Source of the DNA: Botryllus schlosseri
Lineage: Eukaryota
Direction: 5' to 3'
Assembly: GCA_051294905.1 (NCBI GenBank)
Contig: CM119372.1
Coordinates: 36,892,001 to 36,952,000, forward strand
Length of the DNA stretch: 60,000 nucleotides
This document shows, piece after piece, positions 1-60,000 of this stretch (position 1 is the stretch's first letter; each line of letters starts with the position of its first letter). A program made the position numbers and the translations under genes. Under the pieces are notes generated by a model. The model worked only from the letters and a program-made list of their open reading frames with translations. It made no database searches and was not told the DNA's origin.

Positions 1-2556
1 ACGTCATACTTTCCATTTGGCTAAAGGCAATTTGACTGTAGTTTATGACCGGCTTGCGGAGCATCAAATTCGATAAAACGGGTATTAATCGGAAGCTGCC
101 GCTGTACTGATTACGAAAATATAAACTTTATTTCGCTCATCGCCCAGGAACCCCCACAATCAGCCTCGAAGTTTTCATTGTTAGGAAGAGTGGCATAGTG
201 ATGCAACAATGCTGTCGGGAGAAACGAGAGCTTAGCTCATGAGCAAATGAGTGGCGGCGCGGCGAGAGTGACTGCTCAACAGACGTCACGGCAATGGGCA
301 ATGAGCTTGTGTTGCGAAGTGTAATCGCGTTGCAGAGAAACGAAACGAGCACACAAATTAACAGCCATTCCTTGACTTGTAAGGGTAGAGCTGGGTCCAC
401 AGAATGCATTGGGGCCCTATGAATTTTCATGCATTGTCATTCAACTTATAGAGGTCTTTCCGTCTAGGTCAGGGGTGGGCAATTATTTTACTCCGCGGGC
501 CAAAAGGGAAGTAAAAAATACGTTTGTGGGCCGAGTGAAAAAAATTACCTATATCATCCAGCGTATTTTAATTTATTTCTAAATTACATTGGTAATAAAT
601 TATGCTAAGTGAATGTGTTGATGTTAAGTTATGAGAAAGTGACGGTTAATTAAAAAACTATATATATTTGCCGTCATGATTCGAAACAATGTTAAACATG
701 ACACATTCCAACTCTCTTTAATCCCTACCCACGATATTCTATTAGGACTCAACAACAATGGATCTCAAACTTTCTCAGGGACGCCTTTCTTTATGATAGG
801 GAAAAATTTCACTCCCCCTTATCATGATATCACAAAATATTAAAAAGTGCAACCAGAGTGCTACCAATCCCAACGGATAGTTTGATGGCATGGAAGGTTA
901 TGGCTGTTGAAGAGAGAATTCTCAAATATCCAAATCGGACTATACACAGAGCATTAACCATAATCTGGGAGGAATTCGCGCGGGGCGCGAAAAAATCCCC
1001 CCCCAACTTCTGATGCTTTCGCGCCCCCAGTTCGAGAACCACTGCACTGAAATGTATATGCAATAGTACAGAGCTCATTTTCTTAGTAGCTGTCCTCCGA
1101 GCGGTGTGCAGCCAAAGTAGTTTTGATGATGAGCAAAGCTTGCAGTTTTTCTGAACTTCGCCCCCCCCCCTGACCGAGTCTTTCGGGTTTTCGTCATAAA
1201 ACCGACTTTATTTGAAATCCTTAATTGCGGCAACATGCTCGGCAAAAACTCAGAGAACAGGGTTATCCCTGACTTCAGTATGCAAATATTTAGTGCTCCA
1301 AGGTCCTAAGCCTTCTTTGAGTTTCAGTTTTCGCCTTTCATGCCCTTTAATCCGTTATGGGTGATAGATATGATGTGTCATTTAGTAATCGCGGGATTTG
1401 GAAACGTATCATGTAACAATTGGAAACACATACCGTATAATGAGTAATGTGACGATGGCAACGAAGAAGATTTGAACTCAACTATTTTGAAAGAGGGATT
1501 TCTTGTGAAATTGGCACACATATTTTGCCACATTGCCTTTATTTTGAATCTGGATTACGCATGCGAGGTAGACTACGTAAGCAGCATAATCGTGGCATAT
1601 TAATGAACATGCTCCAAAGTAAACGAAATTCCCGTTCAGTTGATACAGCCTATGGTTTTGGTCATTAAAAGAGGAAGTTTTATGTTTTGAATTCCAAGCA
1701 ACCATTCGGGGGCCGCATTTGGCCCGCAGGCCGCACTTTGCCCAGGTCTGGTCTAGGTAGCTGCCAGCTGGTAGCTGTATACATTGGATATGTCAGATTA
1801 TTATGATATCGATTGACTTAGCCCGCTTGTTGTGTAGGGCTCCAGAAACACGTTGCACTGATAATGGAGGGTGTCGATAGTTTCTATGGTCGCTTTGCTT
1901 AAGTGTGAGCACACATTACCAGCCTTTCCTTCACCTGTAAGGGTAGGACTTGGTCCGCAAATGCAGCAGGTAAAATATTGATTAACGGTTGACAGCAGGG
2001 GTGTCGAACTAAGCTGGGGTCGAGGTCCGGATTCAATCCTTCATTAGATAGCTTGCGGGCCGGACCAGCCAAATGATGCCAAAATGTTACCACCAAATCC
2101 TTACCTTCGTTTTTCACGGAAATGCTCTATTACCAAGCACAGGCCTATATAGCCCGAGCCAGCAATATAGGAGATTTACCTAAACGGCGATTTGGTTTAT
2201 CATTTTTCAATCACCATTCGGATTTCTCTGAACGATGGAAACCTTTTGCGCGGTAACATTGCCGCGACGCCAGCTGAGCACTCACTCTCGCAGCTCAGCT
2301 ACTCATTTGCTCATAAGCGGCGCTCTCGTATCACCAGACAGCGTTTTTGCGTCACTATGCCTTTCTCCACAGCCATAAAAAATCCGAGGCTGATTGTGGG
2401 GGTTCGTGGGTCATCAGTGAAATAAAATTTATATTTTTGTAATCAGTACAGCGGCAGCTTTCGATTGATACCCGTTTTATCAAATTTGATGCTCGGCAAG
2501 TCGGTCAAAAATTACCGTCTAATTGCCTTTAGCCAAATAGAAAATATGGCGTGAAC
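1..2556. mobile_element. Long-TIR non-autonomous DNA element (left end at or beyond the window edge)
   Basis: 1-300 is a diverged inverted copy of about 2255-2555; another copy of the same terminus lies at about 58565-58735. Confidence 0.7.
470..1750. mobile_element. hAT (Charlie/Buster-like) MITE with nested smaller MITE at about 756-1044
   Basis: Ends CAGGGGTGGGCAA ... TTGCCCAGGTCTG; perfect 8-bp TSD GTCTAGGT (462-469, 1751-1758). Confidence 0.85.
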
Positions 2557-2788
2557 TAATTCCACTCAGACGTGAGATTTGCATGTGTCCACACCATGTA
2601 GGACACTATGGTAAAACAGTGGAATATATCCATCGTAGAATATTAGATAGTAACAGCCGCCGGATTCATGCAGTCTATTGCGGATTGCAGACTCACTACC
2701 GAAAATTGCTGACGATTAATGAACATTACCTTCAAGTAAGCCAGTAATTACGTAAAATTGGAAGTATGAAATGGGCAGCATAGCCTAC

Positions 2789-5700
2789 CTGATGCTTGCC
2801 GCGTTTGTTCTTTTCCTCTCAATAACTCGACTTCAGTAAAGCCTTGGAAGAATTTTAATTAATTGCTCATTTATTGATAAGTTGCTAGCAACACACATAT
2901 AACTCACCTCTGTCAGCGTGGCGGTATTTCACCACTGTCCTTTTTCTCTTCACATCAATACGGCCAATCGCCCAGAGAACTATAATCTCCCCAGCCTTAA
3001 TAACAAATTTGACAATTTGCACCATTTTCGAGCGTTACGAATATTTGTACAGTACATATTTTATTATCCTTGAACGTCAGTAGATAACATATCTGCAGAT
3101 ATTTGTCTGGGTTGCCTACGTGCGTTCAACTGTCTTACGTCTATCGGTATTCCCTTGACAGTCATTTGAAACGCTTTCTGAATGCGCTTAGTTCACTAGT
3201 AATTTGTGGTTGTGGCTATGGTTGGTAGTGTCTTGCGATTCAGCTCTAGACTGAAACGAAAATATTGTATTTTGCCGATTTTCGCGATAGCGTAAGGTGC
3301 AAATAGGGTAATCCACTGCACTCCTGATATATATCTGTATAAGGATTCGTGTAATTGATCCGTTTTCACCCGCCAGAATGGATTTGAAAGAAGAATGTGA
3401 TAGCTAAAAGTCAAAAGGACTACGTGCACCCTTTCCTATGATCCTTTTCCTGGTAAATACACAGTTTTCCTGTGCATGTATTTATAGCGCACGCCTACCT
3501 TGATTGTATTGTCGAAGGCGTTATCTGATTTTAGCGGACGCTTCACTGTTATTGTCGTATGCGTCGCATTTTCAACGCCGTCTAAGATATCGACATTTTG
3601 ATCTGCGTCAACGGTTGGAGGCCCATTTTTCGCTGCATAACAGTCCTAAAACAGAGAAAATGTCAAGGAAATCATTGTTTGCGAGGATATTCAAGAGCCG
3701 GCGATCAACCTATATGAGGAAGCACGTTTCCCATTTACGCAAATAGAAGATGCGTCATATTCAGTTACCGGGAGAAAGCGCTCTTAACATGATATGATCT
3801 CAATCAAGTTTTGTTATTTTCGTGCATTTTACGTCGGTATCGATTGTCTCTTATTTGTCTAGGATTAGTAATTACCGACGATCATTATTTCCTCGTGTGT
3901 CTTGCTTCGTATTTATACCCTTCTGTTCTGTTGTCTACGGTCTTTCGTTTAACTGCACTCTGGATCGTGTCGCCTGTATTAAAGTTATTCTGCTGGTAAT
4001 ATAGGCTACTGATTTCATATTGAAGCCTCGTCGTTTGAGTTATTGTTCGAACAAGATCAAGAACATAACAAATTCGTCAACAAACAGTCTGGCTGTAAAA
4101 ACTGTTTAGTTAAAATAGGAAAACTGAAGAAAAAGTGAACGATAGTAGCAAATGATCGATGAAGCAATGTCTGGGCGAGGTAGGGCAGTGTTAGTATAAC
4201 GACAGGGGGTGATCAAGTAGGTCTTTTTTGAATCTATTTTAAGGCAGTTCACGGATATGTGATGGTAATGCATTCCAGATGATAGATCCCGAGTAGTCAA
4301 TAGATCTCTTAGTTAGGTTGCTATTGGGTGGGGGTAAGTAGATATTTCCCTTTGACGAGGATCTCGTGTAATGGGAATGGACATTTTTAGCAGGTATGGA
4401 AAAGTCATCAAACACACGAGGCAGACTATTGGAAAAATATTTGTAAATAACTTGATACTTCGAAGCGATTTAGTTCGTCAATTCGCAAAATTCGATGATT
4501 ACGGTAGTAAGGCGATAAATTGGTACGTATTATCGGTTCACATCAATCTCAAATATATTCTCTGGCTTGGTCGCGTCGAAGATGTGCGACAGTGGAGAAA
4601 ATTACGGAAATTACATCAAGGGTTACGAGCGACGACGCTTTGAATGGATACCACAATGATTGATGAGTGGTCTTTCGTGAAAACTTTTTACCCAGGGGGT
4701 GGGCAAAAACTCTTTGGGTCGCGGGCCGCATTCAACATCAGAATCCATTCGCGGACCGCACCATAATAAATTAGGATTATTAGCCAAAACACAATATTGT
4801 TACTTAATTACAATAATGGTAACCGAGGACATATTAAGGTAATATATATATATATGTATATGTAAAACAAACCAAACATTGATTGGGTGATATGATAACG
4901 TACACGCGTCAGAAGCATTGACAAGAGTTTATAAGTTGGTTGACCACAGTAACCAAATTGTCAAATTAGGAATGAAGTTCGGTTGTGCCGATTCATAGAA
5001 CAGCATGAAAATTTGAAGCTATGGGCATTTTGGGGCAACGATCTGTTTTGCTAAGTCTACATTTGCATTACCTCCAGACAGGGCTGTAATGTCTCGAGTC
5101 ATGATTTGATCCGAATCCGAATCGAGCTGCAGTTTTTCGGTGACTCGACTTGACGCGAGTCATTTTACTAAAATACGGAAAATTGACAAGACTTAACTGA
5201 GTCAATTTGTCTATTGACTCGTCTTGTACTCGAAACATTTCGCATAACTCGACCAAGTCATATGACTCGAGACTCGGACGGCCAAGATAGGCATTTCTTT
5301 GCAACCTCGAAGAATAGTAAAGTTACTGCAATATTCGTATTTCGTCTATCATAGGGTTGCTATACGTCCGGAATTATACTGCCCTAATGTCCGGAATTTT
5401 GAATGCTTGATATAGGATCAATTTTTTTTCGGTAATTACGATAAACGATGTATTATTTTTGGGCAGATTTATGCCACTTGAAAGTTTTCTTCGCGATGCG
5501 CGCAATTTAGTGTTGCGTCCATTGATTTTAATATGTGTACCACCGCCCATGCAAAAAATGCAATAAAAAATAAATAACAATAACCATCAGTCACAAAAAT
5601 AAGTATAATTGGAATCGTAATTACAGGAGAATGGTATATTCCTAGAGTCGGTTAAGGCTATTTAGATGCTTTAATCAAAGATAGCGGCTAATCAAATTAG

Positions 5701-8700
5701 AAATGAAGTCGCGACCATAATAGGTTGAAAACCACCGGATGTGCAACCTGCTGGTGCGGACCGGCATTTAGGCTCATAAATTGCCATGTCCATGTGATAT
5801 GACATGACTTTACGATGTATAATTACGTCCCCTGCATTTTCGAAGTCATCTTCCGCACCAGCTGTACTGCGGGCGCTAACTATTATCATATGGGTGGACG
5901 GAGGATCAAAATTTTGTAGTAACATATGGAAGAACCAATATTGTAGACGGATTTCATTCACAAAATTTAACGACCAGATGCATATAGAAATCAGATGTAG
6001 TAAGCCCCCAGAAGTTGCATCGATTCCCTATGGCGAGCGGAAGATCAGCGTTTATTTGGACGGGATGGGGCTGAAAAATGTTGTTTCGTTCCTGGTTACA
6101 ACACAAAACCACATAAATGCATTGACCTAACACTATAGCGGCTCCTGATCCGGATCGTGACCACCTCTGGTCGACATGTAAATCTTTGCTACTGTGACGT
6201 CATATTGACAGATGATGTGTCATAGCCCATTTTGAAATCCGCTAGTGGGCGCTTAAGAGTGTCCGGAATTTGATCCACAAAATATGGTAACCCGGGTCTA
6301 TCAGTACTGGTCGGTACTGGTACTTGAACAATAGAGCTATAAACTGTTAAGAGTGAGGAAATTATAACAGTATGTATCAACCTAACAGAGTTGTCAAAAC
6401 ATGGGTTAAACATGACCTGAGCTGGAAAATTAACACTGAGCACGAGGGCTTGGACTCGGACTCGAGTCTCAACGATATTACTCAGACTTGACCCTCTGCT
6501 GCCCGACTTGGTCTCGGACTTGACTCGGTGGTGATTGCAAAGTCCCATAAAAGTGAGATTGAGTTGTGGCTTGGAGCCTTGTGACTTGATCACAACCCTG
6601 CCTTTAGGACACACAATGCTGACAGCATCATAACCATACTACCTTTTAATACGCTTCTACGATACGATTATCGATAATATAAATATAAAATACTTCTACA
6701 CATATTGATGACACATCTACCTAACACGCACCACACACCACCATGTGATAAAAAGATCTACATATAATCCGTCGGAATACCAAAGACAAAAGTGATTTGG
6801 CGCAGTGTGCTACGCAGCACAGTCACGACACCAATGATTGCATGTTGGAGCCTAGGCTCTGCCTAGTTTCTACGTGTCAGATATCTCTACCTGGGCTCCT
6901 CATCGTCGATCTCACTGCATATGTGGTGTCGTACGAAAAGCCTTGATAGAATAAGTGATGTCGAGGCATCGAAGGTTGATAGCAACAGATACTGACGAGG
7001 ACGCATGGAAGAGAGAGTGAAAGATGGTGAATGAATGCGTGCAAGTTGTCCGGAAAAGCGGACCAAGAATTCAAGAGTTGAACGATACAATACTCATGAT
7101 CGCAACGCAAGTGACCGAATAGGCTACGCGCCAAAAACTCTTCAATAAAAACAAACAAACAAGTCAGATATCCTAAATACCCTATATAACTTATAAATAT
7201 TCATGCTCATTTTTGTTCGCACTATCGTCGCGAGTTTGCGGGTTCTTCTACAATGTTACTAGCTCAGAATTACCTGCTTGTTGATACATCATGGTATATA
7301 AGGGATGAATGGCAAAAGAATTCGTGATATTTCGATTATCCTGGAGTATTGCGTCAGCTTATCCAACGAAAAGGCCGACAGCACTGGGAGAAAGATTGTT
7401 CTAATGTTACCCACATAAACATACTCTTTTCCGTTTAGCACCCCTCCGATGATAAGATCAGCACCTGCCATCGTGCGAGCGGGTGCGAAGCCAATTCCGA
7501 CCCATCCTTTTGTTTCTCCGATGATCTGTATTTCAAGAGAGGCATTTCACTCGAGTATGTGTAGATGCGTATCTGATAAACCAGTGATTTTCAATCATTG
7601 AGGGTCAGCGATATTGAGGTGCGGGAAGCCCTCCGCGTAATGAGGTAGGAATCGGTGGATGCGTGCTTGAAATTCCAAGTGTCCATTAACGGCCATATAC
7701 ATTATAATAATTATTGCGTCGTGCCTACCATTGTACATTATTGCTTGTATTTTACTAATACCAGAATGTACCTAAGAGTTGGTAACATTATCTAAAAGCA
7801 AAAGTGCACAAAGTCGCAAAGGTGGTAAAGTTACTGCGCATTTGATTAACTCTTTATAGTAGCACTTCGCATGCACTGCATATCATGCGTGCATTGTCTG
7901 ATCGATAAAACTTCTAAACATGGCTTTTTATAGCGGTAAAGTGCAGTCACCCTACGTACATACTCATTGTTCAATTACTCAATTATATCACACGTTTTAT
8001 GACTTGCAACACCCGCAGAAGCAGCGCATTTTGTTGCAAGTCTGAATAACTGAAGTGAGTGGCTGGTAAGGGAGTTTGGGGAAGAGTGCATCTTCAATCC
8101 GTGGCGATATTTCTTTATTGTGTGCTGTAAATATGATGTGGTCCTCAATTAAAGATAAATGTGCAACAAAATTGTCAGTTACCCGTTTTCTTCAGAATGC
8201 AAGTTGCAATATGACTCTGTGCTGTTGCGTCAAGAGGACGCAAAATGGATGACGTATGACATAATCAAAACCTAATTACCTAAGAAATGGCACTAAGACG
8301 AATGTAGCGTCATGAAATTGAAACAGCGAAAAAAATGCTTTCAGGAGATTTCGCAAAGTGTTTTAAGAAGCGTTATTGGGTGACGACGAATGACCTCATT
8401 ACCACACATATATATATATCCATATAGCTGGAGTGTAATGCTACTTTCGTGAAAATCTCTTAGATGCAATTCGTTTACGGTGGCTTTAGAAAAATGGCTG
8501 CAGCTAAAAATATAACGACTTTCATTTTTAATTTGAGACCACACAATTCGCTGAAGATTGTATTAAAACAGCAAGCTGGAACCAACGTACATACGATCGA
8601 ACGGCAAGCTACTGTTGTAAGCTTCACTGTACCCTAATGCCAGTAACAACAGGAAATTTTATCACGGAACTCATGGAAGCGATGTGCCATGAGCTGCAGT

Positions 8701-8974
8701 GGACTGTTGCTAAATTATGTAACAAGATAAGTCTGGTTATTTATCCTCAAGTTCGACAGCTAAAGCTAAGTTTTTTTCGAAATGCGAACTGACGAGGCAT
8801 AGGGAGAACATATACAATACGTATAAATACCTTCATTTTAATTGAATCTTGATCAAAGTTCCAATGTAATGAAATTCGTGGGCTGAGTTGTTGAGTATAC
8901 TTCCAATCTTCATTGCCCTCCGATGCACTGAAGAACACGGATATAGTCACCAATACCACTATCCAAACATACAT
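2789..8974 (-). CDS. MOXD1: DBH-like (MOXD1-type) monooxygenase paralogue B, exons 1-5 (signal peptide, first DOMON, linker); probably continues beyond the left edge
   Basis: Exons 8974-8831 (MYVWIVVLV...SIKMK), 7525-7415 (IIGETKGWVGIGFAPARTMAGADLIIGG..), 3645-3499 (DCYAAKNGPP..), 2995-2908 (AGEIIVLWAIG..YRHADR) and 2842-2789 (FTEVELLRGKEQ..). All GT-AG, with the same intron phases as paralogue A and identical sizes for exons 2-4; exon 2 is 28/37 aa identical. No exon 6 found in 1-2788. Confidence 0.85.
4191..4540 (-). pseudogene. CR1/L2-group LINE ORF2 3' fragment in intron 2 of paralogue B
   Basis: Minus-strand translation ..YKYFSNSLPRVFDDF..VHSHYTRS..LTKRSIDYSGSIIWNALPSHIRELP*NRFKKDL, typical of the C-terminus of CR1/L2 ORF2; contains a stop and a frameshift. 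Confidence 0.7.
5079..6600. mobile_element. GACTC/GAGTC-rich hAT MITE (family of 12980-13489, opposite orientation), interrupted by a nested element
   Basis: Ends CAGGGCTGTAAT ... CACAACCCTG; degenerate TSD CCTCCAGA/CCTTTAGG; many GACTCGAGTC motifs. Confidence 0.7.
5352..6295. mobile_element. hAT Blackjack-like MITE nested in the 5079-6600 element
   Basis: Ends TAGGGTTGCTATA ... TATGGTAACCCGG; perfect TSD GTCTATCA (5344-5351, 6296-6303); related partial copy at about 36344-36720. Confidence 0.8.
6795..7162 (+). mobile_element. tRNA-derived SINE, family 1
   Basis: A-box TGGCGCAGTGTG, B-box-like GTTGGAGCC, body shared with the copies at 26148 and 39110, (AAAC)n tail. Confidence 0.7.
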
Positions 8975-11900
8975 ATCTTTTTGCGAAATCCGTCCACCGT
9001 GATAGTGAAAGAGGGATGTACTACGGCAATTACGCAAATCTTGATTTTGACAAAGGTTTATATATGTTGAGTTCACGTGCATCTAGTAGTCTGATAGCTG
9101 TCTATATTTCATGAGAGTGTAGAATGTGTCAGCATATTTGCAATAATTTCCAGCCTGCGGCGTATTATACTGTCTATCTATAAAGTATCTATTCGACACA
9201 CTGAAACGTATACAACTATGCAGACGTATATATATGTAGGCCTATATGTGCGTCATATCTTCAACAGCATTACGTAAACCCCATTTATTTATTTATCCTA
9301 CGTTATTGCAGCATTGCAGACGTCATCATTCGATACCATAAAAGAATTTGTAAAATTGTGCTTTAAGTAATTTCCACGTGACACATATCCTGTTCTTGTC
9401 ATATTTCTGATACAGATTCGTAAGAATATGCGGTTATCTCTCTTTATTCGTTTAGCTTTCCATGAGTATCAATAATTCCGCAGAACGTGATGAATTCCTG
9501 ATTCGGGTGACGAGGCTTCGCTTCGCTACACGGGTTTGACATGTTCACACTTTTAAAATGCTTCCAAAAAACACTTTTATAATATTTATATACAACCAAA
9601 TCATCATAGCTCTTTTGTTGAATGTTATCCAAAATATTCGCAACATCTATTGATATAACGTTTTCGCAGATAGTGCCTTAGCGGTACGTTCCCAGAATCC
9701 GGTAAGGTCTGACCTCATTACGTCATTTCCACTTCACAAAACTTCGTACATATTGGGATTAATGTAGAAAAGCATCGCAAACACATACTTCATGATGGGA
9801 GCATTTCTTCTGGTGGTGCAATCAACTGTGTCGCAACAGCTGAAGTTTTTCTTTTTATCTCTGGATACTTCTGAAGCGGTTTCGTTTTGCTTTCGATATA
9901 ATTACACAGATTGCATAACAATTAGAGCTGATACAAGGGAGGTGTATAAAAGAAAAGAATAATAATCCTTCGTTGTTGCGATTGGTCTGAAACCTCAGAT
10001 TTACCACAATACGTGGAATCTGAGAGAAAACTTGATTAATATACGTCACGAATTTTTGCTGAAGAAGCTTGTTGTCTGTGGTTTCTATTTGTGCTAACAA
10101 CATTGGAATGGTGACCAGTATATAGGCTACACGTTACGGAATGTTTTATTGTTTACATGCTATATATTACATAAAAAGCGATTACCCTAACAGGCAAATT
10201 ACTAATGTGTTACCACAACGGCGAAGATATAAAAGCATTGACCCAAACAGGGATTACCTAAATTACTGGAATCTTCATATTCTTCATGGCGCATTTAATG
10301 TGCTTTTGGATATTTGGCGTACCTGGAGTAGCTTTCTACCCATTTTACACTGTTCCCACTTGTGCTTGAGTATATTTGTTATCAAAAACTGCTACTAATT
10401 TTGTACTGAAGTAGGTTCTGCCTACTTGCACTGCGTACTGAATTATTTATGATTTTAATTTACTTCTCGTCAACAGTTTTCTGTCTGGAATACTTTCATT
10501 TTCCATTACTTGGAAATGGTCAATGCTACCCGTGCTTGAGTAGAAAGTAACGCGGTTACTTTTACTTCTACCTGAGTGCCAACGACGACTACTTTGACCA
10601 TCTCTGGTCGTCGATATTTTTTTAATTAGGCTATAGCTATGCATTTGGGGTATATAGCGGATTTGTCGAATGTGTGCTACGATGAATAGTCCAAGTTCAC
10701 ACAAGATATCAAAATTAACTGATTACCGTAATTTTCCATGTATAAAAGGCGGGATATAATCAAATATTTTTGCCATAAAATCTGGGGTGAGTATTATACA
10801 TGGGTAAAACAATCTAAAAGAATCTTCCTCGAAATAGCATTTGAAATCACACCTTTCTTTTTGTTTGTTGTCAATCGAGCATCACATTTAGCCATCCTGC
10901 CCAGTATTTCGTATTATCAGTGCTGGGCGCTAACAGCCACCAGCGTATGGGAGGAGTATGCGACGGATGCGGGCGCATCCCCTATCCAAATATCTGAGAT
11001 TGTCACGAATTGACTTTTTAGTTTCCTTACTATATTACAAAATCAGTGACAGAAACTTGTTTAACAATATACAAGGAGCATATATTCAACGTAACGGGCA
11101 TATTTCTGTCAAAACTACATTCATTGCAGTATTGAGTTATCAGATCAATGACGTTTGATTCTTACGGAGTTAACGGCACCATGACAAGCGCACGAACAGA
11201 GAATCGAAGTCTTAATTTGAATTCCAGTTTTAGCATAATATAATTATGATCACATGTCCATTATGTCATCGATCGGCATCTTCCTCCAGATTAGCCTGGG
11301 ACATGCATGGTTTGCATTTCTGTTACTGGGAAATGTTTTCCCCTCAACTATATCCTGGTTTCTGTATATTATGACTACATTACTGTCCACTGTGTAATCA
11401 ATCGGTATTGGGCAATCTTCCTCCAGATTAGCCTGGAACACCCATTGCTGGCTTTTCCGCTCTGGCGCTCTTTAGAAACATTTTCCATATATGTAGATAG
11501 TAGATCCTGGTTTCAGCATATTATGACCGTTTCGCTGAACGCTATGTCGTAATGTCATCCAAGTTGGATGTTTGACTTTCCGCTCTTAGAAATATTTTCA
11601 TCTTGTTTCGATCCTAGATTTCGTTATCTGAATCAAATTCGCCATCTTCTCGATGCGGCAAAGTCCATATTTTCGGCTTCTTCCACATTTCATAGTTGCT
11701 ATCCAACATAAAAGATCATTTGCCCAATTTTCCGCCTCTTCTTTTTCTATAGCATAAAATACTCATTTGAACTGTTATGAAATTCTAATGATTTATACTG
11801 TGCTTGAAATTGAAGCCTAATACCTTACTCATTCGGAATCAAACCACTCAGAATTTGCCCAGCTTGTTATCAAGCTGAACGTATGTCAGTAGATTACGTT

Positions 11901-12979
11901 AATTATCCTACATTTTCTTGCAAAGCAATAACTTGAAAAATCCAAAGTAATTCAAATCATTGACTAAATAAATAACTTATCAACTTTTATATGCCATCGC
12001 CAAGAACGACACGACAAGCTACTAGGATTACCTAGTATATCCCTAGCTACTAGCTAGAGTGCTAGACGCTACCGCAGCTAGACGCAGTAAACTTGTCATG
12101 GTCACTGGGTTGAAACAAAACATTGAGGTCATAGGTTAACACGGGTTCGGTTTATCAGTTATAAGTTATAACTTTTATCAGTTCAATACACCACAAAAAT
12201 TGCGATACAATGAAAAGATAGAAAGGTATCGAAACGACTTGGATAGTACTTGAAATCAGACACTCACCTTGGCCTTGGCGATGTAAAGATAAGGATGCGC
12301 AGATTGCACACTGCATGAAAAGTAGAAAGACTACACGGCTGATAGACGATACCACGAGGTAATCCCGGCACAGAATAAAATATAAGGCACATTTTAAAAT
12401 CATCTCTCGTACATCGAAAAAGCAATCTAATATCACCAAGCTCCGAACTACTGCCATAGGTAAAGGCTTTGCTACTGCGATCTCCGGCAATGTAAATTGA
12501 CGTCATCGCTACATACGGATGTATTGTGGGTAGTACCCTAAGTGATGTCATAGTGATAGCGACAGTTGAATCATAGATCACTATGTTGATTTAGTAAAGG
12601 CATGGGAAAATGAATGGAAATCTGTTTTCCATGGTACGGGAAGTTATGGAAAAGCGGGTACTGTTAAAATATATTTGATTCGTGACAGGTTTGTCGTATT
12701 ATATGCGCCACTCGCTTCATACATAGCTTTTGCTACTTTATGTAAAATATCGTGGTCTGTGGTGTTGGCTGAGTGAGAATCAGAATCAGCAGTATCGCTC
12801 TGTCTCCTGTCTGGAAGTTTATGAAAACGAAATTCATGCACAAAACCGGTAAGTTACTGCCTATAATTTTTTCAAGTTGAGATTTTCTAGGAAATAAGTT
12901 CACTTGAAATTAAGTTGAAACTACCGGTACGGTAGTTCGTGTATACCGTATCACAGTTGCACTCTAACTTAGCAAAAAG

Positions 12980-13489
12980 CAGGGTTGTAACTAAGTCACA
13001 AGGTTCCGAGTCGCAAGTTTTGACTCGAGTCGAGTCACTTTCAATTCGTCATCGAGTCAAGTCCGAGTCCAAGTCACGAAATAGAGTTTCGAGTCCGAGT
13101 CATATTGTTTTGACTCAAGTCCTAGTCCAAGTCATTGTGTTGACTGTTCAGTTCCGAGTTAATGTCATGTGAAACCCACTTTTTACAACTCTGCTTGGTG
13201 ATACAGTATGCTTCGCATTCGCAATATATATACCAATTTTCTCACTTCTGACAGTTTTAGTAGCATTTTCAAGTATCAGTATTGACAGACGAAATGAGAG
13301 TAGTGTGATAACTTCACTATTTTTGGAAATTACAATGAAATGCGCCTGTCCTGGTAGACCCAGCCTCGAGTCATGCAAGTCGACTCACTGGACTTCATCG
13401 AGTCGAGTCGAGACATTTTTATTTATTTTGAAATGACTCGAGTCAAGTCGAGTCACCAGACAATAGCGACTCGAGTCATTACAACCCTG
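12980..13489. mobile_element. GAGTC-rich hAT MITE nested in the 5.4 kb hAT
   Basis: TIR CAGGGTTGTAA ... TTACAACCCTG; perfect TSD GCAAAAAG (12972-12979, 13490-13497). Confidence 0.9.
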
Positions 13490-13543
13490 GCAAAAAGCAC
13501 TATGAAGTAGTGTAACTACTAGATAGCCAGTAACGATTTTGAA

Positions 13544-16117
13544 TTGTGTGCAGGTAATCCAATGGAAAAGAGCCGAAAGAGAAGTTCTCGGACAAGATTG
13601 ATATGCAAAAGCTGTCGTCGATCCATATCTTCGTCTTCCAAAGAAGATCACATAACGGCTGCTCATGGGGGCGATTGTTCAATTGAGTTTAGTGTGGAAG
13701 ATCATCTTAAACAAAGCAAGCTAACTTTCAAACCCATTGCTCGGCCCGTTGAAGTTGAACAGTCTCAGCAGTCAGTACTGGTGCCAATCGACAGTGCACA
13801 TGTAAACTCCTGCTCTCCTGAACTTGATATCCCTACTGTGGCAGTGTCTTGTCCTTCAGTGCGAGAAATACCTGTGATAGCGCCCAGTGATGATGCTTCT
13901 TCATCTGTTCCAAATTACAAAACCATTGCTATGTCAAATGTCGATCCTAGATCTAGTAGTGATTTGCAAACATCTGCTAATGATAACATTGAACCTCACC
14001 AACCAATTCTACAACGGTACAATCCGAAGAAGTATGATGATGAAAAAAGACCAAGAGATTTCAATCCGAAGCTTTTTAAAACTCACCCCTGGCTAACATT
14101 CAACGAGAAGGACAAGACTATAGAATGCTTTCCATGCATGAAATTTAACAAATCGAAGGAGGCATTCAAGTATTTACAATATAGGATGCCTCATAAGTTG
14201 ACTATTCATGCAAAGTGTAAGTCTCATCTTACAGCAATGGAAAAATGGGTTAATCTCAAAATCAATTGCTTCAAAAAATCTTCGATTTTGACAAAAATGC
14301 GTGCATGCCACCAAGAAGAGGTAATGCAAAACAGGCGCTACTTGAAAGTGATAATAGAATGTCTGCTTTTCACTGTGCAGCAAAATATTGCCCAACGTAA
14401 TTATACTGAAAACCGACTCCACATTGATGAAAAATCAGATAGCAACCGTGGGAATTTTCTGGAGCTCCTCAATTTCAGGTGTAAAGACATTCCATGGCTA
14501 GCGTCAAGACTGGAGCATTCGTTAGCACTACATAAACAGTGGACATCCCCAATTATCCAAAATGAAATCGTCGATATAGCAGCTGCTCAAGTACAGAAAG
14601 CAATTTGTACAAACATTGCTCAAGCTGGGATTTTCAGTCTCATAGTTGACGAGACGACCGATGTTAGTAATGATGAGCAATTGTCGCTTTGTATACGTCA
14701 TCTGATACAAGGTCAAATCAAGGAAAGTTTCATTGGTTTTTATAATCCAAAAAACACTGAAGGCGAAACTTTGTTTCTTCTTGTAAAAAAAAGTGTTAGA
14801 AGATTTGGGATTGGACATTGAGAATTTGGTCGGACAGTGCTATGATGGGGCTTCTAACATGAGTGGAAAACACAAAGGTATAGCAACCAGAATACAGAAA
14901 ATTGTACCACAGGCAGTATATGTACATTGTTATGCTCATCGTTTGAACTTGGCCCTTCAGGATACTCTGGAAGCAAATGCCATTTTGAGAAATGCCCTTG
15001 GTTTGATACAGTCGTTGCATAATTTTTTTCACACACCAAAAAGGGAAACTATTCTACGTGGTTTTTCTGATGAAGAGAAATTTGGCAAATATGTCAAACT
15101 GAAAGGAATTTGTGTGACACGCTGGGTATGTCGTTATAAAGCGGTGAATTCTATAGACATTCAAACCTGCCGAATAATATTGGCACTAAAGGCTTGCTCG
15201 AATGAAAAAGATTCGAAAACCTGTGTTGATGCTGCTGGTCTACTCAAGGCTGTCTGCGATTTCCAATTCCTTTTGGGACTTAAAATTTTGAATTGGATTT
15301 TCAAATTTACTGACAGCCTTTCCATCCATCTTCAAGGGACAGAAATTGATGTAGGAATTTCACAACAACTGGCAACAGCAACCATTTCATGCTTGCGTAA
15401 TGCAAGGACTAAAACGGCATTTCATGGAATCTGGAAAGACGCTTGTAAATCTGTTGAACATCTGAAACGCCAGGATGTTGACATCGAGGTGACTCTACAC
15501 CGGAGACAGCAGTGGCCATCTAAAAGGTTCCAAGCACTGGTTGGTGAGGATGGTGAGAGGGACGCAACTAGGGGGTTTTCTGATGAGGAAAGGATGTGCT
15601 ATGAAGTGTACTTTGACGCGATTGATAGAATCTCTGCTGAGCTATCTGAACGGTTTGCCAACAACACGTCGAAAGTTCTTCTGTCGCTAGCAGAAATGGT
15701 TCAAGGGAAAGGAACTAAGGATGACTATAAAGAAATATCCGCCTTTTATTCCATAGATCAGGAATTGTTGGAATCTGAGTGTATTCTGTTCCAAAACTTA
15801 AATCCGCAAGGTATAATCAAAAGTGCTGGAGAATGTACGGAACTTCTTGTGTCTACAGGCATTGGAAAAACCCTTCCCCATTTCTCGAGGGCCGCACAGA
15901 TTTTTGCCACTATTCCTGCGCGACATCTTGCACTGCTGAAAGGTCTTTTTCAGGGTTGAGAAGGCTCAAGACCTATCTGAGATCCACTATGGGGCAGCCA
16001 CGTCTTACTAACATGGCGGTATTATACCTTGAAAGAGACATGACAAATAATATTTATATTGAGGATATCATAGATGTGTTTGGTATGCGCCATGGCAGAA
16101 ACAAATACTTTTTTTGA
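13544..16117 (+). pseudogene. hAT transposase (ZMYM1/THAP12-like: TTF-type zinc finger, DUF4371-like region, hAT dimerisation domain) with two frameshifts
   Basis: Three overlapping ORFs join into one protein: WL..CFPC..H..H zinc finger, IVDETTD, CYDGASNM, HCYAHRLNL, TRW, AERSFSGLRRLKTYLRSTM. Lesions are one extra A in the A8 run at 14785-14792 and a CG duplication at about 15919; no in-frame stops. Likely splice acceptor at about 13553. Confidence 0.9.
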
Positions 16118-16374
16118 ATTGCCAACACTACCCAGAAATTGGGAAGCCTAGATTAATCTTGGACTCTGTATCAGTGTGTGTGTGTGTATCAGTCATTTGC
16201 TTTCAGTGTATTTCAGTCCTGAATATCCTGAATATGTGAAAAGTTGTTTCCAGTGCGACATCGAAACAAACAAATGCATTATAACTGCTTTTGTGATTCA
16301 TTGTCTATTTGGGCGATAAAAATATTTTCGCATCCCTAATAGTTTTTGCTCCCATACACCTATGCTAACAGCTC

Positions 16375-17298
16375 CCCAGTCATTTCATGCTCGGAAAGTT
16401 TACAGAATTGGTTGATTATGCGGTAAGGAATTTCTAATTGGAATATATCCTGAAATAAAAATCCTTGTGCATTTTTATGATGATCGCTGTTTGCTTCTCC
16501 AAAATATCGGTCATGCTGGTTGGACCGGTATAAAGCTCGAGCAAGCTTGGCAATTGGAAAAGTTCACGTCTTGGTAAATTTCTGTGATATTAATGGCTCA
16601 CCGGGGAATCCGGACAGTGCCATTTTCACCATAAACCTCAGTTATAATCTTTACGATGAACGGATATATTCGACTGGGGTCTACAATAACTTATCGATAA
16701 CTTAATTTATCGTAGGCTCCGATTCGACTCATAAACTTTGGAGAATAGGTCCGTCAAGTATAAGCGATATCTTTCCTCGCAACCATAAATTCATGTCCGA
16801 GGCCAGGGTTGCAGTGCTTCGAATAATCCACGATTGTTTGAAACAGACAGTGAAATCATGCAAGGCAGTTTCCCTCAAAAAGCCATCACACCTCGCAGTG
16901 CATGAACGACTGCTCAAATACTCCGTATTTATCACAGCACACAATGAATCGAACTTTCTACGGATCTGGGTGACTGCTGAATCAGTCCATTGATGGGCGG
17001 AATCGATATTATCAAGTAACAATGGACTTTTCCGGTACAGCTGATTTAATAGGCCGACGACCCTAAATTGCCTTGACTGAATCAATTTCGCATTTTCAAT
17101 GTGTATTTGACTGCTTCATTCATTAATCGTTTCAACACTACGCAGTATAGTTGACTTTCAAACCTGCACCGCCCCCATTTGCTCTCACCACCAAATTTTG
17201 TAGCCACTGCCCCCCAATCACCCATTTCTTGCCCAGCGCCCCCTTTCACGCTCGCAAACGCCCCCAGCAGACGCTGGCGCCCACTTGGGGACCATTGG
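16375..17298. repeat. Right part of a Charlie-like hAT non-autonomous element; second copy at about 24775-25654
   Basis: About 0.9 kb colinear similarity to 24775-25654, ending GCGCCCACTTGGGGACCATTG with CGCCCCC subterminal motifs. Confidence 0.75.
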
Positions 17299-18016
17299 TA
17301 TCGATACAATGCCGTTAAGTATCAATGATTACGTGTAATCGATCAATATATCATTATGGTTCAACAGTGACATCGAAAAACAGAATGACCGAATCGCCGC
17401 GAACAGACTTCAACGTTCGTAATCAATTGTAGCTACGGTAATACTAAAACATAACAATCGCTGGCATCTTATCATACGCGCAAGTTCGTCAACAAGAGAA
17501 GCCTGTATAGAATTGGTATTGACGCCTGTAGCCTACTGCTCGTGCGGTGGTGCGTATTATGCATGGGTACAGGCTTTTTTTCCAGGAATGACATGGCATT
17601 TTTAGGGTGCGTATTATATATGGTTATTAATATGCATGGGAAATTACGGTAAAAGTAACTTAACTGAATTAGAAATTAGGTATCCCGGATCAGACAATGA
17701 GAAAAATAATTGGATTCTGGATTCTATCCCATTCCCGGAAAATCTGCAGGATTCCTATGTGGTTAGAATTCAAAATCCTCATCCACTACATCTCGAGCTT
17801 ACTATATCTCGTCTGATAAATATTGTTGCATAGCGTCTTCCTGCAATCGGAACTATGCTCAATCATTCTACAATTCCCCACTATCATCACAAAATTCCAT
17901 TTTGCAAAACTCATATTATTATAGGAATGATAACTCGGATTTGATGAGCAAGAGAATGTGAATTTCGATACATTTCGTAGTGATGCCAACCCTGCAGGTA
18001 TGAAACCCATTTCAGT

Positions 18017-21000
18017 TCATTCTTTCGTCGATGGACAAGACGGATTACCATCCACATATTCCCCAACTTTGGGCGGGGTGAACTCTTCAAAGTAGTTCTG
18101 AATATATATAGTCGAACAATGATTATAATTTCAAGTTGCTGTTATATAATTAACACCCACCAGTATTGCATCGCTTTTATAGAGACAACTCGCGTATTGC
18201 TTTGTATTCTCCATGAATTCCTGAGCAAACGCGCGCTTGCCGTCGTCCCACACCACCTTAATATTTCATGTATGAGTATGAGAAGTACAGAAAGTGAAAT
18301 GCCAATAGGGGTATCGACCTAATCATTGAACTATGTTTGGACGCAGGTTGAGATATTAAACCGGAAAATTAGCATGAAGATTGTGTAGCCTATTTATAGT
18401 TTGGATACGCACAACGTACCATAGTCCTACGAATTTAAAAACTCTGTTTATATCAGAATATATCAATTTTGTATTCCTAGTTGCTAAATCGTTGCAAATG
18501 GCAGTAACTCGTGTCTACTTCAAAAACTAACGAGGACATCAAGTTTACCTGTGAAATTTATTTCGATTAATTACGTGTTTGTAGCCTATAAGAAGGCGAA
18601 GTGCGGTCTACGATCGAGTAAAATTGTAGCTCGCAAGATAGCCATTCTTATTGTTTATCAGAAAGAGTCATGTATGAATAAAAATATTAGTATAATCGGA
18701 ATTCAAACTGACTCCTGAAAAAAGTTTCTCCCATAAGATTTCCATTGCGCTCCAATAATTATATATGATTTCCATTCCAACCCGCTCCACTTCTTTTGGA
18801 TCCAGCGATACGTTTAAGCCATTGGCGAGCACACTAAGATTTTCTAAGTAAAAGAAATTGGATTATATCAATAATCAAAAGTTATCTCGATAAGGAAATA
18901 TTATCAGATTCAGAAATCACCATAGACTTTGCCCCTCGACCCACATAGGGTCATACGTAACGGTGGGTAATGTAGAATGTAGGCAATGCACATTTCGCTG
19001 GTAGTTGGTAGCCCGCCCTGTAACATGATGGTTAAGAGTTATGAGTGTCCCTATTCAACAGTCCGAATTATCAGAATCGCACCGGTGTGATATTTGTTCT
19101 GTCCAAGGTTGTGTAACCACATTCGAGTGTCAACGAATCTCCCGCCTTCAGGGATTTTGGCTCCTCGAAGTACTGAATTTCCTGATAATTGAAGTCGTAA
19201 TGGTCGTCCGACGCCACGGCCAGAAGCTCCGTTCCATTTCTATATTCAAGAAAATTTAAGAATAATTTTAACCCCAATTTAGCCGAGCTATAAGCCGTAG
19301 ATCAGTGATTTCAAACTGGTCAGTAAAGAAGAATTTCCAAATGCCACAGTTTTGTATTCAATTTGCCAAATATGCCAATCTCTTCTCACGATTTGACTTA
19401 AATTGTTGTTCCGCCCATAGATGCTGTAGGCCTGATTTCGAAGACAGTTATTTTGATTGGACGGCGAAATTGAACAGAGCGTTTTGTGTGTGCATTACAA
19501 TTGGAAGGCTTTGCGAACGCGGATTGGAAATCGCAATCCAGCCCGATAATAATCAGCAAACAAGTGCCATGACGCGAGCTATAATCCGAATTCAGAACCA
19601 ATTTATGTTCGAGTAAAAGGACAAATTACTGCTTAAATAGGAGCTTTCACGATTTTAATTATATAATACGTGAATTCGTGTCCACTTGATACTCTCGTAT
19701 TCTCGCGCAATCTCACTTGCGTGAGTCTAGTTTCAACTTGCTACTCACGCAACTCGTTGTGCGCAGAACTGCGTTCTCATTTGTTTGGTCATATCTCATG
19801 GCCAGTCTCACAATGACACTTGCATTAGACGTGGTTCGAACACTGAAACGCGTTGGAAACCACTGTAGTAGATAAAGCTGATCTCCCACCTATTTCAGTA
19901 GACTTTTGGACTTGTTGAAAGTTTTTATCTCAATTTCGGATTCTGAATTTTATTTTCAGTTTTGACTGAAGACAGGTTAGAACACCTGAATAATGAAAGA
20001 ATCACAATAGTCAGAGTTATAGTGATCAGTGTTTGTGATTTTGATCAAATTTGGGGTGATGAGTAATTATTTCCATCCGTCGATCTACCAGATTGAAGCA
20101 AGCAACCAAAATAATTGCCTGAAGTGACGCAGCCTCATCTTTGTACCCGCTAAATGGGAATGGACAAATACGCCAAAAATCTTGACCTCGTCCACACCAG
20201 CCCCCTTCATTGCCTGAACAACAATGCTGCGTTAAAGAAGACGGTGTATTTTGGGTTCAAGTGGGCATTAATACCGTGTTCAAACAGTTCTCCCGGCAAT
20301 AACCACCAAGCTGGAAATTGTCAGCTCCTGGAGGTATCCATATCGTGGTGAGGGAATGTTCGATATCGAACAGGCCAACCAGCGTTCCTGGCTTTTCCTT
20401 AACATACGATATTCGCATGCCGGAACTGTCAACAAACTCTAAGCGAAAAAGCTGTAAATAGACTGAAAATAGTCCACATTCAGATCGCGTCACCTCTTCC
20501 TTCTGGATTGTCATAGTGCATTTCCACGAGAACATATTGAGGGTGGCTGTAACCGCCTACTGGAAATCCAGAGTCCGTTGGAAATACAGTTCCCGAACCG
20601 CCCACGGCCCAACCTCCCAAAATCTTACTGCATCCCGCAAAGAAGGGATTTATCTCATCGTAGCACGAATACGAGCTGGTCAGCTGTTTTTGACTCTGAA
20701 ATTAGACGGCTGCAGCTACATCTCGAACATACAAATTTTAAGAACCAGCATAACTATTACAGAGATCTTGAATCGGTGACTCCTTAATATGCCCAATCCT
20801 GCATATGGCTGTTTTGATGATGACATCGGACTCTACGATTTCCTATAAGTTTATTATATGCTGGCACTTCTTAATTGGCATCTATTGCAGGAATTTTCTT
20901 TTAACTTTCTATGACGAGACAAATCAGTATTGTTGTGACAGCTAAGATAAGCCGTTGTGGGGTCAGTATTAACAAGATCCCATTTTTTTTTGTACAAGTA

Positions 21001-24000
21001 CAACTAATTTCTAGAGTAACATCAGGATGTCCGAGAAGGAATGAAAGTTGAAGAAGGAATTATAACTAGTATCTTACATTTCAGGTGAGGATATAGGAAA
21101 TAGTATTCGTCGGAAGAACAGATTCTGCGGTGTGTCAGGGTTACCATATTTTGCGATTCGAACGAGAGGACACTTTTCAAAAATCTGAAAGTTGTGGTAC
21201 CGAAAAAGAAAACTGGTATGGTAGGCCTACTCTGTTCACTAAAAAAGGTCATCTTTCCCGTCTCTACTTCCGGGATACCCGTCGCAACGTATTTTTCATT
21301 GACTGCCTTGCCAACTCCAGCGTTCGCTGCGTCCGAGTCGAGTTTACGATCACATTTTAATACTTTTTCCAAAAGAAGAGAATATTTTAGCGTCTTTCGA
21401 GGGCACTTTCAATTTAATGAAAAAAGAGAACAAATACTCAAGAGGACATATGGTAACCCTAGTTTCATATGCAATCATAAAATTACGTCAATGAAATGGT
21501 CCAATATAAAGCGGCATTTCGACTTGCGTCACTGCCACATCGATTTTATCACTCAACACCAAAAGAAGCATTAACTGTAACAAACGTGTTACCGAAGAAT
21601 GAACAGTAAATCCACAATTGCTGGTTTCGCTTCGAAATTTACATTTCATTGCCTTCAGTATAGAGATTTATCATACGTCTCCTACAGACATGCAAGTTAA
21701 AATTTGTGGCGTCCAAAGCACACCCAGAAGTTACCGTCGTCTGTTCTATTACAATGAAAATCGTTCGCAAAAGTTTACTCACAATCTCCACGTCACACAA
21801 GAATATGGTGACGTGATGAACATTACGTTCGTTTCCTTTGGTGAAATATGGATGTATCTGAAAAAATGATAAAGTTTCAGCGTTGACATCGAAAGGACGT
21901 ATACACCACATTTTTCGTATCATCTTTTCGTACGCAATGCTTTAAGCTGCTGCATAATAGCATGTTTAGCTACCGTTTTCAGTGGAATGTGTCAGGATAT
22001 TTGCTTCTAGGGATTTGCAGTCAGTTTGTATCCGGCGCCCAAACTTGTGTATAGCTCCAACTTACTCCGGTAATATAAATGGTTTCGTTTGCTTCGGAAA
22101 ACTTCGCAAACTCGCACAAGTAATATGTAGATTTCGCTGGCACAAGAAAATCCGACGGACCGATGTTGGCCTGAAATTCCTCATTCAACTCGGCTGTAAA
22201 AGTAATTGAATTGAGCGGTTGAATTATTGTCAAATCGCTATGTTACAAAAACGGTTCACGTTAACAACAAATTACCTAACTTTACAGGTAAAACATATTC
22301 AGTGTAGGCGAGGTCAATGGACTATCTGAACAACACAAGTATTGTAAATATTGTGGCTTTCACGTTTATGGCATCCTTATATAGCCAAGTTGTAGTTTTA
22401 TAAAACAACATTTGACCAATATTCTCGACGAATGTAATTAGAGTCTATTCAGGAATTCACATTGGTAGATGATGCATCATTGTCGAGTGCGTATGATCGT
22501 GCGATGTCAATCCTATCATATGCACGACGCAAGTCAAGACTTTGTTCGCTAGTGATATTGTGTCGTTTTAATGCTCATATATGTGGAAAAGATGAATTAA
22601 TCTATTATGTATCATATTCCATTCTTCAAATATCTTTGGAAACGCCAGCGGAACGTGATACTATAAAATTTTATGTAGCATTTATGATTATATATTCATT
22701 CGAAGAGACTTTTGGGGGTACAAAACTTTATTATACATTTTAATAATATATTCATATCATAATTATATTAAAACCCTAAGCTTTTCGAGCTGACACTCTT
22801 CAGGGGCGATTGTCAGCAAATAGAGAATTTCAAAAACTTGCACGCAACTACATTGCATACATCCAAGTGTGATGTCATAAAAACGAAAACAACATTGAGT
22901 ACAGGGAAACCGAGAGCGCACATATCCTATGAATCATCATCAATGACTAAAGATCATCTCTACCTGAGCAGAGAATGAGGCCTGATAAATATCAGAAATA
23001 CCTAGCGTACATGAATAATTTTGTACTAAAAGCGAAATATATTACTGGTGAATGATACTCACATGATTTCCGTATCGTAATTGGATTGATTAGCTTCAGG
23101 CTTATGCCACCTGAAGATAACTTGAAAGCTCATTGCTACAGCAAAATATTGTCCATAAAGAGCAACGCATCTTACCTCTGTTCCATCCATGGTAATAGCC
23201 GAAATGTGGTTTGTCGCCATGTAAATCATTTGTCCCATACGCCCATATTACCTTGTACGTACCAGACTACAATAAAAAAAGTAGCGGTTAGCATAAAGGA
23301 TGGTCCAAAAATACGCTTCGCACTCACTGTCGGTATGCCTACCTTGGAAATTCGGGGGCTTGAATTTACCAACGAACCCTGGAAGATCTATCAGGTGGAC
23401 GTTTTTGTGGGATAACAGAAAGATTCAGTAACATTTCTGAGCAAAATTCTTTGAAGTCCAGTTTGCTGTTACTAACTGCATCACGGAGGTAGCAACAGTG
23501 TTGGGATCAAGTCACTACCTTCGAGTCACGAGTCATTTCGAGTCATTGCATATCTTGACTCGAGTCAAGTCAAGTCAACCGATTTTCGAAGGTGACTTGA
23601 GTCAAGTCAAGTCAAGTCATGAGTCAAGTCACAATTCAAGTCAGATTGAATTTACGAAGTATGAGTCATCACTCATTCAAATTCAATTCAAAGTCATTGC
23701 ATTTTGATAGCTGTGTCAAAGACAGATTAATTGGTCATTTATATTGAATCAAATAACGAATATAAAGTTGAACAAACATGCCAAAAGACGTTGTATCGCT
23801 CGCAAACACGTAGAACTGCTAATAAAATAAGTGAGTAGCTGTACAGTTACATATGATACAGTCAGCTATTATCAGCCAAAATATAGAACCGAATACGAAA
23901 CCCCGAAAAGTTGAAACAAAATGATACGGTACAATGGCCTACACTACCCATCTTCACATCCGTAAGAATATAAACGCACATAAGCTACTATATTTGTTCA

Positions 24001-27000
24001 ATTTAAATCAGTGTCTCCCAAACTTTTTTGAGCTACCGCCCCCCTGGACAACGAATGGAGTGCCACCGCCCCCCGAAACCCCCCTCACCACACCTGATCA
24101 TAAAACGAAAGTGGTTCTGCATTTAATATAGCTAATAACGAGACGAATGAAGCTGGTGTATAGGCTAATTATCATCATTCTCGTCATATTGGGTTTGAGT
24201 TTTGATAGGAACAATATCAGTCTAAAATCTCCAGTGTTCACTTCATGTAGGCCTTCTGGCAAGTCGGTTTCTGATGTTAGTCAGGAACTTGGTCACGGCG
24301 CTGAGAACACGTTCTATCAAATATAAGCGGGGAGGACAACGACAAAAAAAGCCAACCCGACTCCTGTGAGAGTGTTTATTTTTTATTCAATTGTGTATCC
24401 AGAACGATTGATTGGAGATTTTGAACTCAAAATTTTTCTACACTTCAATTAGGGCTAACATATTTTGGGAATCTGAAAAGAGGAAGCTTTTTCAAGATTG
24501 TCAGATTTACAATACTGGAATAAAATCCGGAAAAATGGTAAATTTTTTCTGAGTTAGTAGAAAAAAAGGTCATTTTTTCTGGCTCAGGTCCCAAAAAATC
24601 CGTCGAGCACTGATTTCCTATATCTCAGTCAAATCTCCACATACATTTAACCGAAATTTTAAAAAATAGGACAAATTCTCAAAAAAGAGGACATTTAGGC
24701 GTCCTCCGAGGGCACTTTCAAATAAAGTCATAAAAGAGGACGAATCCTCTTAAAAGACTACATTGTAATCAGCTGCTCAAACATTTCATGCCTGGAAACT
24801 ACACAGAAAGGATTGAATATCCGGCGATGAATTTCTAATTGGAATATATCCTGGAACCAAATCACCATCCTCGTGTAATTTTGTGAGATGTTTGATTAAT
24901 GTTTCTCCATCAAAATCAGGTATTCGAGCTGGACCGGCAGCTCAAAGCAAGCTTGAGAATCGGAACAGTTGTTTTGCTGCAAAATTCCGGTGAATTATTG
25001 ATGACTTGTCATCGAATACGGACAGTGCCATGTTCACCTCTATCATTACTAAGAATGGATATATTCTACCCTTAAATTTTGAGAAATACGACAGTCAAGT
25101 AGGAGTGATGTCATTTCTCGCAACCAGAACGCCGTGTCGAAGGCCACGGTGACAGCGCTGTGGAAAATCCTCGATCGTTTGAAACAGATAATAAAATCAC
25201 GCAAGACAGTTTTTCTTAAAAAGCCATCACATCTTGCAGTGAGCAATAAATGCTCAAATACACTTCGTAGTTCTCACAACAGCACATAATGAACCACGCT
25301 TGTCGGGGATGATGCCGACTGCTAAATTAGTCTATTGATGAGCAGGAATAACATTGTCAAGTAACAATGGACTTTTCCGATACAGGTAAATGAATAGACG
25401 GACGACCCTAAATTGCCCTTACTTAATCTATTATGCATTTTCCTGCGAATCTAGCTGCTTTATTATTCAATCGTTTAACACTATACGCAGCAGTTGCCTT
25501 ATTCTAAATCTACACTCCCCGCATTTGCTTTCAGCGCCCCCCTACCGCCCCATTTTCTAGCCAGCGCCCCCCAATCGCCCATTTCATGACCAGCGCCCCC
25601 TTCACGCTCGCGAACGCCCTCAGGGGGCGCTGGCGCCCACTTTGGGAACCACTGATTTAAATCATACGAGAGGGGGGGCAAAGGTGAGCACTTCGCAACG
25701 TAAGCATTGAGCCGTCCAAGAAACAGAGAAACATTGAAATTCGATTAATCTACTACTAGTACGACAACGTAAGCTGTGATCGTTTCGTTTGCGTCAATTT
25801 ATTTGTGATGTAACAATCGAGGATCAGTGTAACGTACAAGCAGTGGTTGCTCTCACAAGTGACACCGGCGTATCTCGAACAATCCGAACATACACAAGAT
25901 ACAGTGATTTGATCGACGCCGTTTAGTTAATGACTTGAAATTGACTAGTAAATTTTTCTCCGAGTCACGAGTCAATGCTGATTTCTGAAGCTCCGAGTCA
26001 AGTCAAGTCAAATCATTTTTCCAAAGCCACTCGAGTAAAGTCAATTCATACAGAAAAGTTGACTCGAGTCAAGTCATGACCCGAGTCATCCCAACACTGG
26101 GTAGCAAAACTATGATGTACCTTGCATGGTAATTATTTATATTTTCTGGGAAGCGAGTGGCGCAGTTGGTTAAACACTGCAGTCACGACACCAAGGACGT
26201 AGGTTGGAATCTCGGCTCTGACCAACTTCTACGTGTCGGAGGTTTCTCCTGGCTCTTCATCGCCGACCTCACTACTAAGGTAGTGGATTGAAAGCCCAGA
26301 CAAAAAGTGAGCCGTGCGACAAGTCGGCAGCAGAGACCACGACGGGGACGCGTGGGAGCGAGAGAGAATGAAGAATGACAGCGAGAGAGATTGAAAGACG
26401 TACCCAAGAATACAAAAAGCAAAGACTTATGGACATTATGAAATTCGTGTCGTGGAGCACAAGGCCTTAAAAGGCGTGAACATGAATACATACATACATT
26501 TATATTTTCTAAAATTCAGCTCGAGATAACACATTGCTCTGGTAACGAATATAATAGGTCTTCTCCCTTTCATTGCTAATTAAATCAGGCTTGGGAACGA
26601 GCTATAGGGTGACAACGCGATGATGTCAGAAGCATCGGTGTCTTATGCCACCTCTCAAAGGACATTTGTCATCCGTGGTGCAAAATGTTGCAAGGTATCC
26701 TGCGGTTATTCGAGCAGTCATAAGATACTGGGTGCAAAAGATGGACACTAACTAGCCTAAAATTGATCGCAAAGCGCCAGAAGAGACTTCCGGCGGACGT
26801 TTACGAACGAGTTGTTATGAAACATTATGGCGGCCGCGGGCTATTTGACAACACGTTTCACAACTGTCGCATCGTCGTGCGTGACATCTTACGTAAGGTC
26901 CTGAGCCTACTCTGATAAATCACCGGAACTTTTACAATATCTTTTCCAGAGAGTGACATGGAAGAAAGTAAAAGTGTTATCGAGTACTACTATCGCACCA

Positions 27001-30000
27001 ATAAGAATGAAAAAGCGATCCTAATCCTAATTTCTATAAGCGAACTGCAATGTCGATCAATGTAACTAGCGGCTAGATGCAGTATCGTATTTTTGAACGC
27101 CACGGTGTAACTGAACAATGCTACTCAATGCGAATAGACTGCAAAATGTACTTCAGTACTCCATAAAATGAAAGTTCTTCGATAATCCGATAATACCTCT
27201 GGGGTTGCAAATGATATGATGAGTAGGGCGATTTTTTTACCTAAAAACGGAAGATTTGTCCTAAAAAATCAAACTTCTGACATTTTTTACTCTAAAAATT
27301 CAAATTTGATCGAAAGTATGCAAATTAGGTGTTTTCCCCGAATAATGTTAGATTTGTACTACTTTTCTTTATTTCTGGTTGGAACTGTCTGTCCTTACGA
27401 AGTAGTCTGACATGAAAAAACTTTTTTGACTCAACAGCGAAAGATACTTTCCTACATTCTCGAGTAAAAAGTGCCTGTCTTTACTAAGTAGCTTGCTTGG
27501 AATGGAAAGAACGTTCAACAGCAGCAGTTGTTGGCTGACGCCACTGTAGTTGTGCGTACACTGCTGGTGACACACTGTGTTGCTTCATTCCGACAATGGT
27601 GTCTACATCACAATTTTTCATCATGCGCTTCTTGATATAAGAACCATGCAATGCCCACGCAGTCTTGCTTCAGTTAGGATATTGCGGTAGGTCGGGCATA
27701 ACAACATATCAGTCTATTTGTTTCATTTGAATGTTTATCATTCACAATGAGCAGACGATGAGCCGTCTACAACGGTAGGCCTATAAAGTAGGCTACAAGC
27801 TGTAACATGTCAAATGATAAGTTCACCGACAGTACAAAATCTACGATACAAACGAAATGCAGGTTGCAATAACATTTTTACGTTGTAAACAATTTTGACA
27901 TTTTTTGACCTAACGCTACAATTTTGACAAAATTTTGACTTTTTTCGAAATGTCAAAAAAATCGCCCTGATGAGATATAGTGAAATTTAATTAGTTATCA
28001 AACAAATAATAAATCATGCGTTCGATGTTTGATTAGATAATGTAAATAGTAATCAAATGGATATTCGCGTGGACTAATGCCTGGTGACAAGGTTAGATAA
28101 CGACCGTTGTAATCTTACCTCTAGATCCATGTCATCTGAGTTACAAATCAGTCTATTTCGACGTATGGTGACTCCGGTGTGAGTTTCGTTTTCCCAGCCC
28201 CCGATAACCTCGATGCTCTGGTCCTGGTCTACAACTGGCACTCCGTTTCGATCAGAATGACAGTCCTGTTGCAGACGGGTATAAAAACGTAGATTTACTG
28301 TTATCCTGGACCCATGTGAACTAAAATTCAAATTAGGTTTGAACGGAAAATTGTCTCCCTGGAAAGCTTATCTTTACTCACTAAGCCAGAAAGTTTGCAG
28401 CTATTCGAAAATCTATATATACATATGGCGTAGATAGATGTCGGCCATATACAGTGACAGTTATATACATACTCAGATGATCCAACCCGATAAATGCATT
28501 TCAACAGGGAGTTTCAAAAAATAACATGAAATGAAAACAGCGTTACAAGTGGCAAGAGAAAACTATTGCATAAGATGTGTATATTTTTTAGCTGCGAGCG
28601 AAGTGAAACTGGGCAATTCTTCTGTGTGCATTGTCTGTTTTGTTGTTCATGTCCACCATGATTTTCCACCGAGTACACGTGTCGTCAGTTGTCTTCAACT
28701 GAGATAATAATGGGTGCTATTGAAGATTGTAATTCTGGTACTTCAGTTAAGCCTTGATTAATTTTGGAACGTCTGGTTGATATCATGTCTCACCAAAGCG
28801 TACGCTTCGCCCGATCTGACTCCCGCCATAATAATATCCGCACCATTCATAGACGTGGTTCGAGAAAATCCAACTCCCACCCATCCTTTTGTTGGAGCAA
28901 TGATCTAATAAAATTTAACCATGAATCGGAAAGGAAAGAAGAATTGAGATGCGCATTCTACTTTACTTGCATTGTGATGGTACTTTCATCAAAATCCCAA
29001 TACAGATTCACTGGTTGCAGATGATCTAATACTGCGTTGTACGGGAAACCGATAGGTTCAGACTCAATGGGTGTCATCGGCGGTGTTTTCCCGGAGGCTG
29101 CCGTAAATAAGTAGCCTACTGTTAGTGACATTGATTTAATCCAGTGGTTCTCAACCGTTATGCCGCGGCACACTATAGTGTGCAAATTAGATCGCCCAGT
29201 GTGCTGCGAAAAATTGTGGTAAAAGAGGTGGACGCAGAACCAATATTAATGAATTAAAATGTTGAGTGTGGCACAATCGATGGTTCTAATATTTTACCCG
29301 CTCAGGACACACAATGTACAATGCGATGCAATTAACAGCTAGGAAGACATCGAAATAACAAGTTTCTGTCTCTCAATCTCAAAGCCAATGGCTGCACAGT
29401 GTCATGACGCAGGTCGATGCGTTTTTTCTGTTTTTTCTAGTCATCATCTTGCCACTTCTTCGACATCTATGTTCATTTTACACTAACCCGATTTTGCTTG
29501 TTATGATTCGTGAGATGCCTGCCGACTAGTATGGCCCACTTCCACTCCAGACTTTTTGTATGACAACGCTCATGCAGATCCGATGGGGAGCCGGAGCCTA
29601 GATAAAGATAGGAATGGATTTTGGAGTCGACCTTGGCCGAACTCGAACGCGCAACACATTTATTATGCAGCGGTATAACGTGCCACTACGCTACTCGCCA
29701 CTCAAGGTATCCGAAGTGCTATAGGGTGCTGAGAACTTTTTTCCCTTTGAGAGGATGCCACGAGGTCGAAAAGGTTTTGCCTTTCACCGCATTATGTCAG
29801 GAATGAAACTATTGCAAATTGTAATGGGTTTCGATATAGGGCCCTGGTCTGGCTTCCGTAGATCGGGTTTCATTCACAATATCAACATGCGCTGTGGCGC
29901 AGTGTTGCGATCACGATCATGAGGGGAGAGTTAGTTATCAGACCAATTAGTCAGAAGACCGATAGACGGTCGTATCCAGAGGTATAGCTTCTTTGACGGC

Positions 30001-33000
30001 GGCTAAAGGTTTATCCATTGCTCCGAATCTCCAACAGAGCTGCACTGTCAGCTATAAAACGGTATTTTAGGACTTTAAATGCAAACTCCACTCTAGCCAA
30101 AATGCAGGTAAAATGTAATCGCCGGAACTAACAGTATTATGACCAGTAAATCTTTGAATATAGGACTACCGCGTTAAACCATTAAAAGATACATATCACT
30201 AGTATTGGGATCAATTAACTTCCTACAATAACAAGTCACTATACGCGTCGTTGCACATTTTGACTCGAGTCAAGTCAAGTCACTCGATTGTTTGAGGTAA
30301 CTGTTAAAACGAACAATTTACCTGTTTTCTGCTTCTGTTCTTTTCCTCTCAGTAACTCGATTTCAACAAAGCCTTGAAAGAATAATTATTCATTTTATAT
30401 CTTTTCTTCTGTCAGAAGTGATATCAATTTATAATCACCTCTATCTGCGTCATGATATTCTAGCATTGTCAGTTCGTTCTTCATATCCATGTTACCGATC
30501 GCCCATAGAACTATAATCTTTCCAGCCTAAATTTGCAATACAGTTAGCAATTACCAAGATTGTGCATCATTAGAAATGCTACTTGAAGTAATATTTTAGT
30601 CACCATATTACCAATTACAATTACGATATCATCGGACAACTGTGTGTGATGCCGACATTTATCCACTATGGTTCAATTGTCTGCAGTCGGGACCATATCT
30701 CGCGAGACACATATGCCTTTTTCGAAGGTGACTTATGGCTCCCAGAGTAGTAGAATAAGTTGGCAGTTATCATTCAGCATAATTACGATATTGCAATGAT
30801 CTGTATGGTTTTTCAAGACAAACATACATTCGCGGAGGCGTTGGCGCGGTACGTAACGAATTTGATGACTATAACGTCATGCGGTCGCTCGTTTCATAAC
30901 TGAACATTGAACAATGAGAGAGAGAGAGAGATATGGTATTCTTTTTCGCCTGCACCATCGAGATGCTTTGACGACGGAGTTGCGATACGGCCCCATGAGG
31001 TCATCTAGTCTTCGCCCCCGTTTTTTTCTCCTCCATGCTATCCGTGATTGCTGAGCACCTAGCAGGATAGCTGCGGATACCAATTTTTGAGTCTTTGGTA
31101 TGACCCGGCCGGGGATCGAACCCACGACCTACCGCTCGAGAAGCCGGACGCATAACCATTACTCTGACTCTTTATTCGAAATTTTCTGCCTTTCAACAGC
31201 AGTAGCGATGGAAACGAAAATGTGCACTATGTTACGGGACGTCGGATCAAACATATCGACTGATATAATTATGTAAATAGATGCGTTTCAGATTGATTCA
31301 ATTATGAGACTATATCGTGAACAATCAAGAAATGCTACCGCGACAAACAAACCGCTGGACTATAATCGTTGAATATCGGTGATATAATTATTAGGACAGA
31401 AAATATCCTGACTTCTCAGAGACACATAATCCGAATTTATACCGCGAATAACAGTACTTTCCGTATACCGATTGAAAGCACGATTTAATGCGGAGATTAG
31501 CTTTAGGAAAACGCGAGAATCAAATTGCGAAGAGTTCTGCATTTAGTGGAAAGTGGATTTGTGGTAGTTTGGTGTTGGTATGTACTGATCGTGCCGGGAC
31601 GCCAGTAAATCCGATTACCTGGTTTAATGAGTCCACGTGCTGTAATATCACATCGTTTTCACCACATACAAAATAGTGCACACGAAGAATCAAATTTAGT
31701 GAGCTTCGCCTTCGCGGCGCAATGTTGGCAAGAGCGATTTTAATCAGATCTTCAAGTGCTGTTTCTGTATAGTGCCTACCTGTATTGTTTTATCAAAGGC
31801 GTTGTTTGATATCAGCGGACGCGTCACTGTTATGGTCGTATGCGTTGCGTTTTCAATCCCGTCCGTAACTTGCACATTCTGTACCGCGTCAATGGAAGGA
31901 GGCCCATTGCTAGTAGCGTAACAATCCTGCAAATTAAAACATTGAAACGACCACTTATGGTCACTTTGTTTACGAGACGGACTAATTACAACTTAACAGA
32001 CTGCGGCAATAATGCTCGCCTTCTCGAAATTTGAGATGGATTACTAAGACTTTTTGCAAGTCGATGTCATATTTGTTGCTCCGTGTATAGTCGGAATTTC
32101 ATATCTGAGAGTTCCTTCAACAGTCATAACCTATCATATGCCATCAAACTATGCATTGGGATGGCGAACATTATAGTAGCACTTTTTAATATGTTTTGAC
32201 ATGACGATCAAGGGTGCGCGAAATTTTTCGCTATCATCAAGAGGGGGTTTGTGTGAAAACGTTCGAGAACCACTTGATTATATAGTTACATATCAACACA
32301 AGCATCATGCACGTCACATGAGCACAATTAAATGATAAAATTGTCCGCTTCATTTACGTATCCGTATGCCACGATGACTCTGACCATACAAAACGACCAG
32401 TTACATGATTATTTTCGTATACGAATATCCTTAGATTGGCGCTGAGGCTGCAGCTCTCAACAGACAAATAGCTAAGATATCTAGTCGAGTTTCGAAATAC
32501 ATGTCTTGGTTTCATCGCGTTCATAAATGTATTTTGATGCCTAGTATAATCTTGCATCGTATAAACAGCGATATATTGATGCATCTACACCATGACGAAA
32601 TTCGAACCCTGTAAAACTATTCATATTAAATGTTGTATTAACTGAGGAATTTACCGACCCAAACGTAGTGTTTGTCGTTTCGTATTCCCCCTATGATAAG
32701 ATCAGCCCCAGCCATTGAGCGAGTTGGCGCGAAGCCGATTCCTATCCATCCTTTCGTTTCCCCCGTGATCTGCATTAAAAACAGGGCGTTAAAATGTTTT
32801 CGTCTGTGAACACTGGCAAATTGGCGGAGTCGAATATGCGGGACTTGCAGCGCTTTCAGCTTCAGCTTTTTCGTGATAGATCTTTTCAGTGAAAAATACC
32901 GATGCCGAACATTTCAAGGAAAAATTTACAGCCACAGTTACAGTTGCGTTTAGGTTATATCAGGCCAGTGGTTACCAAGCCTCTTAGAACCCGAACCAAA

Positions 33001-33283
33001 TCTGAGTTTGATGTGCGTCTCGCTACCCTTCCCAACATAGAAAAGGGATTTTTCATGGTAGCCGAGTACGTTTTTTTTAGTTGTTAGACAAGTCGCAAAC
33101 AGTCAGTTGTAGTATGGAAAATACCTTCATTTCAATTGAATCTTGACGATAGTTCCATTGTAACAGAAAACCTGGGCTGAGTTGATGAGCATATTTCCAG
33201 CCTTCGATGCCGTTTGCATGACGGAAGTACAAATACATTACAAGTAGTACTACCCCCTTAAGATCCATCGCTTTCCGCAACAT
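18017..33283 (-). CDS. MOXD1: DBH-like (MOXD1-type) copper type II ascorbate-dependent monooxygenase with two tandem DOMON domains; 20 exons, about 769 aa (paralogue A)
   Basis: Manually spliced exons: 33283-33125, 32769-32659, 31926-31780, 30526-30439, 30372-30322, 29097-28967, 28904-28794, 28265-28119, 23266-23176, 23110-23063, 22193-22066, 21857-21783, 20695-20494, 20438-20275, 20213-20119, 19239-19083, 19017-18921, 18843-18713, 18256-18161, 18097-18017. Total 2310 nt, phases compatible, GT-AG except one GC-AG. Signal peptide; DOMON motifs GWIGIGF..SMAGAD and GWVGVGF..SMNGAD; catalytic motifs VHH, WAVGG, EMHYDNP, DSSG, HSHLAG, YDFNYQ, EMC. Symbol is family-level (MOXD1-like); orthology not tested. 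Alternative start ATG at 33268. Confidence 0.9.
19303..19865. mobile_element. hAT MITE in the GC-AG intron of paralogue A
   Basis: CAGTGATTTCAAAC ... GTTGGAAACCACTG; TSD CCGTAGAT/TAGTAGAT. Confidence 0.7.
21126..21461. mobile_element. Blackjack-like hAT MITE in an intron
   Basis: AGGGTTACCATAT ... ATATGGTAACCCT TIRs with GAGGAC motifs; related copies at about 24450-24770 and 47660-48087. Confidence 0.75.
23496..26099. mobile_element. GAGTC-rich hAT MITE with nested insertions, intron 8 of paralogue A
   Basis: TIR CAGTGTTGGGAT ... ATCCCAACACTG; perfect TSD GGTAGCAA (23488-23495, 26100-26107); partial copies at about 30200-30300 and 35983-36310. Confidence 0.88.
24009..25654. mobile_element. 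Charlie-like hAT non-autonomous element nested in 23496-26099
   Basis: CAGTGTCTCCCAAA ... TTTGGGAACCACTG; perfect TSD ATTTAAAT; contains a Blackjack-like MITE at about 24450-24770. Confidence 0.85.
26148..26498 (+). mobile_element. tRNA-derived SINE, family 1
   Basis: A-box TGGCGCAGTTGG, B-box GTTGGAATC, (CATA)n tail; homologous to the 6795 and 39110 copies. Confidence 0.8.
27224..27969. mobile_element. MITE with AGGGCGATTTTTT TIRs and apparent 5-bp TSD
   Basis: TAGGGCGATTTTTTT ... AAAAAATCGCCCTG flanked by ATGAG on both sides. Confidence 0.65.
29142..29780. mobile_element. Degenerate hAT MITE in intron 5 of paralogue A
   Basis: Starts CAGTGGTTCTCAACC with GCCGCGGCACAC subterminal motifs; right end decayed. 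Confidence 0.5.
30915..31165 (-). mobile_element. tRNA-derived SINE, family 2 (MetaSINE-like central domain)
   Basis: Minus strand: B-box GGTTCGATCCC followed by GGGTCATACCAAAGACTCAAAAATTGGTATCCGCAGCTATCCTGCTAGGTGCTCAGCA, with a (TC)n tail. Confidence 0.75.
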
Positions 33284-33344
33284 TATCGGACTGAGAAACG
33301 AAAGAGACTATAACACTAACTATAAAGCATGCCGTTGAAACGTG

Positions 33345-33352
33345 TTTATATA
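33345..33352 (-). promoter_or_regulatory. Candidate TATA box of paralogue A
   Basis: TATATAAA on the minus strand about 60 nt upstream of ATG 33283; position plausible, no TSS data. Confidence 0.3.
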
Positions 33353-33995
33353 GAATTGTCTTTGCAGATTCTTGGTATGTGCAATTGTGCATCCTACCAT
33401 ATATGTTCAAGAACAACGCGATTTTGCAACAATTCCTTGCCGACGGCGTATGGTCTTTGTTCTGTTGCGGTCATTAGTGTAAGTTTCTCAAAACAATATT
33501 TTTCGGAGGATTAGAGCGTAATCACTGCGTTAAGGCTTTTGCAATTAACAGTCTGGAACTTGAAAGAAATTGTCATCCAGGGGTCGGGATGACTCTATTG
33601 ATTATATGATATGACTCTCTGATAAATGTTCAGTTTGGCATTTAATTCTTATTTATCAATATAGCCACAACCCGTTTGAAAATTTTCATAGCAGCCATAA
33701 TCATAATTTTTGCGGTATAGGTGAGATAGGTCTGTGTGCGGTCAACCAAGTAGCATCTCCATGGATCTTTGGGGCTCTGAACCCCGTCCTCTAACAATTC
33801 CTCAATTCTATATCAAATATTGCCTGCTTATCCAATATGATCGTGCTTTTTTTCTATAATAGGGCAAATATGGCACCTCCAAATTATTTATGTGTCTACA
33901 TCGGGCAAATGTAATATGCAGAGTTCTATACGAAGTACGTGTAGTTGCAAAAAAATAAGGTTGACCAGGGGTGTTCAACCTCTTTGTTATTCACG

Positions 33996-34861
33996 CACGC
34001 GTACGCGTACGACTCGCGAGGCAATCCACGTAGGTATTCTTGCCTACGCAGACGACCTAGCCCTGCTTTCCCCGAACACCGCATCGGCACAGCGTCTCAT
34101 TAACCAGCTAGAGGCCGCCGCCGCTCTTGTTGGCCTCCAGATCAACGCTAAGAAGACTGAAGTTCTGGCCATACCAGCTCTACCGGAGAACGCGACACCA
34201 ATTCAACTGGGAGATATCGATCTCAAGTATGTAACGAGTTTTGTATACCTCGGTATTGACGTCGCTGACTCTGGAAAAGCGCTCAAGGCGAGGCGAGCAA
34301 AGGCCTGGGGCGCGGCAAGACGGCTACATAGCCTCTTCCATTCAAGTGCCTCAACCCAGCTCAAGACCCGCATCTTCCGTGCCACTGTCGAGCAGGTTCT
34401 TCTCTACGGAATAGAAGCACTCATGCTGACAGAAAAGCTGGCTAAGGCACTCAACGCCAGCTACGATGCACTCCTCTGCTACTCACTCGGCATCCACCAC
34501 CCGGAGCACATATCCACCAATGCTCGGCGCAAACTAACAAAAACAGTCCCATGCCGTTTGCTGGCTGCTGAACGACGCTTACGCTTAATCGGTCATCTAG
34601 TGCGGCATCAAGACGATCAACCAGCCGCCGCCATCATCAACCACATTCCGACGGAGCCATGGCGCAGAGGTGGCTGGAATAGAACCACATGGTGCTCAAC
34701 AATAGAGACCGAGCTAGCGCAACGCGGGCTATCGCTCGAAGACGCCCACGGCCGCCCACGCTGGAGGCGCTTAATAAGGGCCCAAAACTGATTATCTTGA
34801 TGTTCATTTGTTTCCTGTTTTCTTTTGCCCTTTTATTTAATTGAAAGCCGATATATATATA
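33996..34861 (+). mobile_element. 5'-truncated non-LTR retrotransposon (RTE-like); RT C-terminal ORF to 34791
   Basis: LAYADDLAL, GLQINAKKTEV, FVYLG, RIFRATVEQVLLYG motifs; (TA)n tail; 13-bp TSD TTTGTTATTCACG (33983-33995, 34862-34874); inserted in a hAT MITE end starting at 33966. Confidence 0.9.
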
Positions 34862-37540
34862 TTTGTTATTCACGGCCCTGCTTTGATGCCATATGTAGCA
34901 TACGTCCATATTACAGCGGAGAGTCGTCATGTCCCATCTGGACGTCATGTACTCATGTTAAATTCGCGAATGTGAACTCCAGTGTTCTGTGTCATCACTG
35001 ATTTCCTGAAATATACCGTTCGTATAAAAGTGTTTAATTGTAGCAGTAGAACACACCCGCAGGCTTACCATTTATCTACCAAAATCGCGAGTATAAATGT
35101 TAGTTAAAGTTATCTGGCTTTCCTTTTCTAGTCGCGCCGGGCGCGAAAAATTTCTAAATCTGGAAAATTTATTTCGTCGATAATATTGGTCGTTTAATAT
35201 ATTACTGTCAATTATTTATTAATTCTTTGCCCACGTGATCAGATTAAACGATAGAGCTGGTGGAGGGGGTGTCTTCGAAAATTTTTGGCACAGAGTTAAT
35301 GATGATGCATCTTCCGGTTTTTATTATTCACTTTTTTATGTTGTTATTTTTTGACCTCCCGCCAGGATTGTAGGCATAGTCGAAATACATATATTGGAAT
35401 CGGCCAAACGTACCGTCATTCGTGAGACGCACACGATCCCGACTTGGTATTTTTATGGGGTGCATTATTATCCTTTGAGGTTCGCATTTGTATGGTAGGA
35501 GTCAGATTACATTACACTTTTATATCAAAAACGAAAGATCAAAGTCACCCTAAATCGCATCAAGAGTGAATAAAATATTCGAGTAAAAATATCGGAAGGA
35601 TTTTGGAACCAATTCGTCAATTCAAATTGCATATTGACGGTCGCCATCACACGCTAATTTAATTATTTCATGAGAGCCGCATGAACATTGTTAAACTGGT
35701 TGGCCCCCGTTGGCCTGTTGAAATAAGGATGAACACGACTGCAACATATTTGATATGCCTAATACTGATCGGGGCTCGAGGTTACCTGAGCACCATCTAG
35801 CACAGTGGCTCTCAAACAAACTGGACCACCTGAGACACCCTAATATCGCCGCTAAAATGATGTAGGCTACACTGCGCTATTTATAAGCAACTCACAGAAG
35901 GTACCAAATCGGAAATTATGAGCTATCAAGAATCATTATAGACATATATCGCAAGCGGAACGCATGTCAACTCCATTCTGTTCCAGTGTTGGGACCAAGT
36001 CACTACCTTCGAGTCACAAGTCATCTCGACTCATTGCACATTTTGACTCAATCGATTTCGAAGGTGACTCGAGTCAAGTAACTCGATTTTTGGAGGTGAC
36101 TCGGGCCAAGTCGAGTCAATTCAAGGCAAGTCACGAGTCAAGTCACTAGACATGTTAAGTTGAGTTTTTGAAGTACAAGGCATGATTCAGAGTCATTGCC
36201 TTTGCCAGCTGTATTAAATACAGATTGAGTCCCTATTTATTCTGAATCGAGGAACGAATATGGAGTTGAGTATACACGCAAAAAGTCGTTGTATCGCTAG
36301 ATCATACGGAGATCTTCTTAACTACGTAATTGAAGATATGGCATAGGGTTGCCATACGTCCGGAATTTCCCGGACATGGCCGCAATTTCATTTTTTTAAA
36401 TTGCTTCCGGGAGGAAATTCTAAAATATTTTAAATGTCCGCAATTTTGAAGGCTTAAAGTAGGCTACAATTTTTTCGTAAATCAACTTAAATATTATTAT
36501 TTCTAAGCAGATTCATGCTATTTGGAATTTTTCTTCGCGCTGGGCGCGATTTATGACATCGTATTTTTATATTACTACGGGGACCACGCACCGGCCTCGC
36601 AAAAAATGCAATCAAAAATAAATAAAAATAACTATAATTTACTGAAATAAGTCTAAATGTAATCGCAATTACAAGATAACGGGATATTCCTGGAGATGAT
36701 TAAGGCTGTTTGGTTGCTTTAGTTTAGTTCGGAACCGGGGGTCGTTTGCCTTTATTCTGGGGTAAGCGAAGATGTTGGACGTCATCAGCCTCTAAAATAG
36801 GCCGCGAGTAAGTAAGTAAGTAAGCATGCAGATGTGACTAGATCTCAATTTTAGCGAACCGACTCAAATTCAGGTGAAAGTTAGAGATTTTAAAAGGTTA
36901 AACATATCAATTGATTGATTTACCTATTCTTGTTTAAATCACACTAACGTGTAACTTACAATGGCAATACATATGGATTAGGGTTGCTCAAAAATAGCTT
37001 TCTATTCCAAATTCCCCTCGCTTAGTGATAAAATTGTCAGGTTTCCTAAAAAATGCTACACACCAAATTTGGGTCAATTCCGACCAGTAAAGGCCGGGCA
37101 ATCCTAAATTGAAATTTCGACCATTTTCGAATTTATAGTATATACTAGTGATTCCCAACCTTTTTCGACTCATCGCCCCCTTATCAAGCTCAAAAAACTT
37201 TCATCGCCCCCTATAAGAAGGCGACCCAAACTTGAGATATATTGAGGTCTCGTGACCACCGTTCTCTCTAAGCTGTGCGCCTGTGCAATTCCGCAGTGTT
37301 GACACGGTCTCAGCCTGCGCACGGAAAATCTAAGCTGCGCACGAAATAGCCGAAGTGATGACCTTTTTTTAGTCAGCACCACAAAATTAACAAAAAAAGT
37401 CGTTAATTCGGCAGTCCGATCAAAGTGATGACCTTTTTTTATTTGTTGTGCACTGCTGACCAATGGACTGCGCAGTTAGTTGGTGAGTGCGCACGAACAG
37501 AGTTTTGCCTAAATCCTAAACGTTCAACGATAAGTTAGAT

Positions 37541-38744
37541 CAGTGCTCTTCAACCTTTTTCGACTTGGTACACCCTTTTAACGTTTACTCAAAACTCGTA
37601 CACCCCTGTTCATTAGGGGTCTTCAAAAAGGACTTTTGTTCTCAAATCGTACTGGCTATTTGATAAAATTGTTAGGTTACCTAACTTAAGCCTACACACC
37701 AAATTTGGTTCAATTCCAACCAGTAGCCGCATTGCTACGGGAGAAGAAAGTTTCTATTTATTATATAAAAATAAATCACGAAAAATTTGAAATTTTCCTG
37801 TTCACCCCATGAAAGTATTAGGTTGTCTATAAAATCGATGTTCTTCAAATTTGGTTCAATTCCAACCAGTAGAAGCGGAGTTATTTCCGTCAAAAAATTT
37901 GGATTCGAATAAAATAGTATTTGGTCACAGAGTCTCCTCGCAGCCAGTTAGGCCGCCCGCCACGCAAATTGGAATTTATTTCGTGTCAGCCCCAAAACAG
38001 CATGAAATTACGAACGATAATCAACCTAAATGTAACAGTATTGGGGAGAGAGTATGTAAAGCTACTGCTGCAGAAGCGGTAATTCAGATCAGCGATGATA
38101 GCAGGCGCACCAGCGTACTGCGTATCAGGCCTGCCCCACACAACACACAGTCGATAGTAACACATGGGCTGCAAAAGATGTCAGTAACCTCAGATCATAT
38201 GCTGCTATACACAGTCTATTGTCGCTAATTTGCATCACTAGTAACAAAATACTAAATTGCAAATTTATGGCGAAATATTGGACATAAAATCGGCATTTTA
38301 AAACAAAAGGGTTTCGATTTCAACAAGGAAGCTGTTTTGACCCTGGCTGGCTACGTCACTTCATGTATGTGCATTTCGGTATTTATTAACGTCGGGTAGG
38401 AAGTACCGATTCAAGAAGTCTGAGCTATCGCGGCGGTTTCCTCAAAAATCACTAAAAGACAAATGACTATAGCTGAACACATGTTTGTTAACTGCATACT
38501 TTCCAACACCAAACGGAACCATCGGTCTATTGACGACGGCTAAATGAATACGAGAAATATTTGCATATGACATCACAATCAAGCGGTGTACAGTATTACA
38601 CTTGAGATAACATCGTACCATATTGCTCATTCACCTGTGCGTCAACCTGTACTGACCCTTAAACCTGCCTTTGTGATAGCTAGCCACCCTTTGTAAATTC
38701 TGGTACACCCTAGGGTGTACGAAAACCCCGGTTGAAGAGCACTG
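37541..38744. mobile_element. hAT MITE nested in 37146-39890
   Basis: Perfect TIR CAGTGCTCTTCAACC ... GGTTGAAGAGCACTG; perfect TSD AGTTAGAT. Confidence 0.9.
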
Positions 38745-39109
38745 AGTTAGATGACCATTACTGTACTATTCGGTATCACAATAACTTACTGTCCTCCAAA
38801 AATCTAACCGCATAGGGTTATCCACGTTTTGGCAATCGTTGGAGTTACTAGTATGCAATAAAAATAAGGCTACTTCGAGAAGCAATGCTGTTGTGTTACG
38901 TCTAAAAAGAAGACCAAATTAAACTACATCGGTGATCGAAAATCAACTGTAACGCTTGCTTCAGATGTCATATATGGGGTTGGCAACTGCAGGAAGGCTC
39001 TGGAAGTTATATATTTCATAACATAATACCAAACTGACTGTAACATAACCAAATTATCCTCATCGTTCGAGATGTCTTTACATCTTAATAAAGATCAGAG
39101 AACATAGTT

Positions 39110-39400
39110 GGGGAAATGAGTGGCGCAGTTGGTTAAACACTGCAGTCCCGACACCAATGGTTGCTGGTTCGAGTATCGGCTCTGCTATGTTTCTATGTGT
39201 CGGAGGCTTATCTGGGCTCCTCATCGCCGATCGCGCTGTCCTTACAGCGCCTTGAAAAGTTCAGAGGAAAAGAGAGCCGAACTCCAGAAGATTGGCAGCA
39301 AAAGACTAGGTTGCGGGCTCATGGAAATCGAGCGAGACTGATGGTGGAAGAGCGCGTGCATGGAAGTCCTTAATAGTTGTGGAAATTCGAACGAGCAAAA
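39110..39400 (+). mobile_element. tRNA-derived SINE, family 1
   Basis: GGGAAATGAGTGGCGCAGTTGGTTAAACAC.. A-box, GGTTCGAGT B-box; matches the 26148 copy. Confidence 0.8.
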
Positions 39401-39952
39401 ATAGTGCCAACGTGCCAAACTCGAAATTTTGGTGTCAACTAACGTGAAAATGTGCCTATATTCCTAAATTTGGCGCCAATTTGCTATACTGGATTCTTCG
39501 CAACGACACACTAATGAGCAGTATTAACAGAAAGTGCAGCTGATATTTGATTATGATGTAACAACTGCGGCATATACATTGAGAATAAACGAACGCCAAT
39601 GACCAGATGGTACGAGGTTGAGAGAGTTCATAAACAAGTGTAATAGGAGGCAAATTTACGTGACTTGAAATTCTTTTCATGTATCGCAGGCTGGAATGGG
39701 TCAAGTATTGAGCCACTTTTCTATCATCGTCGATCTCAAATAAATTGAACTGAGCAATAAACCAAGCACATAATGAATCATTATTTGACTGAAAGTTCTA
39801 ACGTTTTCGCCCCCTTCGTTATCTTGGCCCCCTGGATCGCCCAATCGCCCCCTGGGGGGGGGGCGATGTCACCCACGTTGGGAACCACTGGTATTTACGG
39901 TGAAAAAATTCGGCACTTTGATATGACCAAATACGGTGTTTCAGGCATGCAT

Positions 39953-40122
39953 ATATATATATATCGACTTTTCAATTAGATAAAATAAAAAAGGGCAAAA
40001 GAAAACAGGAGACAAAAAGAACATCGAGATAATCAGTTTTGGGCTCGTGTTAAGCGTCTCCAACGTGGGCGGTCGTGGGCGTCTTCAAGCGACAGCCCGC
40101 GTTGCGCTAGATCAGTCTCCAT
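39953..40122 (-). mobile_element. Short 3' fragment of the same RTE-like LINE family as 33996-34861
   Basis: Reverse complement of about 34705-34861 including the (TA)n tail; TSD GGCATGCAT (39944-39952, 40123-40131). Confidence 0.85.
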
Positions 40123-41934
40123 GGCATGCATGAAGGGAAAGTGATGCTTTTAACACGTGTTCACATCTTGATAAAGGCCTGTGATCGAGTTTGGATGATG
40201 TAATTGCTAATATATGAAAAACGAATATGACACTGATAAGCTGGAACTACATTGAAAGAGCCCCGTGAAAACGATAGTGATATACATCGCATATGAATGC
40301 TTTCAGCACTGAAAATGAATTGCCAAGCAGGTAAAATACAATAAAATATAGTTTGCAGAGTAGAGGCGATTTTTTTGTCGCACCAGTGCGAATTTCACGT
40401 AATCAGAGCAAATGAGCTTGTGGATAACAGCACTCCGCAATAAAGCGCATTGTCGTATTACTAGTCTAAGTGAAGACATATGTATGAAAAGACAATGAAT
40501 AATAATCCGGAGATTTCATTTTCATCCGATCAAGACACCCACAATGCGATAAGACACCATGCAACGTAATGAACACATAGGAGAATGCCGAACGACGCAC
40601 AGTTGCGGTCTCTTAACCTGACGTCCACCTCGGTCTAGTGCCCAATGTCACGGCTCATTTTCAATGTTGATCGTTATGCCGTGGCTCGTTCTAGCTCTTC
40701 CCATTACTTGCGAGTGCTTTCTTTCATCGGGTCTTTCTTCACCACCAAATCTCGAGGATGATATGAAGTGGTTCAGAACGAATATTGATATGATGAAGAT
40801 ATGTCATCATTATTATCAACCAACTGGTAACATGACATACTTCAACATCCCATTGTTGGTTGGCGCGAGTTCACTACGGTACATATAAATGGCCTATGAT
40901 GATGCAGATCCGCTAAAATTCGAAAATAATGCCTCAACATCCGTAATTTGGCTTGTGGAGGTATATAGGAGTCGCAAAAAGCAAATGTCTTAACGCATTC
41001 CCAAGAAAACAGTCAAAACGTCATCAAATCTATATCGGCACGTCAAAAGAGACTTTCGGGTATCGATATTAACCTGAAAAATATATTTTGCTGTATTTGA
41101 CCTGTGCGTCAGTTCATTTTATCTTCATGGTGCCCGATTTAAGCCTTAAAAGTATTTTATTTGCAAATATATATCACCATCGTTTTAACGAGAATGTTTC
41201 AATTTTGTTGACTCATTTCCAGCTAATCAGTGTCAAATTAATTTTTCATTAATTAGCGATTTCATTATCTCAAATCTATCACCGTCCAGTATAAAGATGT
41301 ATACCGGTCAAAAAAGCATCACTTTCCCTGCAGGCATGCATGGAACACGATATTTGGTCATATCAAAGTGTCGAAATCTTTAACCGTAAATACTAAAAAT
41401 TCAAAAATGGTCGAAATTTCAATTTAAGATTGCACGGCCTTTACTGGTCGGAATTGACCCGAATTCGGTGTGTAGCGTTTTTTTCAGGCAACCTGACAAT
41501 TTTATCAGTAAGCGAGTGAAATTTGGAAAACAAGTTATTTTTGAACAACCCTAAAATATATATGATGATATCAAATATCCTCAATTACAATTAGTAATAT
41601 GCCAACATATGCAATAGAATCATAAGATATCGATGACGTAGGATACAGTGCACTGCCTATACAGGCGACATGACGGAATGCCATCCACGGTCTTCTTGAA
41701 ATGGTGGGGGTTCCGTTATTGTAGCTCGACGTCAAGGACAATGCCAAAGTAGCAATACTATTTGGTAGCAGATAGCCGTGAAGCACTAGCAGATTTTCAA
41801 TATCTGTATGCGCATTACGTATATAGCATCTTTTGAAACAGCTTGTTTCTCTTTCACTCAATGCAGTTTAGTACCATGTTTCTAACGTTCTGTAATCGTT
41901 GCTGCTGTCCGGTATAATGAAATCTGTCATGCCT

Positions 41935-42170
41935 GGAAGCTGAACAGCTGGAGAATGAAATTGTAACACTGTAAATTGACCTCCACCTCAAAGCCCACCA
42001 GGCTGCAGCAAACATTTGGTGCCTCGTTGAACCGGAAAAGTACAGTATTGTGTATACGCAGCAGCTATGAAGGTTGCAAGCATGTTTGGTTCAACTTTAT
42101 CATTGTGAATCAGCCTTTACGGACAGGAACTTCATCAAAAACAAACACATAGATCAGCGCGCTATTTGAT
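41935..42170 (+). pseudogene. hAT-Charlie (GTF2IRD2/ZBED8-like) transposase C-terminal remnant
   Basis: EAEQLENEIVTL*IDLHLKAHQAAANIWCLVEPEKY..AAMKVASMFGST/CESAFTDRNFIKNKH, with frameshifts; matches the FGSTYxCExxFS motif. Confidence 0.7.
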
Positions 42171-42341
42171 AGCTTACAATGCCAGGCCTCCCACTGACTG
42201 ATATGGAAACAGATAACATGATTTTGAGTCTGAAGTGAGACATGATTTATTTTAAAATTTGAGATGACTGTTGTTGTATAATTTATAAAACATGGTGCGA
42301 AGTAATTCATGATTTCTTAAAAAAAAATCGAGACGGACTTT

Positions 42342-45300
42342 CAGCATTCCCGTGGCCACTTACTGGCACGGATAATTTCGTGGCCGGCCACAGATATTCC
42401 GTGGACGGCCATAAAAAGTGCTATTCTGTGGCCGGCCATGGTGATTTTCATGGCCGGCCATGAAATTTCAGTATGGCCGGCCATGAAATTTCCATGGCCG
42501 GCCATGTCAAACTCATTCTCATGGCCAGCCATGACTAAATTTCATGGCCCGCCATAGCCAAATTTCATGGCCGGCTGCAATATATCAAGTTAGTATCGAT
42601 GATAAATACTGTATGTGACCCAATCGTGGTCAAATGCGTGGTCAAGTGTGTTCTATTATGGGCGTACAGTAAATAGAACTACGTTAGAGCGAGAGTTTAG
42701 CTCAGTTTATATGCATTTTCACCCAAAATACCAGAAGAATAGAGATACAATGAAACGATAGGAAGAAGATGAAACGATCTGGAATAGTCTCTATATATCA
42801 ATTAAAAATACAAAAAATGATGTAAAGAATGCATTAAAAAGGGGAATATCCGGTAAATGAAACAGGACATAATGGTATAGAAAGCTAGAAGCGATGAAGA
42901 CATTATCAAAACTGGTAGCTGGTAAGTGTTGATTGTATCTTTTTTATAGAAATAGACCTAAATATTCGGCTGACACTCGTCACGCTAATCGTATGCAACT
43001 GCATAGAATTGGAAAAAAATGTGTACCAGATATCTGTCAGAAAATCTCTATAAGTTCCCCAAAAGCTGTGAGATTCACATGACATTCTGTGGCCGGCCAC
43101 AGAACAGATCAAAGCTCGCTGTGGCCGGTGCTTCCCCGGTTCTGATATCGATCTTTACTCGTAAGATGTGCAATGTGCATTGTGCAGTTGCAATCGATTA
43201 TATAGTTAGTTTTATTTTGTGAATAAGCAAACCTACTAATAAACAATATAATGATGATAATGTCCTTCATTTTCCAACCATGTTTATCGTTTATGATGAG
43301 TCTGCGATGCGAATAAGTAGCCTAATACATATATATTTGATCATGTAGTTTAAGGATGTAGGGGCAGTTTAAAATATTTTATGGATTGTCCTGATGAATT
43401 TATGAATAATACAATACTGTACTGGAAACTTGTCCTAATTCACTGCAGATTATTTTCGATTTACGCTTAAGTAGACTCGACTATATAACTCCTTGAATGC
43501 ATATTCTATGTTTCATCGAGATACTGGATCGGCCAATCTGCGGTCATTTCATCTGTTTTCTTGTTTTCAATACCAAATACCGTAATCAAAGTACCCGAAC
43601 GAAACAATTAGGGAATCAAAGAACCACGAATATGTGGAAAATACTCTTTCAAGTTCCAGAAAAGCTGTGAAATCCACATAAGATTCTGTGGCCGGCCACA
43701 GAGCAGCTCGCAGCACGCTGTGGCCGGCGCTTCCCTCGATCTTGTGTCTTTCCAACGGCATAGGACACGTAGTTGCAAACAATTCCATAGTTTGTTATCT
43801 TCCGTATAGCAGAATAGCTGCGAATTGGATAATGCCAGGCTGATACAATCCTTCCTTTCTGTATCAGGCCTATGATGAGTCCGCGATATACGGTTATATA
43901 CATATTTGATTATCGTGCAGCTATACAATCCATACGACGTTCGAGATCCTCAACATCAATGGAGCTTGCACTCATTTGCACAATGAGAATTGCGTCGATG
44001 AATCTATGAATATTTCTATGCCGTAGCAGCACGTGAACTTGACACGCTGCAGATGTGCTGTAGATATAGAATAAAGGCAACGATGTAGCCTAACCTACTG
44101 GTAATATTGGTAAAATGTGAGGCTTTGTTCGCAGAAATTTGATTTTGGTCACGTTTCCGATCCTATATAATTTGTATGTATATTGTATATCCACCTGGGT
44201 GCCGTTCTTCAAGGTTGAAACAAATAATGTACGACGATACTTGATTACTTGGGTGCAAGGATCGTTTTGTATGGCATGTCGTTGTTAGATCAAGCTGTTA
44301 ACCGATGTGGTGGGCATAGGACGTAAATGTGCCTGCTATATAATTAAATTACTGTTATAATAATAGATAACTCCAGATACTTTGCGTCATCTAATGCAGC
44401 ACCATCGATCGATGCGACATCAAATGCAGCGCCATCGATCGATGAAAAAATGACCATGGCAAGCCTGCGAATTGACCAATAGGCATGATATATTTGTGGT
44501 TGATGCAGGGAACAATGTCCAATTCAGGGAACAATCTTGATGACACAGACAAGTCCCAATCGTTCATTATAATTCAACATTTGAATGCAGTGCAAATACT
44601 TATCGCCGTGTAAAGTGCATCTGATCTCTCGTGCCCCTGCGTGTTTTCTGTGAAAAGCATGTACTGGACACATTGCATTCATGCAACTACTTGTATATGA
44701 ATCTTCAATTGCTTCAGATTTTGTGAAATTGGTTACGGAATAAACAAACTTTTCGTAGCAAAATATGACGGTTTCTTTATGTAGAAAACGAAAGAGGGGC
44801 AGGGAGTCAGATTATCCACGTTTGCATCACTAATGGGCTTGGGCGATGGAGATGCGAAGAAACTGCAAGGCTATCGAGTCTGCACCACGGCTTTTTCTTT
44901 CCGCGCAATCCCATTGCGTTGATCGCCTGGCGTGGAAGCTGTGTGGACACCAGTTTTAATGTAAAGACGTTGGTCTGACCGAGCAATAAGATGTACGCAG
45001 TACGCTCATACATTACTCTATCAAATACATATCTAGATTCCAGGAAGTTCAAGGAACGTACGTTTCGGTGTTAGTTTACAACGCACCGTCCCAGAGTACT
45101 TTTTCAATAGTCAGTGGGAATTAAATTCATTTCTACAGCGAATACAGAAGGTAACACGTGTAAACCCGTGCAAATTTTGAACCCATCCCTAAACTACCCA
45201 ATAAAGTGGTTATGTCACTTAGGTACGTGCGATAATATAGTGGAAGTCATCTATAGAAACCTTGCCACCAGCAAGCTCGAGTTGCAAATGAAGAAGATCT

Positions 45301-45527
45301 ACTGGACTATTGTCAAATTGGATTCAAAGGGCGGATTTTGATCCAACTAGATGTGCCAAAATCACGAACTGGCCATGAACTCGTGGCCGGCCACGATGAA
45401 GTCGTACGGCCGGCCATAAAATTCACTATGGCCGGCCACGAGACAACGCATTTTCATGGCCGGCCATGAGATATTCGTGGCCGGCCACAAAAAAATCCGT
45501 GGCCAGTAAGTGGCCACGGGAAAGCTG
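42342..45527. mobile_element. Unclassified TIR element with subterminal arrays of the palindrome (A/G)TGGCCGGCCA(T/C)
   Basis: About 30-bp TIR CAGCATTCCCGTGGCCACTTACTGGC / GCCAGTAAGTGGCCACGGGAAAGCTG; about 9 motif copies on the left and 5 on the right; internal direct repeat at about 42860-43400 vs 43560-43990. Confidence 0.8.
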
Positions 45528-45560
45528 AGACCCCTACTGAAAAAATCTTATTGGCTAGCT

Positions 45561-46723
45561 CAGGGGTTCTAAGCCCTTTCTTGGCCGTGGCCCATTTTCC
45601 GGTTTGAAAATGTGCTGTGGCCCACCTCTAATCTCAAAGTCATATTTTCTCCTTATGTACTGATGAAATTAAAGCATAAACACGCCGGGGCATGAAGTCG
45701 CGCCAAGCGCTACAAAAATTTTCAAGTTGAATGAATATCTTCCAACAAACGACCAACGAAATATTCGTCTAGCTCCCCCAATTGGGGGTTTGGGTGTTGA
45801 AGTTACGGCTCTGGTAGATCATATGCAAAAACTTCTGAGTATATTATGATCGTCCGCTGCTCCATTCGCTTCGTGAAACACAATAATCGAATTCCTGCAT
45901 ACACTGTGTGATTGGGATTTTAGTTCCACTATTGAGTGGAATAGTATAATCATTCTGGGCCAGCTTCAAACAATTCATTGGTGAATGGGGAACTACAGAG
46001 AAGTGGAGTGCATGCTGTACAATGTACTACGTTGTATGTCACGTACTGAACCAACTGAAGTTGCGATGTCGGAATATTCAATGCAGTGATACTATCAATT
46101 TATGTGACTCTTATTACAATACGTACATTGATTTACAGGCATGACATTTTAAACAGGCTCCAAATATTAATGCGCTCCGCTGAATCCTCAATCCGTTACT
46201 ATTCGGTGCGGTGGTGCAGTATACCTCCACCAGAAGTTGCTAATAAATTGTAATTATGGCCATTTTTAACCAGCAATAATACGACCTGCCGAAGTACAGT
46301 ACACCAATTACACTTCATTCCGATTTTATTGCACACCTCTTTCAACGGCATACGACATTATGACCCTGCTGGAATACTTGGTTACTTCAGCATTACCGTC
46401 AAGCAGGTAATATACACGCGAAATTATTTTAGTTCCTGTTAGCCATAGGTAATCATAGCCAGCAGAAAAAGCCGCTGTTTCTGCCTCCCATTTTCTACTT
46501 GAAATGCTGACTCCATACGTACCACTACGTCTCATCAGAGTCGGATGAAAAGCTTAATGTAGCCCACGTATAATCAACTAATATGAATATATTTTTAGCG
46601 ATTACCACAACAAATATTATTAAACTTACATTATTTCTAAAATTTTCCAAATAGCTCTGTGGCCCACCTCAAATGCTCTTGTGGCCCACCAGTGGGCCAT
46701 GGCCCACCCTTTGAGAACCCCTG
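45561..46723. mobile_element. Charlie-like hAT MITE
   Basis: CAGGGGTTCT ... AGAACCCCTG; GTGGCCCAC subterminal motifs; perfect TSD GGCTAGCT. Confidence 0.85.
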
Positions 46724-47659
46724 GGCTAGCTAGTTGAAATGCGATGTTTTGATTTGAAAGAGTCTCTTATAAGTTTTATCGCAATGTGATTCCTGCCCAG
46801 AACTATGAATATATCAAAGCGGGAATTTTGTATGCTACGGGTAAACGATGGGAGTAAATTTTAGCCCGTCACTTCAACCAGTACCCAAGAAGTTGATGAC
46901 CCCTGCCCTAGGGTTTGCGATACACCCGGTTGAAGAGCCTTGGTATAATACACAGCTGCAACACCAATTAGTTACTACCGACCAAGTTCCTACTCAAGTG
47001 CTGGAGGTCTATCTAGGCTCCTTCTCGCCATATCATTCGTGTAAGCGGTGTCTTATAAAAAGAAGTGAACCGTGCTACAAGTCGGCATGTACGGATTATA
47101 AGACGAAGAAAATTGGCTTTGTGTCGATGACCACAGTGGTTGAAAAACACTATGAATACCGCAAGCAACAACAGAAACCCAACATCGCACGCTTTAAGAT
47201 CTTGAATTACTCGGTTTGTTGAACAGAGAGAAAAGCAGAGATGCCGACGCTTGGGTAAAATTAGGACAATGCAGTTTTCGAATCCACATCGTCATCATGA
47301 TAACCGCTAAGAAATGAACTCCTTCGTAGAGGCATTCCAAATTACTTATTCTACAGTTACAAACATAGCCATCCGCATTCCCGATTGTTAGGTAACTTGA
47401 TCGCCGTTCAAATGTAGGCTGGAAACGCAACGTTATGGTACCGCCGATTAGCACTATTCTCCATAGCTAAAGTTATTATCTTGGTTTCGAGGAATTGATT
47501 AAGCAAATAAGTATTGGCTACCACCGTGATTGCGGCAATGATTCCGGAAGCCGGTTAACTGTGAATAGCCTGATAAAAATTTCAGCAGTTTCTCAGTTTA
47601 CTGCTGTCTATATTAATGGTCTGAATTTGGAAATGTGGTAGGTGGATAGTTGCTTTGAC

Positions 47660-48087
47660 TAGGGTACCATATGTCCTACTTTAGGAGGATGTGTCGTCCT
47701 TTTGCAGGAAATTGAAAATGTCCTTCGAGTACGCATAAATGTCCTCTTTTTTGGCGGTTCGTCCTCATTTAGAGCTTTGCGACATCTAGGCTAACGGACA
47801 GGGTCAACTGCAAAACGGCATAAATGACGCGAAATATGTTATGAGGTCGTTTGAGTGGGTCACTCAGGAGGCGAGTCAGAGTGATGGCCGTTTTTTTAGT
47901 CAACACTATTGACTTATCGTAGAAGTGAGTAATTCGGGAGTCGAGTCAAAGTAATAACCTTTTTTTAATCAGCACAAAAAGATTTCTAGTAAATATTTTA
48001 TGGTCAGCTGTTTTCAATTTCGCTAACCTAACTTTTTTGATTTCACAAAGTTTCATCCTTTCCCGATTCCAAAATGTGGTAACCCTA
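47660..48087. mobile_element. Blackjack-like hAT MITE
   Basis: TAGGGTACCATATGTCC ... TGTGGTAACCCTA; same family as 21126-21461, inverted. Confidence 0.65.
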
Positions 48088-48401
48088 ACTTAAGCTTCGA
48101 AAAACATCACGTGACTCTCATGGAAATACCTGTGAAAATATATGCACCCTGCAAAGATTGCAGACCCCTGTAGCGAATGTCGCATGCTTATTAGGCATTG
48201 CTCAACTGTTGTTGTAAGGAATCTCCAACGATCGTGTCCAATTTCTTCAAGCACAACAAGCTTCGCTCCACCCTTTGCTCAAGTCTCAAGTCTCAATAAT
48301 GGCCAGACGACACTCGGATGATTTCTAAATAAGTGGTATTCGTCCGCTGACATATGCCACCAATACTATTTACTGGTCACGTTATAATGTTTGATCTAGG
48401 T

Positions 48402-50110
48402 CAGTGATTCCCAACTGCGGCCCCCAGCTAGCCTTCTTGCCCCCCCCCACCCTTCAAGAATAATAAGAAATCGAGTTATGACAAAAAATAAAATTTATAT
48501 TTATAAAATACACTTGCTTGACTTGGAGACTGGAATTTTTAATTAGGATTGCAGGAAAGTCGTGAGTAGACTGCTATCGTTACGTCACTGCTGTTTCAAT
48601 GCAATGTTCCGTAGCTTTCCAGTTGAACGAGCAGTAGCCATAGATATAGGTAAAGACAGGACCACAACTGCCGCACGGGGCACAAAATTATTTCGTGAAT
48701 TTACATGAATTATAGAGTAATTTTTGAAAATTTATGCATCTTTTTCAATTTTTTTTGCTCTAGGCGCGACTTCATGCTGCCAAATAACTTGATTTTTGTA
48801 TACTCATCCCCAAGAAAAAATGCGCAAGATTTATAGAAATGGGCATTGGGCATATCGGCGTTCGCCATTACCGCGTCACGACGCACCAAGACATATTAAG
48901 TTTTAGACCATGTAACATGCGACTCCAAGAAGTGTGTCAGAACGATCGGCAGCGAGAAAACCTTGGCCGAACAGGACTGCCATTATGCTGACCGAAAACT
49001 TCGTTATATAGGCTATGCAAAATACTGTCTTGGCAATCTGAACCTCACGAGACAAATACCATCCAGCAAGGAAAAATTATATTCCAGTGAAGAAATACCA
49101 ATTTGAAATCGTGTTCGTCTCTTAGTTTAGAAGCCTACGTTTGGGCGATTCTATATTTTTTCGATATAGCAGACAGGAGGTCACGAAATAACATGTTACG
49201 GAATCGTACTAATGGGCCCTACAGTTTCCAAGACACCTCACTCAGCACTACCGGTAAATCTGATAACGTGAGCAACAAGGACAAGAAATTGATAGCAATA
49301 TAGGCTATATGCAATTCCCGATCATATCGACCGATTTTATCATGAATTATCGAAAATTTTCGCGCTTCGCGCTGGCTCACTTAACAGTAACACTAGTTTC
49401 GTGGCAAAAGTTAACAAGGCGATAGGGGTAGGTTTATCACCGTATGGGAGCCCAAAACCAAAGTTTATTATTATTATTTGGGGGGGGGGGGTGCTGACGA
49501 AGTGCTGTAGTGCAGTTTCGTTCCTGCCAACGGATATACGCCCGAAGATGTTTAATTATTATTGAGGTGCCCCACCTTTCCAAACACACCTCCGTCGGCT
49601 CTACCTGTGGAACTGATTACGTGATCTAAGAAAGGATAGAAATTGATGGCAATATATATGCAATCCCGATCATATTGACCGATTCAATCATGAATTACAG
49701 AAAATTTTCGCGCTTCGCGCGTAGGCGACTCGCTAAACCATCCCGAAAGCAGCATAATTGGTAGTCCTATAGCTCACGACCGAAGCGTCCGAATAATTTG
49801 AGCGGGAGAGCGGTCTTTGTCGAAATCTAGCGTCGCATTGATTCCAAAAATACAAATTTAAATCTTGCCAGGGCAATAAAACTACTCCGAAATAGCCACC
49901 AAAGGTCAATTTTTCTGAACAATGGGGGCGCAGCAACACAATGACCATAACAATGGCCAATGGCGTCAAACGATCGATCTGAACAATGCCAATTTTCATA
50001 TTTTGATGACTATTTTGGGTTCGTTTCATTGCCCTGGTATTCGTGCGGCCCCGACCGCACTCTGAAATTCTAAATTTGGACCTGACACCGGAAAAGTTTG
50101 GAAACCAATG
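48402..50110. mobile_element. Charlie-like hAT non-autonomous element
   Basis: CAGTGATTCCCAAC ... GTTTGGAAACCAATG; perfect TSD ATCTAGGT; internal sequence shared, inverted, with 52626-54168. Confidence 0.85.
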
Positions 50111-52151
50111 ATCTAGGTCAATTTTTCCATACAGAAACATTTATCATCACCTATAGTCCCTTTCTTTTCCATCTAATTTCGCATAAATTGATTTTTATCC
50201 CATGTGTTATTCACTACTAACTGTACCTACCAGACGCTGCTTGTGGTGTCACAGTTGTGCGTTGATTGTTTACTACGAATCTCAGAAAAAGGAGTAACGC
50301 GTAACGGTAACCTAATGTAATCTATAACAGGGCGCCTTGTCAGCCACAAATGGTCAACTGAGCATGCGGTGCTGATATTTCTAGTTCCCCGAACAATATT
50401 ATACATCCAAAACTGATTTTCTAACTTATCAGCCCTATCCGAGGCAACGAATGTAACCAGCGAGACCGGCCGTATAGCCATTGCTTTATAATATAATGGC
50501 TATGGTATAACTCATAGCTACGATTGTCAGTTGTTTCTTGTACCCTACTATGTACCAAAGAATGTACATTCTTTGCTGTGTACTAGGGTTGTTCAAAATT
50601 TGGAAAATGTTTGGAATACTGCGTATCCGTGGCTTATTCTGTAGATTATTGTTAAAAAACAATAATGGGCCTGAAAGAAGCTCGCAGGAAAGCCGGTAGC
50701 ATTTGTCTAAATGCGTTTGAAAGTAGCAGTCGGCGAGTGGGCGGGGCATGGATGAAGTGGGCGGGCAAACAGAAGCCAATAATCCTGATTGGTTGAAGCT
50801 GGTAATAATAACCTACTGATTGGCTGAAAGACCGACTTTGTGAACACTGCTGGTAACGATTTCTGTGCGCTGTTGTGCAGTCGTCTCTGTAAGTGGCATT
50901 GCAGACATGATGTATTGCCTTTGTTAATTTTGTCATCGAGAGTCCATAGTACAACATCGCAACCCCCTTATTTATTATCTATCTGCAGAATGTGTATAAT
51001 AGTGTTGCTATGTATTGCACAGGTGCTCTCGCTAGTTGAGATACGAATAAACTAGATGCATGCATTTTGCTACCTTTCCAAAACCTACTGACAATGAATG
51101 ATACTCAAAAATTTCCCACCAGTAGTCAACATCTCAGTAGTATTTGTTACGTCTAGTCGACGTCTCACGAATAAACGAACGCATATTACACTTTTTATTT
51201 ACAATTAAATGAAGGCAAAAAGCACTATTTACAAAAGACCTTAAAAAAGTACGTTGCAGGATATGTGTTGCATTGTCAGGCACAAGTTGCGGGTTACAGG
51301 CTTTTGATTAGAGTTGACTTCCTGCTGTCTCCAACTGTCTTCCTATGCTGTTCCACAGCTTGAAGCAAACTGTCTCTTTAGTCGTTGTTGTTCATTGTCA
51401 GTCAAGATAGCAGCATAGTCTGTGCTTAGCTTTAAACCTCGTTCTGCAGCATCATTAATTGACTTTGACAGAACTGATGTAGGAGCTTATTGTGGTGTAG
51501 GAATCTGATAAGTTCCAAACATCAACCGGTTGAGTTAACCACGCCCCACAGCATTCAATAAGATCAAATATGTACCACGACTGTGGCCCAATAAAGACAT
51601 AAAAAGTAGTGTCCTTGTTGATCTGTACAGTTGCACTTAACGAGGCCGGGCCCCTTCTGAAACTTGAAGTTCGCTCTACCTGCAGGAGCATCTTCGCCAT
51701 ATTTTCTCGGGTTTCAATGCTTTTACTCGGCGAAAACAAAGCATATACAGCGGTTTCCTCCACGATATACCAGTCATACTTTAAAAGCTTTTGTAAAGCG
51801 CAGCTCTGGAAGCTTGTTCATCATGTTACTCGTAACTCAACATGTCTTGGGTGAATCTCAAGTCATTACAGGCTGCATCACGACTGATGCTGAAATCAAT
51901 CCGGGCAGGAATATAAAAGTGAACTAAAACAAATTGAAGCGATGCAGTAGTTCCACAGATTTGTAATGTAACAGATAAGCCCACATGAACATCGTCTCTG
52001 AGCATACAGAATTGTACCCATGAATCTTGCATGGTGTGTTGCACCAGGTTTGTGATGATGTATATATTCACCTGCACCGAGAAGCGCAAGAGCATTAGTC
52101 ACACATTGACTGTAGTCATCCCCGTGTGAAAAAATCTTTTCTGGTCAGTAG

Positions 52152-52395
52152 CAGACATGGGGTGATTACTTCACGAATGTAATCGATTGCGATTACGATT
52201 ACTTGTGAATCCCGCGATTACGATTACGATTACAGCAAAATCAGGAAGTAGTCGATTACGATTACATTTCGAAAGTAATCACGATTACATTTGTTTTGCT
52301 TCTTAGAACTAATTTCAGAAGAGATTACGATTACTTGAAAATGCTGTAATCGTCGTAATCGATTACGATTACTAATCGCGATTACCCCATGTCTG
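52152..52395. mobile_element. GATTAC-rich hAT MITE nested in the hATm
   Basis: CAGACATGGGGT ... ACCCCATGTCTG; perfect TSD GTCAGTAG. Confidence 0.9.
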
Positions 52396-52625
52396 GTCAG
52401 TAGTATCTTCAAGTTATCAACTGTCATTGCAGCTCGTTCTTTGAAACATATAGGAATAGTCAGAATCTTGAATTGCTGTTTTCTGTCAAGACAAGACTGT
52501 TCAAGCTCTTCTCAAGGTGATCTTGATCACGCCATCTTTCGTGCAGGTTTTGAAGTGATCGCACCAATTGTGATTTCTGCATTGTCGCTATCCTCGCCAT
52601 TTTCCACACTGTCATTAGGCTACAT

Positions 52626-54168
52626 CAGTGGTTCTTAACCTTTTTTCTTCCAGCGCCCCCTTTCAAAAATTATCGTGCTCCAGCGCCCCCCCCTAACTTC
52701 ATATTGTAAGGAATGTAATAAAGACAATGAGTAAGAGGGAGGGCCGTAACAGCACTTCGTTAACCCCCCTAAAAACGATTGCCTTGCGCACCCATAGCGT
52801 GATAAACCGAACTTCTGAGGGCTTCGCCCCCACGAACCCCATATCGTGATTTTGATGGTCAGCAAAGTTTGTGTGGCCTGGTCGCCCAAAGTACCCTAAT
52901 TTTCCATAATGCATGAATGAATAGGTGGTAATTATATATATAAGTCGCTATATAAACTTTTTATCCTCTCAGCCCACGTAATCAGATTTACCAGTAGCAC
53001 TGAGTGAGCTGTTGTATAGGAAAATAAAGGGCACGTAATTAATAATTAAACATATTCGGGCGTGCCCGCAGGTACAATTATTCGTTACCAGGGCCGTAAC
53101 AGCACTTCGTCAGCCCCCCCCAAACTAAAAACGTTGGTCCTGGGCCCCCATCGGTGATAAACCAAACTTCCGGGGGACTTCACTCCCAGACCCCCATTAG
53201 GCTGTCCGCTATTTGCTAATAGCCTATTAGGTATCTACATTGGGTGTCCATTAACTGTGGCAGCTATTCTCGCCTATTCGCGTGAAGTGCGAAAAAATTC
53301 ACTAATTAATGATTGAATTGGTCAATATCATCGGGAATTGCATGTAAATTTAGATCAATTTTTATCCTCTCTCTGCTCACGTAAACACATTTACCGGTAG
53401 AGCTGAGTGAGGTGCAATGTTCCCTCTAAGCTGCGCACTTGCGCAGTACTGACACGGTCTCTGCACACAGAAAATCTACGTCGCGCACAACAAATCCGGA
53501 GTTATTACCTTTTTTTAGTCGTTACGCACTGTTGTCCAAGGGTCAGCGCAGTGAGTTGTTGAGTGTGCGCATATTATTCAAAACTTAAAGCGAACATTGT
53601 GAGGTTTCTTGGAAACTGTAGGGCCCGGTACTAATAATTAAACATATTCGGGCGGGCGAACCCGTTGGTATGACTTCGTTGCATGATGTTATTTCGTGAC
53701 CCCCTGTCCGCAATATCAAAAAATATAGAATCGCTCAACGGGGATATCGCCCAACAGGAATAGCCCTGTCGACCAATCGTACTAAACTAAAAGACGCACA
53801 CGATTTCAGGTTGATATTTCTTTACTGACATATAATTTTTCCCTGCCAGATGGAATTCGTCTTCTGGGGTTCTGATTGCCAAGATAGGAACATTCGGTGT
53901 CAGTCATTTAGGCGCCCATGGACAATTAAACCTATATGTATTTTGAAGGCTATATGTAACGACGTTTTCGGTGTTAATTTGCTCTGAATACTCATTAAGG
54001 ATATGTCCTATCACCACATCATCTACTGCGAAGCCATTTTTCTCCAGCGCCCCCCATACCGCCCCCCTGAGCCCAGCGCCCCCCATATCGCCCCCTGAGC
54101 GTTTCCGCCCCCCTTCAAGATCGCCAGCGCCCCCTGGGGGGCGCTGGTGGCAAGGTTAAGAACCAATG
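52626..54168. mobile_element. Charlie-like hAT element splitting the hATm ORF; contains a small MITE at 53415-53599
   Basis: CAGTGGTTCTTAACC ... GGTTAAGAACCAATG; perfect TSD GGCTACAT. Confidence 0.88.
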
Positions 54169-57100
54169 GGCTACATCATCCACCACCACATTACATAGTT
54201 CATGAGTAGAGGTTGACTGAGGACAATGTTCTTTCAGATACAGAAAGTATCTCACTACTTCCCGTATAGTAGGTATTCTCGAGCCACAGATGTAATCGCA
54301 AGTTAATCCGACCAAGTACGGTACTGCTCCGATTTAGATCTTGATCTTCCGTTCTTCGCTGCGTCATGTGTACAATCTTACGCCGCTTTGCCTCAGCCAT
54401 GACTGCCATATTGTTTCTCCAAAGCATACACTACCGCTATCGATTCTAAAGCATTCGGAGAACACGTGTTACTGTACTACTAATGACTCATCAACCCACA
54501 ACGCGCTTGTCCAGAACCACAGCCGCTACTAACAGACTCGACCTCAGCAAAGCAGACGTTCAATTTAGTAATGCGAAGCACCCAAATCCGAGTCAGCTGT
54601 TGCAGCCGTGCTTCGTGATTGCCCGCCTTTTCGCAATTCTGCTGTCGGTGGCCCGCCCACTCTTCACTAACGACTTTCAAACGCATTTAGACAAATGCTA
54701 CCGGATTTCCTGCGAGCTTCTTTCAGGCCCATTATTGTTTTATTAACAATAACCTACAGAATAAGCCACGGATACGCAGTATTCCAAACATTTTCCAAAT
54801 TTTGAACAACCCTACTGTGTAGGCTACTATACTAAAATTGGTACTAGGGCTAACAATTTCCGTATGACAGACCCCAGTCTCGCGAACGAGTTTGAATCAG
54901 ATCAAATCACCACGAGAATGATAATCAGTAGACAGTAACATCAAGTTCCACGTATACATTGGCTGCAGCGATTTTGAAGCTACTCAATTTTGCCAATAGC
55001 CTGGTAAACTGCAGTAACGAGTAACGGTCAGTAATTTTGCGAATAAATTCTGGTAACTTGACTTTACAGCTAAATTAAAGAAATATTACATATCAAAATG
55101 TAAAATTACAACTACGCACAATTGGCTGCGACCGGTAATTCGTTGTAAAAATTACAAAGATTTCCCAGTAAATCTACCAGATTTTCTGCAGTGTAGAACT
55201 ATAGAACAAGAACTATCTACGTTCAAATATCTGCAATTATATAACTAACAACTAAACAGATTCCATTCCAAAGCAAACAATTCGATTTACTAAACCGCAA
55301 ATAAGATAAATTGTAAATAATCCGGATTTAGATTTGAAAATGTTCCAAGACCCATCTCTAAATTAGGGATGATGACTAATAAGAAAAAAGTCTGCACCTT
55401 CCCTATCGGAATGGACAGCACTCGTCAACCTCCGTCTATCGTCTGTCAAGACTGCAACAACGTATATCGGTCTTTTGGAACGATTCCTATTTATTATCAA
55501 ATTGAAGTAGTGCTACTTGACATTCTGCGTCACTTAGAAGTCAAATAGCAATTCCTAAGCTTTTCGGTCGCGCTGAGCGTGTGAGTATATACTGTTGGCA
55601 CGTGGAACTACAGTAAAATAGCTTGTAAACAGTTTGTTGTGACGTGATACAAGGTCTTGGCGCTTGTAAATGCCAAAACAAACGATACAAACGAAATGCA
55701 GGTTGCAAAAAAAGTTTTAACTTTGAAAACACCCCTAACCCCCTATTGAAGGGGGTCCGAGGGGGTCAGCGTCCGAGATGATGGTATTGGTCAATGAGCA
55801 AGGTAGCACAACAAAGTGCTTGGTTCGCCTCCCAAACGTTTCTTCTCTCGACATTGTGAGGAGAAGAATATTATTCGAGTTGGCGTGGTAAGTTAAATCC
55901 ACGACTTTCGGCGCGAAAGACCCTACCCGACTCTCGGCGATAGCACGTTTATTTGGGCTAGGCAATGTTACCTCGACTCAGCAGACTCACCACCGTTAAA
56001 TCACATGGATGCCATCATGAACATTATTAATTACGATCAAAACCTTATGAATATCACTTTCTAGCACGATACATTTGCATACTTTATACTTTGGGGGTGA
56101 TTTCAATTTTTGAAAGTCCACCGGTCCGCCAAGTATGTTTTGAAAAGGTTGAGAACCACTGCTCTAGTCGACGGTCTTCAGTAAAACTACACCCACACAG
56201 ACACAGATGCCAGCTGCAAGGATTGTTAGAATGTTCTTTATTTAACGTCCCATTCAAATATAATCTTTCTCATATGAACTACTTAGAATATCACGATTTC
56301 CGAGACACAACCTTCAGAACACCCAATATCAATATTAGCATGGCTGTCACTCCGGCAACACTCGACATAATGTCACCGGTACTGTCGGAGTGCTGGCCAG
56401 ATCCTTCTTCTGTCGCTAAACAGACCGGTTGCTTTTCTACGTAATCATCTCCTCGTGGAACCACAAATTCAGTGAAGAAATTCTGGAATTAAGCACACAT
56501 ATTCATTGAAAACGATAGGCATGAAATATTAACACGCATATCAATAATATCATGATGGCAAGGCATGCTTGTATATTGAAAGTTTGGTCGTTGTGGCTTA
56601 GCATCGGTTTCCATGACGTTATTCATTCTGTCGAATTTCGTTATCAACATAATCCTAATTTCTTTCAGTTGTGAAATGCGACTCAAGGGCTACGGGTAAC
56701 CTGGATATAACATGGAAGATTATGTTACCTATTCATTGTGAGTAAAATTGACAAATAGGCGATGGAGAGAGAGCTGGAGACTTTATACGCTCCAACAGCA
56801 AACGTACTAATGTATAGATCAGACCTGGGCAACGTGCGGCCCACGAGCCATATACGGCCCGCGACGCCATTTAGAGCGGCCCGCGAACGAATTCCGAACA
56901 ACTTGTTGTCAATGTTAATCCTTGGATTGTACAACCTAGGCTGTTTAAACTGAACCGGACATTTGTTCACTATGAAGCCTGTTTATTTATGTGCTGTGAT
57001 TACTTAGCCTACGTACGTCGTAAGAGTAATCCAGATTCGAAAAAAGCCAATGTTACAAAGTGTAACTATTAATGTCACTAGAAGTCACTGTTCCCGTTTA

Positions 57101-57669
57101 GGTAAGTTCAAACCTTCCTTATTGCCATTGTCACATTTACACGCGCGATGCTTCAAATTGCTACGTGATACGTTTCCAAATCTCTAATTCGTAAAACAAG
57201 TCTATTGATTACCAGTCATCATTAGTTTGTGGCGAACATGCCATCGTTGAGAATAATTTAAGTAGGTATTAAGGAAAAAACTCGTAGACTGACACTCGGC
57301 TAAGCGAGGGCAAACTTCGGAAGCACTGTTAGTTTCCACCAACCGCAAAAATACTATTTCACCAATCTGCATACTGCTCGGGAGGCAGCGACCAAGACGA
57401 CAAGCTTTGTAGTATCCTGAATGAATTTTAATGTTTCAATAGATGAATTGAACGTGCCTGCGGATTAGACAGAGTTAAAATGAATCAGATTCACCAATGT
57501 TGAATTATGACGACGAATAGTGTTAATTACCGTCACCGTATTGACAATGAAATGCATCAACAATGTAATTCAGTGCTTTCAAAATAGAAATAAAATTAAT
57601 ACGTCGCAGAATACAGTTAAAGAATTCGACTCGGCCAACTAATTCTCAGATTTTGATTTGGCCCATAGG

Positions 57670-59020
57670 CAGACCGTGTTATTTTTGGCATATGCCAAAA
57701 CTGCCAAAAATAACTTATTTTTGGCATTTTTCCATTTTTATTTTTGGCAGTTTTGGCATCGTCCTCTAAATAGATAGTTTCAGCCTCGAATTAGTCACAA
57801 CAACGCTTTATTTGGGCTAGTTTGTCAAAAGACACCACAAAATGTGCAGCATCCACGTATAATCAGTGCCAACACACAATAAGAAGAAGAAAGAACCTAA
57901 CGATTTCATAGGTTAATAATACCAAACGAAACCACAAAATGTGCAGTATCGATCGGACTCGGTGCCAATAAGCAAAAAAAAAAAGAAAGAAAAGCCTAAC
58001 AAACACGCTCAACAGCTCTAACAATCAGATTATTTAAATCGTTTGCACTGTAACAGTGCTTCCAAATTCAGGTCAGCTAAGTTTCTCCTAAATTCATTTC
58101 TCGTCCAGCGAATCTGGGGAGTATCGGCTTCAACAGTAGCCGTTGAGGGAAAGAAGGTTGCCAGTCATCCACAAAAGGTTTTCAGAGCTTCAGAATCGTT
58201 GGAGGGCCGAACCGGCTTCCATGCATCATGAAAAGACATCACTTCGCCAGTGCCATCGATCTCATCGCGGAATGAATTTTCTTCCCGATCCTTTTCCAGG
58301 AGTTTCCTGTGTTGTCTCTCAACACATTCTATTTAGTAGCCCGACTATCATTTCTCCTTCAGTCTGCCGATATATTTTCGGAGGACTTTTCTCACTTCAG
58401 GTGGCTTTAAAATTACCAACTCGCATGGACGAGTCCTGGGAAGGTTAGCTTGTATAAAAACATTGACGCAACAAGACTCTGGCAAAACGAAACTATGCAG
58501 CTCAGAAATTGCCAGACAGTTTGTTGCGTCACAATGTTCAACTCGATCACAATGCAAAAATCGTGGTTGATTTTGGGGGTTTCAGCTCCATGAGCAGAAT
58601 ATAATTTATATTTTAATAATCAGTACTGCGGCAGCTTCTCATTGATACCCGTTTTATCAAATTTAGTGCTTGACAAGCCGGTCAAAAATGGTCGAAAAAT
58701 TGCCTTTGGACAAATGGAAAGTATGACGTAAACCAAATGCAGTCAGCCGTTCAATCACGCTGTGCCCACACCATTTTGGACACCATGCTTTAACCCCTAA
58801 TGGGTGGGCTGGACCCAGATTATGAAACCTGCCTTTCACAAACGCTATTCTCGCTTGTAACGCGGTCCTGTTAACACAACACCATGAACGAAACACACTA
58901 TTTGGCAGGCCGTGTTATTTTTGGCATATGCCAAAAATTGCTTATTTTTGGCATTTTTAAATTTTTATTTTTGGCAGTTTTGGCATCTGGCTCCTGAAAT
59001 GCCAAAAATAACACGGCCTG
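57670..59020. mobile_element. Composite TTGGCA-rich MITE unit (partial copy, 1.1 kb cargo, full copy 58906-59020)
   Basis: Perfect TSD CCCATAGG (57662-57669, 59021-59028) flanks the whole unit; TIR CAGnCCGTGTTATTTTTGGCAT. Confidence 0.8.
58030..58460 (-). pseudogene. Fossil C-terminus of a hAT-like transposase
   Basis: Single frame with 4 internal stops: LPRTRPCELVIL..IECVERQHRKLL..SFHDAW..LKTFCG*LATFFPSTATVEAD..IRWTRNEFRRNLADLNLEALLQCKRF*. Confidence 0.65.
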
Positions 59021-60000
59021 CCCATAGGGGAAAATACTTTCCCACCCCTGGTATACATGGTCATCGCACCATTCGCGGTCAAGCCAAGTCATTTATTGAT
59101 AATAAATCAACGCTACGGGTGGAAAAAAATCCATAGCAAAGCTGCAACTACATGAAAGTCGGAGATGGTGGTCAACTGTACAGTGTACACACAGGTAAAT
59201 GATGCACATCTTTCCAATTTCCGAAAAATTTTCCGGAAATGACGGTGGGAAACAGTGGCGTCGTGGTATGGGCGTCATGGTAAAAATACTTGGGTGATTG
59301 CTTCTCCTTGATAACGAATAAGTTGCTGTGGACTAGTACCGTTTACTGTAAATAAAAATTCTGCACACCTATAGCCCCAAAGATGGCACAAGTAAAAACA
59401 CCCCGTGGCCCGTTAACCTTTGGATTTTTTTTTCGCGGTTTCTTTGCATAGTAGCATGCGACATTAGAGAATGTGGATTGAAGTATTGGGCTAAAGTACC
59501 GTTAGGACATGATTTTGTGTTCCGTTAGGTTAGGAGTGAGGGGTAATTTCGGGATTTGGGATGAATTTGAGTTCGATTTGTAGCAATGGATCCTCCTCGC
59601 CCTCTCATCCGCCAAAGAGGTGTCTCACAAAGAGCCTAGAAGTGGGCAGTGGTATTCTACAAGTCGGCAGATACGGAATCACAAGTAAGGAATATCGGCC
59701 TGGTGTAAATGACGATAGTAATCGACAAACAACATGAATACCACAAACAAACTAGATTTGTAGCAATAGATCATATACTCATGTGTCGCTTTTCATTTTG
59801 ACCGGTGATCAAATGTTGGGAACCGTTTGGCATATGCGTCACAAAACGCCCTATGGGGCTAACTAACTTATAAGATAAAAACGCAGTTACATATACCTCC
59901 ATATAATCTCTTTTGTCAATGCAAGAAGTGTAAAGTGTCATGTTGTCCGTGAAGTCTTGCGCAAATTTTCTCTTTTCATCCGTCCAGACAACCTGATGAA

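Follow-up and report, generated by a model that had tools for sequence, protein, structure and literature searches.

Two DOMON domains built on one exon cassette in a probable MOXD1-type copper monooxygenase gene of Botryllus schlosseri

DOMON domains are described as binding heme or sugars, with a function that is largely unclear; that of DBH contains a metal site, and its ligand pocket is empty (PMC4846438). The Met/His motif of the heme type has been described, and sugar-binding DOMONs and DBH are without both residues (PMC10691727). PHM works without any DOMON and DBH with a heme-less one (PMC4846438), so the copper core needs no relay. For human MOXD1 (monooxygenase X), PMC9565017 already describes a conventional heme pocket and gives the substrate as not established. 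The role of the DOMON in DBH-family enzymes and heme in the MOXD1 DOMON are standing questions in the literature consulted, where no measured heme binding was found for any MOXD1 DOMON. The usual DOMON is woven into the enzyme through a disulfide and an inserted strand, and in DBH Cys154 ties it to the C-terminus (numbering from the 4ZEL alignment and PMC4846438). Among insect CYBDOM proteins, which share the Met/His pair, 19 of 888 have two DOMONs (PMC10691727).

The window, meaning the whole 60,000-nucleotide stretch of Botryllus schlosseri DNA analysed here, contains a minus-strand gene (gene B) at 33283-18017, with 20 exons and an open spliced frame of 769 codons (Table 1). The 20 exons and 769-residue model of a preliminary description are matched exactly by the RNA joints, but since the gene reaches 18017, the range given there (23063..33283) covers exons 1-10 only. 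A 21-exon model, in which 22325-22286 forms a further exon and exon 18 is short, is rejected by the RNA joints. The CuH domain is a PF01082 match in exons 11-13, the CuM domain is a PF03712 match, and all six copper ligands are present. Exon 1 probably encodes a signal peptide of modest hydropathy (1.12). Intron 15 is GC-AG, and its RNA joint, 19239/20119, reads CT..GC. The C-terminus has no hydrophobic tail (hydropathy maximum 0.06, against 2.5-2.9 in the related proteins P0002, P0004 and P0034), and an RNA contig continues beyond the stop codon into the 3' UTR.

Table 1. Coordinates of gene B and its neighbouring paralogues in the window.
Feature	Coordinates	Strand	Content and evidence
Gene B, whole	18017..33283	-	Probable signal peptide, DOMON1, linker, DOMON2, CuH, CuM, C-terminal helical part; spliced frame, RNA joints, hydropathy
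Exon 1	33125..33283	-	Start codon, probable signal peptide, first DOMON1 strands
Exon 2, DOMON1	32659..32769	-	111 nt; Pfam DOMON E 8.7e-07; Met72 codon 32715-32713
Exon 3, DOMON1	31780..31926	-	147 nt; Pfam DOMON E 2.9e-06; without a Cys equivalent to DBH Cys154
Exon 4, DOMON1	30439..30526	-	88 nt; His164 codon 30454-30452; spliced frame and RNA bin depth
Exon 5	30322..30372	-	51 nt; last DOMON1 strand and start of linker
Exon 6	28967..29097	-	131 nt; Pro-rich linker and first DOMON2 strands; on RNA contig record 2, positions 203-337
Exon 7, DOMON2	28794..28904	-	111 nt; Pfam DOMON E 3e-08; Met248 codon 28850-28848
Exon 8, DOMON2	28119..28265	-	147 nt; Pfam DOMON E 0.0039; Cys307 codon 28145-28143, equivalent to DBH Cys154
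Exon 9, DOMON2	23176..23266	-	91 nt; RNA joints; His341 codon 23191-23189
Exon 10, DOMON2 end	23063..23110	-	48 nt; RNA joints 23108/23174 and 22193/23063
Exons 11-13, CuH	22193-22066, 21857-21783, 20695-20494	-	Pfam Cu2_monooxygen and RNA joints; His418, His419, His489
Exons 14-17, CuM	20438-20275, 20213-20119, 19239-19083, 19017-18921	-	Pfam Cu2_monoox_C; His569, His571, Met644
Exons 18-20, C-terminal part	18843-18713, 18256-18161, 18097-18017	-	RNA joints; Cys764, stop codon
Paralogue C, exons 1-5 inside window	8974-8831, 7525-7415, 3645-3499, 2995-2908, 2842-2789	-	DOMON1-type domain
Paralogue A, last two exons	59992-59897, 56482-56291	-	Hydrophobic tail at end

The DOMON cassettes formed by exons 2-5 and by exons 7-10 are homologous. 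The exon sizes (111, 147, 88 and 51 nt against 111, 147, 91 and 48 nt) and matching phases noted earlier hold in the model: each set has end phases 0, 0, 1, 1, the intron positions are equal, all these introns are GT-AG, and the encoded domains are 36% identical in amino acids. Both cassettes, like the copper domains, are found by a Pfam scan, with exons 2 and 7 matching positions 27-59 of the DOMON profile and exons 3 and 8 matching 61-111. The local alignment of DOMON1 to DOMON2, made with a draft model that was one residue longer at the exon 6 donor, scores 268; 1000 shuffles average 30 and never exceed 55. The repeated unit also reaches into exons 1 and 6, whose 3' parts encode the first strands and have the same aligned end position. 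Compared as nucleotides, the cassettes and their introns give one weak match at exon 2/7 (E 0.06), the rest being repeats. The proline-containing linker of the preliminary description is 26 residues long and 38% Ser/Thr/Pro, and across the two-DOMON enzymes its length runs from 26 to 77 residues. The AlphaFold model of P0002, 54% identical to gene B, folds both DOMONs confidently, with pLDDT below 50 for the linker at 173-234. That one gene has two DOMONs built from one exon cassette is borne out, and we regard the architecture in itself as very nearly certain.

Gene B is expressed, and the splicing of exons 6-20 is observed in RNA. Spliced public RNA contigs give at least 12 of the 19 splice joints directly, among the joints listed, and these agree with the model coordinates. 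One could suppose that exons 6-20 make up an ordinary single-DOMON gene, with exons 1-5 as a short gene of their own or a leftover duplicate, as the exon 5-6 joint is not among the joints listed, an in-frame Met lies just 5' of exon 6, and exons 1-4 are hardly covered in RNA run X3. However, contig record 2 departs from the genome at the exon 6 acceptor with 202 further letters, and the depth of the exon 4 bin in run X1, 2.5 = 88 x 14.9 / 524, fits that record. Because the contig continues for some 200 nt on the upstream side of exon 6, with exon-4-like depth, we infer that the exon 5-6 joint exists. A GT donor in the correct phase closes exon 5, and P0002 and the Styela proteins are collinear with gene B across both DOMONs, so that the split reading is very improbable. 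A run search listed no sequencing run on record as RNA among those containing the sequence, and run X23 has zero depth in six bins at 17800-20943; neither is counted as evidence for or against expression.

Gene B is probably closest in kind to MOXD1, the label carried by most of the named matches that have a catalytic core. The Met/His DOMON, the CuH (His, His, His) and CuM (His, His, Met) ligands and the tethering cysteines are all as in MOXD1, and DOMON2 has the subfamily pattern of Met248, His341 and Cys307 with Cys764, the disulfide itself being predicted from DBH. The difference is an extra N-terminal DOMON on a flexible linker; since MOXD1 has exactly one, gene B is a variant and not a standard member. 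Vertebrate MOXD1 has a C-terminal hydrophobic membrane anchor, which gene B lacks and which paralogue A, P0002 and P0004 have. In a tree of the core, which had no named DBH or TBH row, the nearest relatives are MOXD1-like proteins of Styela. Database and structure searches used P0002 in place of gene B. P0002 is an 852-residue two-DOMON enzyme, 54% identical to gene B over 809 columns, and its contig is an intron-free transcript, having only 2685 nt for 852 residues. Human DBH (PDB 4ZEL) is the best solved relative of P0002 (sequence E 3.9e-51, fold E 1.3e-42) but, at 177 bits, scores below every one of the 150 MOXD1-like matches listed, all of which exceed 200. The alignment of P0002 to 4ZEL and PHM agrees with the CuH assignment, and the Cys154 and acidic metal-site residues of DBH align with DOMON2. 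The one DOMON of DBH has no heme ligands, with Leu at the Met position, while both gene B DOMONs keep Met and His. P0002 also shares the DOMON fold of the cellobiose dehydrogenase (CDH) cytochrome domain (1D7B, 4QI3, E about 2e-5), and the Met/His pair is common to that domain, the CYBDOM proteins and the gene B DOMONs. In CDH and CYBDOM the heme domain is attached to an electron source, either a flavin or cytochrome b561; in gene B the putative heme domain is attached to a copper enzyme, an electron sink.

The Met and His motifs that the preliminary description had remarked on are present in both DOMONs (Met72, His164, Met248, His341), and in a profile alignment they fall on the axial-ligand positions of the Pfam CDH-cyt domain. 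They tell nothing special of the extra copy, because 107 of 115 single-DOMON relatives keep them and human MOXD1 shares the pocket. Both residues are kept in six of the seven DOMON1-type domains (D1) and in 26 of 31 domains of Styela proteins made of DOMONs only. The tethering Cys divides the domains differently: it is found in 108/115 single-DOMON enzymes and 6/6 DOMON2-type domains (D2), and in 0/7 D1 and 0/31 DOMON-only domains. By analogy to Cys154-Cys596 of DBH, Cys307 of DOMON2 would pair with Cys764. DOMON1 and the DOMON-only repeats are natural copies without the disulfide, and so heme binding and electron transfer to copper become addressable on a small soluble domain.

A single DOMON is the norm, as had been assumed, in 114 of the 150 best representatives. 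Two DOMONs in front of the core were found in three of the 150, so the layout is not widespread; P0148 was left out of this count, its second DOMON piece being C-terminal. We found no description of a two-DOMON copper monooxygenase in the literature searched. The layout is nevertheless present in databases from another sea squirt, and it is old and shared. In Styela clava, Pfam DOMON matches two stretches in each of the RefSeq proteins P0003-P0005, and proteins named 'DBH-like monooxygenase protein 1 homolog' (XP_039261995, XP_039261999, XP_077973283 and neighbours) have the same DOMON-DOMON-CuH-CuM order, at 38-40% identity to gene B across about 750 residues, with D1 and D2 orthologous to its own. 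They occur in several copies, some with the tail and some without; their automatic names omit the second DOMON, and no paper on them was found. The core of Styela model P0016 is identical to that of the two-DOMON P0017, but P0016 begins inside the linker and is either a truncated model or a form without D1. The nemertean Tubulanus polymorphus (XP_074645948, XP_074653681) also has two DOMONs ahead of the copper core. Its proteins branch apart from the ascidian ones in both the DOMON and the core tree, which makes this a separate gain, and the outer DOMON of Tubulanus P0122 is without the tethering Cys.

Gene B lies between paralogues A and C in a tandem cluster that has at least three members. 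A tblastn search of 34000-56000 with the gene B model, P0002, P0004, P0006 and P0010 turned up no additional exons of either the DOMON or the core. The DOMON of paralogue C is 70% identical in amino acids to DOMON1 of gene B (dN 0.18, dS 0.78; dN/dS about 0.23), and has an Arg in the His column and a His one position further. Among the listed coding variants, 13 of 17 are silent. Gene B is under purifying selection.

The duplication is ancient, because synonymous sites are saturated and Styela clava has the same layout, and D1 has been retained since before the split from Styela. In the DOMON tree, the D1 domains form one clade (97/94) and the D2 domains another (99/94), with 95 and 97 under a mixture model. 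The preliminary description had proposed an internal duplication; the cassettes are indeed homologous, but the route is unproven, for two trees set DOMON1 with the Styela DOMON-only repeats and not next to DOMON2. The source of DOMON1 could have been a nearby gene of DOMON-only repeats, descended in turn from this enzyme family, in place of a direct copy of DOMON2 within the gene. The per-domain phylogeny groups D1 with 30 of 31 DOMON-only domains (95/86), the mixture model puts it with 24 of 25 (SH-aLRT 88, unstarred), and the two share the loss of the Cys. Yet the branch uniting them is short, a single D1+D2 clade is not rejected by the AU test (p 0.43), and an internal origin of D1 followed by its seeding of the repeat proteins gives the identical tree shape. 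We put recruitment at slightly less than an even chance.

As to function, the product of gene B would be a MOXD1-type copper monooxygenase of the secretory pathway, whose CuH/CuM core, judging from the family, would use O2 and two electrons, supplied by ascorbate or another external reductant, to hydroxylate a small substrate. DOMON2 would be the ordinary built-in domain, disulfide-bound to the C-terminus as in DBH, and DOMON1 a released copy of the same cassette, its tie lost, on a flexible linker of variable length. If DOMON1 binds b-type heme through Met72 and His164, it may store electrons or carry them, as a mobile domain, to CuH or to a heme in DOMON2 and so re-reduce either one; the cytochrome domain of cellobiose dehydrogenase works in a similar way. 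We hold this mechanism as a whole tentatively, somewhat short of even odds. Its Met and His are ancestral, so DOMON1 may simply have inherited both, and a linker of such variable length speaks against a fixed electron-transfer geometry. The Arg in the His column of paralogue C and the working of PHM and DBH without a heme DOMON also count against it.

DOMON1 might instead be a binding or targeting module without a redox role, for a small aromatic ligand, metal ion, glycan, tunic matrix or partner protein; it would place the secreted enzyme or bind the related DOMON-only repeat proteins. The sugar-binding DOMONs and the metal site and empty pocket of DBH (PMC4846438) give precedents, and the acidic residues that correspond to DBH Asp99, Asp114 and Asp126 occur in 7/7 D1 and 31/31 DOMON-only domains, a stricter conservation than that of Met and His. 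Gene B has no membrane tail, and it has a long variable Ser/Thr/Pro linker. Such linkers are typical of appended binding modules. The retention of Met and His in nearly all D1, when sugar-binding DOMONs and DBH lack them (PMC10691727), makes this reading unlikely, though it deserves real weight. Less probable still is a near-neutral passenger from a cluster in which DOMON cassettes are freely copied and shuffled. Styela DOMON-only proteins with 2, 3, 6 and 12 copies exist; where their contig is recorded, it is one of 22.5 Mb, the size also recorded for the two-DOMON enzymes, and whole-enzyme tandems make up 15 of the 150 best representatives, some possibly fused gene models. DOMON1 also evolves faster than DOMON2 (58% against 66% identity to P0002). 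Against such neutrality stand the long retention of D1 under purifying selection and the Tubulanus gain, which likewise left an outer DOMON without the tethering Cys.

Taken alone, the architecture amounts to a modest, lineage-specific duplication, and the domain has a known tendency to repeat. A bolder extension of the electron-shuttle reading, which we rate as a long shot, is that in styelid ascidians the MOXD1 DOMON was freed and multiplied into an extracellular heme relay, with DOMON1 a tethered cytochrome feeding copper and the related secreted proteins of 2-12 DOMONs serving the monooxygenases of the cluster as multi-heme stores or wires. If true, it would be an animal counterpart of the fungal partnership of cellobiose dehydrogenase and copper monooxygenase, perhaps for catechol chemistry in tunic or blood cells, a site that we guess. 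The simpler suggestion of the preliminary description, that the extra DOMON could be an electron relay, is plausible, and other DOMON fusions lend it indirect support. Fungal-type proteins (P0199 and five more) join a DBH-like enzyme to a second, CDH-cyt-type DOMON and a His-bearing membrane tail; no Pfam cytochrome b561 match was found in the tails of the five scanned, and the spaced His in 4-5 hydrophobic stretches suggest that the tail is cytochrome b561-like. A diplonemid protein combines a DBH-like enzyme, a DOMON and a weak cytochrome b561 match (E 2.5e-4, under the cut-off). Extra heme-type DOMONs thus recur beside the DBH-like catalytic core.

With RNA-observed joints, gene B, the two-DOMON MOXD1-type copper monooxygenase gene, is modelled as 20 exons with a 769-codon open frame, the length given in the preliminary description. 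Its introns are 18 GT-AG and one GC-AG. The repeated exon cassette proposed in that description is borne out. Exons 2–5 (111, 147, 88 and 51 nt; DOMON1) and exons 7–10 (111, 147, 91 and 48 nt; DOMON2) agree in phase, and the Pfam comparison that it had suggested matches the same DOMON positions to exons 2 and 7 and to exons 3 and 8. Local alignment of the two gives a score of 268, whereas the best of 1000 shuffles reaches 55. Over 150 codons, they are 36% identical in amino acids and 50% in nucleotides, with synonymous sites saturated, and the repeat unit extends further, into the 3' portions of exon 1 and exon 6. Gene B and its surroundings are tabulated below.

Features in and around gene B, by position in the window
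Feature	Position	Strand	Description
Paralogue C	flanks gene B		first five exons
Paralogue C, exon 4	2995–2908	-
Two overlapping ORFs, 432 and 390 aa	13523–15959	+	first matches DUF4371 (E 2.7e-12), no match found for second; probably a frameshifted hAT-like transposase
Gene B	33283–18017	-	20 exons
GC-AG intron of gene B	20118–19240	-	confirmed by RNA joints
Insertion in intron 8 of gene B	23496–26099		2.6 kb; 12-bp terminal inverted repeats, identical 8-bp flanking duplication; typical of a non-autonomous hAT-type element
Short repeats	~26150–26440 and 31010–31160		very high RNA depth, reads continuing into sequence that differs from the window; probably SINE-like elements whose transcripts come from elsewhere
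Reverse transcriptase fragment	33841–34791	+	RVT_1 (E 7e-08); probable LINE remnant a short way upstream of gene B
Paralogue A	flanks gene B		last two exons, with hydrophobic tail

Four runs were aligned over window positions 17800–33500. Among the joints listed, at least 12 of the 19 introns (introns 8–19) are joined, each in both contig runs; raw run X19 has 1–11 reads per joint for nine of these 12, and run X23 supports none of them. In record 2 of contig run X1, which is 1612 nt long with depth 14.9, exon 6 lies at 203–337, exon 8 at 450–595, exon 13 at 938–1139 and exon 16 at 1399–1556, as the gene B model predicts. At the acceptor of exon 6 this record departs from the genome and continues for 202 more letters, and the depth of the exon 4 bin is 2.5, which equals 88 × 14.9 / 524. 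From these two observations, we strongly infer that DOMON1 and DOMON2 lie on one transcript. The junction mapping advocated in the preliminary description shows the joints of introns 8–19; the exon 5–6 joint itself is not among the joints listed. Independent support for two DOMONs in one transcript is P0002, an 852-aa relative (54% identical to gene B) that is a complete two-DOMON enzyme on a single 2685-nt contig. Among the variants listed, a small part of the whole table, 17 of 19 are coding, and 13 of those 17 are silent.

The two-DOMON observation is real, and the layout is already present, unremarked, in RefSeq: searching with P0002 recovers Styela clava proteins of 772–819 aa with two DOMONs, which makes a styelid-like ascidian the probable source of the window. 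That one DOMON is normal holds up in the best 150 representatives at 50% identity, a set in which P0002 itself has no representative: 114 have a single DOMON and the core, against three in which a pair precedes the core (one from Styela and two from Tubulanus). The others are 15 whole-enzyme tandems, five DOMON-only and 13 partial or other. The tandems, which include P0025 (Eriocheir sinensis) and P0028–P0033, may be real fusions or merged gene models. A profile search (34 matches among 5896 candidates) added no species with the layout; its single Clavelina match has one DOMON, and word-limited searches named no Ciona or Phallusia protein among identifiable matches. Absence from other species is a poor guide to the true distribution. 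DOMONs are often present in multiple copies. Full-text literature searches, listing 11–30 papers each and with most subscription journals outside their scope, show neither two-DOMON copper monooxygenases nor ascidian DOMON repeats in any listed title or abstract; among the papers listed, 'two DOMON domains' occurs only in an insect cytochrome b561 paper. Aravind 2001 and Iyer 2007 may depict such architectures already.

To compare the two domains, 168 DOMONs with at least 75% profile cover were aligned, ten near-duplicate or mis-modelled proteins being excluded. The heme-type Met and His of the preliminary description are present in both copies, but they are not special: both are kept in 107 of 115 single-DOMON enzymes (including the probably truncated P0016), 6/6 DOMON2 and 6/7 DOMON1, and among Styela DOMON-only domains in 26 of 31, so the pair is the ancestral state of the family. 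MOXD1 is described as having a conventional heme pocket, unlike DBH (PMC9565017), whose axial ligands are absent and whose Cys154 pairs with the C-terminal Cys596 (PMC4846438). The Cys154 equivalent is found in 108 of the 115 single-DOMON enzymes and 6/6 DOMON2, against 0/7 DOMON1 and 0/31 Styela DOMON-only domains; DOMON2 is thus the built-in domain and DOMON1 the appended one. In exon 4 of paralogue C, Arg replaces the His conserved in DOMON1 and the next residue is a His, which makes it a naturally occurring variant on which heme binding could be tested.

Where DOMON1 came from was approached with two trees. In the first (68 rows, LG+G4, with 22 of 111 unnamed single-DOMON rows chosen by id), DOMON1 of gene B, paralogue C, P0002 and Styela forms one clade (97/94) and DOMON2 another (99/94), so the second DOMON was gained before divergence from Styela. 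All but one of the 31 DOMON-only domains group there with DOMON1 (95/86, bootstrap not fully converged). The second tree (52 rows, mixture model, six DOMON-only rows removed, four divergent and two near-copies) brings one Styela single-DOMON enzyme together with DOMON1, DOMON2 and every DOMON-only domain (SH-aLRT 96), and DOMON1 again lies within the repeats (88). Our reading is that one MOXD1 subfamily let go its DOMON cassette, which then multiplied; DOMON1 may be the first released copy or may have been recruited back from the repeats. Of the internal duplication first proposed, the homology of the cassettes stands; as to its route, the trees place DOMON1 among DOMON-only domains, but a tree constrained to join DOMON1 and DOMON2, although 5.0 log units worse, is not rejected (p 0.43). 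The Styela DOMON-only domains all appear to descend from this subfamily's DOMON. Among them are uncharacterised Styela clava proteins with 2, 3, 6 and 12 copies (P0006, P0010, P0171, P0024, P0026, P0027). The Tubulanus two-DOMON proteins fall on separate branches in both DOMON and core trees.

All six copper ligands of gene B are intact, and from these and family knowledge, catalysis would take two electrons per turnover, loaded via the copper sites. We tentatively favour, at slightly under even chances, the reading that DOMON1 is a tethered heme module storing or passing electrons, because its Met/His pair lines up with a CDH-cyt domain, heme-type DOMONs are associated with interdomain electron transfer (PMC10691727), and in other eukaryotes the same core has been fused both to a second DOMON of cytochrome type and to a membrane domain bearing His residues. 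Against this, ligands that are inherited are no proof, the His is shifted in paralogue C, the linker differs threefold in length, and neither PHM nor DBH needs heme to function. It is rather unlikely that DOMON1 serves in binding or targeting, and less likely still that it is a passenger. Modelled by AlphaFold (mean pLDDT 82.5, pTM 0.69, 47 sequences), P0002 has both DOMONs folded and the linker disordered; its top structural matches are DBH and PHM, with cellobiose dehydrogenase cytochrome domains weaker.

The fusions elsewhere are proteins of ~930–950 aa (P0199 from Melanomma pulvis-pyrius, P0200, P0202–P0205, P0207) in which a CDH-cyt domain and then a membrane tail bearing His residues follow DOMON-CuH-CuM, possibly a DBH-like enzyme fused to its own reductase. 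They are annotated only as 'iron reductase domain protein' or hypothetical. A Diplonema japonicum transcript (P0160) encodes two DBH-like enzyme units, then a DOMON together with a stretch that weakly matches cytochrome b561.
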